From Giardia intestinalis (lineage: Eukaryota), in NCBI GenBank assembly GCA_000002435.2, contig CM018792.1: 64,000 nt of DNA; one strand, given 5' to 3'. How positions within the stretch are numbered: position 1 is the stretch's first letter; each line of letters opens with the position of its first letter. The notes under the pieces were generated by a model. It searched no databases, was not told where the DNA came from, and saw nothing but the letters and a program-made list of their open reading frames with translations. The position numbers were made by a program, and so were the translations under genes. This document shows, one piece after another, positions 1 through 64,000 of this stretch.

Positions 1-2631
1 CTCAGAGCCTTCATAGCCTTCACTAGTGTTTCCAAGGTTAATACGCTTAACATAGGCGGCGATCAGCCCGCACACACAAGCATCGGAAAAGATATTAGTG
101 AAGTGTGTCATCCAAATCGCCTTTTCAGCAAGAAGTGTCACAATCTTCAAACTCTCCGAGGGAAGAATCGTGTTAACGCCTATGTACTTAATCGTATTTA
201 TTCCCAGTAGAAGCTGTGCAACCACCTTACTAGTCAATAGATGGGTTGATCGAACTGTAGCCTTGTCAACGAGCAAATTGAGGCGGACAGCAATCTGCTC
301 CCGCTCAGCCGTCATGATTCTGGCACGGAACTTATTGTCAGAGCGATATACCCGCTCCTCTGCTCCCTGATCATCTTGGCCATCTAACGTATAGGGATAA
401 GGGTACTCTGCCTCCATAGAGAAGTTATGAATCAGTTCAAACACAGGGTTCTTGACCTCATAAGCAGTAAGCTCGAATACGAATTTCCAGAGATAGCGCT
501 CGAACACGTAGGAGACTTCTGCCGGACGCATCTCGGCAAATAAACGCAGCAAGTCAATAGCGCCGTCGGCTACAGGTGCAAAGCGCATGTAGAGAAGTCC
601 ACATGTCGCCGCTGCAACGATGGATATTACCCTGGCAGAGTCGTCGTTGGCCTTAGCAGATGAGACCTCCAGGAAGCCTAACAGCTGCTTCTGCAACTGT
701 GTCATTATATGCTGGACTTCAAAAACATTCGTAAGGGGAAAGAGGCTGGCATACTGACCAATAATAGCAAACCCGCGTGAGGCACCCCCGAGTAAACTCA
801 CTATCTTCAACATCGATCGTCTCATGACACCATTGGGAGATGTCAGCATGATTAAAGGTAGTTCGCTGTTTAAAAGGGTTGCATATAGCTCGTCCAGCGA
901 AGCACCAGCCAGCCGTGTTGCCAGAACGTCGAAAAGAGAGTCGTACTGGATGGAGACGATAGACTCGAGTAATGTAAAGAAGTACTCTGGTGAACCAGGG
1001 GTGACCTGAATTAATAGAGAAAGCAGGGTGGTGATAAGAGCACCTTGCGTTGTAAGCACCGCGGGCTTCTTAGCTATTCTGCCTACAGAAAGCATATTCA
1101 AATACGATGCATCAATGCTTTGCAAGAGAGACTGCAGCGCTTGCGTATGCTTTCTACTGAGCAACGAGCGCGAATATAGACAGGCTAGGACAGTGCACAA
1201 CATAGATCCTGTTTCGTTCTCCAGCTCATGGACAAAGTCCCTTTCGATTGCTTCTACAATTGCGTCGAGTTCTGAACCGGAGGGCGAATCACAGACTCCT
1301 TCGCAGAAAAGGTAAAGACGAATGTACGGGGAGTGATCCTCTGAAAGAGAAGAGCTGTACACACTTTTGAATGTGTCTATAAAGATGTCCCGTTTGTGGT
1401 GCCTTGAAAAGTCCTGAACCATGACATAGAGAGAGTAGAACACGTTATAATTGCATAGGTCAGCATGAAACTGTTTGAAAAAGGTTGCTACTAAGTCATC
1501 CTTGCATTCTGCGTGGAGAGAGGTAGAGATAGCCAACAAGCACAAAGTCAGTAAGTAAAGGCTCCTATTCAAAGCTTCTTTGTTCGCCACAATCAAGTGA
1601 TAAAGGTCATTAATACCGGAAAACGTCATCTTATTGGGGTAGAACATTGCAAGAGAGAGTAGTGCGTTTTGAGTCTCATGCTGCTGAGAAGGGTCTGACA
1701 GCAGTTTCAGTGCGTGTCCAGTAATAGATAGAATAACCTGTGATAGTGCAGATGAATCCATTTCTGCCTCTGCGAAGAGCGTGGTTAGATCAACAAGCCA
1801 GTTCTCGGTATCTGACTTCGGGATAGAGAAATAGGAGCCAATAATGATATCAAAACGACTATGCAGGGTTCCGTCAGGGTGGCGGCACGCTAGAAGAAGT
1901 ACTAGATTAGCCATTGTTGACTCAAGGGGCCCGGCGATCGACGTGAAGATCTCAGACATACAGTCGTCGTGGCGGGAGTGAACTCTGACAAGATACGCTG
2001 GTATCTCCGCCAAGCCTGGCCATAGCATACGCTCCATCTGTTCCACATAGGAGAGAATTGCACCCCAAATACCCTCGGGTATGGCCCCGCCTAGATACTT
2101 CAGAGAAAGAAGTAGGCTTTGAATTGCCCCCACAAATAACTCTGGATGCTTGCACACGCCATTGAGACGTAAAAGTGTGAGGCTTGTGAGAATAAAGTGC
2201 TTATTACTAGGCCCCAGGTCACGGAAAAGGTCAGGCAGCGCGCGAATGATGCTCAAATAAACGGTCTTGCTTGCTATGAAATCCGAGCTATTAGGATCCT
2301 CGAGTGTTAGCGCATTTAAGGCATTCTCAATAATGGAAAAGAGACCATCTGGATCATACAAAACCTGCACCAACAGTCTATAGTTGAGCATCACGTCGTC
2401 ACAGAGAGACAGAAACACTCCGTGATCGTTGCCAGCCTGAAGCTCTTCCAGCTTAGCAGAAAACAAGGATATCCGCTGGTCTTCTGGGAGATCCGTGTCA
2501 TAGTGCTTACTCCGCGTGGAGTCAATGTTGAAGTGGGCCATGAGAGAGAAGTAATCATGGTATTTGGTGGTCTTGGTCCGAGTGTCGTAGATCGGTGTGA
2601 GCTGGTCCCTCTGCTGATCTCTGCGGGGCAT
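1..2631 (-). CDS. Large hypothetical protein, partial. The N-terminus is in the window and the C-terminus runs off the window start; at least 876 aa.
   Basis: Hand translation of the minus strand from ATG at 2631..2629 (MPRRDQQRDQLTPIYDTRTK...) reads without a stop to position 1, with protein-like composition throughout. It is absent from the ORF track because no stop lies inside the window. The upstream context atttaattaATG is AT-rich and initiator-like. Confidence 0.6.
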   Translation of the reverse strand, partial: MPRRDQQRDQLTPIYDTRTKTTKYHDYFSLMAHFNIDSTRSKHYDTDLPEDQRISLFSAKLEELQAGNDHGVFLSLCDDVMLNYRLLVQVLYDPDGLFSIIENALNALTLEDPNSSDFIASKTVYLSIIRALPDLFRDLGPSNKHFILTSLTLLRLNGVCKHPELFVGAIQSLLLSLKYLGGAIPEGIWGAILSYVEQMERMLWPGLAEIPAYLVRVHSRHDDCMSEIFTSIAGPLESTMANLVLLLACRHPDGTLHSRFDIIIGSYFSIPKSDTENWLVDLTTLFAEAEMDSSALSQVILSITGHALKLLSDPSQQHETQNALLSLAMFYPNKMTFSGINDLYHLIVANKEALNRSLYLLTLCLLAISTSLHAECKDDLVATFFKQFHADLCNYNVFYSLYVMVQDFSRHHKRDIFIDTFKSVYSSSLSEDHSPYIRLYLFCEGVCDSPSGSELDAIVEAIERDFVHELENETGSMLCTVLACLYSRSLLSRKHTQALQSLLQSIDASYLNMLSVGRIAKKPAVLTTQGALITTLLSLLIQVTPGSPEYFFTLLESIVSIQYDSLFDVLATRLAGASLDELYATLLNSELPLIMLTSPNGVMRRSMLKIVSLLGGASRGFAIIGQYASLFPLTNVFEVQHIMTQLQKQLLGFLEVSSAKANDDSARVISIVAAATCGLLYMRFAPVADGAIDLLRLFAEMRPAEVSYVFERYLWKFVFELTAYEVKNPVFELIHNFSMEAEYPYPYTLDGQDDQGAEERVYRSDNKFRARIMTAEREQIAVRLNLLVDKATVRSTHLLTSKVVAQLLLGINTIKYIGVNTILPSESLKIVTLLAEKAIWMTHFTNIFSDACVCGLIAAYVKRINLGNTSEGYEGSE

Positions 2632-2709
2632 TAATTAAATCACAATGTTCATATTTTACTGCAATATAACATACTAAATTACAATTAATATACAAGCAAG
2701 CCCGCCAAC

Positions 2710-3672
2710 TTATCGGCACAGATGGGCTTCTAGAAAGCTGATATACGCTTCTAGTGTAGTGACGTTGTTGGGCACTATTAGGTTACCAACACCATCTTTT
2801 AGAGAAAGCTTATAGTATGCATGAAATAATCTTGTATTAAGCAGGTTATTCTCAACCAACTTTTTAGATCCGCTAGATAGCTTACTCAGCTTAGTATAAC
2901 AATCCGTAATCCTGTCAGCCTTTGCTGGAAACATGCGAGCTATAACACTGGTAATTGTCCTTGACAAAAGTCTGTTATCTATATGCTCCGTATTATCTGC
3001 GACGAACTTAGTTGCTCTAGCAGAAGGCCTATAATGGACACCTACTAGAGCCGAGTGACCTTGTAATTGATTCTGCCCATCAGTGCTAGGATAGGGAATA
3101 TGAGACGATTGAAGCTTTTCGGTTGTTTGGTGAGGCTCACCGTTGGGTCCCTTCAAAGGCTGGCCTCTCCGACCATCTCTACCATAGGCTGTTGACTGCG
3201 CACGCTTTCTACGCCGCAGAGTCACCTCAAGAGAGCCCCCGGTCTTTTTGGAAGGAGGAACAGAAATGGAAAGATTGATGCCACCGCTCTCCGAGTGAGA
3301 TCCAGCAGTGGGCTTTTCTGGAGAGGTAGTGGTTAACGGAAGCGCTCTAGTGATAGAAAATTGTGAGACAGCACGCTTATTCCTGGAGAAAATCAAAGGT
3401 GAAGATGATGCCGTAGCATTAGAGCTACAAGTCAAGGGAGACGACAAATTGGGAGCTTGAGTGAAGAAAAGAGAAGGGTTGCATGTCGGGACAACAGGAG
3501 CTAAGGGCTGCGAAGAAAATGCTATCCTTGTTGCTGTCGCTGAACCCGAGACAGGGTTCGCTCCAGAGAAAACGGTCGGTGATTCAGAGAAGGCAAGCTG
3601 GCCACTCGGCTCATCCCGCAGCGCTTGGTTGTGCAAGCACGTTCCATTAATGGCTGAAGAAGTTGCGGCCAT
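2710..3672 (-). CDS. Hypothetical Ser/Thr/Pro-rich protein, 320 aa
   Basis: ORF-track ORF starting at a true ATG, with AT-rich sequence immediately upstream (aataaaattgaacgcATG) and a TAA stop. Low-complexity composition and no recognisable domain. Confidence 0.45.
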   Translation of the reverse strand: MAATSSAINGTCLHNQALRDEPSGQLAFSESPTVFSGANPVSGSATATRIAFSSQPLAPVVPTCNPSLFFTQAPNLSSPLTCSSNATASSSPLIFSRNKRAVSQFSITRALPLTTTSPEKPTAGSHSESGGINLSISVPPSKKTGGSLEVTLRRRKRAQSTAYGRDGRRGQPLKGPNGEPHQTTEKLQSSHIPYPSTDGQNQLQGHSALVGVHYRPSARATKFVADNTEHIDNRLLSRTITSVIARMFPAKADRITDCYTKLSKLSSGSKKLVENNLLNTRLFHAYYKLSLKDGVGNLIVPNNVTTLEAYISFLEAHLCR

Positions 3673-3699
3673 GCGTTCAATTTTATTTCAGTTTAGTAT

Positions 3700-4776
3700 T
3701 CACAGCTCAAACTTTTCAGACGCAGACTCCTCACGCTGACAAGTAGTCGCACTATCTATCTCTGTCGGGACGCAATCAGCCATTAAACGCTTGCTCGGCC
3801 CAAAGATAGCATCGGGTCTATTGAGCAACAGGTCATTGAAGGTGGGATAAATGATTGGCGTGACAACTGTATTACTCCACTGCAGTGACTCCATGGGCAC
3901 TTCGGTGGCTCCCGACCAGCGAGTTGTTATGCTTATAGGCATTGGCAGTGCTTGCAGAGACTCGTCTGCGGGTGCTTTGGGCTCCTTGAAGTACACCGCT
4001 AGGCGGTCCTTGGAGACGGGCGTTCGGGGATTGCTTTGAATAATTCTTCCTGAGGAGATAAGCGACTGCATTCTGAAGCTGTCCCCGGTCCCTTTCACCG
4101 TGCTGTTGTCAGGATTGTGCTTGGCCTTCTGGATATCGAAAGCGGGAGAAAAGTCTAGGAGCCTTATCAAAAAGATGAAGGAGGGCCAGAGCCTGGAGTC
4201 TAGTGCTACACCCAAAAACTGATCGATATCTCTGTTCTTCTTTTCGTACTCATTGAAGGCTACAATCAAATAGAACGCAAAGGCATACAACTCAGATATG
4301 CGACTAATATAGTACGCCTGGCGAGGCATAAGCTTTGTGCCAAGAACACAGGAGACAGCACATTTAGATGTCATCTCACCGACTGTAAAATGTACCTCAA
4401 GAGGGCCTGTAAACCGCACTAAGGCAGCACCTATAGGGATAGACACATCAGTTGCCACAGCTTCAAAAGGCACGGTCATAAAGAGCCGCTTTAGGTTGTA
4501 GCAATCCCAGAATGATAGGATGTAATGAACAAGGGGAAGCGTAATGAGAACACGAAGGCTATAAGTAGTCCTAACACAGGTGGAGAGAATTGTATGAGTT
4601 TTCAAATATGCAAACGCGGCTTCTGGGTCAGTGAGAATCACCACGGGCTCTACATTTGAATAGACAAGACGGCTGCCGGCCGGGGGCTCTCTAAAGACAG
4701 GATTAATCAGGAAGGTTACACCTGCAGCCTGAAATATGTAGTATGGAACGGCTCCATCTGTGCACCGCGTATACAT
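3700..4776 (-). CDS. Hypothetical protein, 358 aa
   Basis: ORF-track ORF with a true ATG start. It shares a 46-bp AT-rich divergent spacer with the ankyrin gene at 4823. No domain recognised. Confidence 0.5.
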   Translation of the reverse strand: MYTRCTDGAVPYYIFQAAGVTFLINPVFREPPAGSRLVYSNVEPVVILTDPEAAFAYLKTHTILSTCVRTTYSLRVLITLPLVHYILSFWDCYNLKRLFMTVPFEAVATDVSIPIGAALVRFTGPLEVHFTVGEMTSKCAVSCVLGTKLMPRQAYYISRISELYAFAFYLIVAFNEYEKKNRDIDQFLGVALDSRLWPSFIFLIRLLDFSPAFDIQKAKHNPDNSTVKGTGDSFRMQSLISSGRIIQSNPRTPVSKDRLAVYFKEPKAPADESLQALPMPISITTRWSGATEVPMESLQWSNTVVTPIIYPTFNDLLLNRPDAIFGPSKRLMADCVPTEIDSATTCQREESASEKFEL

Positions 4777-4822
4777 AACAACCAGATAGTCGGTATTTTC
4801 ATTTCAAAAAGTGGAAAGAACT

Positions 4823-6283
4823 ATGTCCAGCAATATCTACACAGCGCTTATGGAAGCCGCTCGAAAGGGCGACATGATCGCCTTGCGTCAAAATTTAAGA
4901 CAGCAGGCCAGGTTGAAGGACAACTTGGGCGTTACTGCGCTGATGTATGCAGCACAGGCGGGACGCTATGAAGCCGTTTCGCTCTTAGCTGAGTATGAGG
5001 CTGGGATGCAAGATTGGCGTGGGAAGACTGCTCTTATAACTGCTATTCAGAACGGGCACGCAGAGGTTGCCCGCATTCTGGTTCCCTACGAAACCGGACT
5101 GCGCGATACGGATGGCGCAACTGCTCTCATGAGCGCCGCCAGTATGGGGTTCAGTAGTCTCATTCAGGAGCTCCTGGAGAAAGAGGTAAAATGCGTAGAC
5201 GACAACGGAAAGACGGCCCTCATGTATGCCGCTGAATCAAACCAGGTTGATGCCGTCAGGATCCTTCTCAAGCACGAAGCAGGGATTCGGGACTCTAGTG
5301 GTCAGACCGCAATGATGTACGCTACCGTCAGCGGCAATATATCAGTCATTGAGCTTCTTTTGGGCTATGAAGCAGGGGTCTGCAAGGACAACGGCTGGTC
5401 CTGCCTTATGACCGCGGCTAAGTTGGGCAATTTTGAAGCTGCCGAGCTTCTGGCTCCAAAGGAGGCTTGCTTAGCAAAGCAGAACGGCATGACAGCACTT
5501 ATGGTTGCCGCACAATTCGACCACGAAGACATAGTGCGTCTCTTAATGGCTGCAGAGGGAAATATGGTTCGGAAAGACGGCCTGTCAGCAAGAAACATTG
5601 CTTCTCAGTTTGGAAACCACGACGTTGCAGATCTTCTCGCCAACTCCACCCACCTTTTTCTCCCGCCAAATCCCTCTGTTTCAGCAAAGTCTTCCAGAAA
5701 CGCTAACGGGCCCAGACCAGAAAATGATCCAAGCAAGGCCTTTACCTCCTCGACCCTCATGCCTCCTCAGCGGCATCAGTATCCCCATGCTCCGACAACA
5801 CCAACTACCAGGGGCGTGACTAAGCGGGAAGGCCATCAAGGACCCGGTGGATATAGCACGCCTGCATTAATAGAAAGCAACCATAATAACAGCAGTCATC
5901 CCGATGGCAACAATTCAAAGCTTGTAGAAAGCTACATTCTCTCTGAGGCCTCGCAGTTTGATAACATTACTTTGAACGCAACGCTAATGGATTCGGTTCA
6001 CTCGGGCCACTCTGCTTCCAATAATTCTAAAATACTAAAACTTATAACAGAAATAGATTGTAAAGATTGCGAGATCGACGCATTAAAAAAGCAGGTAACG
6101 CAGCTCCAAAACCAATTGTCCCACAAAGCAGACGGACTAGTGGATATAAAAGCTGACTATGTTTCTCAGGCTAGGCAGCTTCAGAAGATGGCCGAGTACA
6201 TGCTCGAATTTGCCAACGAAATTGAGCCTGGCATTAATTATATGAACTCGGCTACTACGCAGAAGTCTGATGCACTGAAATAG
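4823..6283 (+). CDS. Ankyrin-repeat protein of the Giardia 'Protein 21.1' type, with a C-terminal coiled coil
   Basis: Repeated ...G(K/Q)TALM.AA..G...V..LL..E.G... ankyrin units occur about 8 times, followed by a heptad-like tail (KDCEIDALKKQVTQLQNQL). The ORF-track start at 4811 is GTG; the first ATG is at 4823 (MSSNIYTALMEAARKG). Confidence 0.85.
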   Translation: MSSNIYTALMEAARKGDMIALRQNLRQQARLKDNLGVTALMYAAQAGRYEAVSLLAEYEAGMQDWRGKTALITAIQNGHAEVARILVPYETGLRDTDGATALMSAASMGFSSLIQELLEKEVKCVDDNGKTALMYAAESNQVDAVRILLKHEAGIRDSSGQTAMMYATVSGNISVIELLLGYEAGVCKDNGWSCLMTAAKLGNFEAAELLAPKEACLAKQNGMTALMVAAQFDHEDIVRLLMAAEGNMVRKDGLSARNIASQFGNHDVADLLANSTHLFLPPNPSVSAKSSRNANGPRPENDPSKAFTSSTLMPPQRHQYPHAPTTPTTRGVTKREGHQGPGGYSTPALIESNHNNSSHPDGNNSKLVESYILSEASQFDNITLNATLMDSVHSGHSASNNSKILKLITEIDCKDCEIDALKKQVTQLQNQLSHKADGLVDIKADYVSQARQLQKMAEYMLEFANEIEPGINYMNSATTQKSDALK

Positions 6284-6298
6284 TCGATAAGCTGTACT

Positions 6299-6305
6299 AG
6301 TGAAT
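6299..6305 (+). promoter_or_regulatory. Putative Giardia poly(A) signal AGTGAAT (AGTRAAY), 16 nt after the stop
   Basis: Motif match sitting directly 3' of the stop at 6283. Confidence 0.4.
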
Positions 6306-6766
6306 CTAGCATTTACTCCGTTTCAGAAAGTGACCTCATCAGCTGCAGCCCAAAGGCTGTCATCTGGGCCTCCCGAGTAACTGCTGGTCTTACATAGACT
6401 CACTTAGGTATTGCTCAAAGCACACTTCTTACACTCTGAACAGGAAGATATAGGCTGTCCCCAGATCTGCTCTCAAGGTAAAAGACTCACCTGGCTGTTG
6501 TCGGCCAGCTGAACCGTGTTCTTAGGGAATCGAGCAAGATAATCGCTTGCCGAAAAATAATCTGAAGGCTCGTTGATAAGTGAGACCTTCGGATACTCCA
6601 TAGTATCTGTTACTGACCAGAAGGGCGTGTTACATTCATATGTGTCTAGCTGGTGTCGGACGAGATAGTATTGGCAGATAGTCGGTGTCTGTGATTGCCA
6701 TTTATCCACAAGGCGACACTGCTCTTCTAGTCAGTCTATCATCTGCTCCTTGGCCTCCTTCACCGT

Positions 6767-7792
6767 GTGCCTCTGCTCAGACACTCTGAGCTTCCCGACT
6801 TCAGAAATATCATTGGGTATGGAGAGGATAGGACATCGTACATCATCTGCGGCACCCCCGGGATCGTCTCTGCTCTCCTTACGGCAGTCAAGCCGGCCTC
6901 GGGCACAGGTATCGCCTCCCGTGGAGCAACCTCGTTCCTGAAGCTGCGGCACGTGGTGATAGACGAGGCAGACCACATCCTCCTCAACGACAACACGTCC
7001 TTCCTGGCGCTCATCAGGGAGTTCTTCGCTCAACGGAACTCCACGGCCGTCTTCCGCGTGCCTCTCTTCTTCGCCCAGCGACACCGCCTTGGGCTTCCGA
7101 CGGACAGGTTTGTCTTCCTCTCTGCGACCATGAAGTACCGGGCGAGCCTGCTCGAGAACATGGGCCTCCACGGCGGGTGCATGGTGGACTTCGACGAGGG
7201 CCACGCGCGCCTTGCCCTCTCGCCCAACGTCGAACACTTCGTCGTCCAGCTCAAGCGGGTCTACTCCGAGATAGACATCACATACCTGGTCTTCAGGTTC
7301 CTCTGCAGCCCCGCCGGGTCCATCACCAACTCGAGGACGACCCTCCTGCCCTGCATCGTCTTCGTCAACTCCAGGCACACCGCGCAGCGCATCGCTCACC
7401 TGCTGTTCCTGATGATGATCAAGGTTTACAAAGAGCTCTGGTACAGGATAACGCTGGTGGCCCAGGGGCACGTCTTCCGGAGGCCGAACTTCGAGTCTGT
7501 CCCGGCCATCTCCAACGAGTCCCTCGAGGAACACCCTGCAACGATCGTCTTGGCAACTGATAACTTCGCCCGTGGGCTCGACCTTCCTGCGGTTCGCTCG
7601 GTGGTCAACTTCGATCCGAGCCGGGTCGTCTCCATAGACGAGAAGAGCCTCTGCGACTACCGGAGCACAGAGGGACCGCGGCTGTCCGACTTCTCCGTCG
7701 GGGACAGCGACGTGCTGGAGATCTCACGGAGGTTCAGCGAGAACACGGACATCTACCTGACCACCCTCTACGACGGGGAGTTCGGGCGCTAG
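6767..7792 (+). pseudogene. DEAD-box RNA helicase-like ORF lacking its N-terminal third (no Q motif, Walker A or motif Ia). Probably a gene fragment or pseudogene.
   Basis: The protein contains IICGTPG (motif Ib, TPGR-like), VIDEADHIL (motif II, DEAD), FLSAT (motif III, SAT), IVFVNSRHTAQ (start of domain 2) and ATDNFARGLDLP (motif V, ARGID-like). Motif VI (HRIGRTGR) is degenerate or absent. The ORF begins with GTG immediately after an in-frame stop, and the first ATG lies after the DEAD motif. The ORF is GC-rich while the 480 bp upstream is not. Confidence 0.5.
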
Positions 7793-7795
7793 GCG

Positions 7796-9706
7796 CTACA
7801 CGCCCTTGTGCGGAAGGTTCAGGTTGAGCGGGCTGTGGAAGATGTACTCCGGCGCGCAGAAGTAGTACTGCATGCAGTACCGGCCGAGGAAGAAGATGAC
7901 GATGGCCAGGGCCCCCACCAGGACGTAGTTCCACGCGCTGACCTCGAGGGCCTCGCACATCGTGCCCCCGTGCGCGTCGACCGTGTCCAGCCCGTTCACG
8001 CACCGCTTGACCTTGTTGTTGAACGGGGAGGCGCGGACGGCGTCTGCGATGGCGACCTTCTGGGCCTCGTCGGGCGCGGAGAGGAAGAGCGGGTGGACGC
8101 CGTCGCGGTCGGGCCCGTAGAAGCGGGGCATCGTGTACTCGACGGTCAGCTCGTGGCAGAGCGAGTTGGAGCCGCGGCCGATGTAGTAGTAGCCCGAGAC
8201 GCCCCAGCCGGTCCCCCACGAGTTGCGCAGGATCCAGACGGGCCGGCCCTTGTACGCCCCGTAGCCGACGAGCATGACCTGGTGGTTCGTGGTCGCGCGC
8301 ACGCACTTGACGTCGGGGAAGACGCCGCCCTTGTAGAGGTTGAACGTCAGCGCAGAGGCGACGACGGACTCGTAGTCCTTGTCGATCGACGTGTCGACGC
8401 CGGACTCTGTGTGCATGGCCGCCGCGACCCCGACCCCGCGGGCCAGGACGTTCATGACGTTCCGCTCCCACTCGGCGAACTTCCCCTTGTCCATCTCCTC
8501 GATGATGAGCCCCGAGGCCGGCACGCCCTCGTTCCGCAGGATCTGGTAGACGCCGAACTTATTTGGTGTCCCTGAGCCACCATTGACATCATACTCGTAT
8601 TCATCGCTACCTGCAGCCCCAGAATTAGAAGAGCTGCCCTTCTTCTTCATCGGCATGGAGACGAAGGCAGGGTTGAAGTCTCCTATATTGGCGTCCTGAC
8701 ACTTAGCACCATTGTCTGGGGCGGCCTTTTCGGGCGTCGCGTACTCCCTGTAGATGCACTCGGACTCCTTCGCGAGCTTGCTCAGCTTGTTGACGAAGTC
8801 TGCGATGGCGCGGAAGTAGTTTCCCCCGTTGCAGTAGTTCCCGCCGATGAGGTTGTCGAGGAGGAACTGGACGGAGAGGCGCAGGGTGGACGCGCTGTAG
8901 GACTTCCAGTTCTCGGGGATGTCGGTATACTCTTTCTCAGTACGATTTTGAACAGTTATCATTGCAGCGCAGTCATTACTCTTCTGACTGTCATCCTGGC
9001 TCGCAGGGGCCGAGCAGTTGCAGAAGTAGTTCGACGGAAAGGGCTGGGGATCGAGGTACTTCCCCCTCGTGTAGAGGTCTGCGTCGACGAGCATCAGGTT
9101 CTCGAGGACCTCGATGGTCGTGAACTCGTAGCAGGAGCCGCACAGGCCCTGGTCCTTCGCGCGGGTCACGAGGCCCACCTCGCGGAGGTCGACGGAGTGG
9201 GGGAGCGTCCGCTGCCTGTCTTTGACGTTCATGTCCCGCACGTCGACGAGGAAGAAGCTGTCCTGCTTCTTGCTCTTGTCGTCAGCGTTAGCACTCTGTG
9301 AATTAGCTTGAGTGTCTCCCTTCAGGTCCGGCCCCAGCTCGTAGGCATCGACGTTGCAGTTGGTGTACTTATTGGTTTTATTAGTCCAGTTGCACGCATC
9401 TGCAGCTGCGCTCCACTCGCCGCCCCCCAGCGACCGGGGCGGGAGGATGCCGGCGCGCGGGTGGCGGTCCATCCGGGACGTGATCCCGAAGGTGACGTGC
9501 TCGTGGCCCTCCCGGCGGAGCCTGCGGAGGTGCTCGAGGTGCATGCAGAAGTTCCGCTCCGCCTCCAGCCGGTCCCCGGGCGTGTCGTAGGCCTTCCCGT
9601 AGAGGCCGACGAAGCGCTCGAAGGCATGCTCGCACGCCATGTGGATGCTGAACGGGTCCCGCTCGGCCGATGCCGCGCAGAGGAAAGACAAAGTAAGCAG
9701 CAACAT
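7796..9706 (-). CDS. Papain-family (C1A) cysteine protease, cathepsin L-like, with signal peptide, pro-region, large insertions and a C-terminal TM anchor
   Basis: The protein has a signal peptide MLLLTLSFLCAASA. The pro-region has an ERFNIN-like motif (EAERNFCMHLEHL). The active-site Cys lies in QGLCGSCYEF, the His in NHQVMLVGYG and the Asn in ILRNSWGTGWGVSGYYYI. The C-terminal hydrophobic helix is WNYVLVGALAIVIFFLG. Start is a true ATG (caaaaaaggaccggATG). Confidence 0.8.
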   Translation of the reverse strand: MLLLTLSFLCAASAERDPFSIHMACEHAFERFVGLYGKAYDTPGDRLEAERNFCMHLEHLRRLRREGHEHVTFGITSRMDRHPRAGILPPRSLGGGEWSAAADACNWTNKTNKYTNCNVDAYELGPDLKGDTQANSQSANADDKSKKQDSFFLVDVRDMNVKDRQRTLPHSVDLREVGLVTRAKDQGLCGSCYEFTTIEVLENLMLVDADLYTRGKYLDPQPFPSNYFCNCSAPASQDDSQKSNDCAAMITVQNRTEKEYTDIPENWKSYSASTLRLSVQFLLDNLIGGNYCNGGNYFRAIADFVNKLSKLAKESECIYREYATPEKAAPDNGAKCQDANIGDFNPAFVSMPMKKKGSSSNSGAAGSDEYEYDVNGGSGTPNKFGVYQILRNEGVPASGLIIEEMDKGKFAEWERNVMNVLARGVGVAAAMHTESGVDTSIDKDYESVVASALTFNLYKGGVFPDVKCVRATTNHQVMLVGYGAYKGRPVWILRNSWGTGWGVSGYYYIGRGSNSLCHELTVEYTMPRFYGPDRDGVHPLFLSAPDEAQKVAIADAVRASPFNNKVKRCVNGLDTVDAHGGTMCEALEVSAWNYVLVGALAIVIFFLGRYCMQYYFCAPEYIFHSPLNLNLPHKGV

Positions 9707-9759
9707 CCGGTCCTTTTTTGGGCCGCGGGTAGGTTAGCCGTGTGCGGGACTTGCACACC

Positions 9760-10524
9760 CTACCGGGTCGCAGACAGGAAGAGGAGCCCGAAGAAGACGG
9801 CCGTGCTCGCCGTCACCCCCGCCACGGCCCCGATGTTCCTCACACGGCAGTCACATAGATCCCTGTGGTAGCCCTCGGCACAGACACAGGCATCCTTGTA
9901 GCACTCCCCGTGTCCTGTGCACACACTCCCAGCCAGACGAGTGTTCAGGTACTTCTTGCTGGCGCACAGCTGGCCATGGGGGACCGCGTCCTCGTCGCAC
10001 TGGCACGCAAGGGCGGCTGTGGCGTTCTGCACACACGTCCTGCCCCTTGCCTTGGGCGTCCAGTTGCAGGCAGCCCCGTTCTTCACGCACTGGGCGTGCA
10101 CGCACGTGCTGTTCAGCATCACAAAGCCGTCCTCACACTTGCACAGGTACTCTCCATCACTGTATAGGCATTCTCCGTGCGGGCACACAAAACCCGTGTC
10201 CGAAACACACCCCGCCGGGGCGCACCCGTGGTCCGGAATGTGCTTGAATGGTGGCACGCACAGACACTGGTGTCTCGCCGTGGAGTGGTCCAGTCGGCAG
10301 AGCAGAGAGCTCGTCAGGTTTGCCACGAAGCCGTCGGTGAGGATCGTGCTATTGTTGTTTCTGATGCTCTTATCAAGCATGTGGGGGTATCCGCAGAGCC
10401 GCTCTCCGACGACGCACTCGGCCGGGTAGCACAGCCCCTCGGGGGGAGTAGTCCTGGCAGGCGCCTGCGGGCTGTCTTGGTTGTCGGCTTCGGCTGCTGC
10501 CCTCGAGAGAACCCTGGGCTGCAA
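9760..10524 (-). CDS. EGF-like cysteine-rich membrane protein (HCMP/Notch-like EGF modules), possibly 5'-incomplete
   Basis: EGF-type Cys spacing (CKCEDGFV, CVCAEGYHRDLCDC) is followed by a C-terminal TM segment IGAVAGVTASTAVFFGLLFL. No signal peptide is present at the annotated N-terminus (MQPRVLSRAAAEADNQDSPQAP...). Confidence 0.5.
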   Translation of the reverse strand: MQPRVLSRAAAEADNQDSPQAPARTTPPEGLCYPAECVVGERLCGYPHMLDKSIRNNNSTILTDGFVANLTSSLLCRLDHSTARHQCLCVPPFKHIPDHGCAPAGCVSDTGFVCPHGECLYSDGEYLCKCEDGFVMLNSTCVHAQCVKNGAACNWTPKARGRTCVQNATAALACQCDEDAVPHGQLCASKKYLNTRLAGSVCTGHGECYKDACVCAEGYHRDLCDCRVRNIGAVAGVTASTAVFFGLLFLSATR

Positions 10525-10996
10525 CGCACTGCCACTTCCCGAGGATTCCTATGCAGTGCCTACTTCCTCGTGGGTAGAGCGGGCATAGAGGCACGGTCTT
10601 GCCGCAGGATCCAGTGGATGCTTGGAGACAGGTGACCCAACGATTTCGTAAAATAGCGCCGCAGAGGCCATGGAGCGAGCAGATGCAATAGGCAATGCGT
10701 TTACTACCGAGACGCCCTGCCCCTGCAGGTGGGCCCAGTGATACAGTGACAGCAATGTACAGGAGTGCACCCCGACCAATCACTCCACAAGAGAGGTGCG
10801 ATCTGAGTCCGGCCCTCACTGGTCCTGTTCCTATGGAAGTCAGAGAGAACTGCGCTATCAGCTGGCCTCCGGTTGGTGTGCTCCTATCTCGTCCTTCTCC
10901 AGTCCAACTGATCAAGAGAGCAAGAGCGGCTGTCTCTCACTGCTCGCGGTCAATGCACAAGTCTGGTGAAAGAGCAGTGGCATACGAACCCGGCTA

Positions 10997-13900
10997 ATGT
11001 TGATAGGATTTCTCCTAGTTTGTGCAACCGTGCTGGCAAAGAACAGCGGGAAGACCGCATGCGTGGCGGCCTCTAACACAGCATGCGCAGCAGCCCTGGA
11101 CACGGCGGGCTGCAAGACCTGCGGCCCCGACGCCCAGACGTGCCTGGACTGCAAGACTCCTGGCGAGAACGTGCAGCTCGATAAAAGAAGCTGCAAGGCC
11201 AACTGCCCGCAGAACTCCTCCCCCAACCAGAACGTCTGCGAGTGCGACCCGGGATTCAGCCTGAACAATGGAAAAGACGCGTGCGAGGCGGTTGCCAACG
11301 TCAACTGCGCAGCAGCCCTGGACACGGCGGGCTGCAAGACCTGCGGCCCCGACGCCCAGACGTGCCTGGACTGCAAGACTCCTGGCGAGAACGTGCAGCT
11401 CGATAAAAGAAGCTGCAAGGCCAACTGCCCGCAGAACTCCTCCCCCAACCAGAACGTCTGCGAGTGCGACCCGGGATTCAGCCTGAACAATGGAAAAGAC
11501 GCGTGCGAGGCGGTTGCCAACGTCAACTGCGCAGCAGCCCTGGACACGGCGGGCTGCAAGACCTGCGGCCCCGACGCCCAGACGTGCCTGGACTGCAAGA
11601 CTCCTGGCGAGAACGTGCAGCTCGATAAAAGAAGCTGCAAGGCCAACTGCCCGCAGAACTCCTCCCCCAACCAGAACGTCTGCGAGTGCGACCCGGGATT
11701 CAGCCTGAACAATGGAAAAGACGCGTGCGAGGCGGTTGCCAACGTCAACTGCGCAGCAGCCCTGGACACGGCGGGCTGCAAGACCTGCGGCCCCGACGCC
11801 CAGACGTGCCTGGACTGCAAGACTCCTGGCGAGAACGTGCAGCTCGATAAAAGAAGCTGCAAGGCCAACTGCCCGCAGAACTCCTCCCCCAACCAGAACG
11901 TCTGCGAGTGCGACCCGGGATTCAGCCTGAACAATGGAAAAGACGCGTGCGAGGCGGTTGCCAACGTCAACTGCGCAGCAGCCCTGGACACGGCGGGCTG
12001 CAAGACCTGCGGCCCCGACGCCCAGACGTGCCTGGACTGCAAGACTCCTGGCGAGAACGTGCAGCTCGATAAAAGAAGCTGCAAGGCCAACTGCCCGCAG
12101 AACTCCTCCCCCAACCAGAACGTCTGCGAGTGCGACCCGGGATTCAGCCTGAACAATGGAAAAGACGCGTGCGAGGCGGTTGCCAACGTCAACTGCGCAG
12201 CAGCCCTGGACACGGCGGGCTGCAAGACCTGCGGCCCCGACGCCCAGACGTGCCTGGACTGCAAGACTCCTGGCGAGAACGTGCAGCTCGATAAAAGAAG
12301 CTGCAAGGCCAACTGCCCGCAGAACTCCTCCCCCAACCAGAACGTCTGCGAGTGCGACCCGGGATTCAGCCTGAACAATGGAAAAGACGCGTGCGAGGCG
12401 GTTGCCAACGTCAACTGCGCAGCAGCCCTGGACACGGCGGGCTGCAAGACCTGCGGCCCCGACGCCCAGACGTGCCTGGACTGCAAGACTCCTGGCGAGA
12501 ACGTGCAGCTCGATAAAAGAAGCTGCAAGGCCAACTGCCCGCAGAACTCCTCCCCCAACCAGAACGTCTGCGAGTGCGACCCGGGATTCAGCCTGAACAA
12601 TGGAAAAGACGCGTGCGAGGCGGTTGCCAACGTCAACTGCGCAGCAGCCCTGGACACGGCGGGCTGCAAGACCTGCGGCCCCGACGCCCAGACGTGCCTG
12701 GACTGCAAGACTCCTGGCGAGAACGTGCAGCTCGATAAAAGAAGCTGCAAGGCCAACTGCCCGCAGAACTCCTCCCCCAACCAGAACGTCTGCGAGTGCG
12801 ACCCGGGATTCAGCCTGAACAATGGAAAAGACGCGTGCGAGGCGGTTGCCAACGTCAACTGCGCAGCAGCCCTGGACACGGCGGGCTGCAAGACCTGCGG
12901 CCCCGACGCCCAGACGTGCCTGGACTGCAAGACTCCTGGCGAGAACGTGCAGCTCGATAAAAGAAGCTGCAAGGCCAACTGCCCGCAGAACTCCTCCCCC
13001 AACCAGAACGTCTGCGAGTGCGACCCGGGATTCAGCCTGAACAATGGAAAAGACGCGTGCGAGGCGGTTGCCAACGTCAACTGCGCAGCAGCCCTGGACA
13101 CGGCGGGCTGCAAGACCTGCGGCCCCGACGCCCAGACGTGCCTGGACTGCAAGACTCCTGGCGAGAACGTGCAGCTCGATAAAAGAAGCTGCAAGGCCAA
13201 CTGCCCGCAGAACTCCTCCCCCAACCAGAACGTCTGCGAGTGCGACCCGGGATTCAGCCTGAACAATGGAAAAGACGCGTGCGAGGCGGTTGCCAACGTC
13301 AACTGCGCAGCAGCCCTGGACACGGCGGGCTGCAAGACCTGCGGCCCCGACGCCCAGACGTGCCTGGACTGCAAGACTCCTGGCGAGAACGTGCAGCTCG
13401 ATAAAAGAAGCTGCAAGGCCAACTGCCCGCAGAACTCCTCCCCCAACCAGAACGTCTGCGAGTGCGACCCGGGATTCAGCCTGAACAATGGAAAAGACGC
13501 GTGCGAGGCGGTTGCCAACGTCAACTGCGCAGCAGCCCTGGACACGGCGGGCTGCAAGACCTGCGGCCCCGACGCCCAGACGTGCCTGGACTGCAAGACT
13601 CCTGGCGAGAACGTGCAGCTCGATAAAAGAAGCTGCAAGGCCAACTGCCCGCAGAACTCCTCCCCCAACCAGAACGTCTGCGAGTGCGACCCGGGATTCA
13701 GCCTGAACAATGGAAAAGACGCGTGCGAGGCGGTTGCCAACGTCAACTGCGCAGCAGCCCTGGACACGGCGGGCTGCAAGACCTGCGGCCCCGACGCCCA
13801 GACGTGCCTGGACTGCAAGACTCCTGGCGAGAACGTGCAGCTCGATAAAAGAAGCTGCAAGGCCAACTGCCCGCAGAACTCCTCCCCCAACCAGAACGTC

Positions 13901-15805
13901 TGCGAGTGCGACCCGGGATTCAGCCTGAACAATGGAAAAGACGCGTGCGAGGCGGTTGCCAACGTCAACTGCGCAGCAGCCCTGGACACGGCGGGCTGCA
14001 AGACCTGCGGCCCCGACGCCCAGACGTGCCTGGACTGCAAGACTCCTGGCGAGAACGTGCAGCTCGATAAAAGAAGCTGCAAGGCCAACTGCCCGCAGAA
14101 CTCCTCCCCCAACCAGAACGTCTGCGAGTGCGACCCGGGATTCAGCCTGAACAATGGAAAAGACGCGTGCGAGGCGGTTGCCAACGTCAACTGCGCAGCA
14201 GCCCTGGACACGGCGGGCTGCAAGACCTGCGGCCCCGACGCCCAGACGTGCCTGGACTGCAAGACTCCTGGCGAGAACGTGCAGCTCGATAAAAGAAGCT
14301 GCAAGGCCAACTGCCCGCAGAACTCCTCCCCCAACCAGAACGTCTGCGAGTGCGACCCGGGATTCAGCCTGAACAATGGAAAAGACGCGTGCGAGGCGGT
14401 TGCCAACGTCAACTGCGCAGCAGCCCTGGACACGGCGGGCTGCAAGACCTGCGGCCCCGACGCCCAGACGTGCCTGGACTGCAAGACTCCTGGCGAGAAC
14501 GTGCAGCTCGATAAAAGAAGCTGCAAGGCCAACTGCCCGCAGAACTCCTCCCCCAACCAGAACGTCTGCGAGTGCGACCCGGGATTCAGCCTGAACAATG
14601 GAAAAGACGCGTGCGAGGCGGTTGCCAACGTCAACTGCGCAGCAGCCCTGGACACGGCGGGCTGCAAGACCTGCGGCCCCGACGCCCAGACGTGCACGGC
14701 CTGTACAGAGGCTTCCAACAATGTACAGATTGACAAGAAGAGCTGCAAGGCCGACTGCCCGTCGAACTCTGCAGCCAACGGCCAGCACGTCTGCGAGTGC
14801 GCCGTTGGGTACCAGCCGACTCCCGGGCAGAACCAGTGCGAGAAGGCCCCTAACACGCAGTGCAATACTCCCAACTGCAAGACCTGTGACAACCCCAAAA
14901 CAGACAACGAAATCTGCACTGAATGTAATGATGGCAACTACCTCACCCCGACAAAGCAGTGCACGCAGAGCTGCGGAGCAATAGGAAGCTACTACAACGG
15001 AGACAAAGTGTGCGAGCCTTGTGATCCTAGCTGTGCTGGGTGCACCACAAAGGGGCCAGCGAAGTGCACAGCTTGTCCTCCCGGGAAAATGCTAAAATAC
15101 ACCAATGATGATCCTAATCAAGGTGGATCCTGCGTAGATGAGTGCAAAGCAGAGATGGACGGGTGTGCAGAGTGTGGAGCGGTAATCGGCGGTACGAAGT
15201 ACTGTTCAAAATGCAAGGAAGATAAGTGGGCACCTCAGAATGGCGTGTGCGCTAATTCAGTAACAAGGAATTCATTCTGCACGAACGCAGCAGGTGGCGT
15301 ATGCACTCAGTGTGCTGCAGATCATTTTCTTCAAGATGGAGGCTGCTATAAACTCGGTAGACAGCCTGGTGTCCAGATATGTGCAGCGGCGGGTCCCAAT
15401 AGCCTGTGTACTACGTGCGTAAATGGACAGAGACCAGATACCAATACTGGAGCCTGTCCTGTGTGTCCAACAGGTTGTGACACATGTACAGGGACATCCT
15501 CGCGGGCGCCCGAATGCCAATCTTGCCTTCTGGGATACTATTTCGATTCTGATAAAAAGCTGTGTGTGAAATGTACCGAGAATAGTAGTGCTATTCAAGG
15601 TGTTAGCAGCTGTGTGAGCTGTAGTCCTCCATCTAATAATCAAGGATCTGTCGTCTGCTACCTCATAAATGATAGCGGTAGCACAAACAAGAGTAGCAGG
15701 CTCTCCACTGGGGCCATCGCTGGCATCTCCGTTGCTGTGGTCGTTGTTGTAGGAGGGCTTGTTGGCTTCTTGTGTTGGTGGTTCCTCTGCCGCGGGAAGG
15801 CGTAG
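10997..15805 (+). CDS. Variant-specific surface protein (VSP), 1602 aa, containing about 16.5 tandem 74-aa Cys-rich repeats
   Basis: The protein has a signal peptide MLIGFLLVCATVLA. About 16 copies of NVNCAAALDTAGCKTCGPDAQTCLDCKTPGENVQLDKRSCKANCPQNSSPNQNVCECDPGFSLNNGKDACEAVA follow. A unique CXXC-rich region containing GGCY comes next. The C-terminus is the TM GAIAGISVAVVVVVGGLVGFLCWWFLC followed by the invariant tail CRGKA*. Confidence 0.9.
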   Translation: MLIGFLLVCATVLAKNSGKTACVAASNTACAAALDTAGCKTCGPDAQTCLDCKTPGENVQLDKRSCKANCPQNSSPNQNVCECDPGFSLNNGKDACEAVANVNCAAALDTAGCKTCGPDAQTCLDCKTPGENVQLDKRSCKANCPQNSSPNQNVCECDPGFSLNNGKDACEAVANVNCAAALDTAGCKTCGPDAQTCLDCKTPGENVQLDKRSCKANCPQNSSPNQNVCECDPGFSLNNGKDACEAVANVNCAAALDTAGCKTCGPDAQTCLDCKTPGENVQLDKRSCKANCPQNSSPNQNVCECDPGFSLNNGKDACEAVANVNCAAALDTAGCKTCGPDAQTCLDCKTPGENVQLDKRSCKANCPQNSSPNQNVCECDPGFSLNNGKDACEAVANVNCAAALDTAGCKTCGPDAQTCLDCKTPGENVQLDKRSCKANCPQNSSPNQNVCECDPGFSLNNGKDACEAVANVNCAAALDTAGCKTCGPDAQTCLDCKTPGENVQLDKRSCKANCPQNSSPNQNVCECDPGFSLNNGKDACEAVANVNCAAALDTAGCKTCGPDAQTCLDCKTPGENVQLDKRSCKANCPQNSSPNQNVCECDPGFSLNNGKDACEAVANVNCAAALDTAGCKTCGPDAQTCLDCKTPGENVQLDKRSCKANCPQNSSPNQNVCECDPGFSLNNGKDACEAVANVNCAAALDTAGCKTCGPDAQTCLDCKTPGENVQLDKRSCKANCPQNSSPNQNVCECDPGFSLNNGKDACEAVANVNCAAALDTAGCKTCGPDAQTCLDCKTPGENVQLDKRSCKANCPQNSSPNQNVCECDPGFSLNNGKDACEAVANVNCAAALDTAGCKTCGPDAQTCLDCKTPGENVQLDKRSCKANCPQNSSPNQNVCECDPGFSLNNGKDACEAVANVNCAAALDTAGCKTCGPDAQTCLDCKTPGENVQLDKRSCKANCPQNSSPNQNVCECDPGFSLNNGKDACEAVANVNCAAALDTAGCKTCGPDAQTCLDCKTPGENVQLDKRSCKANCPQNSSPNQNVCECDPGFSLNNGKDACEAVANVNCAAALDTAGCKTCGPDAQTCLDCKTPGENVQLDKRSCKANCPQNSSPNQNVCECDPGFSLNNGKDACEAVANVNCAAALDTAGCKTCGPDAQTCLDCKTPGENVQLDKRSCKANCPQNSSPNQNVCECDPGFSLNNGKDACEAVANVNCAAALDTAGCKTCGPDAQTCTACTEASNNVQIDKKSCKADCPSNSAANGQHVCECAVGYQPTPGQNQCEKAPNTQCNTPNCKTCDNPKTDNEICTECNDGNYLTPTKQCTQSCGAIGSYYNGDKVCEPCDPSCAGCTTKGPAKCTACPPGKMLKYTNDDPNQGGSCVDECKAEMDGCAECGAVIGGTKYCSKCKEDKWAPQNGVCANSVTRNSFCTNAAGGVCTQCAADHFLQDGGCYKLGRQPGVQICAAAGPNSLCTTCVNGQRPDTNTGACPVCPTGCDTCTGTSSRAPECQSCLLGYYFDSDKKLCVKCTENSSAIQGVSSCVSCSPPSNNQGSVVCYLINDSGSTNKSSRLSTGAIAGISVAVVVVVGGLVGFLCWWFLCRGKA
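11046..14700 (+). repeat. Tandem array of about 16.5 x 222 bp, apparently 100% identical units, inside the VSP coding sequence
   Basis: The identical 72-aa alternate-frame ORFs at 11268, 11490, ... 14598 are spaced exactly 222 nt apart (16 copies). Both antisense frames stay open across the whole array. By-eye comparison of units shows no mismatches. Confidence 0.9.
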
Positions 15806-15817
15806 ATTTAACTGTAC

Positions 15818-15832
15818 ACTTAGGTAGTAAAC
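15818..15832 (+). promoter_or_regulatory. VSP-type extended poly(A) signal ACTTAGGTAGTAAAC (contains AGTAAAC), 13 nt after the stop
   Basis: Matches the conserved VSP 3' motif ACTYAGRTAGTRAAY described for Giardia VSP genes. Confidence 0.55.
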
Positions 15833-16320
15833 GTATTATATCGACGGATCCCGTTAGGGGCTGCCTGAGTGCCATTCCTGACTGCACAGTCTGTGCTCTG
15901 AGACAGCGCCTAAATGAGTCTAGATAAAGCCAGCAGTTACTTCGGTACTCTGGGAGGCCAGTAGGCAATGCGATCAATCACAGCTAACGGGGTCACCTTC
16001 TAGAACAGAACGAGTGGAAGAAGTCAAACTGACGGGTTTTAGTGAGGCACTTTTAAAAATCTTTAGGCTTGGATTTGGTGATAGAACATCCAGGCACAGT
16101 AGAGGAAACAACAGAATATGTAGTCACCTGTTCACTCTAGTTAAGATGGCTTGACTGCGAAGTTTAGTAAGGTGGATGTATTGTACGCATAGAAGGTGCT
16201 ATTAGTGTGTCTAAGAACCAGTCGATAGTAAGGGCGGCGCATTTTTCTCATGTACACGAACACGTGTTAAATCTGCTCCTGAGAACGGCATTTAAAAAGT
16301 ACTTATATTGTCGTCGGTGA

Positions 16321-16926
16321 ATGTCAACCCTGACCTCGCACACGGTGATGTGCTCCGAAGTCGCAGAGATGACCGAGACACAAGCAAGTGGCGGTTCAAC
16401 TAAGCAAGCGTCATCTCCGATTCCAATCGGAGCACCCATCAGCGCCGAGGAGGCTGCTAAGCTCTGGGATGAGTCCTTGTGTCCCGAACTTCCTCCCATT
16501 GCTCCGGGCGCGGGGAAGGTGTCTATATGCGATCTTCGCATCCTAAGCCCGGATCTAATGGAGCCTCTCGTCTACTCTACAAGTTCCATTACTCCGGAAC
16601 ATACCCAGAAGCCTCTCTATACCATCAAGCAGGGCTGTCTCTTTTCCATGGGCTTCTCCTGGCGGGTCTCTGAAGCGCCCATAGTTGGGTTCAGATCCCT
16701 TGTTCGGATTTACCGCCTAGGCATCCCTGTCTACAAGGGGAGGGTATTCCTCGGAACGTTTCTTCCTCGAAGTGAGCCATATATATATTTCATGTCCGAA
16801 GAGTGTGCACCCAAGGGCATTCTGGCAAAGGGGTACTTCAGGGCAAAATTAGAATTCGTGGATGAACACAACACCAGCTTTGGGAGTCTGGAGTACCTGT
16901 TTAACTTTTCAGATAATTGGGGTTAA
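16321..16926 (+). CDS. Rho GDP-dissociation inhibitor (RhoGDI) homologue
   Basis: The C-terminal half aligns with metazoan RhoGDI. YRLGIPVYKGRVFLGTFLPRSEPYIYFMSEECAPKGILAKGYFRAKLEFVDEHNTSFGSLEYLFNFSDNW matches [70 protein letters not shown]. About 200 aa with a true ATG start. Confidence 0.8.
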   Translation: MSTLTSHTVMCSEVAEMTETQASGGSTKQASSPIPIGAPISAEEAAKLWDESLCPELPPIAPGAGKVSICDLRILSPDLMEPLVYSTSSITPEHTQKPLYTIKQGCLFSMGFSWRVSEAPIVGFRSLVRIYRLGIPVYKGRVFLGTFLPRSEPYIYFMSEECAPKGILAKGYFRAKLEFVDEHNTSFGSLEYLFNFSDNWG

Positions 16927-16959
16927 CCGCTGGTTTATCGAAGTATGCAAGAGCCACGC

Positions 16960-17463
16960 CTATTCTAGAAGGTCTGATGTGGAGTTTATTGTGGTCCCGT
17001 AGACAAAGAGTGGGATGTTAGGCAGTCTACTCAACAGCCTGCCCCTGTGTGTCTCCGGGGTGGACCACGAGTAAACTGGTGGGCTGCAGATGCCCCTGCG
17101 GTAGTCCCTTTGCTGTTTGTACTCCCGTAGCTTGGTGCGCGCGTGGTGGCTAATTTGCTCATCTAGCTCTTGCATTGTCCTTTGCCTCTCACGCGTCTCA
17201 AGGTGCAGCGCTTGGCACATGGCGTCTCTATTCAACGCGGTGACACGGTGGAAGAAGCAGCTCTCCTGAGGGCGTGTATGTACACTGATCTGTTCCATGA
17301 GATCGCGCGCAGTTTGCATTCGCAGGAGATTTTGCTTCTCCCGCTCTAGCAGGAGCTCAGTATCGTAGACTGCAGGATGCAGTGCTTCTGGCCCCACTGG
17401 GTGATGAATGGTGCACTTCAGAAGGCCGGCCTCAGCCAGAGGGTCGTCGCACTGAGGCGCCAT
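16960..17463 (-). CDS. Hypothetical protein, 167 aa
   Basis: ORF-track ORF, convergent with RhoGDI across a 33-nt gap. No recognisable domain. Confidence 0.45.
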   Translation of the reverse strand: MAPQCDDPLAEAGLLKCTIHHPVGPEALHPAVYDTELLLEREKQNLLRMQTARDLMEQISVHTRPQESCFFHRVTALNRDAMCQALHLETRERQRTMQELDEQISHHARTKLREYKQQRDYRRGICSPPVYSWSTPETHRGRLLSRLPNIPLFVYGTTINSTSDLLE

Positions 17464-17551
17464 CTTCGCTAATCTACAGTTTACTTTTTATAGGTTCTAT
17501 AGATCCTTGATATAACATGGCAAAGAGTATGAACATGGGAATTCTACAGGG

Positions 17552-18934
17552 CTACTTTTCTAGAGCTGGCCTTATGGCAATCGTATAAAGCGCAGACGAA
17601 AAACCACTAACAGAATAAAACACCCCGAGGATGATCAGGATGAGACTTAACGCTAGACGGTACTTTGGCCCTCCTTGGCGCTTAGAAATGGTGTATCCAA
17701 AGAAGCCAGGGATAATGTAGACCATCGGGGACCCGCAAAGAGAAGCAGTAAAGGAAAGGATGTGGTCGATGTCAGACACAAAGGTAGCGATAATGGCGGG
17801 CACAAAGACATTTATAAGGGCAAACATAAGGGACCACTTGAAAGGAACCTTCTGCCCGGGCTTCCATATGAGGGATTGGAAGGCCTTGTTGACCCCGAAG
17901 CTGACTAGAGGATAGGAAAACAGCATGACGAGTATCATCGCTGTGTTTGCAATCTGGAAGTAAACAGACGCCCCTGAGAGCTGAGAGACGTTTCTGAGGA
18001 TGTCCGACGCCACAGTATCTGTAAACGCAAAGTAGCCAAAGAGAGCCATTGCGGAGTTGAAAAGAATCGTAACAGCCATGGTTATCAATATTGTGATGTT
18101 CATGCGGCGAATAGAACGATCCTTAAGCTCGCGGTATATATTCATGCTGTTGTAATGGCCGCAGAACGCGGTCGTGAATAGCGGAAAGGCTGTGAAAGCG
18201 TCTATGGAAAAGTTTAGGGCTTGGGGAGGACCGCTGGACAGTATTTTACCGGGAACATACGTGACAAGCAAATAGAAGCCTGCCACGACGCAGATCACAT
18301 AAAAGATACTGGCAAGGGCAACCAGAGATGTAAAGTTGAGAAAGTCTATCCGGGGCAGGAGGCAAAGGGGCAGAATGATAAAGGTCATGATCCCCCACAG
18401 GAGGCTCTTCTTTTTATAGTCGTTTTCGGAGGTAGGCTCAGACCACCAGAACATGTTATCTCTCAGCACTATGCAATAGGATGCTATTGACCCGAACGTG
18501 TAAATTATTACGATGATGCCTATGAAGAGAGAGAACTTCTGGCCATAAAGTTTGAGCGCTATGTCCCGATACTGGAAGAAGCCAGTGTACTCACTGGCCA
18601 CGGTCAGCAAATTAAACGCATAGCCAGACGAGAGCCCGACCAATAAAAGACAGAACATGCCCAGAACCCAGCCGCAGTTGTAGAGGTTGAACGGCAGCGT
18701 CATTATCCCACACCCAATGATGGTGTTGGAAAGATTGAACGAGCTAGAGAGGACGGTCGCAGACCCGTCGTGGACAACAGGCTTGGACTCCTGGTCATCC
18801 TGCACCGCTGATGCCACCAGTGGTATGGATTCATTGCTAGACTCTGGCTGGCTGGGCCCTCCGGGTAACATCTCCTTTTCGTTTTTTGGCACAACAGGAA
18901 TTATTTGACCAACCGCAAACAAGTGCACCGGCAT
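17552..18934 (-). CDS. Amino-acid transporter family protein (Aa_trans/AAAP-like), about 11 TM
   Basis: Many hydrophobic helices and the N-terminal family motif SSFNLSNTIIGCGIMTLPF (N..N.I.G.GIL.LP). The ORF-track start at 18955 is TTG; the first ATG (MPVHLFAV...) is at 18934. Confidence 0.7.
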   Translation of the reverse strand: MPVHLFAVGQIIPVVPKNEKEMLPGGPSQPESSNESIPLVASAVQDDQESKPVVHDGSATVLSSSFNLSNTIIGCGIMTLPFNLYNCGWVLGMFCLLLVGLSSGYAFNLLTVASEYTGFFQYRDIALKLYGQKFSLFIGIIVIIYTFGSIASYCIVLRDNMFWWSEPTSENDYKKKSLLWGIMTFIILPLCLLPRIDFLNFTSLVALASIFYVICVVAGFYLLVTYVPGKILSSGPPQALNFSIDAFTAFPLFTTAFCGHYNSMNIYRELKDRSIRRMNITILITMAVTILFNSAMALFGYFAFTDTVASDILRNVSQLSGASVYFQIANTAMILVMLFSYPLVSFGVNKAFQSLIWKPGQKVPFKWSLMFALINVFVPAIIATFVSDIDHILSFTASLCGSPMVYIIPGFFGYTISKRQGGPKYRLALSLILIILGVFYSVSGFSSALYTIAIRPALEK

Positions 18935-19193
18935 ATAGACAATGTAGTCGAGCAATAATGCCGGCTTGCTAAATAGTTGTGTTCTAGATGTGACTATTTG
19001 CGTCGTTGGATCCTTCTCTGACCTTGATCAAAGGTGAGTGGGGCCGCCTTTCTTAGTGAAAGTAAAATGTTGTGCCACATATCTTTCGCAGATCTGTACC
19101 TCCATCACTAATGCACCCAATCATGATGCAACCCTAGTATACTAACAAAATATCCGCCTACTGGTCCATTAATTTTATAGTTCCGTGAGACCA

Positions 19194-21638
19194 ATGGCTA
19201 TTCTGTTACCAGCACCTCCAACGACGCCACTAACAGAGGCAGATGAGCACGGACGTACTACTCTCATGAGGGCAATTATAAGTAATGACAGGAACGCCAT
19301 CTTATCCCATGCCCCCTTTGAATGGGGGTGGGCAGATGTCGATGGCTACACCGCATTGATGCATGCTGTTCAGGCTGATAACATAGAAGCAGTTAAGTTG
19401 CTTACTGACTTCGAGTATCCCTTTACTCTTCCCGACACCCGTACGGCCCTCATGCTGGCAATTAAACATAGACGGTATAGACTGGTTCCTCTAATGACGG
19501 AGCGCTTGAGCAGGCTAACCAACAGGCATGGGTATAACGCCCTGATGTATGCCGTTACTTTGGGGGACCTCGAAATGATCAGAGTTCTTATAGCTAGCTG
19601 GCCAAGCTCATGCATGGAGGATTTGCTCGCTGCCAACGATGTTGTTGACCTGGGACCAGTCGATGCCAGAGACGCTATTTCCGAACTACTGAAAATATCA
19701 ATCGAGAGGCTGCCAGACGTGGCCCGGTTTAGCAGACGGGTGCTGTGCATGGGCGTTATTCCGAAGAAAGCCATACCCAACCATGCTAATGGTGTTTACC
19801 CTATAGACATTCACTTTCACGAGGAAAACGCCTCATGGCGTGAGACAGAGGCTCAGCTGTGTGAGACGATCAAGCTACTGCACACTAAGATAGAGGGGTT
19901 AGAGTCCAATCAGTTAAAAGGAATCTCTAAGTGTGTCTCTAGGCACGTCAGTGTAACGCAGGAGCACAAAAGCATATGCCTACAAACACCTTTTGATTGG
20001 GGCAGCCAATCATGGACGCTAGCCAAACTCTTATCTAAACTTGATAGCAAGCAAAGAAAAATAGCAATACTCGAGGAGGAGCTTCAAATCCTTCAAGGCA
20101 AAGATACAATGGATAACCCTGGCCACTCTTTCTTCAAGGAGGCCAGTGATCTGAGGATCAAGGAGCGAACTCTGAAGGAGAGGATTGCTATATTGGAGCG
20201 AGCCATGGATGAACATATTGGTATTATAAATGGCATACTGGGCACAAGCTGCCAATCGCTAATGGAGGTAGAGAGCAGTGTAAAGTCGATGGCTCGGACG
20301 GAAGTGCAAATGCAAGATACAGCAGTTCCTACGTGCTCCAGTCTTGAAAATGTGAATACCCGTATCTGTAGCCCGATGACTGTGATCCAGGAGGTAAACG
20401 TTGTGGCTACTGGCTGTGATAAGGGCACCGACCCAGAGACAAGCACAGTAGATGCCTATGCGCAAGCTGCAGCGGATGAGAACTCTATGTCTGACATCGC
20501 TTCTTTCCGGCAGCAACTAAATGAAAAAGAGGCCCTTCTTGACAAAATATGTTCAGTAGTAAAGATTGAGGAGGGTCATGCAGATGGACAAGTAATAGTG
20601 TCGGCTATAGACAGAATCCTAAAGCAAAACGCCTCTTTACAGAGCGATTTAAAGTCAGCCTCAGAAAAGCTGCTAGGACATTGTACAAAGTCGGCTCTAT
20701 TACACAACTTACTAAAAGACACTGGGGTAGACTCAATTGAGGCACTCGCAACTTACATTTCCACCACAAAACAGGAGTTGGCGCAGTACAGGTTCCGTGT
20801 CGGCAACGTTACTTCATCTGATTCCATGCAAACTGCCGGGAGTATTGGTCATGATGTCTGCAATAACGAGAAGTCTAATGATAAGCAAGCTTCTTGCCAG
20901 TATTTTAACAGTGGTGGTGTGGATCCAGCACAAGTGTCAGCCCTTTTACGGCAACTATCATCATATACGCAAAGACCTTGCACAACTGTTACGGATGCCA
21001 TGCACTTAATCCACGAATATTGTGTTCGAGCAGCATCAGAGAGTATTGCTCTACAGAAAACGAGAGATGATGTGGAAAGGGAGCATTCCATAGCAAGGAG
21101 TGCCCGTGCAGCTTTGGCAGACCAAGAGGCAGCATATAATGCGCTTATCAATAAGCACACTGTTCTACTTAATGATGCTCAGCATCTTGCAATGAAATAC
21201 AACGATTTGGGAAAGAAGTACAATGACTTATACGCAGCACATGAACAATTACAAAGGATTCTTGCAGCAACAAGGCAGCGAGCAATACAGCATCAATCTC
21301 CCAAAAGCGTTAGGTTTGCTGATACAGTTGGCCCTGTCGAAAAGGCTGAGCACGAGAATAATGACAGACTTAATGGTGACCAGCTTCAAATTCCAATAAC
21401 TGTAGCCGACGCAGCATGCACCCAGATCACATATGAAGTGTCTGCTGATAGGGCTGGCCATATACGGAGAGCCATGAGTGTAGACGACGCTAAAAAGTTC
21501 ATCAATCAACAAATTACTAAGCAGAAAACGCGGAGTCAAAGTACAACAAGCAATTCGCCCCTCTACCCTGCGTGGAACTGCTGCACATCAGCGGACATAT
21601 CAAAGTGGCTTCGCAGACCACTCTTCGTTCAATATTAA
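19194..21638 (+). CDS. Ankyrin-repeat plus long coiled-coil protein (Protein 21.1 family)
   Basis: N-terminal ankyrin units (GRTTLMRAI..., GYTALMHAVQADNIEAVKLL, TRTALMLAIKHRRYRLV, GYNALMYAVTLGDLEMIRVL) are followed by more than 500 aa of heptad-rich sequence. The ORF-track start at 19185 is GTG; the first ATG is at 19194. Confidence 0.8.
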   Translation: MAILLPAPPTTPLTEADEHGRTTLMRAIISNDRNAILSHAPFEWGWADVDGYTALMHAVQADNIEAVKLLTDFEYPFTLPDTRTALMLAIKHRRYRLVPLMTERLSRLTNRHGYNALMYAVTLGDLEMIRVLIASWPSSCMEDLLAANDVVDLGPVDARDAISELLKISIERLPDVARFSRRVLCMGVIPKKAIPNHANGVYPIDIHFHEENASWRETEAQLCETIKLLHTKIEGLESNQLKGISKCVSRHVSVTQEHKSICLQTPFDWGSQSWTLAKLLSKLDSKQRKIAILEEELQILQGKDTMDNPGHSFFKEASDLRIKERTLKERIAILERAMDEHIGIINGILGTSCQSLMEVESSVKSMARTEVQMQDTAVPTCSSLENVNTRICSPMTVIQEVNVVATGCDKGTDPETSTVDAYAQAAADENSMSDIASFRQQLNEKEALLDKICSVVKIEEGHADGQVIVSAIDRILKQNASLQSDLKSASEKLLGHCTKSALLHNLLKDTGVDSIEALATYISTTKQELAQYRFRVGNVTSSDSMQTAGSIGHDVCNNEKSNDKQASCQYFNSGGVDPAQVSALLRQLSSYTQRPCTTVTDAMHLIHEYCVRAASESIALQKTRDDVEREHSIARSARAALADQEAAYNALINKHTVLLNDAQHLAMKYNDLGKKYNDLYAAHEQLQRILAATRQRAIQHQSPKSVRFADTVGPVEKAEHENNDRLNGDQLQIPITVADAACTQITYEVSADRAGHIRRAMSVDDAKKFINQQITKQKTRSQSTTSNSPLYPAWNCCTSADISKWLRRPLFVQY

Positions 21639-21676
21639 AATTCTGAGATTTACTACCACCCTTTGTTTGTCACTCC

Positions 21677-24600
21677 ATGGAGGCCAGAACGAATGCGGAG
21701 TGGTTTAGGATGATTGAGACCGGCAACACTGATTCAATATTAGCGTCTGTGGATAAGTTCAAAGGCTTTGCAGATGCCAATGGCGAAACGGCTCTGATGA
21801 AGGCTGTGCGCAGGCGGGACACAGCTATAGTGAAAATTCTCGCTTCTCATGAACACTCCTGGGCAAATCCAGAGGGATACACGGCCCTAATGCTAGCAGC
21901 CCTTAACGATGCAGAGGACCTATGCAAGATCCTTCTATCATACGAGAGCGCATATACTTTGGCAGACGGGACTACTGCATTGATGCTTGCAGCTGTCAAT
22001 GGGTCTCTCAATGCCCTTGAGCTTCTTTTGCCTTATCTCGCTGACTGCCGCGACCACCAGCACCAAACTGCCTTGACACGCGCTGTAGAGGCACACCAGA
22101 TAAAGGCTGTGCGGCTCATTCTAAGGGGCTGGGTGCACATGGTCAGAGCTGACGTGGATGAGGCACTTGCTGCAGCTCGGCGTTACGATATGTCAGACAT
22201 GTGTCAACTCATTGAGCCCTATATTGGATCAACGCCGCCGGTGCACTCCTCTACCTATTCGGATCCGTCGCCGGGGAAGCTGGCCCGAAGGACTGCATCT
22301 ACGCCATCCTCTACAGAAAAGCTTACATCAGCTTCTTTCAATAGCACAGTTAGCGGTAGTATCACAAAACCGTTTAGGCAAAAGGATCCCGGCGTTGTAG
22401 AGCTTGAGCGCAAGGCTGCCATACTAGATGAGGTCACCGGCTTTATTAATTCGCAAACGAAGCTCTCCAGCCTCACAGCTGCAGATATAACCGATTATCT
22501 CACCACAGTTTTCTCACGGAATTACATATTGACTGCAGAGAAAACTCAACTTCAGGCCGAATTGGATAAAGCGCAACGGATTATCCAAAGTCAGGCTCTC
22601 GACTTGAAGTCTAGTAGCGCTAGGGGGTCTTCGGTTCCAGGCATCTCAATGATCGGGGATGCAAACGAGGTGTACACCCGTACGCTCTCTGACACACAGG
22701 CAGAGCTTGCCCGTTGTCTAGTTGAACTGGAGGAAAAGCGCAGTATGATGGAGATTGCGAAAACAGAAGAGGACAAACTTGTTCTTTATATTAACTCGAA
22801 ACTTGGCACTAGGGCATCTTCGCTAGATGATTTGAAGTATGTCTTGGGGAACTTCTTCGACCAATCTGATGCGCTGCGGGAAGAAAATGCATCTCTTCAC
22901 GCAGAGCTGAAAAGTCTTCGAACTAATCAGATAGGAGAGCCACGACACTCACTGGGCTCCATCTCGAGGGACACTATAGAGCTGAAGTCCAAGCTTCTAG
23001 CAAAGGAAACTGAACTAGAGATTTTGCGGAAGAGCGTATCAGATATGCGTGCAGCGCATGCCGAGCTCATCACAGACCACGATATTCTTCGAACAGAGAT
23101 GGACCACATTAAGGACAAACAGACGGCATTTTTGTCTGAGATAGAAGAAACTCTCTCAGTCCCCTGCAAGGGATATAACGACGTACTGGCGGCTATTCGT
23201 GCCACTGATACGTTTGCTAAATCTGCACTGCCATCGATGGTAAGAGATCTGGAGGCCACAAAAGACGACAATAAATTATTACGTCTGAAAGTGGAGCGAC
23301 TGACTTCTGATCAGCAACTTGCAGCTAAGTACACCGCTGAACTTTTGGCAACGCTTAGCGCCTACCAAAAGCATCCTGTGCTGCTTTCAGACGCTAACAG
23401 TGTATTAACGCAACTAATAGCCTCCACTACAGTCTCATCTGTTCCGCACCATACGGACAGGGCTCCTCTGGAGTCGTCTCCTTTGCCACCTTCTTCAGCA
23501 GCTGCTCAAGTTTCTACTAAAAGACAATCTCTTAGTACTCTGCTAGAACTGTCTGCGGTTACTGAAGAGCAGAACAAGAACGTCCTGGATAACAAGCAAG
23601 ATGAGTTGGAATCTCTAAGAAACCTACAGACATGCACGGCTCAGAGGGCAGACAGATTGGAACAAGAGCTCAGTGATGCACGCAAACAGCTGGCCGAGTT
23701 GCAAGAATCTCTTGAGTCCCGCTCCACGGACCTTTTGCTAAAGGCAAAGCTCTACGATGAAGCTGCATCTGCAGTTATAGATGTAACTGATGCAAAGGCA
23801 GGAGTGGAGAACGTTGTAATGTCCCACATCTTTGCAGTGCGTGAAGAAAATAAGAGACTCCGAGCAGATCTTGTTCTTGCACGTGAACGGGTGAGCGAAA
23901 AGCGGCTAGCTGATGTTCTCAGCACTACTGATACAACCGGACAAATAGACTACCTCTATAAAGAGATGACGGAGTACCAACGCAAGCTAAGGATTCTTAC
24001 CGATAACACCAATAGAATTTTCGATGCCATAGAAAGTGGGTTGGGACAGCGCTACCATGACGTTGATGAAGTAACTACTGGCCTTACGCGGCACTTTGCA
24101 CGCGTGCGGTGCCTCAGTGAGCAGTTGGCGCTTCTAAAGGGACAGGAGAGCCAACTGAATGCAAAAGCATCTAATTCATTAGGGACTCATGAGCCCTCCC
24201 AATATAAGGAGGTTTACATTACTGCTACTGATAACGATATACGGAAGCGCAATGAGGCAATCGTTAAGCTAACAGAGGAGAATGGCAATCTTCGTAAAGA
24301 ATTAGAAAAGCTGCGTCCATATGAGCGATTTTACACCGAAAGAAAGTGCGAGCAGTGTGTCATAAATGCAGAGACCATCCAGAAGCTTACTACACGTTTA
24401 GCTGCTGCAGACAAGAGCGTTGCACAGCTCAATCACCTTGTCTCCGAAAAAGAGCAAGAAATACAAAGGCTAAAGGGTGAAGTAGCAGAGCATATTGCTC
24501 GGCAAACGGAGCTGATCGCCAGCCAGTCTAAGATTTGCATGGCAAAGACCGCGTCGAAAAGTGATTCTGCGCGTCCCGGAAGTGCCTTCTCTGGGCGGTC

Positions 24601-25012
24601 TAAGAGGGCATCCTCTGCCACTGTCTTCGTGCCTGCACGTTCATCGGTGGCTACTACGCGGCCGATGCCCACTCCACTGGCAAACATTGCAACCATGGCC
24701 GCCAAGGCGCAAGCTGGAGGACTGCGAGCCCTCATCCAGGCCAACCCGGGAGCAGATCTATCTAAGTACGGCACCATTCCACATGAGGCTGATCAACTCC
24801 TTGCCGCCGTCGGAGAGGTTGTCAATCAATTGAAGCAGGCCAAGTCTGATGATCGCACGTTACTTAAGGACTGGGCAAAGCTATCAGAAAAGATTGCCAC
24901 GCTGCTTGCTAAGCTATTCAAGGCGACTACTGATCCACAGATAGTCCACAAAGAGCTAGAGGACTGCAAGCACTCGCGGGACGCTTTAAAGCAGAGACTG
25001 GCTAAAGCATAA
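21677..25012 (+). CDS. Ankyrin-repeat plus very long coiled-coil protein (Protein 21.1 family), 1111 aa
   Basis: N-terminal ankyrin units (GETALMKAVRRRDTAIVKIL, GYTALMLAALNDAEDLCKIL, GTTALMLAAVNGSLNALELL) are followed by about 900 aa of Glu/Leu/Lys/Gln-rich heptad sequence. True ATG at 21677. Confidence 0.8.
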   Translation: MEARTNAEWFRMIETGNTDSILASVDKFKGFADANGETALMKAVRRRDTAIVKILASHEHSWANPEGYTALMLAALNDAEDLCKILLSYESAYTLADGTTALMLAAVNGSLNALELLLPYLADCRDHQHQTALTRAVEAHQIKAVRLILRGWVHMVRADVDEALAAARRYDMSDMCQLIEPYIGSTPPVHSSTYSDPSPGKLARRTASTPSSTEKLTSASFNSTVSGSITKPFRQKDPGVVELERKAAILDEVTGFINSQTKLSSLTAADITDYLTTVFSRNYILTAEKTQLQAELDKAQRIIQSQALDLKSSSARGSSVPGISMIGDANEVYTRTLSDTQAELARCLVELEEKRSMMEIAKTEEDKLVLYINSKLGTRASSLDDLKYVLGNFFDQSDALREENASLHAELKSLRTNQIGEPRHSLGSISRDTIELKSKLLAKETELEILRKSVSDMRAAHAELITDHDILRTEMDHIKDKQTAFLSEIEETLSVPCKGYNDVLAAIRATDTFAKSALPSMVRDLEATKDDNKLLRLKVERLTSDQQLAAKYTAELLATLSAYQKHPVLLSDANSVLTQLIASTTVSSVPHHTDRAPLESSPLPPSSAAAQVSTKRQSLSTLLELSAVTEEQNKNVLDNKQDELESLRNLQTCTAQRADRLEQELSDARKQLAELQESLESRSTDLLLKAKLYDEAASAVIDVTDAKAGVENVVMSHIFAVREENKRLRADLVLARERVSEKRLADVLSTTDTTGQIDYLYKEMTEYQRKLRILTDNTNRIFDAIESGLGQRYHDVDEVTTGLTRHFARVRCLSEQLALLKGQESQLNAKASNSLGTHEPSQYKEVYITATDNDIRKRNEAIVKLTEENGNLRKELEKLRPYERFYTERKCEQCVINAETIQKLTTRLAAADKSVAQLNHLVSEKEQEIQRLKGEVAEHIARQTELIASQSKICMAKTASKSDSARPGSAFSGRSKRASSATVFVPARSSVATTRPMPTPLANIATMAAKAQAGGLRALIQANPGADLSKYGTIPHEADQLLAAVGEVVNQLKQAKSDDRTLLKDWAKLSEKIATLLAKLFKATTDPQIVHKELEDCKHSRDALKQRLAKA

Positions 25013-25013
25013 C

Positions 25014-25916
25014 CTATTTACTGAGCGTGTAAAGCAGACGGATAGCTTCGTCGGCCACCTTGGCGGTCTCTTTTTCTTTCACGGTCTTTCGGAGCTCGTC
25101 GCGAACAACCTTTTCAGCCCTTGCTCTGCTCTCTGCATTTTCAATGGCCGTCTTTCTGGCCATGTTCTTTGTTGCCTCGGCAGCTAGAAAGGCGTTCTTA
25201 TGATAGGTTTGGTCAGGGTCATTACTTGGGTTGTTTTCGTCTGATAGAGAGTCACTTAGTACCTGGAAGCCCGGTATTCTCGCTGTACTTTTATTCCTAT
25301 TAGCTAACAGTGGGATGTAATTGTCCTTTGTCACTTCTACAATAGCATACGGTTTATCCTCCTTCGGCTTACTATGCTGATCCTTTTCTAAGGCTATTCT
25401 TCTCTCTAGCTCTCTCGCTCGTGCAATCAGGACCGCCTGGCGCGCACGTATATCTTCTACCTGCCTTGTTTGCAGACGGGTTTTCTCTTTGCGCTCTAAT
25501 ATCTCTGTATCTATTTGCTTCTGAGCTTGCAGTAGCTGCAGAGCACTGTTCCCACGGTCCAGGGCAGACCGCCGACGTTCGTATGTATCCTTCGTTCGTA
25601 ATCTCGCCATACTATGTGCGCGTGCTCGCACCCCAGCAGCCTCTTGGTTTGCATCTGCCGTTCGGAGAAGCTCTTCAATCTCCCGAAGCTCTTGTTGAAT
25701 GCGCTTTTTCTGTTCATACAGGCTTAATTCCTGTATGAATTGGGTCTGCTGTTGTCGGTTCTGAGCCGAGGCCGCCTTAAACCTGCTAAGCATCTCCTTG
25801 GCCCGCTCTTGCTCTACTCGTCTGAGCTCGATGATCCGCCGCTTTCTTGCCTCCTCAATGTGTTTTGTGCGCTCCTGCACTTCGTCTTCAACAGACAAAG
25901 CAGTGAATACAGGCAT
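25014..25916 (-). CDS. Coiled-coil protein (hypothetical)
   Basis: Arg/Glu/Gln-rich heptad sequence (RRIIELRRVEQERAKEM..., ERKEKTRLQTRQVEDIRARQA...). The ORF-track start at 25985 is TTG. In-frame ATGs lie at 25964 (MSNTTF...) and 25916 (MPVFTAL...). I chose 25916 because it leaves a 46-bp AT-rich divergent spacer; the 25964 start would overlap the neighbour's ATG. Confidence 0.5.
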   Translation of the reverse strand: MPVFTALSVEDEVQERTKHIEEARKRRIIELRRVEQERAKEMLSRFKAASAQNRQQQTQFIQELSLYEQKKRIQQELREIEELLRTADANQEAAGVRARAHSMARLRTKDTYERRRSALDRGNSALQLLQAQKQIDTEILERKEKTRLQTRQVEDIRARQAVLIARARELERRIALEKDQHSKPKEDKPYAIVEVTKDNYIPLLANRNKSTARIPGFQVLSDSLSDENNPSNDPDQTYHKNAFLAAEATKNMARKTAIENAESRARAEKVVRDELRKTVKEKETAKVADEAIRLLYTLSK

Positions 25917-25962
25917 GCGGCCCCTTGATTTTTTGGACACTTTCAAAAAGGTTGTATTACTC

Positions 25963-28404
25963 ATGCAAAGGCGACTAGGCGCCAAATTGACATGCTTCGT
26001 CGTGCAGAAATATGATTTAGAGAATCAAATCTTTGTTATAACGCTGCAGTCATGCGCCGTGACCAAGCTTCCACAAGACCTTGGAGGCGTAGCTGTTTCG
26101 TCTTTGGGAAATACATTTGCAGTGCATCATTGCATGCTTCTGGAGTCCGCCGGAGCACTATCACGAGATTTGTTGGCCCTTTGCTCCAGCGAAACAGCTC
26201 CTGTGCTCACCCTTTCCATCTTATCTATCTACGCTTCTGCAGAGTCAGACGTGGCAAAGCTCGTCAAATCCGCATCCAGCAAGTGTTATGCGCCTGCTTC
26301 TGGTGACGCGGAGATGCCACTACTCGATTGTTCTTCAAATTCCCCCATCTGGCCAATCGGCCCACTTCTGATCTTTCACCCGCATATTACTCTGTCACCG
26401 ACTAGCCTACCTAGCTTTTCGGCCATGGATTGCATCTTCTCTTTTTTCTCCTTTGCCAAGCCCACTACCTACCCTATGCACCTCGGTACTGTTTTGCACA
26501 ATGTCGTACAGTCAAAATTTGTTACTGAAGCAACAAGAGCCAAAACGAGTGACCAGTTAGCTATGCTCAAGGCGGCATGGATTGAACTGGAGCTAGAACC
26601 AGACGAGTTACCGGGCGTAATATCCGCTTCAAAGATTCCCGCTAGCATGAAAGTACCTTACAGCCCTGCCTCTATGAAAGACAAGATACTGTATGAACTG
26701 TTGAAGAACGAGCCTGTCATCTCACTGCAAAACAATGACTTAGAATTCATAGACGAGCGCGCGGCCATTGACACGGTATCTAAGTTAGCATGCGATGCTG
26801 CTTCAACTCGTGAAGCTTTGCAGGCCAGGCATGTTGAGTATTTTGTAGAGAAGCATATTGCCTCCACTGACTTGGGAATGCAGGGAAAGATTGACCTTTT
26901 CGGATTGCTAAAGTGCGAAGAGACAGGAGAGATTCAGAGGAAGGACATAATAGAATTAAAGACTACTAGCACAAGCGGTGCGAAAAGAGAGGCACACTTT
27001 ATGCAAGCATGCACGTACTTCTACGCCACATGCCTCGAGCAAAAAGCTGCCAGCGACACTCTGCTAGGTTGTGATGTGATTGGTATTAAGCAGGGTAGGT
27101 TTTGTCGCCCGTTTCAGTTATTTGGGACTCAGAAATTTGTTACATGTGCAGAACTAGCCAAGAAACAGCCACACAATCCTCTGTTCTACTTTCTGCAATT
27201 ATACACGGTGTTCAGGGTCACATACTTGCTCCTTCTGGAGCTCTCTGTGTACCTTGTCACTATGGTCAATGCCGAAGAGTGTTGTATAGATTCGCAACAA
27301 TTCTTTGACATACTACGCAAGCACGAACCAAAATATCTCCGCACACAAGCAGATAATGCATCATTCTTGAGATTCCTCTTCACGCCAGGAGGTCTAAAGT
27401 CTACCACCATGACATCTATACGGAAGGAGCTTGTGTCTGCCCTTCTGGGAACATATCACCACATTACTGGCGATTCTCTAACTCCCCTAGCTGTTCTTAG
27501 CCATTTCCACACGGTCAGAGTAGGGAACTGCTACTACTCTTTCGTTCATCTGAAATCAGGCTCTCTAACTGTGACCGATATGTATCGTTTGCGTTTCCTT
27601 GTTACTACACACGTATCCTCCAGCCCGTCACTCGATCAAGCACATTGTGTGGTTTCTAATATACTTATGCGAGTGCTAGCATGCGGCTCTTCCTCACAAA
27701 TGTACAGTCAAATTGCTCTTTTGGAATCCTCCTATGATCTTTCGTCAGTGTACAGCCCACCCGTTTCTGAGGTTGTTGGAGTTTGGGCTGCCTATCCCCT
27801 ACTTCCCAATGGCACTGTGGCCGGCCGCTCTCTATCCATTCTCATGTCGAGTCCTATGCTCCGTCAACTTTCGTTTGAGGAGATTATAGATGCGATCGAT
27901 CAGAAGCTATTGACGCTGGAGCGTTCCGTGCAGCACTGCCCTCTTAAGTTCTTGGAGGATGCTGTTAAAGGCCCATTCTACAATGACTCCATCTTGCTCC
28001 TAGTCAATAAAGAAGACGCACATAAATTGCCAACAGATCTGCTAGCTGTATTCGCTAGACGAGGAATTTGCACTGTCCCTGGTTCAGATTGGCCGGCGAA
28101 GTTTTCTGATGCAGAGCTTGTTAGCGTGATAACCCGACAGATCAGTCCTGCAGATTTATTCAGCAGCGTAACCTCAAAATGCACGGCATTCTCCAACTCA
28201 CTAACAAAGATGGCTGCTGTTGCCCCAATGGATTTACTGGATCTACCTATTCTGCGTCAAAGCTACGGAACGATATATGTATTCATAGACTTTTCTAATT
28301 CACAAGGCACAGATATGCTGAATTACGCCGCAGTGTACAACGATTTCTATGCCGTCCTTGCTACGCTTCCTGAATATAAAAGAGTATTCTTCATATGTTC
28401 TTGA
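25963..28404 (+). CDS. Large hypothetical protein (about 814 aa)
   Basis: The ORF-track ORF at 25798 overlaps the divergent gene. The first ATG with AT-rich upstream sequence (ttttttggacactttcaaaaaggttgtattactcATG) is at 25963 (MQRRLGAKLTCFVV...). No domain recognised. Confidence 0.55.
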   Translation: MQRRLGAKLTCFVVQKYDLENQIFVITLQSCAVTKLPQDLGGVAVSSLGNTFAVHHCMLLESAGALSRDLLALCSSETAPVLTLSILSIYASAESDVAKLVKSASSKCYAPASGDAEMPLLDCSSNSPIWPIGPLLIFHPHITLSPTSLPSFSAMDCIFSFFSFAKPTTYPMHLGTVLHNVVQSKFVTEATRAKTSDQLAMLKAAWIELELEPDELPGVISASKIPASMKVPYSPASMKDKILYELLKNEPVISLQNNDLEFIDERAAIDTVSKLACDAASTREALQARHVEYFVEKHIASTDLGMQGKIDLFGLLKCEETGEIQRKDIIELKTTSTSGAKREAHFMQACTYFYATCLEQKAASDTLLGCDVIGIKQGRFCRPFQLFGTQKFVTCAELAKKQPHNPLFYFLQLYTVFRVTYLLLLELSVYLVTMVNAEECCIDSQQFFDILRKHEPKYLRTQADNASFLRFLFTPGGLKSTTMTSIRKELVSALLGTYHHITGDSLTPLAVLSHFHTVRVGNCYYSFVHLKSGSLTVTDMYRLRFLVTTHVSSSPSLDQAHCVVSNILMRVLACGSSSQMYSQIALLESSYDLSSVYSPPVSEVVGVWAAYPLLPNGTVAGRSLSILMSSPMLRQLSFEEIIDAIDQKLLTLERSVQHCPLKFLEDAVKGPFYNDSILLLVNKEDAHKLPTDLLAVFARRGICTVPGSDWPAKFSDAELVSVITRQISPADLFSSVTSKCTAFSNSLTKMAAVAPMDLLDLPILRQSYGTIYVFIDFSNSQGTDMLNYAAVYNDFYAVLATLPEYKRVFFICS

Positions 28405-28423
28405 TTCCTAATTAATCTCTTGC

Positions 28424-30958
28424 TTATCCCACGCCCTTATATGCCCTTATCACCTCTGCAGAGCGGACTTTGTTGTGCTTTACGGCATACTCGAGCATGG
28501 TCAGACCATCGTGGGTACGCAGTGATCCCTCTTTGTCCATGAGGAGTTTAATGCACTCTTCCTGCTCGTTCATAATGGCTAGCATAAGCGCTGTCTCGTT
28601 CTTCCAATTCCGCATCTTAGCCTCGGCAAGCAACAAGCGCACGCACGCTGAGTGGCCGTTACCAGCTGCGCTCATGAGTGCGGTATACTTTGCCTTGTTG
28701 GCCATCTTTATCTCTTCTTTAAGGAGAGGAATGCACTCTGACTTTCCATAAAATGCCGCCTTCATGAGTGCAGTCCATCCTTTACTATCTGTCTGCTTCT
28801 TTTCATATATATGTTGTTTAACACCACAAACTGAGCCTATTCTTGCTGCTTCCATCAAATTTGTCGTTCCCTCATTGTTCTTGTTCTGTCCCAAGCCTCT
28901 GATATATTCCAACGGTGGATCATAGACAGTCAGTCTCATGTGTGTCTCCTCGGTAGGTGAGCCTCTGCTGTTCTCTTCCCTAGTAGATGCATTTTCATTA
29001 TTCAATGTTGTGCTAGAGTATTCCCTAACAAGCTCTAGTAAATCTGTATTTTCGAGATTCTCCGCTATTATAAGGGGAGACGTTCCGTCGGAAAGGGTTA
29101 TCATCGCCTCACGCTTTGCCAAGGCCCTCACCCCATCAATATTATTTCTTTGCAATGCAAGCATCAAGGCACTATATCCATTAACATCAGTCATTCCTGA
29201 CTCAGCATCCAGTAGGACGTTGATTAGCTCACTCATTCCCCGTTCACAGGCATACATAAGCGCCGTTCTCCCATCACTATCCTGTATCTTCGATTCAAAG
29301 TCAGCAAGTACTCTAGCTACGTCTACATGTCCATTCAAAATGGCAAGCATTAGCGCAGTCTTCCCATCGTGTCGCTGGAGTCTGTACTCGCCCAACAAGT
29401 AGCTCAACGCCTCACTATTCCCTGTCTCGGCAGCTATCATCAGAGCAGTGGTGTTATCTGCTTTTCTCTGTTTCAACTGCGAGATATTACTGAGAAGAGC
29501 AGGCATGTTTCTGTTTCGTACGGCGATCATGAGGGCGGTGTCATCGCTAACTGCAGTGCTTTCTAGTTCTGACTCCAGCGCTGGTGAGGCTGCCAAGTGG
29601 GATGAGGACTGGAGCTTCTCCTCGGGCTGCTGAGAGTAAGCCTTGTGTACAGAAAGATAGATCATCATTGCCATCTGATTACAGATTTGATGTATCTGCT
29701 TGAAAACGTCAGAGCTTGCAGGGCTACAGATTCCTACATCGTCCATGCTTCCAGGCTTAGGAATCTGCAACGGGAACTGCACTGGTATTTGCATTGGCAT
29801 TGACATCTGCACAGGCATCTGCACAGGCATTGGCATAGGGATTGATGTGGAAATCGGGAGAGATTGTACATTACGGGGAGAGTTGAAGGTTGGGACGAGG
29901 TTTTGGTCCTGGTCATGAGCGATGTGCATATTGAGTCCTGGAGGCTGCAAATCTTGCATCTGAGAAAACAGCGGTGGGGCTGAAGAATAGATCATCGGCA
30001 GGCTTTGCTGTGATTTTGGCGTAAAGGTTGACTGTTTTGGACTGAGGAGAAAAGACCCTGGATTCCTTTGGGGGCCATGCAACTCGTTTGCGAGTGTGTC
30101 TTTTATTCTCGGATGAGAACGTAACTGTGAGATAGTGCTTCGCATGTTGACAGATATGTATAGACAGTTCTTAATTAATTCAAGGAGCTCATTGCTATAA
30201 TGTTCTAGGCCGTGCAGTGTAGAGAGATCTAGGGGTTCATTGGAGGCCCTTGGGTCAATGACAGATAGAGGTTCAAGCAGAGTGCACATGGTAAGGAGAA
30301 TACATCCAAGTGACCACGCATCTGCAGCCGGACCATAGGCTGCCCCGGCTAGCAGTTCTGGTGCAATGTATATCCGAAGGCTTTCAGAGCTGTAGTCGCC
30401 AAGCAAGCGCGTAGCGCTAAAATTGTCTATCTTAATTATGTCGTCTTCTGTGAGCAAAATGTTTGAAGGTCTAAGGCACCGGTAGCTCTTTATAGAACAG
30501 TATTGTGGAGTAAGGTGAGTGTGCAAATATTCTAGTACAAATACTATGACAGCCGCAACGCGCCATATAAAGTCTTCACGTATAATTCGTCTACTGGCTT
30601 TATGATTAATAACCATGTCTTGTACTGAGCCCAGAGAGCAGTATTCAGACTCCAAATAGACCTTATCTCCCATGCTTCCCTTGTGAATAGCTTTGTAACG
30701 CACGATATTTGGGCAAGTAAGCTCTTTGATAGCGGTAACATAGCCCTCCAAAAGGTCTATTTGGTCCGAAGAAAGATTTGAGAGATCAACCTCCTTCAAA
30801 ATAACGGGGCATCCTTGGTCCACTTTAATTGCAAGATATGTTTTCCCTGCCGTGCTAGACCCAACACATTGAATACTAGCAAAGCGGTCGCCCAGCGGAT
30901 GGAAATCTATCGACATATTCTCCTTCATTTTTTTTCGATACGAGGATTTAGAAGTCAT
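28424..30958 (-). CDS. NEK-like protein kinase domain (predicted inactive: HRD replaced by YRC) fused to C-terminal ankyrin repeats
   Basis: N-terminal kinase fold landmarks are a degenerate G-loop VGSSTAGKTYLA, VILK, CPNIVRY, YRCLRPSNILL in place of HRDLKPxN, DNF in place of DFG, APELL and DAWSLGCIL. An (I/M)P(V/M)Q-rich low-complexity linker follows, then at least 7 ankyrin units (TALMIAVRNRNMPALL, GKTALMLAILNGHVDVARVL ...). Confidence 0.8.
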   Translation of the reverse strand: MTSKSSYRKKMKENMSIDFHPLGDRFASIQCVGSSTAGKTYLAIKVDQGCPVILKEVDLSNLSSDQIDLLEGYVTAIKELTCPNIVRYKAIHKGSMGDKVYLESEYCSLGSVQDMVINHKASRRIIREDFIWRVAAVIVFVLEYLHTHLTPQYCSIKSYRCLRPSNILLTEDDIIKIDNFSATRLLGDYSSESLRIYIAPELLAGAAYGPAADAWSLGCILLTMCTLLEPLSVIDPRASNEPLDLSTLHGLEHYSNELLELIKNCLYISVNMRSTISQLRSHPRIKDTLANELHGPQRNPGSFLLSPKQSTFTPKSQQSLPMIYSSAPPLFSQMQDLQPPGLNMHIAHDQDQNLVPTFNSPRNVQSLPISTSIPMPMPVQMPVQMSMPMQIPVQFPLQIPKPGSMDDVGICSPASSDVFKQIHQICNQMAMMIYLSVHKAYSQQPEEKLQSSSHLAASPALESELESTAVSDDTALMIAVRNRNMPALLSNISQLKQRKADNTTALMIAAETGNSEALSYLLGEYRLQRHDGKTALMLAILNGHVDVARVLADFESKIQDSDGRTALMYACERGMSELINVLLDAESGMTDVNGYSALMLALQRNNIDGVRALAKREAMITLSDGTSPLIIAENLENTDLLELVREYSSTTLNNENASTREENSRGSPTEETHMRLTVYDPPLEYIRGLGQNKNNEGTTNLMEAARIGSVCGVKQHIYEKKQTDSKGWTALMKAAFYGKSECIPLLKEEIKMANKAKYTALMSAAGNGHSACVRLLLAEAKMRNWKNETALMLAIMNEQEECIKLLMDKEGSLRTHDGLTMLEYAVKHNKVRSAEVIRAYKGVG

Positions 30959-31015
30959 TCGTTAGGTTGTCTCTTCTGTCTCAGGCTACCTTCTTTTCCT
31001 CTACCTCAGCAATCC

Positions 31016-31498
31016 ATGGAGCAGTGGTATGAAAAAGCAGTCGCAAATCTGACAAGACAACCATACTACAGTAAGGCAGTCAGCCTGGTCCACTCGGCTA
31101 ACTATGCCGATACCCTGTTCATAAATCAGTGTGCCTCCGCTGTTGACGGGCTGCGCACCAGGGGGAATAGTTATAGTAGAGACCGTGTCTCTGGAGCACC
31201 TTCTTTCGTTGTCGTCGTTGGGACGGGAAGGGTTGCCCAGCTAGTACTGAAAGACGTCCTGCTGCCCAAGCAAGTACCAATTAGAGTGTTGTCACTAGGG
31301 CGTGATACAGTTCACTCTGAGCGGATTGCAGAGCTTGGGATTCTCGTCACCACCGATCTCAATGTCCTACTGACAGCAGAGCTGATTCTACTGTGTCTTC
31401 CTGCCGTTGATGCCGCAACCATCGAAGCCCACATAGCCAATTTTGGCCTGGAAGACAAGGTTGTTCGCTTCACTTGCTCCGACAGGGCCACTTTATGA
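31016..31498 (+). CDS. Hypothetical 160-aa protein with a Rossmann-like VVVGTGRVA motif
   Basis: The ORF-track ORF at 30815 overlaps the kinase gene's 5' end. The first ATG after the 57-bp divergent spacer is at 31016 (MEQWYEKAV...). SFVVVVGTGRVAQLVL...ILLCLPAV resembles the NAD(P)-binding start of P5C-reductase-like proteins. Weak call. Confidence 0.4.
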   Translation: MEQWYEKAVANLTRQPYYSKAVSLVHSANYADTLFINQCASAVDGLRTRGNSYSRDRVSGAPSFVVVVGTGRVAQLVLKDVLLPKQVPIRVLSLGRDTVHSERIAELGILVTTDLNVLLTAELILLCLPAVDAATIEAHIANFGLEDKVVRFTCSDRATL

Positions 31499-31501
31499 AC
31501 G

Positions 31502-32812
31502 ATGCCGTCCTTCCAGAAAGGAATTATCAGAAACGAAAAATTCACTCTTGACAACTTCCGTTCGCTCATGCCCAAGCCCATACGGTACTATACGACCTTT
31601 AGAAACACTATTTGGACCGTCCTTCAAGAGAGGGGATGGGAGCAAGTGTCCAATGACACAGACGATTGGAACTTTATCTGGGCCTCTGTGGAATGGATTA
31701 GCGAGCGCTTTGATTACAGCCATGTTCCTGACACTAAATTCGTTAATCACTTTCGCAATTTCTACATCCTAACCAGGAAGGATCTCATGGCCAAAAATTT
31801 GAAGGCCGCTCGAAGGAACCTTTTAAAGTACAACTTGCATGAACTTGGTGATCTTTTTGACTTTGTTCCGGCCAATTTTATTCTCCCTATGGAGTTCGGC
31901 ATGATCACCGAGTTCAATCGTAAGCAAACTACCAAGCCCTTATACATTGTCAAGCCGTCCTGCAGGGCTCAGGGCAAAGGAATATTTATATGCGGCTACT
32001 CCGACCTGTACACTTGGTTCAACACGGAATTTCAGGCCAAGGCAAATTCTGGTTCGGACCGTGAGGCACTCTACGTCGTCCAGAAGTATCTCGACAACCC
32101 TCTCGTTGTCTGCGGTCACAAGTTTGATCTCCGCATCTACTGCCTGGTGGAATCATTTCAACCCCTTGTAGCGTGGATCTGCCGTGAGGGATTTGCACGC
32201 TTCAGCCTGCGACCATTCACCGCAAATGCCGACACGCGGGATCTAGAGGTTCACTTGACCAACGTTGCTATTCAGAAGAATTCTACTAACTATGACTCTA
32301 GGGCCGATGGAGCCAAGTGGAGCCTCTTTCAACTGGGTTGCTACTTGGAGACCATCTATGGAAGAGAACAGATAGATATTATGTTTCTGCGCATTGAGCA
32401 GCTCATTATCCGCTCTCTCCAAGCCGTTGCGAATGATATGATCAAGTCACTGTGCATGTTTGAGATCTATGGCTTCGATGTCATGTTAGACAGTAGCCTG
32501 AAGCCCTGGTTGATAGAAATAAATGCAAGCCCATCACTATCTGCAGACACCCGCGAAGACTCCATTGTTAAGCGCAGGATGCTCCACGATGCAATTAGCA
32601 TTCTCGGTGTCGATGTGCCAAAGCCCTCTCCTGACTGCGTTCGATTTGGATGCTGGAATAAGTGTTATAGTGGCAGGGTGCCGAAGTTCACACAGATCGG
32701 TGATCCTGCACGCTTTGAGAAGGAATTGGCGGCCGGATATGTGTCCCCCAAACGGGCTTCACTCGGGTGCGCCAGCGAACGAGTTTGGGGGATGATGGTA
32801 TCTTCCCTGTAG
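31502..32812 (+). CDS. Tubulin-tyrosine-ligase-like (TTLL) family protein
   Basis: TTL-domain landmarks are VNHFRNFYILTRKDLMAKNL, YIVKPSCRAQGKGIFIC, YVVQKYLDNPLVVCGHKFDLRIYCLVESFQPLVAWICREGFARFS, HLTNVAIQK and FEIYGFDVMLDSSLKPWLIEINASPSLS. The ATG lies 3 nt after the previous gene's stop. Confidence 0.85.
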   Translation: MPSFQKGIIRNEKFTLDNFRSLMPKPIRYYTTFRNTIWTVLQERGWEQVSNDTDDWNFIWASVEWISERFDYSHVPDTKFVNHFRNFYILTRKDLMAKNLKAARRNLLKYNLHELGDLFDFVPANFILPMEFGMITEFNRKQTTKPLYIVKPSCRAQGKGIFICGYSDLYTWFNTEFQAKANSGSDREALYVVQKYLDNPLVVCGHKFDLRIYCLVESFQPLVAWICREGFARFSLRPFTANADTRDLEVHLTNVAIQKNSTNYDSRADGAKWSLFQLGCYLETIYGREQIDIMFLRIEQLIIRSLQAVANDMIKSLCMFEIYGFDVMLDSSLKPWLIEINASPSLSADTREDSIVKRRMLHDAISILGVDVPKPSPDCVRFGCWNKCYSGRVPKFTQIGDPARFEKELAAGYVSPKRASLGCASERVWGMMVSSL

Positions 32813-32903
32813 CTTTCTTAAAGGGCTACACCATCTCGCATAGTTGTCACTCTTACTACTTTTCTTCCTATGGGGCTGAGGGCTGGGATGCTAAAAATAA
32901 TTC

Positions 32904-35825
32904 ATGATCCTTCTCATTGCAGAGAAGCCCTCAATCGCAGAGATGATCTCGCGGAACTATGGCGAGGGAGCAAAGAAGCTGGATAACGTGTCGTTCCCAA
33001 CGTACACCTTTGTGCAATCATTTGAAGGCTCTAAGGAGACCTTCATGTGTACTTCTGTGGCAGGCCACGTTTTTGAGATAGACTTTGATGCAGAGCTTAA
33101 TGGGTCTTCTGTGCCTCAGGAAAGGCTTTTTGAGCGGGGCCATGTTCATTATTCTTTCACTGACTCGGGGTCGACTGTTGCAAAGCACTTAAAGAGCATT
33201 GGGGGGAAAGCCATGCAGCTAATCCTTTGTTTGGACAACGATCGTGAGGGAGAAAATATTTGCTTTGAGGTTTTGAAGGTCCTCAAACCCACTTTACGAT
33301 CAGATTGTCGGGTCAGACGCGCGCGCTTCTCTGCAGTCACAAAGGCGGAGATACAGAACGCATTTCGTAATCTAGATAAGCCAGACCAGAATCTCTCGGA
33401 TGCAGTCGAAGCCCGTCAGGAACTCGATCTTAAAATAGGGGTGGCATTCACTCGGTTTCAGACTGCACACCTACATGCACAGTTTGCAGATCTTCAATCA
33501 TCTGTTATATCGTATGGACCGTGCCAGACTCCCACGCTGAGTTTCTGTGTTTCTCGCCACGACGAAATCCAGCGGTTCCGGCCGAAGCAGATCTTCAGTT
33601 TGGATGTTTGTGCTTTGATTGGGGACCAACCCCATTCTCTCAGATGGCAGGGGGTTCCGTCCGAGAGTCGGGAGGTCATTGAGGAAAAGCGAACTGGCCT
33701 CTTTGGGAAGAGTGCAACGAAGTGCTTGAAAGTCTTGAGCTTTAAAAGCAGCAAGAGTACTCTTCCTCGCCCCTTGCCAATGAATACCGTTGCGCTACTT
33801 AAGGCAGCTTCAACGGTGCTCGGTCTCTCTCCTAACTCTGCAATGGCGTTGGCAGAGCGCCTATATATTGCTGGATACATTTCTTATCCAAGAACTGAGT
33901 CCACCACATATCCCAGTGGTTACAATCTGCGAGAAATTGTACTTGCGCTTAAAGAATCTTCGTCTACTAGAATTTCACAGTGTGCCCAAAACCTCCTGCC
34001 ATCCTCCAAGAAATCATCTGATGAAAGTGTGAGATACACTAATCCGCGGAGGGGGACAGACCAAGGCGACCATCCTCCCATTATGCCCACTGGGCTAATC
34101 CCTCACGATGTCAGTAGCAACGAGTTGAGTCTCTACAATCTGATAACTAAGCACTTCCTGGCAACAGTTTCTCCTGACGCAGTTTATAGCCATAGCTCGC
34201 TAACTCTTCAATCCGTTGACATGCCCTCCGAAACGTTTCTACTCTCTATTACGGACGTCGTAGACCAGGGTTGGAAGGCTCTATACAGTGCTACGGAGTT
34301 CAGTAGCATGCGGGACAACGATCTGAGCGATGACCTTGCCGACGAGAGCATTTCGCTCAGCAAGGAAACGCTGCAAGCAATCTCTGCAACTGGTGCAACG
34401 CTGACTATAGCCTCGGCTGCCATCAAAGCAGGGATGACGAAGCCACCAGGATATCTCTCTGAATCAGACTTACTTGGCCTGATGGAAAAGCATGGAATTG
34501 GGACCGACGCGAGCATGGCCACCCACATAGGAAATATAGTGACTAGGGCGTATGTCGAGCTCCGCGTTACGGGACGACGGCGCTGCCTGGTGCCGACGTC
34601 GATGGGGATCAGCCTCATCCACGGCTACCAGCTTATTGACGGGGACCTGTCCTCCCCCCAGCTGCGGGCAAGCATTGAAAGGGATGTCACGAGGATTGCT
34701 GAAGGAAAGATTAGGAAGGACGTCCTTGTTAATCAAGTTCTTTCGAAGTTTCTAACCAAGTTCCTACATTTTAAGCAGAACATTGGTAAGCTAGAAGCAC
34801 TTCTAAACGCGAAGTTTACCTCTATTAAGAAGGCCGGCCGGCCATTTATTCTTTGTGGAGAGTGCCATCGCTATACCGATCTCATAGAACAGTACCCGCC
34901 ACGTGTGTACTGTGTAACGTGTGATAAGCTTTACACAATTCCCATGCGTGGAACGTTCATAGAGATACCCAGTCGCAAATGCCCTTACGACGGCTGGCCT
35001 CTGATTCTACACATGGCAGAGGCCACACAAAAGCGAACCTTCTTTTGTCTCCACTGCTACACATTTGGATTGAATAAAGAAGAAGCACTTACGCAACTGC
35101 AAACCGTGGCAGCAGATGGCAGTACTGATATCGAACAGACAAAGGCCATAACTTGTGGGATGTGCCTAAACAGTCTGTGCCAGATGAGCCTTCTTAAAAC
35201 CCAAGTGGGAGCCTGCTGGCACTGCAACGCAGATGGTCGGCCCATGCTAAGTGTGAACAGAGATGGCCCTGATTCCAGTCCAGGGGCAACAAACGATACT
35301 CTAGCCGTTGCACGTTCCCCAGAAGCGCAAGAGCAGACACCAGAGAAGAGCGCAGAGTTAGCATCCGCCCCAGTACAGCCTAAGAAGATATCAATCACTA
35401 TAAAGCCTCAAGCGAAGATCAGTCTTAACATTCCACAAGCAAATAAGTCATCGGGAAGTGCATCAGCTGTGCCTAGTCCAAACAAGGCTAGTAGCTTAGC
35501 CGAACTAGTTGGCGGGTACTTGTGCTTAGATGTGGGGACAGCCCGAAGGCTCCCAGGGATTTACTGCAACCGCTGTAACTTCCAAATTGCGTTTCAAGAG
35601 TGCAAGCTGAGCCTTTCGTCGGATTTTTGTGCGTGTGGTCGTATAAAGCTCAGGGCCACAGACCTTTTGGATAAAAAGTCTGCAAGCAGCGAGGTGTTTG
35701 GGTGTGTGCACTGTAATGATGAATTGTTCCAGACAGTATCTGAGTACAAAGATGGCTCAGGTCGTCATCCCCGTCGCGCAGCTCAGCCGAAGAGGCACGG
35801 ACCAAGGGGTCGCAAACACAGATAG
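32904..35825 (+). CDS. TOP3: DNA topoisomerase III (type IA) with C-terminal Cys4 zinc-ribbon modules
   Basis: The Toprim start is MILLIAEKPSIAE, followed by TSVAGHVFEIDF and the acidic cluster CLDNDREGENI. The catalytic-Tyr region is LYIAGYISYPRTEST, and GIGTDASMATHIGNIV is also present. Four or more C-x2-C...C-x2-C modules sit at the C-terminus. Confidence 0.9.
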   Translation: MILLIAEKPSIAEMISRNYGEGAKKLDNVSFPTYTFVQSFEGSKETFMCTSVAGHVFEIDFDAELNGSSVPQERLFERGHVHYSFTDSGSTVAKHLKSIGGKAMQLILCLDNDREGENICFEVLKVLKPTLRSDCRVRRARFSAVTKAEIQNAFRNLDKPDQNLSDAVEARQELDLKIGVAFTRFQTAHLHAQFADLQSSVISYGPCQTPTLSFCVSRHDEIQRFRPKQIFSLDVCALIGDQPHSLRWQGVPSESREVIEEKRTGLFGKSATKCLKVLSFKSSKSTLPRPLPMNTVALLKAASTVLGLSPNSAMALAERLYIAGYISYPRTESTTYPSGYNLREIVLALKESSSTRISQCAQNLLPSSKKSSDESVRYTNPRRGTDQGDHPPIMPTGLIPHDVSSNELSLYNLITKHFLATVSPDAVYSHSSLTLQSVDMPSETFLLSITDVVDQGWKALYSATEFSSMRDNDLSDDLADESISLSKETLQAISATGATLTIASAAIKAGMTKPPGYLSESDLLGLMEKHGIGTDASMATHIGNIVTRAYVELRVTGRRRCLVPTSMGISLIHGYQLIDGDLSSPQLRASIERDVTRIAEGKIRKDVLVNQVLSKFLTKFLHFKQNIGKLEALLNAKFTSIKKAGRPFILCGECHRYTDLIEQYPPRVYCVTCDKLYTIPMRGTFIEIPSRKCPYDGWPLILHMAEATQKRTFFCLHCYTFGLNKEEALTQLQTVAADGSTDIEQTKAITCGMCLNSLCQMSLLKTQVGACWHCNADGRPMLSVNRDGPDSSPGATNDTLAVARSPEAQEQTPEKSAELASAPVQPKKISITIKPQAKISLNIPQANKSSGSASAVPSPNKASSLAELVGGYLCLDVGTARRLPGIYCNRCNFQIAFQECKLSLSSDFCACGRIKLRATDLLDKKSASSEVFGCVHCNDELFQTVSEYKDGSGRHPRRAAQPKRHGPRGRKHR

Positions 35826-36183
35826 CCATCAAGTGCTTGCTATTATGTAAACTACTTCCTACTCCATTAAATATTTAGACGCGCAGTTCTGGCTATGGGA
35901 CCGAAACTTTTGAAGAGCGAGTCAGCTATGAGTTTATGGATGAAAACGCAGTTCAATCAGATCGTGCGGTATATAAGTATAAGATACATAACCGTAGAGT
36001 GCTAATCACGACCCACCGAGTAGTTGATAATTCATCAATCACTGGCAGGGCAAATCACTCACCAGAACCAGCTAGTTCAATTTGTGCTTCGGACTTTAGA
36101 TCTGCTGATCTAGACTTTATTCCACTAACGGATACTTTTAGATCAGTTGTTCACCACTTGGTGGTACTCTCTGTGACGTCACC

Positions 36184-37488
36184 TTGTGCGTGATGCAGTG
36201 CCCCAGTTCCGCCTGTTGCTGCTGCCAATGGAGGCCCGCCATAACGTTCTACGCAGTCTTTCTGATCAGCCTTGCGCTCCAACTGGCGACAGAGGAGTGC
36301 ACAACCGTCTCTGGTGATCAGCCCGACACTTGCAAGGCCTGTAGCGCCGTCATCAACGGCAAGAAGTACTGCTCCCAGTGCAACGGCGGTGGGTCTCAAT
36401 CTGCCCCAACGGACGGAGTGTGCTCAGCAGACAACAACGAATGCCCCTAAAAGAACAACGGAGTATGTACACAGTGCGCTCATGAGTCCTTCATGTACAA
36501 GAGCGGATGCTACAAGGATAGCCAGGCACCTGGCAACACGATGTGTGAAACAGCAACTGATGGAGTGTGCACACTAACTAAGGCTGGATACTTCGTGCCG
36601 CCGGGCGCAGACGCCTCTCACCAGTCGGTCATACCATGTGGAGACGAAGAGGAAATAACAGTTAAAGATGGCAAGAAGTACAAGGGTGTGCCGCACTGCA
36701 CTCGGTGTAATACGCCTGACGCAGCAACCGATGCTAACGCCAAGGCTGCCACGTGCACGGCTTGTGAAGACGGGTACTTTGTAGATAGTAGTAAAGGGTG
36801 CACTGCCTGTGATGGTAGTTGTAAGACGTGTGAGGCCACAAGAGATACTAAGCGCAAGTCTTGTACAGAGGAAACACACTTCCTTGGGGCAGCTTCTGGT
36901 GGAGAAGGCAAGTGCATATCGTGCGGAGATGCATCTGACAGTACATGGAAGGGCGTCGATGGGTGCCTGAAGTGCACTACATCGGGAAAAAACACCCCTG
37001 CCACATGCACTGAGTGCCAAGAAGGCAAGTACCTGAAAGGCGGCGATCCCACTAGTTGTATTCTCAGAAACGCATGCACCGGAACACACTTCCCCAACGA
37101 CAATGCAGAGAATAAGAAGAAGTGTCTTCCTTGTGGTGATCATGTTAACGGTGGTATAGAGCACTGCTTGGAATGCGCACTGATCGAAGGTCAAGTTGAA
37201 GGGGTCCTTGTTACGTGCACTAAGTGTAGTACTAGAAAGAAGGTGAGCCCCGGGAGGAAGTCATGTGTGGATGGCTGTCCCAGCAACTCCACTGATGATA
37301 ACTCTGTCTGTGTGTGCAACGATGGGTACAGCCCTGACAGCAGTGGGGCCTCCTGTGTGTCCTCTGGCAGTAATAGGAGCGGGCTCTCCACGGGGGCCAT
37401 CGCGGGGATCTCCGTGGCTGTCATCGTCGTCGTGGGGGGTCTCATAGGGTTCCTCTGCTGGTGGTTCATATGTAGAGGGAAGGCGTGA
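36184..37488 (+). pseudogene. VSP gene interrupted by a single in-frame TAA (36448-36450). The upstream ORF carries the signal peptide and the downstream ORF the CXXC ectodomain, TM and CRGKA tail.
   Basis: ORFs 36184..36450 and 36493..37488 are in the same frame. The read-through sequence is ...CSADNNECP*KNNGVCTQCAHESFMYKSGCYK..., with VSP CXXC spacing continuous across the stop. The C-terminus is GAIAGISVAVIVVVGGLIGFLCWWFICRGKA*. Confidence 0.6.
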
Positions 37489-37502
37489 CTTGGGTAGTGA
37501 AT
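37488..37502 (+). promoter_or_regulatory. VSP-type extended poly(A) signal ACTTGGGTAGTGAAT, overlapping the TGA stop
   Basis: The same ACTYRGGTAGTRAAY-like motif as after the first VSP. Confidence 0.5.
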
Positions 37503-37745
37503 TCATTGTCGACAAGCCTGCCGGTGGCGCCTGGATATCATTAGTTTGTAACTGTCTAAGTTAATCATCCATTCGCCCTTAGTGTCGTTGTGTGCATAGA
37601 AGTATACATTGTACGAACTATCTTACACTCTGGGAGCGTATGGGAGCAAGTACGCAGAAGGAGAACCGGTACTATAGGCACAATCGTCCATTGGCTCTAG
37701 ATTCTGCTGAAAAAGAACAAATTCCTTTTGTGCAATTGTGAGTTA

Positions 37746-40700
37746 ATGTGCAGTCGGTGGGAGCAGCGTCTCTTCACCAAAGAAGTAGCTGATGCTCTCC
37801 TGATAGCTAAAGATGCAGTTGAGTGCCCGGAAGCTGAACTTACACCCATCTCCAAGCATTTCAATCTTGGTGGATTAGACTATGCTATGTGCTTTATCAC
37901 TAGACATAAAGGCAGTCATCAGCAAGAGGAATTGAATAGGCACTGCTTTGGCTCTACCAGTGCCCGACTAGAGAACTGTCCTAGAATGAACTCGCATGAT
38001 ATCTCCGTCCTCACCCACTTTGGTCTCCCATGCTCGTTTCTTCTCTACGCTTGTACGGACCGTTCTCTTGGGTGTCCACTGAAAACCTCTATTCCCCCAA
38101 AAGATACGGCAAAGGCAACAAAGCCCACAGAGTCACTTCTTCAATTGCTTGAACTCCTTGTCTATTCGGCTGCCACACAGGTACACCTGGATCAGATATA
38201 TCCTTTTCTAATTCAAGTCCCGATTTATCAACAGGGGCACTCTATCGCCATGTTTGCATTGAGGGGTTGGTATCGATCTTGCCATATGTCCGGAATCATT
38301 AATGGCATGGGTATATCTTCCAGCTTTGGTGTGGGAGAGATGAAAAGCTATGACTGCCTTCAGAGTTCTCACGAAAGCACCGAAACACATAGCGCTGACT
38401 CCCTCCACTCTGTGCACGCTCTTGCTTTCCTTCGAGATACCAAAGATGTTATGCGTGGTCTGCCTAGAAGCTCAACCATAGGGCCTGTTCCTCTGCTGTC
38501 GTGTTATTATACAGATATACTTGCTAGTGCCCCTAACTCTTTATCTAGAACCCCCAGTCTCCCGTACAATGGGCACCTAGTTCGACGAATGGATCTCTTG
38601 CAGAGGACACTATCTTTTTCTGATCTAAAAGACTTCGTCACCGACGCTCTAGGACGAAGCAAGTCTCAGCGACATATTGCAGCAAAGAATTCTGCCAAGA
38701 CAGCCCTTGTTTCTCTCTCGAAATCGCTGAAGATGAATACGGACGAAATTCTGTGGCCATTGACAGATATCTTGCCGACTGACGTTAACAAGAACGTCTA
38801 CCTTACTAACATCTACCAAAACACCTATAAGCAACCTTTTAAATGCTACCTTAACGTGATGCTCTCACGCATCATTCCATTAGACTTTCCATTGACAGCA
38901 CACGTGCCGCGAATGTACCTGAACAGCATCGCCACAGGCATCCCTAGCAACTTTGGATCCGTGTGGAAGATTTTTGCCAGATGTCCTGCAGAGGCCTTCG
39001 TTCGAGGAAAGGCCATTGAATCAGTGGTTCTGCACTGCTATGCAACCGATTTTGATCAAGATTTCCTTACAACATATGCAAACATTCTATGCAGAGTACG
39101 CTCCAATCTTGAAAGCGGGGTGTCTGTATCTCTCCTTGGAAAAAAGACCCGCAGAGCTAACATAGACACCTTTAGGAGGAAGCATGTTAATGACCCTGCC
39201 ACCAATTTCAATAGTACCGACTGCAAAGGATCTCTGTCAAAACAGACTGTGCTCTCCACCAATGGCCATAAGGATCCATACACCGTATATGTGAAAAAGC
39301 TAACTGAGTACAGACAGGCTCGTGCTCTGGAGCACAAACGTAATACCATAGTTATAGGCGACTCCACTTTACCGGTTCTTCTTCCTGCTGGGATACCGTT
39401 GCACAATTCTCTGCACATTTTATCTCTTGCAATACACTTTGGTCTAGCAGCTATCGAGAGCTTCGGCGCTGCGAGTGCAGATATCGATGATGCACCTGTC
39501 TGGGCATTTGCTCCCTTCTTTGCAGAGCTATCTCAGACAGGCGATCTCCAAAAGGCCGTGCCCGGGTGTGCAGCTGTGGCAAATCTGTTGTCTGTAACGG
39601 AGAAGTATCTGCAATTTAGCTATGGACATACTGCACCGAGAAGCATGGAGTCTGTATCTGTAGATTGTTCTGTCTATATATCTCATAATACCACTCTGGC
39701 AGCTCTGGCTCTGGCAGAAGAACAGTCGGCTACACCGCAAGGAACAACCCAGACAGGGTCGGGCGAAATATTAGCGAGCCACAAAGTCCTAAATACCAGC
39801 ATAGACTATATTCTTGGATGTCACCAGGGAGCCAACACTACTGGGGATAATCACCACTGTGGACGCCGCCGCACACCCCTCAAAAAGCCTCCATGCTACT
39901 CGTCTCCATTGTCCCAGCAATTCTACTCCCTACACAGCGAACTCTATTGTCCTGAAAACTGTCTTCTTTGCAGAGTTGCCGGGGTGGCCTCTGGAATTTC
40001 TGAGGCCCAGGGAGTTTTAGTACTAGTCAAGACGCTGATTTCACGGCTCATGGCCATGTTTCACAGTGGAGACTCAATACCCTATGTTGGCTATACATTT
40101 GAGATAACTCGGCACGCTACCATATACCAGGTACTGGCAAAGGCAAACCAATGTCTTAGGCTCTATCAGGCATCTACTAGCAACAATAGCAATAGCAGCT
40201 CCATGAGCTTTGATGATAGAGGAAAAGCATTAACAAAGTTCGGGTTAAATAAGGTCACAATGAGCCTCCCTTCGCCAACGTTCCATGATCTTAAAAGCGA
40301 GCTCTCTAAGGAGCCACGGAATACAATGCTGTATTCCTTAATTTGTAAGAACTTTCTTTACTTTTTGCTGCAAGCAGGCGCTCAGCTATTGGAGAGAACA
40401 ATTAGCGAGGAAGCATTAGTCAAGGGGGTCTTGGAACACATGCTGGCTCGTGGCGACTATGCTGGATATGCACCAAAGAACCTTGTCAGTGCATATCCAT
40501 CCATGTTCAAGGAGCCTTCTTACACAGACTATCCTCCAATACTCACCACTGAGGCGTTAGGCATCATTCCAATAGGTAGAACAACAGGAATCCTAACATT
40601 TGTTCCGAAGACGAGCGCTGCCTTGACTGAGGATGCCTCGTATCTCTGCCTCATTTACCCTTACCCCAATAGCTTTGTGGAGCAATGTGCACGGACCGTA

Positions 40701-41492
40701 ATCCGAGAGTTCGTGAATCTGGAGAACGGACAAGAAAAAAGGACACTCTTAGAGAGAATGCGGATGTTACGTGAAACAGCACTGGATCTAGACTTTTATG
40801 ACATTGGCCTGCGTGCCTTAGAAAGCCTGTTTGTCTCTGAAAGCACCGAATACATTCTCTACACGCTTGCATCCATTCGGGCCATCAATTACGTGATAGA
40901 GGTGTCTGAGGTTGGCTTCGAGGCTATTAACGGAATCCCTCTCTTCGACGCTTTACTCGATTGCAGCCCTAGCTCTGAACAAGAGGACAGGGACACCAAG
41001 TATAGCTGTCTAGCTTTTCCAGAGCTGCCTAGTGACAGATTACTCCTCTTACCATTTAGGGTCCATAAAGGACAGCCTTCTTCAGAAGAGGACGTGTCGT
41101 TGATTGCTATGAAGAGGAGCATATCTCTCTTGAAGAAGATGTGTGCTCCATACTATCGTAGGGAATACATTATTGCGTGCTCCTCGCTTCTGAGTGAGAT
41201 CCTTGGGGTGCAACTGCCCTTGGCATACACTATGTGCCTTCAACCAGTGGCCCTGGATCCCGGAGAGAGAGATCTTGCATTTAAAAGAATAGAGAAGCGG
41301 CTACTGCCGTTGTTTTGGGAAGCAACCCTTATAACGAGTTTTATGACGGGCGATGACACTCAACATCATCGCTGCTACATGCAATTTTTAAAGCCAGAGC
41401 TAATTCATCATTCGTTTACACCGACCTTTCGGCATTGTGTGGGATTTACCCTGTCTAACTCTGTGTTTAAGAGTAAGAAGCAGGAACTTTAA
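37746..41492 (+). CDS. Large hypothetical protein (about 1248 aa)
   Basis: Long uninterrupted ORF. The ORF-track start at 37728 is TTG; the first ATG is at 37746. No domain recognised from motifs. Confidence 0.6.
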   Translation: MCSRWEQRLFTKEVADALLIAKDAVECPEAELTPISKHFNLGGLDYAMCFITRHKGSHQQEELNRHCFGSTSARLENCPRMNSHDISVLTHFGLPCSFLLYACTDRSLGCPLKTSIPPKDTAKATKPTESLLQLLELLVYSAATQVHLDQIYPFLIQVPIYQQGHSIAMFALRGWYRSCHMSGIINGMGISSSFGVGEMKSYDCLQSSHESTETHSADSLHSVHALAFLRDTKDVMRGLPRSSTIGPVPLLSCYYTDILASAPNSLSRTPSLPYNGHLVRRMDLLQRTLSFSDLKDFVTDALGRSKSQRHIAAKNSAKTALVSLSKSLKMNTDEILWPLTDILPTDVNKNVYLTNIYQNTYKQPFKCYLNVMLSRIIPLDFPLTAHVPRMYLNSIATGIPSNFGSVWKIFARCPAEAFVRGKAIESVVLHCYATDFDQDFLTTYANILCRVRSNLESGVSVSLLGKKTRRANIDTFRRKHVNDPATNFNSTDCKGSLSKQTVLSTNGHKDPYTVYVKKLTEYRQARALEHKRNTIVIGDSTLPVLLPAGIPLHNSLHILSLAIHFGLAAIESFGAASADIDDAPVWAFAPFFAELSQTGDLQKAVPGCAAVANLLSVTEKYLQFSYGHTAPRSMESVSVDCSVYISHNTTLAALALAEEQSATPQGTTQTGSGEILASHKVLNTSIDYILGCHQGANTTGDNHHCGRRRTPLKKPPCYSSPLSQQFYSLHSELYCPENCLLCRVAGVASGISEAQGVLVLVKTLISRLMAMFHSGDSIPYVGYTFEITRHATIYQVLAKANQCLRLYQASTSNNSNSSSMSFDDRGKALTKFGLNKVTMSLPSPTFHDLKSELSKEPRNTMLYSLICKNFLYFLLQAGAQLLERTISEEALVKGVLEHMLARGDYAGYAPKNLVSAYPSMFKEPSYTDYPPILTTEALGIIPIGRTTGILTFVPKTSAALTEDASYLCLIYPYPNSFVEQCARTVIREFVNLENGQEKRTLLERMRMLRETALDLDFYDIGLRALESLFVSESTEYILYTLASIRAINYVIEVSEVGFEAINGIPLFDALLDCSPSSEQEDRDTKYSCLAFPELPSDRLLLLPFRVHKGQPSSEEDVSLIAMKRSISLLKKMCAPYYRREYIIACSSLLSEILGVQLPLAYTMCLQPVALDPGERDLAFKRIEKRLLPLFWEATLITSFMTGDDTQHHRCYMQFLKPELIHHSFTPTFRHCVGFTLSNSVFKSKKQEL

Positions 41493-41495
41493 AAA

Positions 41496-43598
41496 ATGTT
41501 TCTAGATTCTACTGCTCCACCTGCTCAGCTAGGCTTATTCCAATCAGCCACATGTAGATCTCCTGGAAGTATGAAGGTATGTCGCAGATATACGATTCCA
41601 CTGAATGCAGTGCTTGACCGCAATCTTTTATTCAAGCTTTTGGAAAAGCTACGCGATAACAACTCTAGCTTCATTATACATGTAGTAGAATGGACCGAAA
41701 CTAAAGAAGAGTTGTTGGTCTATACAGATGGCGCTACGGACACGCCTCTAGAGACAATCTATTGTGAGGCGAGGTTTATAGACAGTGCTCTACCAGAACA
41801 TGTCGTCTGGGAGTTTATGTATAGCATGCTTTCCGCAGTAAAAGAAGCTCAAGCAATAAGAAACTATATTCTAGCAGATTCTGTACAGTTGCGGAGCCAG
41901 GTTCCCGTCCTGAGCTTGAAGTCGTTCTACATGAATAACGCAGGTTTTTGCAGGTTGGATGTTTTTGTGTATTGTTTTAACTATCTATTTGATAGGACTG
42001 TTCTTTTTCAAAGTCTGTCTAATCAGCCTTTGATACTCAAAAGTGTCGCCGTGGCCGACCTCTGGCCATACGAGGACTGCTCTAATAACTGTATGTCATG
42101 CACTGCTGTCTCTCCGCCACTCAGTTTCTACGTGGAGCCCGAACATAAGGACACTTGCCCGACAAGTAAAGCTGACTGGCTTAAGATAGAGACGTACATG
42201 ATTGGCCGTATCGTGCTTCTACTATGCGATTTGAGCCCAGTCATGTTAGCGACTACAGACGAAGATGACGAATATTACAATGCGAATCACCTCTATTTTC
42301 GGGGATATTCCATAGAACTAGCGCTTATTGGCTATCGTATGCTTTACACACAGGGCAGTATTCGCTTCTTGGTGTCTGATCTATTGGAGCACGATTTCAT
42401 GATTATTCTCCGATATATCCTATGCCCGCCGAGTCAGGATGCTACTCACCACCGGATAGGCAGTCAAAACGCAACCCCACTTATACTAGGGGCAAGAAGC
42501 AGGTTTCCTCTACTCATCGATGAGTTGGTGGAGCGATATGCTGGAATGCAGGACGCTCGCGGAAAAACTGCCTTAATGTACGCGGCGGAAAATAACTCCT
42601 TAGCTTATATTGAATGCTTGAAAGCTAAGGAGATGCGGATGCAACTGAGGACAATTGGCACCGAGAGCGATGGAGAAACTGCACTGATGATTGCTGTAGC
42701 TAACGGAAACTGCAATGCAGCAGCGCTATTAATGGATGAAGCTGGCCTAGCTCGCCGCGATGGGACAACCGCGCTTATGATGGCGTGCGATCAAATAGGA
42801 CTCCAGGATGATGCAGTGATAGATGAGCTAATAGCCAGAGAGCATGGGATGCGTAGCTGCTCAGGGTACACAGCGCTTATGCACGCAGCCAAAGCTGGAA
42901 ATGTGCACCTAGTAAGGAAAACTATGCCATATGAGGCGCGAGCTCAAGCAAATGACGGAACTACCGCGCTACTTCTGGCTGCCTCATTAGGATACGCGTC
43001 AATATGCTCCTTACTCATCGAGCAGGAAGGAATGTACAGTGATAACGAAGGGTGTACCGCCCTCATAATCGCATCAAAGCAAGGTCTAGAGAGAGCTGTC
43101 TTGGCAACCATACAGCTTGCGGGAGAATCCAACCACATGGGCCGCACAGCGCTAATGCATGCGGTAAAGTACAACAGACAGAGAATTGTATCAGTCCTGT
43201 CCACATGCGAAAAAGAAATGGGTAGGACAGATAAGTATGGGGCATCAGCACTAAGCATGGCTGCTGAGAGTGGAAATGCACAAGTTCTTGGCATTCTCTT
43301 GAAATCTCCGATAGCGGACAAAGAGGTATCTCTAGTGGACAAAAATGGCTGGACCGCCCTCATCCATGCTGCAAGGAACAACCATGTGGATTGCGTGGTT
43401 CAGCTTGTCAAGACACAAGCAGGGATGAAGGATTTTAAGGGCTACTCGGCGATTCTGTATGCTATAAAATGGGGATATGTGGAGGTCGTCAAAAGACTAT
43501 TAGAATCCGAGGGGTATCTATTGAAGGAGCAGCCTGGAAAATCGCACCTCCAATCTATTGACACTTCCCCAGATGTGGCAAACCTACTCACTAGCTGA
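41496..43598 (+). CDS. Ankyrin-repeat protein (Protein 21.1-like) with a roughly 330-aa N-terminal domain of unknown function
   Basis: At least 9 ankyrin units lie in the C-terminal half (GKTALMYAAENNSLAYIECL, GETALMIAVANGNCNAAALL, GTTALMMACDQ..., GYTALMHAAKAGNVHLV...). The ATG lies 3 nt after the upstream stop. Confidence 0.8.
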   Translation: MFLDSTAPPAQLGLFQSATCRSPGSMKVCRRYTIPLNAVLDRNLLFKLLEKLRDNNSSFIIHVVEWTETKEELLVYTDGATDTPLETIYCEARFIDSALPEHVVWEFMYSMLSAVKEAQAIRNYILADSVQLRSQVPVLSLKSFYMNNAGFCRLDVFVYCFNYLFDRTVLFQSLSNQPLILKSVAVADLWPYEDCSNNCMSCTAVSPPLSFYVEPEHKDTCPTSKADWLKIETYMIGRIVLLLCDLSPVMLATTDEDDEYYNANHLYFRGYSIELALIGYRMLYTQGSIRFLVSDLLEHDFMIILRYILCPPSQDATHHRIGSQNATPLILGARSRFPLLIDELVERYAGMQDARGKTALMYAAENNSLAYIECLKAKEMRMQLRTIGTESDGETALMIAVANGNCNAAALLMDEAGLARRDGTTALMMACDQIGLQDDAVIDELIAREHGMRSCSGYTALMHAAKAGNVHLVRKTMPYEARAQANDGTTALLLAASLGYASICSLLIEQEGMYSDNEGCTALIIASKQGLERAVLATIQLAGESNHMGRTALMHAVKYNRQRIVSVLSTCEKEMGRTDKYGASALSMAAESGNAQVLGILLKSPIADKEVSLVDKNGWTALIHAARNNHVDCVVQLVKTQAGMKDFKGYSAILYAIKWGYVEVVKRLLESEGYLLKEQPGKSHLQSIDTSPDVANLLTS

Positions 43599-43620
43599 GC
43601 ACCTGTAGCCTCATGCATTG

Positions 43621-45375
43621 TCAGTGTGCTGGTGCATGTGCTTGAATCAAATTTAATATAATTTGAACCATGTCGGAGCTTTGCCCAAACATCGCCGAGT
43701 TCAAATAGACCAACGTAGGAACGATATCTGAATATAGCTTTCTGTAGAGAAGAAGGTGCTGCCGTACCTTTTCCCGCTCCCCAGCCGTACACTTTTCCTG
43801 TGCAGTGATACATATGCCTTCTAAGTCATCCAGAGCTAAATCCTCAATCTCGCTTGTCAACTCAGAAGGCATGAAGTCAAGCACGTACAAGAACCTACAG
43901 TTACAGCTATAGCAAAAGTGGCATTGCAGGCTTATAAAGTGAAAAGATAGGTCTGCAGATACCCTCTGGCAATCATGACACAAGTAGACCCTAATTTTAA
44001 CAAGCTCAGACTGGTTTAGGCTTAGCTGTGTCTCTGAGTAGCGTCTCAAATTCTCACACCTGATAATCCCATAGCGGTATCTATCTAAGATAATCTTGTG
44101 GTCCAGCGGACACGTTATGTTTTCGCTCATTATCATATCATTAAAGCACCTTCTATGCATCTTATGTGCTGAGTTACACGGTAGAACTATTTCCGACATG
44201 ACATTATCTGCAAACGGGATCATACAAACAGGACACATGTTATCACAATCGCACACGTGTGTGTCATAGTCTTCTCTACTAATGCACGTTCGACAAGTGC
44301 TACAGTGTCTTACCATCTCCTGGAGACCTACATGACACGAGTTGCAGTGCTGACAATGGTACGTTGGTTTCATTTCGGGGCCAAGCATGCATAAAGTGTT
44401 GCATATGTTACAGAATGTTCTCGAGACCACCACACCACAATATTCGCACCGAAAGCCTATGCGTCCAACCTTGTTGCACGTGAGACAGAACATTTCCTTA
44501 ACTCTCCTTCTATCCAGGGTATGACCAGGAACCAGATTGTCATGACAAATACGACACGGATAGATTTGTGCACAATCGGGACACACAATAAACGCTCCTG
44601 TCCAGTAGTGTGGGCAGCCAGTCACCTTTTCGACATCGTATTGCACCCATACGTATGGATCTTCCGCTTCCTTTCTCCTACGTTCGGAGACAGACAATAA
44701 AAATGGACCTGCCAAGAAGATGTATCCTGAGTCAGGGTCATTGTCATTTAGTGGTGCCAAGAACTTTTCATCTAAATCGGTCTGATCAAATGTATCCTGT
44801 GTCTGGTGGCTACTTGAGGAAGTCGACGGCGTCATGTTGATCTGGCTGCTTGAGGACACATACATATTCGAAGAACTAGTAAAAGACGACCCTATGTTTG
44901 ATGAACTTTCCTGTTCTAAAAGGCCGCCTGTGAATGCTGCATCAATTTCACTACCTACATTCATTACCTTAAGTGCAGGATACTGCTTCTGCTTTTGAAA
45001 AATAGATAGCATAGTACGCGGATCCGTAGAAAGGACTTCCGGCCGAATGTATGGAATGTGGAAGCCCGCGCTAGTATTTTTCATAAGTAAGCTGTTTTCC
45101 TTTGAATGAATCATTGCAAACACTGATTTGGAAGGGCTATAACATCGTAGCGGAAAAATGGATTGTACAGCTTTAAGGCTAGAAAGTTCCTTTTGATAGT
45201 TCTCCTCGCCGGAGACGTATGCGGGAAAGTCACGCAAATACTCCCTGTTGCTAGGCTCAAATCCTAAAGACGTATCGCGTAGCTTAAAAAGTCGGCCTTT
45301 AACTAGACACGTCTCAATAGATCCATTATAATCAGATGAAAGCATTTTTATTTTGGCGGAATCAGATATTACCAT
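43621..45375 (-). CDS. CHY zinc-finger plus RING finger protein (Pirh2/RCHY1-like E3 ubiquitin ligase)
   Basis: Landmarks in order are GCPHYWTGAFIVCPDCAQIYPCRICHD...H.LDR, C.TC...G...C..CG, YHCQHCNSC, CPVCMIPF...LPCNSAHKMHRRCF and CPLD, giving the CHY, CTCHY and RING-H2 order. The ORF-track start at 45387 is TTG; the first ATG is at 45375. Confidence 0.8.
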   Translation of the reverse strand: MVISDSAKIKMLSSDYNGSIETCLVKGRLFKLRDTSLGFEPSNREYLRDFPAYVSGEENYQKELSSLKAVQSIFPLRCYSPSKSVFAMIHSKENSLLMKNTSAGFHIPYIRPEVLSTDPRTMLSIFQKQKQYPALKVMNVGSEIDAAFTGGLLEQESSSNIGSSFTSSSNMYVSSSSQINMTPSTSSSSHQTQDTFDQTDLDEKFLAPLNDNDPDSGYIFLAGPFLLSVSERRRKEAEDPYVWVQYDVEKVTGCPHYWTGAFIVCPDCAQIYPCRICHDNLVPGHTLDRRRVKEMFCLTCNKVGRIGFRCEYCGVVVSRTFCNICNTLCMLGPEMKPTYHCQHCNSCHVGLQEMVRHCSTCRTCISREDYDTHVCDCDNMCPVCMIPFADNVMSEIVLPCNSAHKMHRRCFNDMIMSENITCPLDHKIILDRYRYGIIRCENLRRYSETQLSLNQSELVKIRVYLCHDCQRVSADLSFHFISLQCHFCYSCNCRFLYVLDFMPSELTSEIEDLALDDLEGICITAQEKCTAGEREKVRQHLLLYRKLYSDIVPTLVYLNSAMFGQSSDMVQIILNLIQAHAPAH

Positions 45376-45467
45376 GTGGTATGTCAATCAGCTGTGGATT
45401 TTTATTTAGCTCTCGAATCCCGGAACAGGGAATCAAGCAGGGAAGGCCCATTCAAAAATTTAAAACG

Positions 45468-46496
45468 ATGACCTCGACCCTTCTGTCGTCCCACATTCTG
45501 AACAAGACGGATCAGAAGGCTGCAGAGGCTGCGCTGGCAGCACTACACCACACTTCGATCCCAGTAAGCCAAACTCAGCAGTTAAGTATTGCGGTCATTG
45601 GGGCTCGGTCGACAGGCAAGAGTACTCTTACGGCCTTGCTTGCTGGTCTTCCGTTTTTGCGGTTCTCCCCATCTCAGTGCTCTTCTTTTATTATGACTCA
45701 TTATATTCCGCCCCGGAGTTGTACCGCACTGCGACTGATCGTCCAGGATGTGCATTATGAAGACAATGCAATACTCCTAACCAACGGATTAGTGTTCACC
45801 GTCTCATGCTTGAATGTTGATCTTTCTATCCGGCACCTTGAATCGGTGGTTGACCGCGTTCTCCAGTATCAAGAGGTCCTTATTGCATTTACCAAAGCAG
45901 ACCAAGCTACAAACGATGAGTTCACTGCAGCCTTGTCTAAGACCACGGACATCGTCGCACGGCTCCGGGCCCGTCGAATTTTGTGCCAGATGGTGATGCT
46001 GTCTTTGCCGAGCGATGACACCAAGGCTTATCTAAAGAGCTTCACTAACCATGTGTACATATCCATGCGGCATGCACTGGCGCAGAGAGAGCTGAAAGAG
46101 CTGGAGGAGCAATTGGCTGATAGCACGGCCTCCATGCTTTCTGAAAATTCGGTATCTTTGGCAGCAATGATTAATAGGCGCTGCGTTCACAGTTCTCTCA
46201 GCAGCGATGTGCTGTCTATCGCCTTCAACATAGAACTTTTCGGCAATAAGAAATATGCGCAGCAGCTGGAGCTATACAAAAGCATAGTGGCTCAGCAGGA
46301 ACCATCATCGATAAAGTTACCTAGTGCTAATATAACGAAGGGAGATGTAACTATCACTGTCATGCCTGCAATTCCTGAGGACCAGTCACAGACTCACAGC
46401 AGATCAGCTCCCGAGTCCTGCGAGGAAGACGGGATCAAGGTTCCTGAAAGTAATGTTTCTACATTAAGCAGTGTGGCAATGGACGAGTCGTTCTAG
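45468..46496 (+). CDS. P-loop GTPase-like protein, about 343 aa
   Basis: G1 motif IAVIGARSTGKSTLTALLAG and G4-like LIAFTKADQ. The ORF-track ORF at 45336 overlaps the divergent gene. The ATG at 45468 follows AT-rich ttcaaaaatttaaaacgATG. Confidence 0.55.
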   Translation: MTSTLLSSHILNKTDQKAAEAALAALHHTSIPVSQTQQLSIAVIGARSTGKSTLTALLAGLPFLRFSPSQCSSFIMTHYIPPRSCTALRLIVQDVHYEDNAILLTNGLVFTVSCLNVDLSIRHLESVVDRVLQYQEVLIAFTKADQATNDEFTAALSKTTDIVARLRARRILCQMVMLSLPSDDTKAYLKSFTNHVYISMRHALAQRELKELEEQLADSTASMLSENSVSLAAMINRRCVHSSLSSDVLSIAFNIELFGNKKYAQQLELYKSIVAQQEPSSIKLPSANITKGDVTITVMPAIPEDQSQTHSRSAPESCEEDGIKVPESNVSTLSSVAMDESF

Positions 46497-46679
46497 ATAC
46501 GGGTACTGGTTGAGTTATCAAAAAATAGTTGCTATCTGGTTAGCTAACTACGGGCTATTGAGTGACCATTCACCCATTAATATCCTAATTCGAAAGTGCT
46601 AATACTAGGGCAGATTTGCAAAGATACAGTTTGGGCGGTTATTCAAATTAAAAATAAGAGCCGGGGAAACTAAAAAAAT

Positions 46680-48041
46680 ATGGAGGAGAAGAGCCGCTCC
46701 CATTCTTCTAAGGCCGGTGGAGAGAGGCCCTTCATCTCAGATGACTCGCTCACATATGTACGTGCGGACTATTTCGGGGTAGACATGTCCTATCATGAGA
46801 AGCTTGCCCACAGATGTTGGCGCGATATATTTTTCTGCGGGACGGAGCTTGATCACTATGAGAGGCTCTTCGCAAAGCCATGGCTCTTTCCGCATCTGGG
46901 AGAAGACCTAGACACCGACGGCGCTCTCTATACTGATATTCTAGCGGGAAGGCATGTCTATCTTTTTGGGATTTCCGAACCAAAACTTGTTGGCAAAGAG
47001 TTCCTCCCGGTTCCAATCATTTGTGCGGTTAGTATTAGTATTCCTTTGCCGGAGCAGATAGGAATCAAGTCTGTTCAGATGAATAGTATAGACGTCCTGT
47101 CATTCGAGCAAATGGATCTTTTCTTCAGAGAGGAATCTTTTGGAGTCGCAAAGGTTGATGGGAAGCCAAAGAAAAAACTCATTGTTAAAACACTGGCATT
47201 GAACAAGCGTCTCAGCACTGTCGAGTTCATGTCTGAGCTCCAGTTAAATAGGTATAAGTATGCCAACTTGTATATTTTCCGCCCCGATGTGGAGGAGAAA
47301 GAGATGAAGGAGATGGTGGAGCCGACCAATGTAATTGTTGATGTGACACTGCATAAGACCACAGTAACGGATCTCTACGAGGAGAAGGACGACGCAACTG
47401 AAGCCGCCAAGCACATAGTCAATAAACACTTCAAGGATCTACCTCATACGAAGGCAGATATCCTCGAAATTGCAAAGAAACTTAAGGAATCTATGAATGA
47501 GGAAAAAGGGCGTTACAAGGCTCGGATGGCAAACATCAAACGACAAATCAGCGAGTGCTCTACTGAATATCTAGATGCTCTCAAGGGCATGCGCATTATC
47601 AAGTACTATCCTTATCTAGACACGGAGCGGGCAGAAATCCGAACCAATAAGCTTGTGAACCGTTTCTATGGAGATGCCACAGAAGTGAAAGGAGGCACGT
47701 CTCCCTATGAGACCCGCGAAGAGTTCGAGCAGAGAATGCAGGCCCTCGAGGCAAAGAAGGCGGAGAAACTCCGCCGTAGCAATCTTGCAGAAGAAAAGAG
47801 GCTCCAGCGCATATTGGAGATGAAAAAGAAGCGCGAAAGCAATCCGCCGACGAAGAAGCTTACTAGAGCCGATCGAATCCGACTCCTTGAGGCAGAGTTG
47901 GAGAACACTCCAGAAGCTATCGCGCGAAGGAAGAGGGAAGAAAGAAAAGCTGCTGCAAAGGAGAAAGCCGCGAAGGCTAGGATGAAGGCTAAAGCTAAGG
48001 TCAAGCCAGTTTTGAAGACCATGAAGAGGATGAGGAAGTAA
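46680..48041 (+). CDS. Hypothetical protein with a Lys/Arg/Glu-rich C-terminal coiled-coil tail
   Basis: True ATG after taaaaaaatATG. The last roughly 120 aa are highly basic and helical (KKAEKLRRSNLAEEKRLQRILEMKKKRE...KAAKARMKAKAKVK). Confidence 0.55.
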   Translation: MEEKSRSHSSKAGGERPFISDDSLTYVRADYFGVDMSYHEKLAHRCWRDIFFCGTELDHYERLFAKPWLFPHLGEDLDTDGALYTDILAGRHVYLFGISEPKLVGKEFLPVPIICAVSISIPLPEQIGIKSVQMNSIDVLSFEQMDLFFREESFGVAKVDGKPKKKLIVKTLALNKRLSTVEFMSELQLNRYKYANLYIFRPDVEEKEMKEMVEPTNVIVDVTLHKTTVTDLYEEKDDATEAAKHIVNKHFKDLPHTKADILEIAKKLKESMNEEKGRYKARMANIKRQISECSTEYLDALKGMRIIKYYPYLDTERAEIRTNKLVNRFYGDATEVKGGTSPYETREEFEQRMQALEAKKAEKLRRSNLAEEKRLQRILEMKKKRESNPPTKKLTRADRIRLLEAELENTPEAIARRKREERKAAAKEKAAKARMKAKAKVKPVLKTMKRMRK

Positions 48042-48094
48042 GACCCAGAACTCGCAGTAAATTCTTGTTTTCTTCGCCGCTCTTACTTTTTCCT

Positions 48095-49981
48095 ATGGAT
48101 GAGTGGTTCCTCGCGGCCCGGAAAAACGACGCAGAGCTGTTACTGTCTCGGCTAGATGAATGTTCTGGAATATTCAACAATAAGGGAGCCACTGCTCTCA
48201 TGGTGGCGGCAGCTCAAGGAAATCTCGAGGTCGTTGCACTTCTCATTGAAACAGAGGGTACCATAACGCGTCCAACCGGCTGGACAGCATTGATGGAGGC
48301 TGCGTACCATGGGCAAGCACGAGTTGTGCAGATGCTTGCCCTCGATTTAGCTGGAAGACAGCTTATTGAGGAAGATGGAATATTCAGCAGAGGGTCGACC
48401 GCTCTGATTGTAGCAGCAACCCTTGGGCACTGTGAGTGCGTATCAGCTCTTTTAGAATATGAGAAAGAGATCAGCCGTTGGACCGATGAGTTCATTCAAC
48501 TCTTCAAAGGCCAAGAGGCTTGCTTGGCTACTGTGCACGACAGCGCCGGTCACACACCCCTGATGTATTATGCAATGCATTCCCACAAAGGCTTGTTTGC
48601 CTTTGACTTACATCGGAGGACAGAAGCAAAGCTCTCTGCAGGACGTCTGGACTTCGCAGGGTATTCGGCTCTGATGCACGCAGTACGCACCGACAATATT
48701 GACTTTCTTGCCTATGTCTTGAGTGAGTGCCCACTGGAGCTACGAATAATTTCTCCTCGCTCGAGAATGTATTCTGCACTTATGATGGCCGCAGAATTAG
48801 GAAATCTCGAGGCATCCGAGCTTCTTGCCTCAGAAGAAGCTGGGCTTGCAAACCCTTATGGACTGTGTGCGCTCGATATTGCTATTATCCACGGCCATTA
48901 CGACATCGTTCTCTTGCTTGCTCCGACAGAGGCACACATAGCAATTCATAGAGGATGTACCTGCATTCATACACTAGAGCCAGGAATGACTCCCACAGAC
49001 ATAGCAGCTAAATATGGAAGCCCAGAGATGTTATCGATCCTCTCACAAAGAACTAAGCCGCCGCTAACTCTTTCAACTTTAATGACAGGTAGTGGAGGCA
49101 CACACCCTGACTCCCTAGCTCTTCTCAGATCAGCAGTTCCTTTATCCTCTCGACATCACCACGATGTTGAATCTGATCAATTGTCTTTGAGATCCTTTGC
49201 AACCAGTTCCGAAGAGCTTCCACCAGACACCAGCAATGACTATGGAAGCATCGAGGAGCTTAGAGAGAAGCTGTCCAACTTGCGTGAGGCAAACACTGAG
49301 CTTCGACAGAGGTTGAAGCAGATTGATGATGAGCACAATAGAGCAAAAGGTGACTTGCAAGAGCTAGCCTTTAGTCTTAGGAAACAAGAGAAAGAGCATT
49401 TGCAACGAGAAGAAGCCCTCAAGGAAGCTTTGCAAGCGGCGAAGGACAACTTAGAGCGCTCTGTAGGCTACTCTCAAGAGGTCTTCCAAGAAAACGATAG
49501 TCTTAGACAGAAGCTTGCGCATGCAAGAGATGTTCTGATGGCACTTCGCACAGAAAGGCAGCAGACTAATATCCACGACACAGCGCTCTTAGCTGAGCAT
49601 TCGCTTCTCTTAAAAGAGCTGCGCAAACTTGAGTGGACTGCACTTGGACTTCACTCAAAGGAGTCAACAATGCGTGCTCTCATAACACGGTTTACTAACT
49701 TCTACAATGAGCTCACCAGGGTTGTCAAGTCATCTTCACGACAGTCTGGAGACGATCCACAGAGGCATTCACAGATAGTGTCAGGGGATCAGACAGACTA
49801 CGAGGCCAACCTTTCTCAAATAGTTGCCGATTTCGTCAACGAGTCTCTTGACGAGGTTGTATTTCCGCCAACAAGAGACAGCTCGCTATGCTTGGAGCAG
49901 AGCTCTGAGTGTAGCATGCGCAACATTGAGGACACTAACGAGCGCTCGGAACATTGTCTACAATCAGAAACACACAGCTAA
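48095..49981 (+). CDS. Ankyrin-repeat plus coiled-coil protein (Protein 21.1 family)
   Basis: Ankyrin units include GATALMVAAAQGNLEVVALL, GWTALMEAAYHGQARVVQML and GSTALIVAATLGHCECVSALL. A C-terminal coiled coil follows (LREKLSNLREANTELRQRLKQIDDEHNRAKGDLQELA...). The ORF-track start at 48065 is TTG; the first ATG is at 48095. Confidence 0.8.
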   Translation: MDEWFLAARKNDAELLLSRLDECSGIFNNKGATALMVAAAQGNLEVVALLIETEGTITRPTGWTALMEAAYHGQARVVQMLALDLAGRQLIEEDGIFSRGSTALIVAATLGHCECVSALLEYEKEISRWTDEFIQLFKGQEACLATVHDSAGHTPLMYYAMHSHKGLFAFDLHRRTEAKLSAGRLDFAGYSALMHAVRTDNIDFLAYVLSECPLELRIISPRSRMYSALMMAAELGNLEASELLASEEAGLANPYGLCALDIAIIHGHYDIVLLLAPTEAHIAIHRGCTCIHTLEPGMTPTDIAAKYGSPEMLSILSQRTKPPLTLSTLMTGSGGTHPDSLALLRSAVPLSSRHHHDVESDQLSLRSFATSSEELPPDTSNDYGSIEELREKLSNLREANTELRQRLKQIDDEHNRAKGDLQELAFSLRKQEKEHLQREEALKEALQAAKDNLERSVGYSQEVFQENDSLRQKLAHARDVLMALRTERQQTNIHDTALLAEHSLLLKELRKLEWTALGLHSKESTMRALITRFTNFYNELTRVVKSSSRQSGDDPQRHSQIVSGDQTDYEANLSQIVADFVNESLDEVVFPPTRDSSLCLEQSSECSMRNIEDTNERSEHCLQSETHS

Positions 49982-51257
49982 GGGCACCATAGGTTGCCAA
50001 GCCTAGTGGTGTAAGTCCGATAGGGTCCTCTGAGGCTAGGCCAGATAGTTTCCAATAGGACGGGGCAATAACTCGATCGTCATGGAGCTGAAGCACTCCT
50101 CGCAGAAGAAGAGCGTACATATCTGCAGTAGCCAGAAGCCCCAAATCTTTCGTTTCAAAATTGTACGCCTTATTTCCGACTGGGACGATATGAATACATG
50201 CTGAAAAGACAGTCTTTTCTCCGTGCTTTAGAACTATGGTATATGAATCGAACATGCTGACCCCACTAAGAAGCTTGTCATCGTTGTGCAGTGCCTCAAA
50301 TTCGTGAATATTCATATTCAATGCCTTGTATTTCAGCTCTCCCACATATCCATCGTGCTCAAACACATAGTGCCTGGGAAGACAGACTGTCAAGTGGCTG
50401 CTCTGCAAAACTAAATCGTACACCTCCTTACCCCTCTCTGTGTCTGATGCCCACGGCGATAAATCATCTGCAATACTCTGAGATTTGGTGCTTAGAAACT
50501 CTACCAGCATATAGTCACCAGGACCCAGCCACACAAATGTGTCCGGGCTCAGCAAAATGGGACTTCCGGGGCTAGCTCCCAATATATTCAGAAAGGGAAC
50601 AATGAAGAGAGCTTCACTCTGGAGCTGCAGAGCAGCTTGCTCAAAAGTGAATAGGGGCCTCTTTAAGGATGACAGCTCTGCCAGAAGCTTGGTCACAAGA
50701 GGCATGGGTGTGTTGCTCTCTTCTGACAACTTGGCTAAGGACTCAGAAAGCTTTTTGATAGTTGCAAACATCAGGGTGTAAAGCTTTTCTAGCATGCGCG
50801 ATGCGTTTCCAGCTGTGTATTCCCCTTCTGTATAATAGCACGTTGCCTGTACAAGTTCATCATACGACTCTTGTCCAATGAGCTGGACAAGGGCCTTTTG
50901 GATGGGGTCGTTGTGAAAACTTAGAAGGACCTGAAGCCCTTCTGGCCGCGCAAGCCCGACATATGCAAGCGAGTTAGTTGACAGAGGCATAATGAGCGAC
51001 GGGTATGGCACACCAGTGTGGCGATACAAGGTAGGGTAGGTGAAGCGATCCAGAGACAGTATCTTCATTGCTGAGTGATAAGGATGCGACGATTCTTCAT
51101 CCAAAAGGCGAACAGTGAGGCTTTCAAGACGATCACTCTCTCCATCGTTAGACCCGCCAAGCTGAGATGGGTCCGGATGAAATGTTACAACTGCAGACGC
51201 ATCCGGACAACGCCCGAGCGGGCTTCTCTTCACGCTCACATCCAGGGGCTCACGCAT
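49935..51257 (-). CDS. Hypothetical protein (about 440 aa)
   Basis: The ORF-track start at 51266 is TTG; the first ATG is at 51257. Its 3' end overlaps the convergent ankyrin gene by 46 nt. Confidence 0.5.
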   Translation of the reverse strand: MREPLDVSVKRSPLGRCPDASAVVTFHPDPSQLGGSNDGESDRLESLTVRLLDEESSHPYHSAMKILSLDRFTYPTLYRHTGVPYPSLIMPLSTNSLAYVGLARPEGLQVLLSFHNDPIQKALVQLIGQESYDELVQATCYYTEGEYTAGNASRMLEKLYTLMFATIKKLSESLAKLSEESNTPMPLVTKLLAELSSLKRPLFTFEQAALQLQSEALFIVPFLNILGASPGSPILLSPDTFVWLGPGDYMLVEFLSTKSQSIADDLSPWASDTERGKEVYDLVLQSSHLTVCLPRHYVFEHDGYVGELKYKALNMNIHEFEALHNDDKLLSGVSMFDSYTIVLKHGEKTVFSACIHIVPVGNKAYNFETKDLGLLATADMYALLLRGVLQLHDDRVIAPSYWKLSGLASEDPIGLTPLGLATYGALSCVFLIVDNVPSAR

Positions 51258-51339
51258 CCAGGTCAATCTGTCCGCAGAGTCCCAAAAAATATTTTATATT
51301 TTAAATCTGAATTTCGTTGTCATTAAAGCGGGGCTAGCG

Positions 51340-51738
51340 ATGCCCGAGATCACAGTTAAGGTGAGGAAGGTCCTCAATAACCCGCTCCTTCAGCGCCAGC
51401 AGTGTGTCGTGGATGTACTTCACCCGGGGTGCACCTACGAGTCCAAAGAGGCCATCAAGGCCAAAGTTGCTCAACAACTCAAGGTCGCTGACCAGAAGAA
51501 TATTGTCCTCTACGGATTTAAGACCTCCTTTGGTGGTGGGCACACGGTGGGGTTCTGCAACGCCTATCAGAACATGGACGCCCTCATGAAGTACGAGCCA
51601 GGGTTTCGCAAGATACGTTGCGGGCTCATCGAGGCGCCCAAGCCTGTCTCTCGCAAGCAGCTTAAGAATCTCAAGAACAGACGCTTGAAGAAGCGCGGTA
51701 CAGAAAAGGCCACCGTGACCCTTGGTGCTAAGAAGTAA
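51340..51738 (+). CDS. RPS24: 40S ribosomal protein S24e
   Basis: The 132-aa protein has S24e landmarks VHPG, YGFKTSFGGGHTVGFCNAYQNMDALMKYEP and KIRCGL, with a basic C-terminus. True ATG. Confidence 0.9.
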   Translation: MPEITVKVRKVLNNPLLQRQQCVVDVLHPGCTYESKEAIKAKVAQQLKVADQKNIVLYGFKTSFGGGHTVGFCNAYQNMDALMKYEPGFRKIRCGLIEAPKPVSRKQLKNLKNRRLKKRGTEKATVTLGAKK

Positions 51739-52954
51739 ATGCTCGAGCCTCTCCTAGGATTGCTGCAGTGAATAGGCCTAACGGGGCACCTTCGGGAGAG
51801 CGGGCAGAGGGCAGGATTTGGGGCATGCTTGCAATGGTAGGGAACGGGCGAGAGTGTATCAGGAAGGAGTACTGACCCATGATGCTTGTGTAAAGCTGCT
51901 CTCCTTGGGCTTGAAAAGGGCTCGTTTGAAGATTACTGATGACGTCAGAAGGCGCAAACAGACGCACTCTGTAGGCGCTCTCATCCTCATCATCTCCTCT
52001 AATCACAATGGCCGGGTAGAGGGGTCCTGAATCGTCCAGCAGAAACGGACGTAGAGGTGGCGGAACACTGGTGAATGGGATTGATGAGAAGTATGACACA
52101 TAGCGGTCTCTGACAGCGCTGAGTAGTGACGCCGGGCATGACTGTGCATAAACACAGATATCTTTGCAAAGCACCGAAAGAGCCTCCAAGTCTCCTCTAT
52201 GGCTGGGCGCTGACCCTCCGCACCGGGACTGCATACTGTGTAAGAGGTTCATTAGAGGGTTAAGAGATAGCACAGTTGAGATCATATCAATATTAAGTAA
52301 CGCCATATGATAGAAGAGCCTTGCAACGGTGCCTCTAATAGCCTCAATCACCTCACATGATTTGGTGAGCATCTGTTGCAGTCCCCGTACATAGGTAGTG
52401 TTGTAAATAGTTGTCAATTGTTCCGATAGCTGAGGTGAACTCTGCTTGCAGACTCCCCGCAGAAATGTAGATTTGGAAAATAGAACTCCATAGAAATAAA
52501 TTATCACTATTCTGTTTTCAGGGGGAATGTCACAAATTTTAAATAAATCCCTTTTCTTATTTATTATTTTATCAGAGATTGCCTGTGTGGCAGCCAAAAT
52601 TAAAATATCGAAAACATTATCAGGGTCAAGAAATCTGAAGCGGTTCGCTGGCTGTTTTAGATTGCAGGCCAAACCATCACGAACGGAAGCGTTAATCCAC
52701 GTGGCATAATCCCGAGTAAATTGCACCCTCTGCAGCAACGGAGCAAGAATGAGGTCAACCAGGGCCCTTCCTGCGTTGGGACAGGGAAGCTGGAAAAAGA
52801 GCGAGGCACAAGTGATTGTCGTCTCATAAACATCTGACGGGTCATCGAGGCGGGAGATCATTTCGGTGAACGCTGATATGAGGGAAAGAAGCTTACGCTC
52901 TGCCTGAGCTCCATCCTCAAAGAAGCTGAGAGAACTCTGCAATATTTGGTGCAT
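51728..52954 (-). CDS. Hypothetical protein, 408 aa
   Basis: True ATG start. Its 3' end overlaps RPS24's 3' end by 11 nt. No domain recognised. Confidence 0.5.
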   Translation of the reverse strand: MHQILQSSLSFFEDGAQAERKLLSLISAFTEMISRLDDPSDVYETTITCASLFFQLPCPNAGRALVDLILAPLLQRVQFTRDYATWINASVRDGLACNLKQPANRFRFLDPDNVFDILILAATQAISDKIINKKRDLFKICDIPPENRIVIIYFYGVLFSKSTFLRGVCKQSSPQLSEQLTTIYNTTYVRGLQQMLTKSCEVIEAIRGTVARLFYHMALLNIDMISTVLSLNPLMNLLHSMQSRCGGSAPSHRGDLEALSVLCKDICVYAQSCPASLLSAVRDRYVSYFSSIPFTSVPPPLRPFLLDDSGPLYPAIVIRGDDEDESAYRVRLFAPSDVISNLQTSPFQAQGEQLYTSIMGQYSFLIHSRPFPTIASMPQILPSARSPEGAPLGLFTAAILGEARAFTS

Positions 52955-53099
52955 GCCTGCAGGTCGAGAACTTTCTTTTTCTAAAAGACAACAGATTCTA
53001 ACGTGAGATTCTAAGGTAAACTAGTCATAATACGGCCCTACTCTCTTTGGGCGTGGGGTTCTATCTCAGTCCCGTCACTAAAAACTAAAATTTGTCCTG

Positions 53100-56000
53100 A
53101 TGACGAGCCAGTATGCAATGCGAGATCTATCTCCAGAGGATTACCCCGCCTGTAGCGAGCTCCTTTCAGACCCCATTTATGGACGACTCTTCGTCACGAC
53201 AGATTTGCAGCAGCTGCATACCATTTGCTCTTATGCCGCAGTGGCCGAGTCCGTGGCTGATAACGAGATATGTGCCATACTCATGGTAGCTCCGTTACCT
53301 CAGTTTTACCAGGATTTGAACCCAGAGCAGCAGCCGGCCTCTGCCCCCGGTACAAAGGTCCCCTCCTATTGGGTTGATTACATAGATCTGGTCTATGGTT
53401 GCGAAACCAGCGAGTTTGTTACTTCGTGGGTCCGAATGGCATACTGTTCTCCAGAACACAACATAGCTATGTCTGTCCTCGTTCAGGGGTACTTCAACTA
53501 TGACCCTTATCATGAAAATCTACTCCTTTTGTCCCACCCCTTTACCAGTCCTCCACCTTACTTACGCAAGATATTCCCAGAATTAGCAGCTGAGACCCCA
53601 GTGTCCCCCAGCATGTGCCACATCATGTGTTGTCTGCGCTCAGATGTTCTTCCTCCCCTCTCCGTCCGAAATGCAGACATGCGGGACCATGATGACTTGG
53701 TTTCGATCTTCGAATTACAAAATACATCTGTTAGAGCTCGCTTTGGGGAATTCTTTATCGCAGGGCTGATAACGTCGGCCAGCGCTGAACCGAGCCAAAA
53801 GATGTCTTTAGTTGCACTCGACTATGAGTCATATGCTCTTGAGTACAGAGCAAACGAGGCTAACGCAATACGTAAGCCCGTTTCTTTTCTTTACGTAGAG
53901 CGGTGCAATCCGCAATCCAGTGAGGACGCCAAGACAATCGAGAATCTCAAGAAAAGCCATTGTCTAGAAAGATATTCACTCCACAAGATTCCGCACGAAG
54001 ATCTCGGCTTTATACGCGCCACTGCTACCCTTCCTATAGCTGAGAGCCGCTGCGGGGAACTCATCAGCGCTGTCTTTGAGCAATGGCCCACTCTCGAAGC
54101 CATCCTTCTCACCCTACCCTCTGCAGCTACATGCACAGACATGCAAATGCTCAGGCTGTTCACTTTGATTGACCCTCGCTCCCCTCTTTCACCCCGAGAG
54201 TCACTCTTTGTGTGCCACAAGGATGCCTGGCTGGGTACAGTCACTATTAGACGTGTTAGGGATTTGCCCCTTCTGGAGGAGGCCTGCAGATACTTAGAGG
54301 CATCTCTTAAGCAAGAACGCCCGATCATTAACACTTCATCAACGCTTCACAAGGAGTTGGAGTCCTTGACCCCTCAATCGTCGTTTGGTACAATTATAGC
54401 ATGCAATGCTGTTGGAGATAGGCAAGTTCCCATTGCAGTCTGCATCTTGGACATGAACATAGCAACTGACGATCTACCAGGGGCCATGAGCGACTATCTC
54501 CAGGCCTATCACCTTACCTTGAGGGGTAAGGCATCTGACTGTGAGGTTCCGTGGGAACTCAACCATACAGATTCTGTCTGGATGCCGTCTCTCTGCTTGG
54601 GAAGCGCGCCCTGGTGCACAATGCATTATGATGAGGATCTGTCTAAGCATGCCTATCTGAGGGCATTCATCATTGACCCCTTGTTTGTACAACACAAGGA
54701 TACTATCCTTAATTCATGCATGCGTGTTGCCGGTGTGGACGGCTTTTTGCTTTCAATAGGGTCCACACTGCAAAAATCTATAAAGAAAGTTTATGATAAT
54801 GAAACAGGTATGTTTCAACAGATAGACTGTGACACCAATACAATTTTAACTTCATTTGAAAAGGACCTGTTTAGAGCATCTAGATACATACCTGCTGTAA
54901 CTCTTCTTCCCAGCGAACGAGATGAGCACGTTATAAAACCTGCAGCCCGCAAACACTTCGACGGTTCTATCCCAACTGGCCATCCAGAGAAGTCTGCTGA
55001 GAGGTTGCAGGACGAGGCTCGATTCAACAGCGTTATGCAGGAAGATCTAACCAGTGAGATCAAGACGTCAGCCCTCCGGGTATTAAATCCGTGTTTTAGT
55101 CTCTTTGCCCTGTGCCCTAGCGATCTCATCCATCACTTTACACCACCGCTCACCATCGCCAACACTACTGAGCCCCCATCCATCATTATCAAACCACCCG
55201 TTACCTTCACTGATAGACTTGTCCTTATAGGAGGAGGACTCGGGCTCATCTCCACGCTCACCACCATGCACGATTGTGCCGACCTGGCCCGCTTCAAGAA
55301 CATCGTTGTTGTGTCCCCACCCCCAGGCATTGTGACGCCCTATATAATTGACTACGAAAAATCAGAGTACGATCTCTGCTTTGATCACGGGGAGTCACTG
55401 CCTTCTGTCCGGGATCGAGCAATTCACCTGTTGTATGACATCTATATAGGTGAGATATTAGAGCTTTCTCTGAATAACGGGCTGCTGAAGCTCGCAAGTG
55501 GCGCTGAATTTGGGTTTGATATCATTATGTTGTGCCCAGAGGGCAGCGACGCAGAATCATTCAGATTGGTTCCTAGCTTCAATCTTAATTCGGCTGCGTC
55601 CTTTGCATATGGCATCGTTGACCCGTCCGGAGCAAGTAATGCAGGTCAACTCTCACAGCTTCAAGGTAACGCTCTCAATACCCGTGGATTTAAGGATCAA
55701 GAAATTATACCAGTTCTGTCACAAGCCAGATCATATAGTAGTCTGCTTTCGTGCATGATCAATGAGCGTGTCCTGGAAAGCTCTTCCTCCAAGGAGGCGA
55801 CGTACTACGAGCAGCTGCTTGCGCCAAGGCTGAATGCACGTTTGTTTATGCGTTATCTTACTCAAGACGAGCCCCTTTCCAAGCGACAGCTGTCTGCTCT
55901 CTATAACAGCACGTTGACGGCTAATCTAAACACTTGCATCAATCTTTTATATAGTCCTTACATCTTGAAGCAGCTTAATGCAAAGAGTAGCAGCGCGACG

Positions 56001-58580
56001 ACCAATAAGGAAGATGAAAACATAGTTACTAGTAGCGCCGCAACCACTGCTACGAAAGGGACAGCGCAGCAGCCGTCTGGGGAGGAGGAGCAGAAGCCAA
56101 CGTCTCAGCTTGGGCCCTATAGGCTTCTTTCGCCGTATGCAAAGTCCAGCCAAATAATTCAGGCTTCGTCCCCGAGCGCCATGCTAGAGCTCCCTCTTCT
56201 ATGTAAAAGGCTTGCAGACATCACTAACGAAGCTAGAAATCAACTCTTCCCGTCTCTGACCCAGGAGAAGCCTGGAAAGGGGGTAAAAGGCCAGACTGCT
56301 GCGCCTACAACTACTGCATCAGTTGTCGATGCCGCTAGGGTGTCAGTTGCCGTTGTTGGAGATACGTTTGAATCATTCAGCATCATACGCTGTCTGCTCG
56401 ACTCGGGAGTTGCTCCGTCTTCTATCTTCTTGCTCATACCTCTAGATCCCACCGTGACTGTCGATCAAACAGAAACCCGCAACGATGCAATGCTAGATAA
56501 TCTCGTCGCACCTCCTGGGTACGGACAATATGCCATTCGCAGCAACAGCATCATGCCCATGGATCCTACTAAGCGGGTTACAATGCGCCAATCTGAGATG
56601 GCAGCCAGGGGCGTATCCGACAACTCTACATCTCAGTATGCTGAAAAGCGCTCCGAAGCATTCCCCCGTGACTTGCATGCATACATTCTCGAAGAAATGA
56701 ACAAGTTGGGGATTAATATATTAAAGAACATACGAATACTGGACGTCCTCTGTTCCTTAAACGGATTATCAACGAAAGTGTTCGGTAAGATGCCAGGGTA
56801 TGGTAACGAAGAGGACGAGTCAGACGAGGAGGACGAATATTCCGATGAATCTGACGAAGACGAAGCACGCGACTACGATGCTGACGATTCAGCTCTTTCT
56901 GATAGTGAATCTGAAGAGGGCAGCGACAATGATGCAGATTCCCTTGATGAGAACAAGCTTGTAGCAATGGTGAAGGAAATCCGTGAGACCTTAGAGGAGC
57001 TCGACGCTGCGGACATATCTCTAAACTCTAGGATACCCAACTTTGCAGAAGAGCTGGAGGAGCTTGATGACGTCTGTGATGCTCTGTTGCTAGGAGACAT
57101 AAATGGTGTCCTTGTCCGATATCTTGCAGAAGGCGACCCAGAATTTGACCCCAGTGTTATGGATACTAATGAACAGCGTTTTGAGATCTTTCGCATTTTG
57201 AAGAAGCGCCTACACAAGTTGCAGCACGACGCAAAGAAGACGCTTTCAAAGAAGAAACGGTACCGGAAAAAGCTTTTCCTTGGTGCTAGCTTGTGCGGCC
57301 TCAGACTAGGTCTCCAAACAAACACAGCGTTTAACCCCGACGGCGAGATGAGTAGTGCATATGGCGATGACCTTCCTGGCTCCATTTTCCTGAATGCAGG
57401 CGCCATGACACGCATCATCACAGGGCCAACAGGAAGCATTGCACGCATGCAAATAAGCAACTCAGAGCCAAGCCCCCAAATGGGTTCGTTGGACATTCAT
57501 GTCTGCGCAGTGTTTCTCACGGAGAGCTTCGGGGTCCCATTCCATTACGCCAGTGCTCTAATGAGGTCCGATTTGGTGTTCGATAAGGCCCTGATAGTCA
57601 ATTCTAACGCACAAGCCTCTGATCCCAGGGTATACGCCGCTTGTAACCTAGGCAAGATAAGTCGCGCAACTTTACTACGGAGAATGCAGCAAAATAACAG
57701 CGCAACCAACTGCCTCTCCACCATGAAGATACCAATGGCCCCGCATGCACTGACAGCTGATCCCATCAAGCCAGTCGTAGATTGGAACCTCTTTTCTGCA
57801 TCTGAATCGGCCCGGTATGCTGTCTATCGGTTACTCAGTAAGCGGCTCCTGGACTTCGAAGTGCTAGACGACGACGGCCTTGTGCCAGAGTTCACTAACC
57901 CCCTTATTCTCAATTGCCGGGTAATCAGCGGCCATGTTTTCCGTGTCTCAAGGCCCCTAAGGGACGTTAGAGACCCCAGTCTTACTGTTGAAAAGTACTT
58001 CCGGGTCGTGGAAACAGGAAAGCTCTGTAAGCTTGAGAAGGGTGAGCGCTGGTGCCACCTCGAGGTCGATCCATTTGGCGTCGTCGATAGCATCACTATT
58101 TTCTCGGAGCAGGAGCTGCATCCAGACATTAAAGACACGCTATATAGAATAGTGGGCCTTCCTAGTGCTTTGCTTAACAACTTAGAGGGCCGATGGGCGC
58201 GCGGTGAAGTGGTGGATCTTATCGACTTCTTTTCGCGACCGCAGGTGCAGGTCCTTTTGAGTGACGCCATAAGGGCAACGATAGGGGAAATCGTGTCCGA
58301 CATCCTGACATCTCAGAATTTCCAGGATGTCATGGACAAGGTATGGTTGGGAGAGTACGTCGGAGATGATGCAAGGTCCGTTGGGGACATCTCTGCAGAG
58401 GCCCTACAGCCCAGCTTTGGAAAGGAGCTTCTGAAGGGATCTGCAAATGGGTCCAGAGCCATCGAGATCCTGATGATGATCAGCAAACAGTTGATGGAAG
58501 AGGCAAAGGGTAGATTCCCAGAGCTGGGAGAAGGCGCGGGGGAGCGAGGAAAGGTAGTCTTCACCCCCTTAGCACAGTAG
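53100..58580 (+). CDS. Very large hypothetical protein, 1826 aa, with an acidic Ser/Asp/Glu cluster and a Rossmann-like GGGLG motif. Possibly cilium-associated (speculative).
   Basis: Single uninterrupted ORF with a true ATG after ctaaaaactaaaatttg. An internal acidic run is NEEDESDEEDEYSDESDEDEARDYDADDSALSDSESEEGSDNDADSLDE. LVLIGGGLGLISTL resembles a dinucleotide-binding loop. Confidence 0.6.
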   Translation: MTSQYAMRDLSPEDYPACSELLSDPIYGRLFVTTDLQQLHTICSYAAVAESVADNEICAILMVAPLPQFYQDLNPEQQPASAPGTKVPSYWVDYIDLVYGCETSEFVTSWVRMAYCSPEHNIAMSVLVQGYFNYDPYHENLLLLSHPFTSPPPYLRKIFPELAAETPVSPSMCHIMCCLRSDVLPPLSVRNADMRDHDDLVSIFELQNTSVRARFGEFFIAGLITSASAEPSQKMSLVALDYESYALEYRANEANAIRKPVSFLYVERCNPQSSEDAKTIENLKKSHCLERYSLHKIPHEDLGFIRATATLPIAESRCGELISAVFEQWPTLEAILLTLPSAATCTDMQMLRLFTLIDPRSPLSPRESLFVCHKDAWLGTVTIRRVRDLPLLEEACRYLEASLKQERPIINTSSTLHKELESLTPQSSFGTIIACNAVGDRQVPIAVCILDMNIATDDLPGAMSDYLQAYHLTLRGKASDCEVPWELNHTDSVWMPSLCLGSAPWCTMHYDEDLSKHAYLRAFIIDPLFVQHKDTILNSCMRVAGVDGFLLSIGSTLQKSIKKVYDNETGMFQQIDCDTNTILTSFEKDLFRASRYIPAVTLLPSERDEHVIKPAARKHFDGSIPTGHPEKSAERLQDEARFNSVMQEDLTSEIKTSALRVLNPCFSLFALCPSDLIHHFTPPLTIANTTEPPSIIIKPPVTFTDRLVLIGGGLGLISTLTTMHDCADLARFKNIVVVSPPPGIVTPYIIDYEKSEYDLCFDHGESLPSVRDRAIHLLYDIYIGEILELSLNNGLLKLASGAEFGFDIIMLCPEGSDAESFRLVPSFNLNSAASFAYGIVDPSGASNAGQLSQLQGNALNTRGFKDQEIIPVLSQARSYSSLLSCMINERVLESSSSKEATYYEQLLAPRLNARLFMRYLTQDEPLSKRQLSALYNSTLTANLNTCINLLYSPYILKQLNAKSSSATTNKEDENIVTSSAATTATKGTAQQPSGEEEQKPTSQLGPYRLLSPYAKSSQIIQASSPSAMLELPLLCKRLADITNEARNQLFPSLTQEKPGKGVKGQTAAPTTTASVVDAARVSVAVVGDTFESFSIIRCLLDSGVAPSSIFLLIPLDPTVTVDQTETRNDAMLDNLVAPPGYGQYAIRSNSIMPMDPTKRVTMRQSEMAARGVSDNSTSQYAEKRSEAFPRDLHAYILEEMNKLGINILKNIRILDVLCSLNGLSTKVFGKMPGYGNEEDESDEEDEYSDESDEDEARDYDADDSALSDSESEEGSDNDADSLDENKLVAMVKEIRETLEELDAADISLNSRIPNFAEELEELDDVCDALLLGDINGVLVRYLAEGDPEFDPSVMDTNEQRFEIFRILKKRLHKLQHDAKKTLSKKKRYRKKLFLGASLCGLRLGLQTNTAFNPDGEMSSAYGDDLPGSIFLNAGAMTRIITGPTGSIARMQISNSEPSPQMGSLDIHVCAVFLTESFGVPFHYASALMRSDLVFDKALIVNSNAQASDPRVYAACNLGKISRATLLRRMQQNNSATNCLSTMKIPMAPHALTADPIKPVVDWNLFSASESARYAVYRLLSKRLLDFEVLDDDGLVPEFTNPLILNCRVISGHVFRVSRPLRDVRDPSLTVEKYFRVVETGKLCKLEKGERWCHLEVDPFGVVDSITIFSEQELHPDIKDTLYRIVGLPSALLNNLEGRWARGEVVDLIDFFSRPQVQVLLSDAIRATIGEIVSDILTSQNFQDVMDKVWLGEYVGDDARSVGDISAEALQPSFGKELLKGSANGSRAIEILMMISKQLMEEAKGRFPELGEGAGERGKVVFTPLAQ

Positions 58581-58588
58581 GATCCCTT

Positions 58589-59881
58589 TCATGTCTTTCT
58601 TAAAGGCGTCTTCTGCGTCTCACGCAGGTTAACGTAAAGACGCAGCTCCTGCGGAGCATCCTGCGCCCGAGCAGTTTCTAGTAAATCTCTACACTCAGAT
58701 ACAGGCTTGCCATTGATGTGCTTCGTCAGGGAAGTCTGGATTGTCGCATTGTACCTGACAGATGTGTTACGCTTGCAGAGCAGTACTTCCATTTTATAGA
58801 TGCAGACAGAAAGCCGTAGCAAAATAGGGTGAAACATCCCACTTTCTGTGTTGCAGCTTGTGCTCATATATGTAACAAACAGCAGCGGCTCAAGGGGAAG
58901 TTGGGGAGATGTCAGGTTTGCTTTTCTAAGGGTCTCTACACGTTTCAAAAAGGGTCCCTCTTCATACAAGCTAGCCAGGCCGCGTAACTCTGCTACAATA
59001 TCGACCAGGATATTATGCATGTTATCTGACTGTGCATGTTGACTCGCAATTGCAAAGATATCAGACAAAAATTCCAGCTGCACAATGGAAATAGTAGGGG
59101 AAAAGAGATAGGGGAAGAGCACAGTGAGCACGCAAGTGGCATGGTTCTCTGCAGATGTACCGTGCGTAGAGGACTGTTGCGATAGATCTAATTTGTTCAG
59201 AACGGAAGTATAGGCAGCCTTCAGACAACGATCATACATTCCATAGCAAAGAGACAACCTATCAATATGCACAAAGATAGATGATAGCTTGCAAACAGTC
59301 GAGAGGTATGGAGCCAGACTGACTTGGTGAATGAATGACCCCGCAGAGAGCATAGATGCTAGCTCCAGATCGAATGCAGATGCAGGCGCAAGAATCACCT
59401 GCTCAACTTTGCGTGATTTTTCTACAATCTGAACGCCAAGGGAAAATATTGCCTTGTCAGAGGAGCCCAGATAAAGAGATAGAAGACATAAACACTCGTC
59501 CGAGTTCAGCTTACTGGCAAGCAGTGATAATATGTTAGCAATCTTCAAGATGATATCAGAGGACATATCATTGATGAGCTGGGAGCGCACAAGCCGCGCT
59601 AGAACGCTGCAGAACGATTGGACGAGTCGATGGTGCCCTTCGGAAAACAGACACTCTGCTACCGAAAGTAGTGGGGTGATATCGGGGAGGGTAGACGGTG
59701 GAGACGTGCTTTGTAGACAAGTATCAATAAGCTCTGCGGCGTACACGAGAGCGAGAACGCGGTCCTCTCCCCGTAGTTGCAGAGAGGTCAGTAAATCCAG
59801 CATTTCCACGGGCGTGCTTTCTGGGGTGAGCTCCCTGGGTACGCGGCTCGAGAGAAACGCTGCTGCAGGGCTTTGACTCAT
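58589..59881 (-). CDS. Hypothetical protein (about 430 aa)
   Basis: The ORF-track start at 59902 is TTG; the first ATG is at 59881. Convergent with the 1826-aa gene across an 8-nt gap. Confidence 0.5.
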   Translation of the reverse strand: MSQSPAAAFLSSRVPRELTPESTPVEMLDLLTSLQLRGEDRVLALVYAAELIDTCLQSTSPPSTLPDITPLLSVAECLFSEGHHRLVQSFCSVLARLVRSQLINDMSSDIILKIANILSLLASKLNSDECLCLLSLYLGSSDKAIFSLGVQIVEKSRKVEQVILAPASAFDLELASMLSAGSFIHQVSLAPYLSTVCKLSSIFVHIDRLSLCYGMYDRCLKAAYTSVLNKLDLSQQSSTHGTSAENHATCVLTVLFPYLFSPTISIVQLEFLSDIFAIASQHAQSDNMHNILVDIVAELRGLASLYEEGPFLKRVETLRKANLTSPQLPLEPLLFVTYMSTSCNTESGMFHPILLRLSVCIYKMEVLLCKRNTSVRYNATIQTSLTKHINGKPVSECRDLLETARAQDAPQELRLYVNLRETQKTPLRKT

Positions 59882-60089
59882 CAATGCTGAAGATGAGAAC
59901 AAGGTCTCCTACACTCTAGCGAACCGTCCTCAACAACACAGGGCCGAACAGAAGGTGTGTGCCTTGTCCAGCTCCCGCTATCATAAAGATCTTGCCAGAG
60001 ACTTTGTGAACTTTTTCCTTAATTTTAGCAAAAAATGACACATTGCTGATTAGCTTATTACATAATTTTAAGAAAACAGAATCTGACGG

Positions 60090-61649
60090 ATGAGCATCCA
60101 AACGGTACGAGACTGGTTTAGGGCCATAGATGAAGGGAACCGCGCTAAAATACGAGCTAAGTTGCGCGAATTTAAGGGCTCTAAAGACGAGAACGGTGAG
60201 ACAGGCCTCATGCGAGCTGTGCGCAACCAGGATCTCGATACGGCTCTTCTGTTGGTTGAGCACGAGCACTCCATGACAAATTACGATGGCTACACGGCCA
60301 TTATGCTTGCGGCCTTGATGGACAGCACGGAGGCCTGCAAGCTATTGATGTCCTTTGAGCTTGACTCTATCCTTCCAGATGGGAGGACGCCGCTCATGCT
60401 TGCTGCTGAGAGAGGTAATCTCCATGCTATTAAGGCGCTTCTTCCCCACAATCGCTTCATCTACGACGAGAACGGAAAGACAGCTCTCTGTTATGCGGCG
60501 GAGAACGGGCACTTCGAGGCGGTGAGGATGCTTGTGGAGTGCAACGGAGACAAGCTCTGTAGTGATGCGAAGATTGCCCTTGTTGCAGCGGCCATGAACA
60601 AGCACTCTAAGATAATTGACTATCTTGCAGAACACCAGAACAGACACGGCGTTGGCGCCGAGCCTTCCCATGTATACACCGCCAGGGCAGGGGATTCCGA
60701 TGTGAACATCATACAGAATCCAAACGAAACTAAGAAGAGCATTATAAACGATCTCGAAGACCTGAAGAGCCTAGTGAAGCTATACAAGGATGAGTCGAAA
60801 GCGAAGGACAAGGCCATTGAGAATTATGAATCCCTTGTCGCCGAATCTAATATCACCGATGGATACGGTAACATTGGGAATAGTCAGAATCTGAACTCTT
60901 CAGTGCAGGGATCTGTCGTCCACAGCACGAGCAACTACTCCCCAGATATGCGAGGGGTTGGAAACAATCCCTACAGGCATGACGACTCTGCTCAAGTCAG
61001 ACCTGCCCCCGGGCCTGGACACACCGTGAATCTCGCCGACCTCGATAGGTCTGACTATAACACATGTGAAAGAACAGCAAGGTATGATGGAATGTCAGAG
61101 CCACTTGTCGGTAACACTGATCTAATGCTGGCTGCCCAGAAGGGCGAGGTCCGAAAAGTCAAGGCCCTTATACCCAAGCAGGCTGGGTTAGCGAACCGGG
61201 CAGGCTACACCGCTCTGATGTTCGCTTCTCAAATGGGACACACGGAGGTTGTTCAGCTTCTAGTTGATAAAGAGGGTGGGATGACTGACAAGGATGGGTA
61301 CTCAGCTCTCATGACTGCTGCGTACAATGGATATGCAGACATTGCCCGTATTCTAGTAGATAAGGAAGGGGGAATCCGCATGAAGGATGGATGGACGGCT
61401 CTCATGTCGGCAGCAAACCACGGCTATTACGATGTCGTGAAGGTGCTCATTGGGCGCGAAGGGGGATACCAGACCCGCAGGGGCCAGACAGCAATGATGC
61501 TTGCAGCGCAACGTGGTTATTTAGACATCGTCAGAGCTCTCATCCCTAAGGAGGCGAAGAAGGTTGATGCGCGTGGGAAGACGGCGTGTAAGATTGCCTC
61601 TGATTACAGCTATTTCGAGATCGTTAATCTCCTCAAGAAGTTCGAGTAA
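60090..61649 (+). CDS. Ankyrin-repeat protein (Protein 21.1 family), 519 aa
   Basis: At least 9 ankyrin units (GETGLMRAVRNQDLDTALLL, GYTAIMLAALMDSTEACKLL, GRTPLMLAAERGNLHAIKAL, GYTALMFASQMGHTEVVQLL, GWTALMSAANHGYYDVVKVL ...). True ATG. Confidence 0.85.
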   Translation: MSIQTVRDWFRAIDEGNRAKIRAKLREFKGSKDENGETGLMRAVRNQDLDTALLLVEHEHSMTNYDGYTAIMLAALMDSTEACKLLMSFELDSILPDGRTPLMLAAERGNLHAIKALLPHNRFIYDENGKTALCYAAENGHFEAVRMLVECNGDKLCSDAKIALVAAAMNKHSKIIDYLAEHQNRHGVGAEPSHVYTARAGDSDVNIIQNPNETKKSIINDLEDLKSLVKLYKDESKAKDKAIENYESLVAESNITDGYGNIGNSQNLNSSVQGSVVHSTSNYSPDMRGVGNNPYRHDDSAQVRPAPGPGHTVNLADLDRSDYNTCERTARYDGMSEPLVGNTDLMLAAQKGEVRKVKALIPKQAGLANRAGYTALMFASQMGHTEVVQLLVDKEGGMTDKDGYSALMTAAYNGYADIARILVDKEGGIRMKDGWTALMSAANHGYYDVVKVLIGREGGYQTRRGQTAMMLAAQRGYLDIVRALIPKEAKKVDARGKTACKIASDYSYFEIVNLLKKFE

Positions 61650-61731
61650 TATATTCCCCTTTTTCTGTTCTTTCTCCTCTCTTCGATGCTTTCTTCAATC
61701 TAAATAAAAACTTGCGATTTAATGTCGTTTC

Positions 61732-64000
61732 CTCGCGCATGGTTTGAGGCAATTGCGGTGCTGGATGTAGATACCGTTCAACGGATGCTGCCACAATGCG
61801 CTAAAATGGTTGACGATCACGGTGAGACAGGCCTGATGAAAGCTGTACGTCTCAGATACCCCGTTCTAATCAAATTACTGGCACCGTACGAGGCGGGCAT
61901 GACGAATAATAGGGGGCAGACTGCACTGATGCTTGCTGCGCACTTTAACTATGCAGAAGGCTGCAAGATGCTCCTTTCGGATGAAGGCAATATCCATCTT
62001 TCAAGTAAGCGGTGCTGCCTGATTGTTGCTGCTGTTGCAAATGCAGGAGACGCTGTGCGTGCGATTCTACCTCTGCATCGCTACACAGCAGATTCTCTGG
62101 GGGCCACTGCTCTTGTCTATGCGGCTGAGCGTGGGCACCTGAACATAGTACGGATTCTCTTGGAGGAGGGGGACACAGCCTCACCCGCCCCTGATGCCCT
62201 CAGATCCCTTATTGTGGCTGTTCTCTGTGAACGGAAGGAGACAGCATTGTATTTATCACGTTATATGGCCAATTTCATCACAACCGCCCAGCCAGCACTG
62301 GAGGGTCTATCCTCTCCCCTATCTGCACCTTGTGTCACTAACCCTATAGAAGCTGCACATGACCAAATAAATATGACACGGGGACAATGCCTCAGTGGAT
62401 CTGAACCGCATAGCAACCAGTTGCTCTTTGGCAATGGAAGCAAGTTAGGTGACTCTCCACAAGTGCTGTCTCCCATACCTGCATCTCCACAGTTGGTGCC
62501 ATACGTGTCTCAATTAGCTACACAACACCCTACTTTCAACTCTAAGGCACCACAGGCCATAAGGCCAGAGGTACCCAATACCTCTATTCGCGGTCAATCA
62601 ACGACCACTCGGAGAGCACCAGATATATCTCTTCTGCCCAAAGCCCTGGACAGCGTTGCGGTTTTAACTTCCTCATATGTTCATCCTGTCTCCCGGGACG
62701 TAAGGATAACAGGACCAGTTCGAGCATCTTCTACGCGCTCCCGTCCTATTCCACGTGCCATTGAAGAGTATGAGTCGCCATCATCATCTATGCTTGCTGC
62801 TGATACGCGGCGAGCAGCCGATCTCTCTAGACTCTCACCATCTACACTCAATAATAGATCTCTAGCTTATAATAAGCAGGACACCAGATTGACATTTTCT
62901 TTACCTGCTAGACATCAACAAGAGCCCGGGCTCAATCCATCGATTAACTCTCTGCACCTCAACTGTCTTCCTGGCCTCACAGCTCTGATGACAGCGGTCA
63001 TAACCGGCCAGAACCAGCTGATTCCTCACCTTGCCCAAACTGACGCGGGCTCTAAAACTATTGATGGTTGGACAGCGCTCATGTTTGCGGTTCTTTATAA
63101 CAAACTGGAGTCACTACCAACCCTTGCAGCGACTGAGGCAGGGCTGCAGAACAACGCTGGGGAAACAGCATTGATGATAGCGGCTGTACACAATAGAACG
63201 TCTGCTATTATTGACCTTATGCATAAGGAGTCCAGAATACAGGACAGAACTGGGAAAACTGCTTTGATACACGCCGTTGAAAGAGGGAATTATGAGGCTG
63301 CGCGGATGCTTTCGGACAACGAGCACTCCATGGTTGACTTCTCAGGCCACACAGCATTTCTGTATGCATGCAATAATGGATATGAAAAGATAGCGCAATT
63401 ATTAGTGGGTTTGGAAGGCAATAAGGTTGATCCAACAGGACAGACGGGGCTTATGATCGCTGCCGAGAAAAATCATGTAGAGATACTCAAGCTGCTCGTC
63501 CCCGTCCAAACGCGGCGGAAAAGCAATGCTGGAATCACGGCTCTGATGCTTGCAGGATACCATGGTCACATGGAATCTGTATCTATATTGCTAAGTGCAG
63601 AAGCACAAGAGGTTAATGAGAATGGAGCAACAGCTTTAATGATTGCCGCCATGGCTGGTAACGTGGATGTCTGTAGAGTGTTGCTAGCGCCAGAGCATGG
63701 TCTTCAGAACCTTCTAGGACAAACAGCCCTCATGCTGGCAGCGGCAAAAAACCACCAGCAACTTGTTAACTTCCTGATTCCTTATGAATCCACGGTTCAA
63801 GACTGTGAAGGTAGAACAGCACTTATGTACGCTGCAGAGAGTCAGTGCACTGGTGCGGTGGAGGCCTTGCTGCCTTGTGAGCACGGCTTCAGAGACAACA
63901 ACGGATGCACTGCGATGATGTATGCAGCGAGGGCGGGTTCCCTGCCCATTGTCATGCTTCTAGCCCGATACGAACAGCGATTGGTGGATACTGGAGGGCA
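61732..64000 (+). CDS. Ankyrin-repeat protein (Protein 21.1 family), partial; it runs off the window end, at least 756 aa
   Basis: Hand translation from ATG 61732 (MSFPRAWFEAIAVLDVDTVQRMLPQCAKMVDDHGETGLMKAVRL...) reads with no stop to 64000. There are many ankyrin units (GQTALMLAAHFNYAEGCKML, GWTALMFAVLYNKLESL, GETALMIAAVHNRTSAIIDL, GKTALIHAVERGNYEAARML ...). It is absent from the ORF track because there is no stop in the window. Confidence 0.7.

What the first reader, a model, noticed from the sequence alone, without database searches (positions are those of the whole stretch)
6767..7792. 5'-truncated DEAD-box helicase-like ORF beginning exactly at a base-composition boundary
Seen: the ORF carries helicase motifs Ib (GTPG), II (VIDEAD), III (SAT) and V (ARGLD) in canonical order. 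It has no Q motif, Walker A (GSGKT) or PTRELA. It opens with GTG directly after an in-frame stop, its first ATG lies after the DEAD box, and motif VI (HRIGRTGR) is not recognisable. The ORF is strongly GC3-rich whereas the 480 bp upstream (6284-6766) has ordinary composition and no helicase-like coding potential in any frame. Inference: this is a helicase gene fragment, either a relic of a rearrangement or insertion whose breakpoint is near 6760, or a decaying paralogue. It is unlikely to encode a functional helicase.
Basis: partly seen in the sequence, partly recalled or inferred. Interest (0 to 1): 0.5.

Follow-up and report, generated by a model that had tools for sequence, protein, structure and literature searches.

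The report
Helicase gene relic in duplicated module
The ORF is a dead partial copy of a Giardia ribosome-biogenesis-type DEAD-box helicase gene, carried as a passenger in a 4-kb duplicated block with a cysteine-protease gene; copying between the blocks keeps it open and parent-like, and biased copying is the probable cause of its GC-richness.

Summary
The window is Giardia intestinalis WB: its cysteine protease (CP) is 100% identical to XP_001709779.1. ORF 6767-7792 corresponds to codons ~184-561 of the intact 561-aa helicase GL50803_113655 (DDX51/Dbp6-like), which lies on another chromosome. The two are 97% identical in protein.

The ORF lacks the Q motif and motifs I and Ia. A 129-bp deletion between 13-nt direct repeats removed motif VI. 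A stop-interrupted relic of codons 93-119 lies at 6701-6781.

The relic is the left end of a ~4-kb module (6466-10457): filler, helicase 3' part, intact CP gene, and the 3' fragment of a cysteine-rich membrane protein gene. Assemblage A carries four such modules, with nested helicase truncations. G. muris synteny shows one ancestral locus was split and the overlap duplicated.

Paralogues within a genome are closer (dS 0.02-0.10) than orthologues between assemblages (dS ~0.23), which indicates gene conversion.

The composition boundary is genuine and also lies inside the intact parent gene: GC3 is 0.43 in the single-copy part and 0.85 in the multi-copy part. The G. muris orthologue is uniform at ~0.54. 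GC-biased gene conversion is the best explanation, but it is inferred.

This is an ordinary pseudogene that offers a modestly interesting natural experiment.

The parts
6466..10457 (.). Whole duplicated module (locus C copy): filler, helicase relic, intact cysteine protease gene and a fragment of a cysteine-rich membrane protein gene
   Evidence: blastn and MAFFT against DH locus B (L005) give 91-99% identity over 6466-10457. Against parent locus A (L007) the match runs 6790 to about 10122. The DH orthologous locus L006 is collinear from window position 1.
6466..6700 (+). Filler of unknown origin, shared by the truncated copies at loci B and C but absent from the parent locus. GC is about 0.47
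   Evidence: Alignment A1 and blastn. No similarity to the parent 5' region. The minus-strand ORF 6473-6709 has no Pfam match, and indels break it in P15.
6701..6781 (+). Degenerate relic of parent codons 93-119 (motif Ia region), in frame with the ORF and interrupted by TAG at 6728-6730. Parent codons ~120-183 are missing after it
   Evidence: tblastn: FVVPTTHLLTQIYHLLLNLFHDVPSVR against FIHKATLLF*SVYHLLLGLLHRVPLLR, E=3e-5 in the restricted search. The DNA local alignment of 6736-6775 is marginal on its own, reached by 11-18 of 300 shuffles. Reading alignment A1, the same relic in P15 appears to share P15-specific bases with the P15 parent.
6767..7792 (+). The flagged ORF (341 codons, GTG start). 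It corresponds to parent codons ~184-561 minus 43 codons and contains motifs Ib, II, III, IV and V only
   Evidence: 10 aa differences from the WB parent over 333 aligned residues. These include R402W and E513K at positions invariant in all other copies and in G. muris.
7130..7132 (+). First in-frame ATG. It is the start used to annotate the 263-aa paralogue at WB locus B. No AT-rich initiator precedes it
   Evidence: The DH orthologue has Thr at this position, so the ATG is lost there.
7602..7614 (+). Junction of the 129-bp in-frame deletion that removed motif VI (HRVGRCARG). This is the single surviving copy of the 13-nt direct repeat TGGTCAACTTCGA
   Evidence: Multiple alignment with DH_A, DH_B, DH_C, P15_A and P15_B, which all keep both repeats and the 129 bp between them.
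7796..9706 (-). Intact papain-family cysteine protease gene (636 aa), convergent with the relic. It is the probable reason the module is retained
   Evidence: Pfam Peptidase_C1, E=6e-31. 100% identical to WB XP_001709779.1 / KAE8303844.1. Four 636-637-aa paralogues in WB and four of 635-636 aa in DH. GC3 0.88.
9760..10524 (-). 3'-terminal fragment of a high-cysteine (EGF-like) membrane protein gene, forming the truncated right end of the module. Homology to the full-length gene at locus B ends at about 10457
   Evidence: tblastn with the G. muris 1118-aa neighbour matches its residues 842-1111. Weak EGF-domain Pfam matches. blastn to L005.

Best explanation
The ORF is a non-functional relic (an unprocessed, partial-duplicate pseudogene) of the Giardia DEAD-box helicase GL50803_113655 (DDX51/Dbp6-like).

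Shown:
- In the Giardia ancestor, as still seen in G. muris, the helicase sat between a 268-aa gene and a convergent cysteine-rich membrane protein (HCMP) gene.
- In G. duodenalis assemblages A and E this locus is split in two.
- Locus A keeps the upstream neighbour, the complete helicase, a cysteine protease (CP) gene and only the 3' end of the HCMP gene.
- Locus B keeps only the 3' two-thirds of the helicase, a CP gene, the complete HCMP gene and the downstream neighbours.
- The overlap (helicase 3' part, CP, HCMP 3' end) is therefore duplicated.
- The window holds a further copy (locus C), inserted between an ankyrin 'protein 21.1' gene and a VSP gene. A fourth, shorter copy (locus D) exists in isolate DH.
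- The copies undergo concerted evolution. Paralogues within a genome are far more alike than orthologues between assemblages. The window copy has regained a 45-bp segment that the other truncated copies (DH loci B and C, P15 locus B) lack.
- Decay continues where conversion does not repair it. The lesions are the 129-bp slippage deletion of motif VI, a stop in the isolated 5' relic, and substitutions at invariant residues.

Inferred:
- The relic is a passenger of the CP gene, which stays intact in every copy.
- Ectopic gene conversion from the intact parent explains the long open frame and the low dN/dS.
- The conversion is GC-biased. This would explain why GC3 jumps from about 0.43 to about 0.85 at the edge of the multi-copy segment, both here and inside the intact parent gene.
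- No helicase activity is expected, because the ATP-binding half of RecA1 and motif VI of RecA2 are both missing.
For: Identity of the genome and the parent:
- The CP is 100% identical to a WB protein.
- Hits and cluster members include 561-aa helicases from WB, DH and P15, and a 525-aa one from G. muris.
- The 561-aa gene is listed as GL50803_113655, DDX51/DBP6-like.

Truncation:
- tblastn homology covers parent residues 169/184-561 only, plus the relic of codons 93-119.
- No N-terminal motifs occur anywhere in the 64 kb.

Module and synteny:
- Gene orders of L001, L002, L005, L006, L007, L008 and L010.
- G. muris neighbours map to locus A (upstream gene) and to locus B (HCMP, tRNA synthetase, aminotransferase).
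- Module boundaries.

The junction is not an assembly artefact. It is the same in the WB window, DH L006 and an independent Logan contig, L004, which is 99.7% identical.

Lesions:
- The 129-bp and 45-bp deletions between direct repeats.
- A 28-bp deletion in P15_B.
- Loss of the ATG in DH_C.
- Frameshifts in GS and an in-frame stop in L009.
- R402W and E513K.

Concerted evolution:
- dS is 0.02 for P15_B versus P15_A and 0.06-0.10 among the DH copies.
- dS is about 0.23 between assemblages A and E, although the junction and the 45-bp deletion are shared across assemblages.

Promoter: the parent has an AT-rich initiator (aatttaaatactATG). The relic has none before GTG 6767 or ATG 7130.

Composition:
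- Parent GC3 is 0.43-0.45 for codons 1-185 and 0.85 for codons 186-561.
- G. muris GC3 is 0.52 and 0.56 for the same two parts.
- The HCMP gene rises from about 0.40 to 0.75-0.85 towards its duplicated end.
- The window background is 0.42-0.61.
- Polarised third-position changes: W>S 4/77 versus 15/45 (p=6e-5), and S>W 19/64 versus 37/317 (p=7e-4). This gives GC* of 0.15 versus 0.74.
Against: - The frame is open for 341 codons. Pairwise dN/dS is 0.2-0.46, which taken alone would suggest constraint.
- A paralogue at WB locus B is annotated as a 263-aa protein, and the DH orthologue as a partial helicase.
- No expression data could be consulted, so transcription or translation of a fragment is not excluded.
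- The GC-biased conversion step is indirect. The polarisation uses a GC-rich outgroup and parsimony, and counts are small.
- In the HCMP gene the GC3 rise starts about 350 codons before the homology boundary detectable today.
- The 235-bp filler shared by loci B and C is not GC-rich.
- CP and VSP genes could owe their high GC3 to codon-usage selection.
- DNA of the WB parent locus itself could not be fetched. DH and P15 DNA served as proxies.
Confidence: 0.8

Rival explanations
1. The fragment is a living gene. A short protein, for example 220 aa from ATG 7130, would be a RecA2-like domain without motif VI. It could act as an RNA-binding or dominant-negative regulator of the parent helicase.
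For: - A 341-codon ORF without stops.
- The same ORF, with one aa difference, in an independent assembly.
- dN/dS of 0.2-0.46.
- A related fragment is annotated as a protein in WB and P15.
Against: - No start codon is conserved. Giardia is not known to use GTG (own knowledge), and the ATG at 7130 is Thr in the DH orthologue.
- No AT-rich initiator precedes either candidate start.
- Copy lengths differ at every locus and isolate: codons 184-561, 431-561, or 30-561 with frameshifts.
- Independent deletions remove different parts.
- Unique substitutions hit invariant residues.
- Low dN/dS and the open frame are expected from conversion by a constrained parent and from 85% GC3. The antisense strand carries a 267-aa ORF too.
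Confidence: 0.08
2. The relic reading is right, but the composition boundary is not due to GC-biased gene conversion. It would reflect codon-usage selection on the highly expressed CP and VSP genes spilling over, or a local mutational or recombination hotspot unrelated to copy number.
For: - CP (0.88) and VSP (0.76) are GC3-rich genes of families that may be highly expressed.
- The GC3 rise in the HCMP gene begins before the present homology boundary.
- The filler shared by loci B and C is not GC-rich.
Against: - Selection on translation cannot make one half of a single mRNA 0.43 and the other half 0.85, and it cannot act on pseudogene copies.
- The switch in the parent sits at the duplication breakpoint.
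- The single-copy G. muris orthologue is uniform.
- In assemblage B the copy begins at codon ~30 and is GC3-rich from there on.
- W>S and S>W rates differ significantly between the two halves of the same gene.
Confidence: 0.3
3. The gene is intact and the truncation is an artefact, caused by a sequencing frameshift, a misassembly, or a missing exon joined by cis- or trans-splicing.
For: Giardia does have a few cis- and trans-spliced genes (own knowledge).
Against: - The same junction appears in three independent assemblies.
- No Walker A or Q-motif coding sequence occurs in any frame of the 64-kb window.
- No Giardia-type splice motifs lie upstream. One strict 3' splice-site-like match exists, 7 kb away inside the VSP gene.
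- The parent gene is a continuous 561-codon ORF in WB, DH and P15.
Confidence: 0.02

Closest known systems
GL50803_113655 (XP_001704952.1), the 561-aa Giardia WB DEAD-box helicase; closest relatives listed are human DDX51 and yeast Dbp6 (Gargantini et al. 2012, PMC3566956, supplement)
   Same: It is the parent sequence. The two are 97% identical in protein over codons ~184-561. They share motifs Ib, II, III, IV and V, the same convergent CP neighbour and the same GC3-rich 3' part.
   Different: The window copy lacks codons 1-92 and 120-183, which hold the Q motif, motif I and a recognisable motif Ia. It also lacks 43 codons including motif VI and has no AT-rich initiator.
Other truncated copies: WB XP_001706882.1 (263 aa, 'Helicase conserved C-terminal domain-containing protein'), P15 GLP15_2222, and DH ESU39326.1 (393 aa) and ESU37333.1 (369 aa, 'partial')
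   Same: The DH locus B and C copies share the window's 5' junction and filler, and P15 GLP15_2222 shows recognisable homology to both. All have the CP gene next door. DH ESU37333.1 is the positional orthologue: UTP20, then the 490-aa ankyrin gene, the fragment and the CP gene.
   Different: The DH and P15 truncated copies keep motif VI but lack 15 codons (FFAQRNSTAVFRVPL) that the window copy has. The WB 263-aa copy also keeps motif VI, but its annotation starts downstream of that segment, so its state there is unknown. The window copy is apparently unannotated in WB: its exact 341-aa and 220-aa products are not in the protein collection.
Duplications flanking rearrangement breakpoints (the staggered-break model described for Drosophila inversions; own knowledge, not tested here)
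   Same: Two derived loci each carry one complete flank and share a duplicated overlap whose ends cut through genes.
   Different: Whether the Giardia event was a single staggered-break rearrangement, or a duplication followed by a rearrangement, cannot be told from these data. Further copies (loci C and D) arose later.
GC enrichment of multi-copy sequences by GC-biased gene conversion (for example rDNA, Escobar et al. 2011, cited for Giardia rRNA in PMC10123126)
   Same: High GC is confined to sequences that exchange information between copies. There is a step in composition at the edge of the repeated segment.
   Different: For Giardia this has only been suggested for rDNA. Here the evidence is a protein-coding gene that is half single-copy and half multi-copy. 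The bias itself is inferred, not measured.

Membership tests
DEAD-box RNA helicase (SF2), functional member | Q motif and motif I (Walker A, AxxGxGKT) for ATP binding | tested here: not met
   Both are absent from the ORF and from every frame of the window. The parent has ASATGSGKT at residues ~64-72.
DEAD-box RNA helicase (SF2), functional member | Motif Ia (PTRELA-type) | tested here: not met
   Only a degenerate relic with a stop remains at 6701-6781. The parent's VVPTTHL reads IHKATLL here.
DEAD-box RNA helicase (SF2), functional member | Motifs Ib, II (DEAD), III (SAT) and V in canonical order | tested here: met
   GTPG, VIDEAD, SAT and ARGLD are present in order. They align to the parent and to DDX42-type motif V.
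DEAD-box RNA helicase (SF2), functional member | Motif VI (HRxGRxxR) | tested here: not met
   HRVGRCARG was removed by the 129-bp deletion.
DEAD-box RNA helicase (SF2), functional member | Pfam DEAD (PF00270) and Helicase_C (PF00271) above their gathering scores | tested here: inconclusive
   DEAD scores 19.9 bits against a cut-off of 26 (fails). Helicase_C scores 23.6 against 23.5 (borderline). The parent scores 52.5 and 42.5 bits.
Unprocessed partial-duplicate pseudogene | An intact parent paralogue exists in the same genome | tested here: met
   WB P0011, 561 aa, lies on a different (1.97-Mb) sequence from the window's 2.76-Mb one.
Unprocessed partial-duplicate pseudogene | The copy boundary lies inside the gene and is shared with flanking duplicated DNA | tested here: met
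   The module spans 6466-10457 and has truncated genes at both ends.
Unprocessed partial-duplicate pseudogene | Disabling lesions that differ among copies and isolates | tested here: met
Unprocessed partial-duplicate pseudogene | Lack of expression or translation | not testable with these tools
   No expression data are available. There is only the absence of an AT-rich initiator.
Gene-conversion (concerted evolution) domain with GC bias | Paralogues within a genome are more similar than orthologues between lineages, despite an older duplication | tested here: met
   dS is 0.02-0.10 against ~0.23. The junction and the 45-bp deletion are shared across assemblages A and E.
Gene-conversion (concerted evolution) domain with GC bias | A W>S-biased substitution process confined to the converted segment | tested here: inconclusive
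   Rates differ as predicted (GC* 0.74 against 0.15; p=6e-5 and 7e-4). However, this rests on one gene, parsimony and a GC-rich outgroup.

The most novel reading that the evidence does not exclude
If so, this locus would be direct, locus-level evidence that GC-biased gene conversion shapes Giardia coding sequence. The same helicase gene is GC3 0.43 where it is single-copy and 0.85 where it is multi-copy. The boundary appears to move with the duplication boundary between assemblages, at codon ~185 in A/E and ~30 in B. The single-copy G. muris orthologue is flat. A recombination-associated bias in an organism with no observed sex would help explain the wide GC3 spread among Giardia genes that is usually ascribed to codon selection.
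Probability: 0.45. Interest if true: 0.55.

Novelty: new member of a known kind. Interest (0 to 1): 0.3.

Why it matters
As a gene, it matters little. It is a dead partial copy and should be annotated as a pseudogene rather than a helicase. Its paralogue at WB locus B, now named 'Helicase conserved C-terminal domain-containing protein', probably deserves the same label.

It is useful in three ways:
1. It documents how a cysteine-protease gene family expanded in G. duodenalis through a ~4-kb module that cuts through both neighbouring genes. The module copies in the window and at DH locus D lie next to VSP genes, as does the assemblage B (GS) copy.
2. It shows that gene conversion between chromosomes keeps a pseudogene open and parent-like. 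That is a caution for dN/dS-based calls of function.
3. It offers a compact natural experiment for GC-biased gene conversion in Giardia, and that idea can be tested genome-wide.

Tried and rejected
- Frameshift or a hidden N-terminus. tblastn of eight full-length and partial relatives against all six frames of the window, at E up to 10, found no Walker A or Q-motif region. Rejected.
- Intron or trans-splicing. A regex search for Giardia 5' and 3' splice motifs over 6200-6900 found only one loose CTGAC..AG. The only strict 3' splice-site-like motif in the window is at 14849, inside the VSP gene. Rejected.
- DNA of the WB parent and WB locus B. Look-ups of P0011 and P0009 returned nothing on record. 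DH and P15 loci were used instead.
- Origin of the 6466-6700 filler. There is no blastn or tblastn similarity to the parent 5' region, to the G. muris locus or to any other fetched locus. Its minus-strand 78-aa ORF has no Pfam hit. Left unexplained.
- The DNA-level alignment of the 6736-6775 relic is only marginal (11-18 of 300 shuffles reach its score). The claim rests on the in-frame, collinear protein match and on apparently lineage-specific shared bases read from alignment A1.
- The nature of run SRR3602117 (RNA or DNA) could not be established, so the Logan contig is not used as evidence of transcription.
- PDB sequence search gave only weak motif V hits such as DDX42 (E=0.008). Structure prediction was judged unnecessary.
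- Exact-sequence look-ups of the 341-aa and 220-aa products found no record. This suggests, but does not prove, that the locus is unannotated in WB.
Full report
**1. What is in the sequence**

ORF 6767..7792 (+) is 341 codons long and opens with GTG. Its translation carries these motifs in canonical order:
- GTPG at aa 29-32.
- VIDEAD at aa 63-68.
- SAT at aa 119-121.
- ARGLD at aa 267-271.

It has no Q motif, no Walker A and no motif VI. Pfam sees only weak partial matches. DEAD scores 19.9 bits, below its cut-off, and covers only the C-terminal part of the profile. Helicase_C scores 23.6 bits, right at its cut-off. PDB sequences match only around motif V.

GC rises from about 0.47 upstream to about 0.6 inside the ORF. 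GC3 of the fragment is 0.85. The 22 other ATG-ORFs of 250 aa or more in the window lie at 0.42-0.61. The only other outliers are the adjacent cysteine protease (0.88) and a VSP gene (0.76).

Two details of the finding need correction:
- The in-frame stop is at 6728-6730, 12 codons before the GTG.
- The last ~65 bp of 'upstream' DNA are a degenerate helicase relic (section 3).

**2. Source genome and parent gene**

The neighbouring 636-aa papain-family protease (7796..9706, minus strand) is 100% identical to Giardia intestinalis WB XP_001709779.1 / KAE8303844.1, which lies on a 2.76-Mb sequence.

The ORF's relatives include full-length helicases of 561 aa from WB (XP_001704952.1, on a 1.97-Mb sequence), DH and P15, and one of 525 aa from G. 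muris. The 561-aa WB gene appears in the supplement of Gargantini et al. 2012 as XM_001704900.1 (GL50803_113655). That table gives DDX51 and yeast Dbp6 as its closest relatives.

The window ORF differs from the WB parent at 10 of 333 aligned residues. The parent passes both Pfam thresholds.

**3. Anatomy of the truncation**

tblastn and blastn show high-identity homology to the parent from about 6790, which corresponds to parent codon ~184.

Immediately upstream, in the same frame, window 6701-6781 reads FIHKATLLF*SVYHLLLGLLHRVPLLR. Parent codons 93-119 read FVVPTTHLLTQIYHLLLNLFHDVPSVR. That is 48% identity, with E=3e-5 when only the upstream regions are searched and E=0.22 against the whole window. 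The DNA score alone is marginal. Read from alignment A1, the P15 relic appears to share P15-specific bases with the P15 parent.

The copy therefore holds a relic of codons 93-119, lacks codons ~120-183 and continues with codons ~184-561. Nothing resembling codons 1-92 (Q motif, Walker A) exists anywhere in the 64 kb.

Motif VI is missing because 129 bp were deleted between two copies of TGGTCAACTTCGA. All other copies keep both repeats.

A second deletion, of 45 bp between TTCTTCGC repeats, is present in DH locus C, DH locus B and P15 locus B. It is absent from the window copy.

**4. The relic is one end of a duplicated module**

The gene orders are as follows:

| Locus | Source | Gene order |
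|---|---|---|
| Single locus | G. muris | 268-aa gene, helicase, convergent 1118-aa EGF-like cysteine-rich membrane protein (HCMP), tRNA synthetase, aminotransferase |
| Locus A | DH L007, P15 L001 | orthologue of the 268-aa gene, full helicase, CP, 3' fragment of HCMP |
| Locus B | DH L005, P15 L002 | HECT gene, 592-aa EGF protein, filler, helicase 3' part, CP, full HCMP, tRNA synthetase, aminotransferase |
| Locus C | the window, DH L006, Logan L004 | UTP20, two further genes, 490-aa ankyrin gene, filler, helicase 3' part, CP, HCMP 3' fragment, VSP |
| Locus D | DH L010 | VSP, short HCMP-derived remnant, CP, helicase codons 431-561 only |

The orthology calls rest, and the locus D boundaries.

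One ancestral locus was therefore split. The overlap (helicase 3' part, CP, HCMP 3' end) was duplicated and later copied again.

In the window the module spans 6466-10457. Both of its ends cut through genes, while the CP gene in the middle is intact in every copy.

Assemblage B copies (L003, L009) begin at codon ~30. They carry two frameshifts or an in-frame stop.

**5. Concerted evolution**

The 5' junction and the 45-bp deletion are shared between assemblages A and E, so the truncated copy predates their split.

Despite that, synonymous divergence between paralogues within a genome is small. It is 0.02 for P15_B versus P15_A and 0.06-0.10 among the DH copies. Between assemblages it is about 0.23 for every pairing.

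The window copy has the 45 bp that the other truncated copies for which that region is available lack, so it was patched from the parent.

The short relic upstream of the internal gap is about 72% identical to the parent in DNA over ~40 bp. It probably lies outside the reach of conversion.

Conversion from a constrained parent explains both the long open frame and the pairwise dN/dS of 0.2-0.46. Neither is therefore evidence of function. At 85% GC3 the antisense strand also shows a 267-aa ORF.

**6. The composition boundary**

The GC3 step is not only a boundary between a gene and its spacer. It also exists inside the intact parent gene:

| Sequence | Single-copy part (parent codons 1-185) | Multi-copy part (parent codons 186-561) |
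|---|---|---|
| DH and P15 parent | 0.43-0.45 | 0.85 |
| G. muris orthologue (single copy throughout) | 0.52 | 0.56 |

The locus B HCMP gene rises from about 0.40 to 0.75-0.85 towards the end that lies in the module. The G. muris HCMP gene does not. The assemblage B copy, whose homology starts at codon ~30, is GC3-rich (0.63-0.87) from there on.

Third-position changes on the A/E lineages were polarised with the assemblage B sequence as outgroup:

| Region | W>S | S>W | Equilibrium GC3 |
|---|---|---|---|
| Single-copy part | 4/77 | 19/64 | 0.15 |
| Multi-copy part | 15/45 | 37/317 | 0.74 |
| Fisher p | 6e-5 | 7e-4 | |

I infer that the conversion shown in section 5 is GC-biased.

Caveats on this inference:
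- It rests on one gene and small counts.
- It uses parsimony with a GC-rich outgroup.
- The HCMP rise starts before today's homology boundary.
- The filler shared by loci B and C is not GC-rich.

In the searchable literature, GC-biased conversion in Giardia is mentioned only as a possible cause of GC-rich rDNA.

**7. Function**

The relic lacks the ATP-binding half of RecA1 and motif VI of RecA2. Giardia genes characteristically have a short AT-rich initiator just before the ATG (own knowledge). The parent gene has one (aatttaaatactATG), and the ankyrin and CP genes also have A-rich stretches just before their ATGs. Neither GTG 6767 nor ATG 7130 is preceded by one.

The ATG at 7130 is lost in the DH orthologue. 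The window copy carries R402W and E513K at positions invariant in all other copies and in G. muris.

I conclude that this is a pseudogene carried along with the CP gene. A role as a short protein or as an RNA cannot be excluded without expression data.

**8. Comparison and novelty**

This is a partial-duplicate pseudogene, which is a well-known kind of object. Related fragments are already in the databases, where they are named as helicase or helicase C-terminal-domain proteins. The WB locus C copy seems unannotated.

What the analysis adds is the history of the four-copy CP module, the evidence for inter-chromosomal conversion, and the link between copy number and GC3.

**Verdict**

The intrinsic interest of the fragment is low. 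The GC-biased conversion reading carries modest interest and can be tested genome-wide.

Noticed in passing
window 10997-15805 (+); repeats at 11084-14695: A 1602-aa VSP gene (Pfam VSP, ends in CRGKA) holds 16.3 perfectly identical 222-bp (74-aa) tandem repeats. Its GC3 is 0.76. It directly flanks the duplicated module.
   Followed up: partly
window 9760-10524 (-): A 3'-terminal fragment of a high-cysteine EGF-like membrane protein gene, with a TM segment at its end. It matches residues 842-1111 of the G. muris neighbour. This is a second gene relic, forming the other end of the module.
   Followed up: yes
window 6466-6700; minus-strand ORF 6473-6709: About 235 bp of filler is shared only by the truncated copies at loci B and C. 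Its origin is unknown. It contains a 78-aa antisense ORF with no Pfam hit, and indels break that ORF in P15.
   Followed up: partly
L003 5920-7496 and L009 47-1612 (assemblage B): The assemblage B helicase copy next to CP and HCMP starts at codon ~30. It carries two frameshifts in one isolate and an in-frame stop in another. No intact assemblage B orthologue turned up in the protein search.
   Followed up: partly
L010 7600-10310 (DH locus D): A fourth module copy retains only helicase codons 431-561. It shares its VSP-side flank with locus C, which suggests that loci C and D are related by a separate duplication that included the VSP 5' end.
   Followed up: partly
window 9938-10391 versus L006 13277-13335: WB locus C holds about 450 bp of HCMP-derived sequence that DH locus C lacks, although DH locus B has it. 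This is either a deletion in DH or a longer conversion tract in WB.
   Followed up: no
window 14849: The only strict match in the window to the Giardia fused branch-point and 3' splice-site motif (CCTAACACGCAG) lies inside the VSP coding region. It is probably a chance match.
   Followed up: no
window 6731-7534 (-): A 267-aa antisense ORF overlaps the relic. This is expected in 85% GC3 sequence and is not evidence of a gene.
   Followed up: no

Follow-up and report, generated by a model that had tools for sequence, protein, structure and literature searches.

Gene content of the locus

The window, i.e., the whole 64,000-nt stretch of Giardia intestinalis contig CM018792.1 (assembly GCA_000002435.2) that we analysed, carries on its plus strand a VSP gene built mostly of identical 222-bp tandem units (Table 1). 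An exact-sequence look-up showed that its product is identical, letter for letter, to XP_037901976.1 (also KAE8303846.1), which is named 'VSP' in Giardia intestinalis WB-C6. The gene is GL50803_0050169 of chromosome 4 (NC_051859.1; assemblage AI). Giardia has roughly 130–300 VSP genes, with one expressed at a time in each trophozoite, and a repeat-bearing class among them has been described since 1988. The gene is already present in the reference annotation and the repeat-bearing architecture is well known, so that the finding is real and ordinary.

Table 1. Features of the GL50803_0050169 locus (positions in the window)
Feature	Position	Strand	Basis
Conserved 5′ upstream region, common to the paralogous VSP GL50803_101496 (chromosome 5)	10755..10982	+	tblastn
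VSP coding sequence, 1602 aa + stop, GL50803_0050169	10997..15805	+	ORF list, exact look-up, Pfam PF03302, preprint gene ID
Initiator-like element TAATGTT, overlapping the ATG (10997-10999)	10995..11001	+	Read from sequence
Unique 5′ 87 nt, hydrophobic signal peptide MLIGFLLVCATVLAK...	10997..11083	+	Translation
Degenerate partial repeat unit (last 45 nt of the unique 5′ end)	11039-11083	+	25/45 nt identical to the 3′ end of the unit
Perfect tandem array, 222-bp unit x 16.27	11084..14695	+	TRF, base-by-base periodicity, unit comparison, Cys count
Degenerate 17th unit, first 60 nt as in the array unit, rest diverged	14636..14857	+	134/222 nt, 36/74 aa identical
Non-repeated Cys-rich ectodomain, common to other VSPs	14858..15712	+	Homologue search; AF2 model
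Transmembrane helix and cytoplasmic CRGKA tail	15713..15802	+	Sequence; helix at model residues 442-459
Extended VSP polyadenylation motif CACTTAGGTAGTAAACGTAT, with AGTAAA at 15826-15831	15817..15836	+	Sequence
1341-aa antisense ORF, repeat by-product, not a gene	10912..14937	-	ORF list
1257-aa antisense ORF, repeat by-product, not a gene	11015-14788	-	ORF list

The preliminary description had called this a VSP gene, and every hallmark that we inspected agrees. The product matches the Pfam VSP family (PF03302) with 269 bits against a gathering cut-off of 31.4 (E 8.2e-80). It has a cysteine-rich ectodomain with CXXC motifs and ends in a transmembrane helix followed by CRGKA, and the columns of this end are nearly invariant in our VSP alignment (A1). 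Cysteines account for 212 of the 1602 residues (13.2%; the VSP range is about 11–13%), and there are 48 CXXC motifs. The N-terminus carries a signal peptide, judging by its hydrophobic sequence and by the 'Y' scored for it in Table S1 of a preprint (bioRxiv 10.1101/2022.03.07.483299). The supplement of the same preprint gives GL50803_0050169 as 4809 nt and 1602 aa with 212 Cys, 48 CXXC and the initiator taatgtt (Table S1), a sequence that is also given for vsp18 in PMC2996952. The 20-mer containing AGTAAA is listed for both GL50803_0050169 and a second gene, GL50803_0050165 (supplementary file 5, bioRxiv 10.1101/2022.03.07.483299). Nothing contradicts the identification of the gene as a VSP. 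Searching the literature for the accession or the gene ID yielded no mention in main texts, and GL50803_0050169 appeared only in the supplements of the preprint.

Similarity to other VSPs extends beyond the coding sequence. With the N-terminal read-through of an old gene model (P0002) as the query, tblastn aligned the upstream region to GL50803_101496 with 79% identity over 76 codons, so the VSP duplication unit takes in the upstream region. The non-repeated ectodomain is 89% identical to that of the same paralogue.

Structure of the tandem array

Tandem Repeats Finder, the check proposed in the preliminary description, returned one array with a period of 222, 16.3 copies, 100% matches, 0% indels and a score of 7224. 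It is the sole sizeable tandem repeat in the whole 64-kb window. Base by base, each letter equals the one 222 positions further on at every position from 11084 to 14473, and a comparison of the units revealed no mismatches among the 16 full units or in the leading 60 nt of the 17th. The claim of perfect repeats inside a VSP gene was therefore borne out, with neither substitutions nor indels. Exact periodicity across 3.6 kb could not have been produced by chance. If consensus polishing (Quiver, PMC7000408) smoothed out rare variants between units or between the four chromosome copies, however, the perfect identity could be an overestimate.

Some details of the preliminary description had to be corrected. 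The array had been placed from 11046 onwards, whereas perfect periodicity begins only at 11084; the 45 nt upstream are a degenerate partial unit (KNSGKTACVAASNTA versus LNNGKDACEAVANVN at the 3′ end of the unit). The copy number, put at about 16.5, is 16.27 as measured in this one assembly, which amounts to 3612 bp and makes up 75% of the coding sequence. Each unit encodes 74 aa in frame with the 1602-aa ORF. These were said to include 9 cysteines with CXXC pairs; the CXXC pairs are there (two per unit, along with one CXC and one CXXXC), but the cysteines number 10.

Antisense and alternate-frame ORFs

The ORF list contains both long minus-strand ORFs as they had been described. It had also been stated that 16 alternate-frame ORFs of 72 aa, spaced 222 nt apart with starts from 11268 to 14598, translate to the same peptide. 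This holds for 15 of them, while the last leaves the array and differs.

Could any of these frames be coding, for instance as antisense genes linked to the silencing of VSPs? The ORFs do exist, and antisense VSP transcripts belong to the RNAi model of VSP control, at least as that model is cited in PMC2996952, but an antisense RNA needs no ORF. Since two antisense frames of the 222-nt unit contain no stop, repetition of this one unit explains both long ORFs. When the codons of the unit were shuffled, two antisense frames stayed open in 72% of 2000 trials, whereas outside the repeats the gene has 4–13 antisense stops per frame. Moreover, the translations are low-complexity repeats rich in Ala, Gly, Arg and Leu. 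We therefore find it extremely improbable that these frames are coding; as the codon-shuffle control indicates, codon content gives rise to the long antisense ORFs as a by-product.

Predicted fold of the repeated module

A single-sequence AF2 model of the N-terminus and four units was unusable (pLDDT 39.5) and was replaced by a model built from alignment A1, with a mean pLDDT of 83.3. In the latter, blocks 1–6 of the unit reach at least 90 and the last two 87 and 80, while the C-terminal ectodomain forms beta-hairpin modules with values mostly of 80–90. The best local PDB matches that Foldseek found for the model were the furin-like repeats of R-spondin (probability up to 0.99) and EGF arrays; the elongated, rod-like shape of the model, with its several modules, keeps the TM-scores low. 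Matches to Pfam cEGF fall inside each unit, and a PDB sequence search with two units gave only a weak match to an EGF domain of factor IX (E 0.15). On the basis of the model, the 74-residue modules are predicted to be disulfide-rich furin/EGF-like beta-hairpin units.

Other repeat-bearing VSPs

CRP136 is a VSP-type protein made up largely of many identical tandem units of about 120 bp. A survey of the repertoire counted 30 repeat-bearing VSPs with units of 105–516 bp (PMC2996952), and in the PacBio genome 36 of 136 VSPs have repeats (bioRxiv 10.1101/2022.03.07.483299). The preliminary description was right that copy number varies in such genes: allelic variation is documented for both vspA6/CRP170 (195 bp, about 23 copies) and vspC5 (105 bp, about 25 copies) (PMC2996952).

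The layout of GL50803_0050169 is of the vspA6 type. In vspA6 (CRP170, vsp67), also on chromosome 4, a 99-bp unique 5′ end is followed by a long array of identical units, approximately 1.3 kb of unique sequence and a conserved 3′ end (PMC2996952); here, 87 nt are followed by 16.27 x 222 nt and by 1.1 kb that includes the conserved 3′ end. The repeats of vspA6 are immunodominant, and their number differs between alleles (PMC2996952). The two genes differ in that vspA6 has a unit of 195 bp (65 aa) with another sequence, approximately 23–25 copies and a CAATGTT Inr. In vspC5 (vsp90) there are likewise many identical tandem units, but the array reaches the conserved 3′ region without a long unique ectodomain (PMC2996952).

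The unit had been expected to mark a lineage, and it does: VSPs with 74–76-aa units form a subfamily that includes GL50803_0050165, AS7 (Q8I8V6; GL50803_137717) and O97448. In AS7 and O97448, units of 75–76 aa with the same cysteine pattern start at residue 17–30 and are 41–49% identical to the unit of GL50803_0050169. Across 95% of the whole query, AS7 shows 63% identity, and its C-terminal ectodomain is alignable and closely similar. Unlike GL50803_0050169, both have only 4–5 copies of units of 225 or 228 bp, much more diverged in sequence. Exact repeats that begin within approximately the first 100 residues thus occur in other VSPs too: AS7 (75 aa x 5.0), O97448 (76 aa x 4.2) and P0029 (101 aa x 4.0).

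Homologue searches with a reduced construct and with three units detected no orthologues in other isolates; they also missed the protein itself and GL50803_0050165 and are therefore uninformative. A scan of JGI metagenome contigs for exact 33-mers gave 0 matches.

Copy number and the earlier assembly

The preliminary description cautioned that the true copy number may differ from that of the assembly, and this caution was well placed. GL50803_0050169 is almost certainly vsp18 of the 2010 repertoire paper (PMC2996952), which was analysed in the 2007 Sanger assembly as a 492-aa protein with no repeat flagged. The figures for vsp18 fit a one-unit version exactly: 29 + 74 + 389 = 492 aa, 212 - 150 = 62 Cys and 48 - 30 = 18 CXXC. 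In the C-terminal alignment, the KSSRLSTGA of GL50803_0050169 was found only in vsp18. The 'TR222' entry of the same paper, vsp13, was considered as well and rejected, as vsp13 and vsp15 carry KSSGLSTGA and a different transmembrane segment. The locus would then have one unit in vsp18 and 16 here, the sole hint that copy number varies at this gene, although the former figure may reflect assembly collapse. Because 492 aa is what remains after the removal of 15 units, the 2007 Sanger assembly probably collapsed the array.

Another conceivable error is that long-read assembly or polishing produced the length or uniformity of the array, and that the real units are fewer, more numerous or slightly different. 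The reference consists of PacBio reads polished with Quiver, to which Illumina reads were then mapped because of homopolymer frameshifts (PMC7000408), and the Sanger assembly appears to hold the gene with one unit. A published warning describes repeat copy numbers as approximate and notes that assemblies condense repeats (PMC2996952); in addition, Giardia is tetraploid, with an excess of structural variants at VSPs (PMC7048089). On the other hand, an array of 3.6 kb is well below PacBio read length, so that spanning reads anchor it, and the error to be expected is collapse by a Sanger assembler rather than inflation by a long-read one. Exact repeats are also the rule among independently cloned VSPs (AS7, O97448, vspA6), and here the reading frame runs exactly through the array, in an intact gene. 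An artefact of this kind seems to us quite unlikely.

Alternatively, the one-unit and 16-unit forms might be two real alleles, carried by different chromosome copies or nuclei, of which the assembly shows one. Allelic variation in repeat number is on record for vspA6 and vspC5 (PMC2996952), and the arithmetic of vsp18 fits a one-unit form exactly; yet an overlap assembler confronted with identical repeats yields the same minimal collapse, and the allelic heterozygosity of WB, as quoted in PMC7048089, is very low (0.01%). We consider such heterozygosity unlikely. The broader version, in which both forms are real and unit number is heterozygous or unstable, be it between the four copies of the chromosome, between the two nuclei or between laboratory sublines of WB-C6, seems quite unlikely too. 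If both forms were real, the array would be a tractable, uniform reporter for rates of mitotic unequal exchange and for inter-nuclear homogenisation in Giardia.

Collapse in the Sanger assembly remains our preferred explanation. GL50803_0050169 then apparently provides a specific instance of the first Giardia genome reducing a perfect 3.6-kb array to one unit. An antigen of 1602 aa was thus catalogued as a 492-aa VSP free of repeats, which calls for caution about VSP repertoire counts in short-read assemblies.

Sister gene and proposed origin of the array

The closest relative in architecture is GL50803_0050165 (XP_037901961.1), also on WB chromosome 4, which shares the unit length of 222 bp (74 aa). 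Its N-terminus is near-identical (71/87 nt), and both the taatgtt Inr and the 20-nt polyadenylation motif are the same. With 1029 aa against 1602 aa, it has fewer copies; repeat motifs were counted 13–14 times each in GL50803_0050165, and in GL50803_0050169 16–17 times for motifs occurring once per unit and 34 times for another (bioRxiv 10.1101/2022.03.07.483299).

The units of the two genes are 89.2% identical in nucleotides and 81% in protein, with 24 fixed differences in 222 positions (11%). Within the GL50803_0050169 array there are none in 3612, and the part of the GL50803_0050165 array that was read shows no internal variation either. At the level of sequence, this contrast bears the mark of arrays homogenised through unequal exchange or slippage, and it fits the recent expansion or concerted evolution suggested in the preliminary description. 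The codons of the sister units differ by 14 nonsynonymous and 2 synonymous changes; positive selection between the arrays was considered, but dN/dS (1.24, Nei-Gojobori) did not reach significance (Fisher p 0.79) and we make no such claim.

We hold with high confidence the overall reading that GL50803_0050169 is a WB-C6 VSP with 16 identical modules, in which unequal exchange or slippage would have homogenised the array and multiplied an epitope. The protein is a type-I membrane antigen composed of a signal peptide, the 16 identical 74-residue modules, one diverged module, a VSP-typical cysteine-rich region of 285 residues, a transmembrane helix and the CRGKA tail. The pattern suggests that 222-bp units exchanged unequally but in register, or slipped during replication, and that the array arose and is kept uniform in this way. 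Such events would gain or lose whole modules and allow one sequence variant to spread through the array (concerted evolution). Because the unit length is a multiple of three, the reading frame is kept, and because the number of cysteines per unit is even, disulfide pairing could remain within the unit. The effect of the repeats would be a longer ectodomain and many copies of a single epitope, as has been described for vspA6 with its immunodominant repeats; intra-unit disulfides, immunodominance and expression of GL50803_0050169 are all putative.

The two sister genes offer a clean example of concerted evolution, and with them homogenisation could be followed in a cell that is both tetraploid and binucleate. 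GL50803_0050165 differs from GL50803_0050169 in its transmembrane segment (AIAGIAVAAVIVV...) and probably corresponds to vsp13 in Adam et al. 2010, given that the differences in Cys and CXXC fit four units, with the length off by 8 aa.

A repeat-bearing VSP gene

The ORF at 10997–15805 (+) has every mark of a Giardia variant-specific surface protein (VSP). Its product matches the Pfam VSP family (PF03302) with 269 bits (cut-off 31.4), begins with a hydrophobic N-terminus and contains 13.2% cysteine and 48 CXXC motifs; further hallmarks are listed in the table below. An exact-sequence look-up identified the protein as KAE8303846.1 / XP_037901976.1 / UniRef100_A0A644F5E7, named "VSP", from Giardia intestinalis ATCC 50803 / WB clone C6, on a contig of 2,761,001 bp. 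According to a preprint supplement (bioRxiv 10.1101/2022.03.07.483299), the gene is GL50803_0050169 on NC_051859.1 (chromosome 4), and the figures given there (4809 nt, 1602 aa, taatgtt, 212 Cys, 48 CXXC) equal our own counts. Of 136 VSPs in the PacBio genome, the same source counts 36 with tandem repeats and gives these a mean size of 1174 aa. As it also lists a VSP of 1983 aa with repeat motifs counted 26 times, the array studied here is neither unique nor the longest. GL50803_0050169 is an already annotated member of a well-described class, the repeat-bearing Giardia VSPs. Two points are worth recording: the apparent collapse of its array in the first genome (vsp18) and the clean pattern of concerted evolution that it shows next to a sister gene, GL50803_0050165.

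Features of the GL50803_0050169 locus (window coordinates)
Feature	Position	Strand	Basis or detail
TAATGTT spanning the start codon	10995–11001	+	
Degenerate partial unit, 5′ of the array	11039–11083	+	25/45 nt; KNSGKTACVAASNTA vs LNNGKDACEAVANVN
Perfect tandem array, 222-bp unit	11084–14695	+	Tandem Repeats Finder and direct periodicity test
Diverged unit 17, 3′ of the array	14636–14857	+	134/222 nt, 36/74 aa identical
C-terminal TM helix, then CRGKA	15713–15802	+	
Extended poly(A) motif CACTTAGGTAGTAAACGTAT	12 nt past the stop codon	+	Read from the sequence

The array is perfect

Tandem Repeats Finder, run on 10000–17000 and then on the entire window, returned the same single array in the gene (period 222, 16.3 copies, 100% matches, 0 indels, score 7224). 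In the direct test, each base equalled the one 222 nt downstream at all positions from 11084 to 14473. Sixteen successive units are free of mismatches and unit 17 matches over its first 60 nt, so the periodic stretch comprises 3612 bp, or 16.27 copies. It is in frame with the 1602-aa ORF and makes up 75% of the coding sequence. Each 74-aa unit carries 10 Cys, two CXXC, one CXC and one CXXXC. The preliminary description, which had reported apparently perfect 222-bp repeats inside a VSP gene, is thus confirmed with small corrections: the copy number is slightly below the proposed ~16.5, the CXXC pairs are present with one Cys more than the nine counted, and the suggested start at 11046 falls within the degenerate partial unit.

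At its 3′ end the array stops 60 nt into unit 17, and at its 5′ end it borders the degenerate partial unit. This suggests that two to three diverged modules were already present and that the first unequal exchange drew its homology from this older set. The reference genome was polished with Quiver (PMC7000408), which could have averaged out rare unit variants or allelic differences. In WB, VSPs are enriched for structural variants (PMC7048089).

The only other Tandem Repeats Finder match in the window (29763–29845) is imperfect, with a period of 42 or 30 (2 copies, 78–80% matches), and lies within an 844-aa ORF at 28424–30958 (-).

Antisense and alternate-frame ORFs

Two of the unit's three antisense frames are free of stop codons, and each alternate sense frame contains a single one. 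Since the stop-free frames are repeated 16 times, long ORFs arise automatically. The 1341-aa and 1257-aa minus-strand ORFs noticed earlier do appear in the ORF list and are by-products of this kind. Exactly two antisense frames were open in 72% of 2000 codon shuffles of the unit; the non-repeated part of the gene contains 4–13 antisense stops per frame. Of 16 alternate-frame peptides thought to be identical, 15 are, and the last ORF exits the array and differs.

A pattern of concerted evolution in sister arrays

GL50803_0050165 (XP_037901961.1; chromosome 4, 1029 aa) was compared over its first 399 nt, taken from the preprint table. Its N-terminus is identical to that of GL50803_0050169 at 71 of 87 nt, and the two genes share the Inr and the poly(A) 20-mer. 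The sister has its own 222-nt array, in which unit 2 equals unit 1 exactly within those 399 nt. Between the genes, the units differ at 24 of 222 nt (89.2% identity), with 14 amino-acid changes.

A contrast of this kind, zero divergence within the array and 11% between the sister arrays, is typical of concerted evolution, of which this pair is a clean illustration. As judged from the sequences, unequal exchange in register, gene conversion or slippage probably acts inside each array. The recent expansion or ongoing concerted evolution proposed in the preliminary description is supported, with no differences over 3612 bp set against 24/222 to the sister unit. An excess of replacements between the sister units (14 vs 2 codons) was considered and rejected (Nei-Gojobori dN/dS 1.24, Fisher p 0.79).

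The locus in the first genome assembly

The 2007 Sanger assembly was analysed by Adam et al. 2010 (PMC2996952), whose table contains two "TR222" genes, vsp13 and vsp15. Neither is GL50803_0050169: in the published C-terminal alignment both have KSSGLSTGA and a different TM segment, whereas our gene has KSSRLSTGA. The combination of KSSRLSTGA, AGSVAVVVV and WFLCRGKA occurs in that alignment in vsp18 alone, a chromosome 4 gene with TAATGTT that bears neither a GL50803 number nor a repeat flag. The listed vsp18 has 492 aa, 62 Cys and 18 CXXC. Removal of 15 units from GL50803_0050169 yields exactly these values (29 + 74 + 389 = 492 aa; 212 - 150 = 62 Cys; 48 - 30 = 18 CXXC). In the Sanger assembly, the perfect array was apparently reduced by collapse to a minimal 1.27-copy form, catalogued as vsp18; Adam et al. 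themselves warn of artefacts of this kind. Alternatively, though less probably, vsp18 is a real one-unit allele. Collapse is the most economical reading.

GL50803_0050165 is probably vsp13 (725 aa, 8 copies listed), as the differences of 40 Cys and 8 CXXC fit four extra units; the match is inexact, the length differing by 304 aa and not 296.

Relatives and the protein module

In more distant members of the subfamily, too, internal repeats are exact; the units measure 75–76 aa and share the Cys pattern. These members include AS7 (5.0 copies), O97448 (4.2 copies) and several P15 and assemblage B proteins, so exact repeats are the VSP norm. Such repeats were first shown in vspA6/CRP170 (195 bp x ~23) and vspC5 (105 bp x ~25), and allelic copy-number variation is documented in both (PMC2996952); the preliminary description had mentioned copy-number differences among clones and isolates for VSPs of this kind. 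The C-terminal ectodomain of GL50803_101496 is 89% identical to ours. The word-indexed homologue search missed the query's own entry and the sister XP_037901961.1, and may list too few of the relatives that are highly repetitive or very similar; the absence of orthologues in other isolates from its matches is therefore not informative. Metagenome contigs scanned with an exact 33-mer gave no matches.

A single-sequence AlphaFold model (pLDDT 39.5) was discarded. With an alignment of units 16, 17 and the C-terminal part to 50 VSP homologues as input, mean pLDDT rose to 83.3, and to ~90 or above over most of the repeat unit. In this model each unit begins with a short helix, and three small beta-hairpins follow. 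A PDB search with Foldseek gave only local matches with low TM-scores, because the model is a long rod. R-spondin furin-like Cys-rich repeats (probability up to 0.99) and EGF arrays (NELL2, megalin) matched consistently, alongside Cys-rich domains of TNFR, EGFR and the insulin receptor. Pfam reports cEGF-like stretches in all units, and phmmer a weak match to factor IX EGF. The even number of cysteines is compatible with five disulfides within each unit, in which case whole modules could be gained or lost without unpaired Cys.

Genomic surroundings

The VSP is solitary here, outside any VSP cluster, among ordinary genes (a papain-family protease, Rho-GDI, an amino-acid transporter and ankyrin-repeat proteins). 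A 331-aa ORF at 36493–37488 (+) begins with MYKSGCYK, has no signal peptide and ends in a typical VSP tail, its C-terminal 90 aa being 50% identical to that of GL50803_0050169. It is probably a 5′-truncated or pseudo-VSP, of the type named psiVSP in the 2020 annotation. Adjoining the VSP 5′ region, a 254-aa Cys-rich ORF at 9760–10524 (-), with a TTG start in the mechanical ORF call, shows EGF-like spacing, a C-terminal hydrophobic segment and no Pfam match at E<=0.001, and possibly represents a small high-cysteine membrane protein, intact or as a remnant.

The ~230 nt upstream of the gene (10755–10982, +) are conserved with the sequence upstream of its chromosome 5 paralogue GL50803_101496 (79% identity, 76 codons), which the old gene model XP_001709308.1 had included by read-through. 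VSP duplications in this subfamily thus carried their 5′ flank.

Follow-up and report, generated by a model that had tools for sequence, protein, structure and literature searches.

Start-codon, nonsense and cysteine changes in the annotated VSP pseudogene GL50803_0050171 of Giardia intestinalis WB

Introduction

On chromosome 4 of Giardia intestinalis WB C6 (NC_051859.1; assemblage AI), two open reading frames with the features of a VSP follow each other in the same frame with a single TAA between them. This raises the question of whether they are the two parts of one broken VSP gene and, if so, what broke it and in which order. We analyzed the window, which is the whole stretch of 64,000 nucleotides around this locus, numbered from its first letter. 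The VSP copy at 36193-37488 is located between the gene encoding DNA topoisomerase III (Topo III; 32904-35825, XP_001709794.1 / KAE8303857.1) and a gene for a 1248-aa protein without known function. Topo III, as well as TTL (31502-32812, KAE8303856.1) and an ankyrin protein (41496-43598, KAE8303859.1), were identified by exact sequence match.

The identical 1296-nt sequence, including the TAA and reading ...gaatgcccctaaaagaac..., is GL50803_0050171, a RefSeq pseudogene (bioRxiv 10.1101/2022.03.07.483299, Table S7), and its entry gives pVSP type I (Cys-rich), ORF=N and inner_stop_codons=Y (Rodriguez-Walker et al., 10.1101/2022.03.07.483299, Table S7). The catalogue entry and the copy in the window share locus, sequence, internal TAA and polyadenylation motif, with no sequence difference between them, and the original prediction of a VSP pseudogene, made from the letters of the DNA, thus agrees with public annotation. 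The entry is silent, however, on the change of the initiator ATG to ACG, on the intact orthologue in assemblage AII and on the conversion tract that we describe below. A literature search returned no main-text mention of the locus identifiers, and 50171 is absent from the supplement of Adam 2010. In the re-sequencing of WB by PacBio, with bases corrected with 100x Illumina, VSPs without a proper signal peptide were moved to the psiVSPs, and the resulting WB tally was 133 VSPs and 208 psiVSPs (Xu et al. 2020, PMC7000408).

GL50803_0050171 is therefore an ordinary VSP pseudogene that is already known. Our additions are minor and their significance extends little beyond annotation hygiene: a start-codon lesion common to AI and AII, a likely CAA ancestor of the stop codon, a conversion tract, and a link between the old and the new identifiers of the locus. 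Jointly, they allow the steps in the decay of one VSP copy to be ordered and dated.

Results

One VSP frame interrupted by a single stop codon

A single reading frame runs through 36184-37488, and both the sequence and its translation show the TAA as its sole interruption (Table 1). The ORF list divides this frame into 36184..36450, opened by a TTG under the bacterial table, and 36493..37488, which opens with ATG and encodes 331 aa. The TTG at 36184, from which the upstream part had originally been read, was picked only because bacterial start codons were allowed; in a eukaryote, the start is the ATG at 36193, and the VSP frame proper comprises 431 codons (36193-37488). Joined across the stop, the protein can be aligned over its full length with an intact orthologue of 440 aa from assemblage AII (80% identity, 100% coverage), and for this reason the two ORFs are not chance neighbours. 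The translation and this alignment bear out the original prediction that two ORFs of the same frame are split by nothing but the TAA. Pfam PF03302 (Giardia VSP) is found in the C-terminal part with E=2.6e-30 and in the N-terminal part with E=1.3e-4, the latter below the gathering score.

The stop had been placed between the signal peptide and the ectodomain, and here the original prediction has to be corrected, as codon 86 lies about 53 codons inside the ectodomain, past the first two CXXC motifs (CKAC and CSQC). The part downstream of the stop does lack a signal peptide, as had been proposed: its maximum Kyte-Doolittle value over 9 residues is 0.7, compared to 2.9 for a real VSP signal peptide.

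Much of what characterizes a VSP is still present. The joined frame holds 48 Cys and 14 CXXC motifs, as expected for the ectodomain of a Cys-rich VSP, and the C-terminus reads ...GFLCWWFICRGKA followed by TGA, that is, the conserved VSP transmembrane segment and CRGKA tail. The polyadenylation signal GACTTGGGTAGTGAATTCAT is given for GL50803_0050171 at +2..21 (10.1101/2022.03.07.483299, Table S6). A functional VSP furthermore has an unbroken ORF from the start to CRGKA and the sequence PyAATGTT containing the start codon; GL50803_0050171 has a TAA at 36448-36450 in the former and TAACGTT in place of the latter. Through the internal TAA and the mutated start, it falls within the pVSP / psiVSP class, which comprises VSP-like sequences that lack either a complete ORF or a proper signal peptide or start. 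In addition, a Cys-to-Arg change at 36853-36855 destroys one CXXC motif (DTKRKSC as opposed to DTKCKSC). There was no Rfam match in 35500-38000, no Pfam family match in antisense ORFs over the VSP gene, and no meaningful repeat in 35800-37800.

Table 1. Positions of the VSP pseudogene and its features in the window
Feature	Position	Strand	Evidence
Whole VSP pseudogene GL50803_0050171 (1296 nt = 430 sense codons, internal TAA and terminal TGA)	36193..37488	+	Table S7 identity, Pfam VSP, AII alignment
5' flank of the VSP cassette	36178..36243	+	P15 homology ends at ~36178; initiator Met of paralogues opposite codon 18 rather than codon 1
Degenerate initiator element TAACGTT (consensus PyAATGTT)	36242..36248	+	ACG at 36244-36246 versus ATG in three intact WB paralogues
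Signal-peptide remnant (T)FYAVFLISLALQLA	36244..36288	+	Aligns with MFYAFLLIGLALQLA of GL50803_00101380; hydrophobicity profile
175-nt tract identical to expressed VSP GL50803_00101380 (NC_051858.1), putative conversion tract	36269..36443	+	DNA alignment
In-frame TAA, codon 86, next base A (TAA-A)	36448..36450	+	Sequence, translation, aligned codons
331-aa post-stop ORF, no signal peptide	36493..37488	+	Exactly XP_001709798.1; vsp19 properties; hydrophobicity
CGC (Arg) instead of TGC (Cys)	36853..36855	+	AII orthologue and paralogues have TGC
Intact transmembrane segment AIAGISVAVIVVVGGLIGFLCWWFI and CRGKA tail; TGA at 37486-37488	37396..37485	+	Translation, Pfam VSP C-terminal match
VSP-type extended polyadenylation signal GACTTGGGTAGTGAATTCAT, core AGTGAA at 37496-37501	37487..37506	+	Sequence; Table S6

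The canonical start codon is ACG in assemblages AI and AII

The extension read from the upstream in-frame ATG at 36193 is the atypical sequence MQCPSSACCCCQWRPAI. In the hydrophobicity profile, the hydrophobic core of the signal peptide occupies codons 17-32, behind 16-17 atypical residues counted from this only available ATG. Thr18 of the pseudogene frame is the position of the initiator Met in all paralogues whose signal peptide is of the same type (MFYA(V/F)LLIGL..., MFYTFLWIGL...). The DNA alignment has the same outcome: the three intact WB genes read ATGTTCTACGC at the start, whereas ACGTTCTACGC, with ACG at the position of the canonical start, is found in both the pseudogene and the AII orthologue. 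According to the literature, the initiator element (Inr) is present in 135/136 intact WB VSPs. The other VSP in the window has the canonical TAATGTT (10995-11001), and CAATGTT is found at a VSP of P15 (assemblage E).

As the paralogue Met aligns with Thr18 and TAACGTT replaces TAATGTT, we suggest that MQCPSSACCCCQWRPAI is most likely the translated 5' flank of the gene and was formerly non-coding. Downstream of Topo III, the identity between WB and assemblage E (P15) is 58-78% up to ~36178 and 28-48% from there on, the latter being taken to be the background of a forced alignment between unrelated sequences. From the alignment, and from the near-universal presence of the Inr, we infer that the change from ATG to ACG was a loss of function. 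The YAATGTT heptamer is not enriched in the 64-kb window (15 observed versus 14.65 expected), so the argument for start loss is one of alignment and not of motif counts. Since ACG is found in both AI and AII, the start lesion predates the AI/AII split, and the VSP gene was probably impaired by it before the nonsense codon arose.

N-terminal extensions are also seen in the public VSP models P0005, P0008, P0022 and P0031, in which an upstream in-frame ATG was picked over the ATG of the initiator element. In P0005, 52 extra residues precede the MFGRLLLL that starts at CAATGTT (L006 8155-8161).

Origin of the stop codon

The first 400 nt of three intact WB VSPs (10.1101/2022.03.07.483299, Table S1) were aligned with positions 36244-36643 of the window. 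At the column of the stop codon, where the WB pseudogene has TAA, the intact WB genes GL50803_00101380 and GL50803_00115742 both have CAA and GL50803_0041472 has ACT. The comparison with an orthologue that the original prediction had called for was possible in assemblage AII, where the syntenic copy is open and reads CGG (Arg) at this position. The residue aligned there varies among 120 homologues (A 20, Q 16, V 11, T 10, and others). Within the closest NNEC-x-K...CTQC contexts, including ECP-Q-K, it is most often Gln. Because two intact WB paralogues have CAA, and because Gln prevails in the closest contexts, the best reconstruction is that the TAA derived from CAA (Gln) via one C-to-T transition. 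The CAA in GL50803_00101380 and GL50803_00115742 thereby also lends support to the one-nucleotide nonsense change put forward at the outset. Against a CAA ancestor, the paralogue that is locally closest downstream of the stop, GL50803_0041472, reads ACT, and Lys is found in another relative; a change from AAA to TAA is a possible alternative origin.

Mosaic structure of the pseudogene

The closest relative of the pseudogene varies along the protein. For the first 45 residues it is the AII orthologue, and for residues 31-135 it is GL50803_00101380; a short patch past the stop is closest to GL50803_0041472, and residues 271-345 are closest to the AII paralogue family P0136/P0137. Over the 400 nt aligned, the pseudogene is 94.6% identical to GL50803_00101380 and only 80.7% to its own syntenic AII orthologue, and the 175-nt tract in Table 1 is without a difference. 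GL50803_00101380 (XP_001704180.2, 635 aa, Inr CAATGTT) has the same type of signal peptide as the pseudogene, but differs from it in having an ATG start and CAA at the stop column, in being longer with an unrelated 3' half, and in its location on another chromosome (NC_051858.1). The mosaic blocks, together with the identical tract, indicate gene conversion after the AI/AII split. As a mosaic, the copy would still take part in gene conversion within the VSP family, whether by giving or by receiving sequence.

Over residues 271-345, P0136 and P0137 do not differ from the WB pseudogene, and are here closer to it than the syntenic AII orthologue is.

Among Logan short-read contigs, those coming from Topo III end at 36157-36355 and those coming from the 1248-aa gene begin at 37450-37473, and the interior of the VSP is thus found on separate contigs. 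A shared conversion tract may explain many of the breaks in short-read contigs near the 5'-end of the gene.

The syntenic orthologue and the site in other assemblages

The best homologue of the joined protein (P0001; 440 aa, 80% identical, 100% query coverage) is encoded on an ENA metagenome scaffold (locus L001), on which the gene order is as in WB: kinase, 160-aa ORF, TTL, Topo III, VSP, 1248-aa gene and ankyrin. The 90% cluster of P0001 includes ESU36112.1 (443 aa) from isolate DH of assemblage AII. The AII and WB copies are alike in their site between Topo III and the 1248-aa gene, in the N-terminal extension and in the ACG start. They are unlike in that the frame of the AII copy is open and its CXXC cysteine is kept. 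The flanks are about 97-98% identical between AII and WB, with values of 95-100% in the DNA alignment, whereas blocks of 92-98% and of 52-82% identity alternate in the interior of the gene. The 52-82% blocks suggest that the two copies have been overwritten differently.

A further observation on the AII orthologue is that TAC (Tyr) is found where the first Cys of the ectodomain (TGC) is expected, at about 6106-6108 of L001, corresponding to 36298-36300 of the window. With an ACG start and a Tyr for a Cys, its functionality is doubtful despite its annotation as a VSP (ESU36112.1). On the other hand, the AII copy retains an ORF of 440 codons when read from the upstream ATG, and it is annotated as a VSP. 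This ATG might be usable, and the AII orthologue would then be a working VSP that is initiated at a non-canonical ATG and lacks an Inr, although we consider this unlikely.

We considered the dN/dS between WB and AII (0.34-0.35) as a test of constraint and rejected it. The seemingly conserved blocks have a dS of ~0.12, compared to a divergence of ~2% in the flanks, and as the differences were mostly imported by conversion from functional genes, the ratio is uninformative.

The P15 protein P0005 was also considered as a candidate orthologue from assemblage E, and was rejected as it sits at another locus. In P15, the site downstream of Topo III is occupied by the 3'-end of another gene for a Cys-rich membrane protein (...GFLCWWFIFRGRRIGSSSSVTSLIHSKSA), which lies on the opposite strand (L009 15065-15511 (-), ACVC01000535.1), so that this intergenic position hosts different Cys-rich genes in different assemblages. 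The contigs of assemblage B (GS) stop inside Topo III.

Three VSP-like models from assemblage AII, P0002, P0136 (ESU38150.1) and P0137, which belong to another locus, start with MQNAIEEC... and have no signal peptide. Two of them end in ...GLVGFLCQGKT with the transmembrane segment and tail shortened, and the three are likely to be AII pseudogenes too.

The post-stop ORF in older gene models

XP_001709798.1, which was named "VSP" in the 2007 annotation, is exactly the 331-aa ORF downstream of the stop, and none of the 2020 KAE proteins corresponds to this ORF. The gene vsp19 / GL50803_112331 is described as a "complete" gene on chromosome 4 without an Inr, encoding 331 aa and 34.2 kDa with 34 Cys and 10 CXXC (Adam et al. 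2010, PMC2996952, Additional file 1). Length, mass and both counts are identical for the ORF at 36493-37485, which consequently matches vsp19 on every tabulated property; the link is made through the chromosome (4), the length, the mass, the number of Cys and the number of CXXC. What was tallied as a complete clade III vsp without an Inr (Adam et al. 2010, PMC2996952) really covers the 3' three-quarters of a gene that is longer and has been disrupted. The 2007 model of a 331-aa "VSP" without a signal peptide is thus shown to be wrong, and the 2020 re-annotation as a pseudogene to be right, and why.

Discussion

We consider it very probable that 36193-37488 is a non-functional VSP copy with at least three lesions and a mosaic structure left by conversion, annotated as the pseudogene GL50803_0050171. 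The order of events that we propose begins with the start codon, which would have changed within TAATGTT to ACG (TAACGTT) before the AI/AII split. The TAA at codon 86 is absent in the AII orthologue and would most parsimoniously be a CAA (Gln) altered by a C-to-T change. The Cys-to-Arg change is a third lesion, by which one CXXC is broken. From the upstream ATG, translation would yield only 85 residues before the stop, and the 331-aa ORF downstream has neither a signal peptide nor an initiator element at its disposal, and we infer that no secreted and membrane-anchored VSP can be produced. The transmembrane segment, the CRGKA tail and the polyadenylation signal may be intact either as they have not yet eroded or as they have been refreshed by conversion.

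The locus could also be read as a VSP gene in which only one allele has the TAA, the other copies in the two diploid nuclei having a sense codon, e.g., CAA. We find this quite unlikely. Overall heterozygosity in WB is reportedly very low, which counts against it, the TAA is found in both assemblies, which were made 13 years apart from different data, and even a sense allele would keep the ACG start and the Cys-to-Arg change. What could speak for such an allele is that Giardia is tetraploid with higher allelic variation around VSP genes, and that a consensus base was altered only where 50% or more of the reads supported the alternative (Xu et al. 2020, PMC7000408). A scan of metagenomes for the sequence pattern with NNN at the stop codon gave 0 matches, and exact-product look-ups of the 331-aa ORF, of an 85-aa ORF upstream of the pseudogene (see below) and of P0003 returned nothing.

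A functional product from the disrupted locus, be it the 331-aa ORF, a secreted N-terminal peptide of 85 residues or a full-length protein obtained by read-through of the TAA, is in our view highly improbable. The leaders of Giardia mRNAs are very short, and the mRNAs begin at the initiator, which argues against a functional 331-aa ORF, and so does the lack of a signal peptide and of an Inr at its ATG, as well as the loss of a conserved CXXC cysteine. In eukaryotes generally, termination is strong at a TAA with A as the next base, and this is the context here; read-through is further contradicted by the lack of conservation of the stop, which is CGG in AII and CAA or ACT in the paralogues, and by the lack of an Rfam match in 35500-38000. 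It is true that the 331-aa ORF retains the transmembrane segment and the CRGKA tail, followed by an intact polyadenylation signal, and that it was annotated in 2007 and stands as the "complete" vsp19 in Adam 2010 (PMC2996952), but both later re-annotations class VSPs without a signal peptide as pseudogenes.

That the TAA reflects a mistake of sequencing or assembly in an intact gene, an alternative raised along with the original prediction, is very unlikely and indeed scarcely credible, since two independent assemblies agree on the TAA (the 2007 Sanger-based XP_001709798.1 is exactly the post-stop ORF, and the 2020 PacBio assembly retains the TAA after 100x Illumina correction), the protein collection searched contains no uninterrupted WB protein of 431 aa (best match 80% identical), and nothing specific favors an error, given that the PacBio errors that truncated some genes before correction were homopolymer indels and not substitutions (PMC7000408).

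For a non-functional VSP copy with a conversion mosaic, a sequence reservoir would appear to be the only plausible residual role. Copies of the pVSP type have been proposed in cited work to serve as a reservoir for gene conversion, and the pVSP arrays of Giardia muris and the VSG pseudogenes of Trypanosoma brucei are, as here, disabled members that share recombination tracts with expressed ones. The WB pseudogene is unlike those reservoirs in being solitary among housekeeping genes and not part of a subtelomeric array. We think it unlikely that the dead copy was an active conversion partner that donated the 175-nt tract to the live GL50803_00101380. If this were true, solitary pVSPs among housekeeping genes would be a working reservoir from which the repertoire of expressed VSPs in assemblage A is diversified, and the tract would be a concrete case of exchange between a pseudogene and a live antigen gene, bearing on the reservoir role proposed for roughly 200 pVSPs. 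VSP switching in Giardia is regarded as epigenetic (PMC2996952).

Two other features of the window deserve mention. Between Topo III and the pseudogene there is an 85-aa ORF (35936-36193, +), which is called as a gene in Logan and ENA contigs and whose TGA overlaps the ATG at 36193. The ORF at 35936-36193 has no Pfam match, there are a few substitutions in it between AI and AII, and the P15 sequence aligns with it only with indels; on the grounds of the missing Pfam match, the AI/AII substitutions and the indels relative to P15, we suggest that it is probably non-coding.

The other VSP of the window (10997-15805, +) encodes 1602 aa, and has the canonical TAATGTT initiator and the CRGKA tail. 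In it, a 222-bp unit is repeated in tandem 16.3 times without any difference between the copies, in an array at 11084-14695. On chromosome 4, vsp13 has been described with TR222 x 8 and 725 aa (Adam 2010, PMC2996952). Our guess is that the VSP at 10997-15805 is vsp13, in which case the copy number of the 222-bp repeat may have collapsed in the older assembly. The repeat presumably also accounts for the long antisense ORFs at 10912-14937 and 11015-14788.
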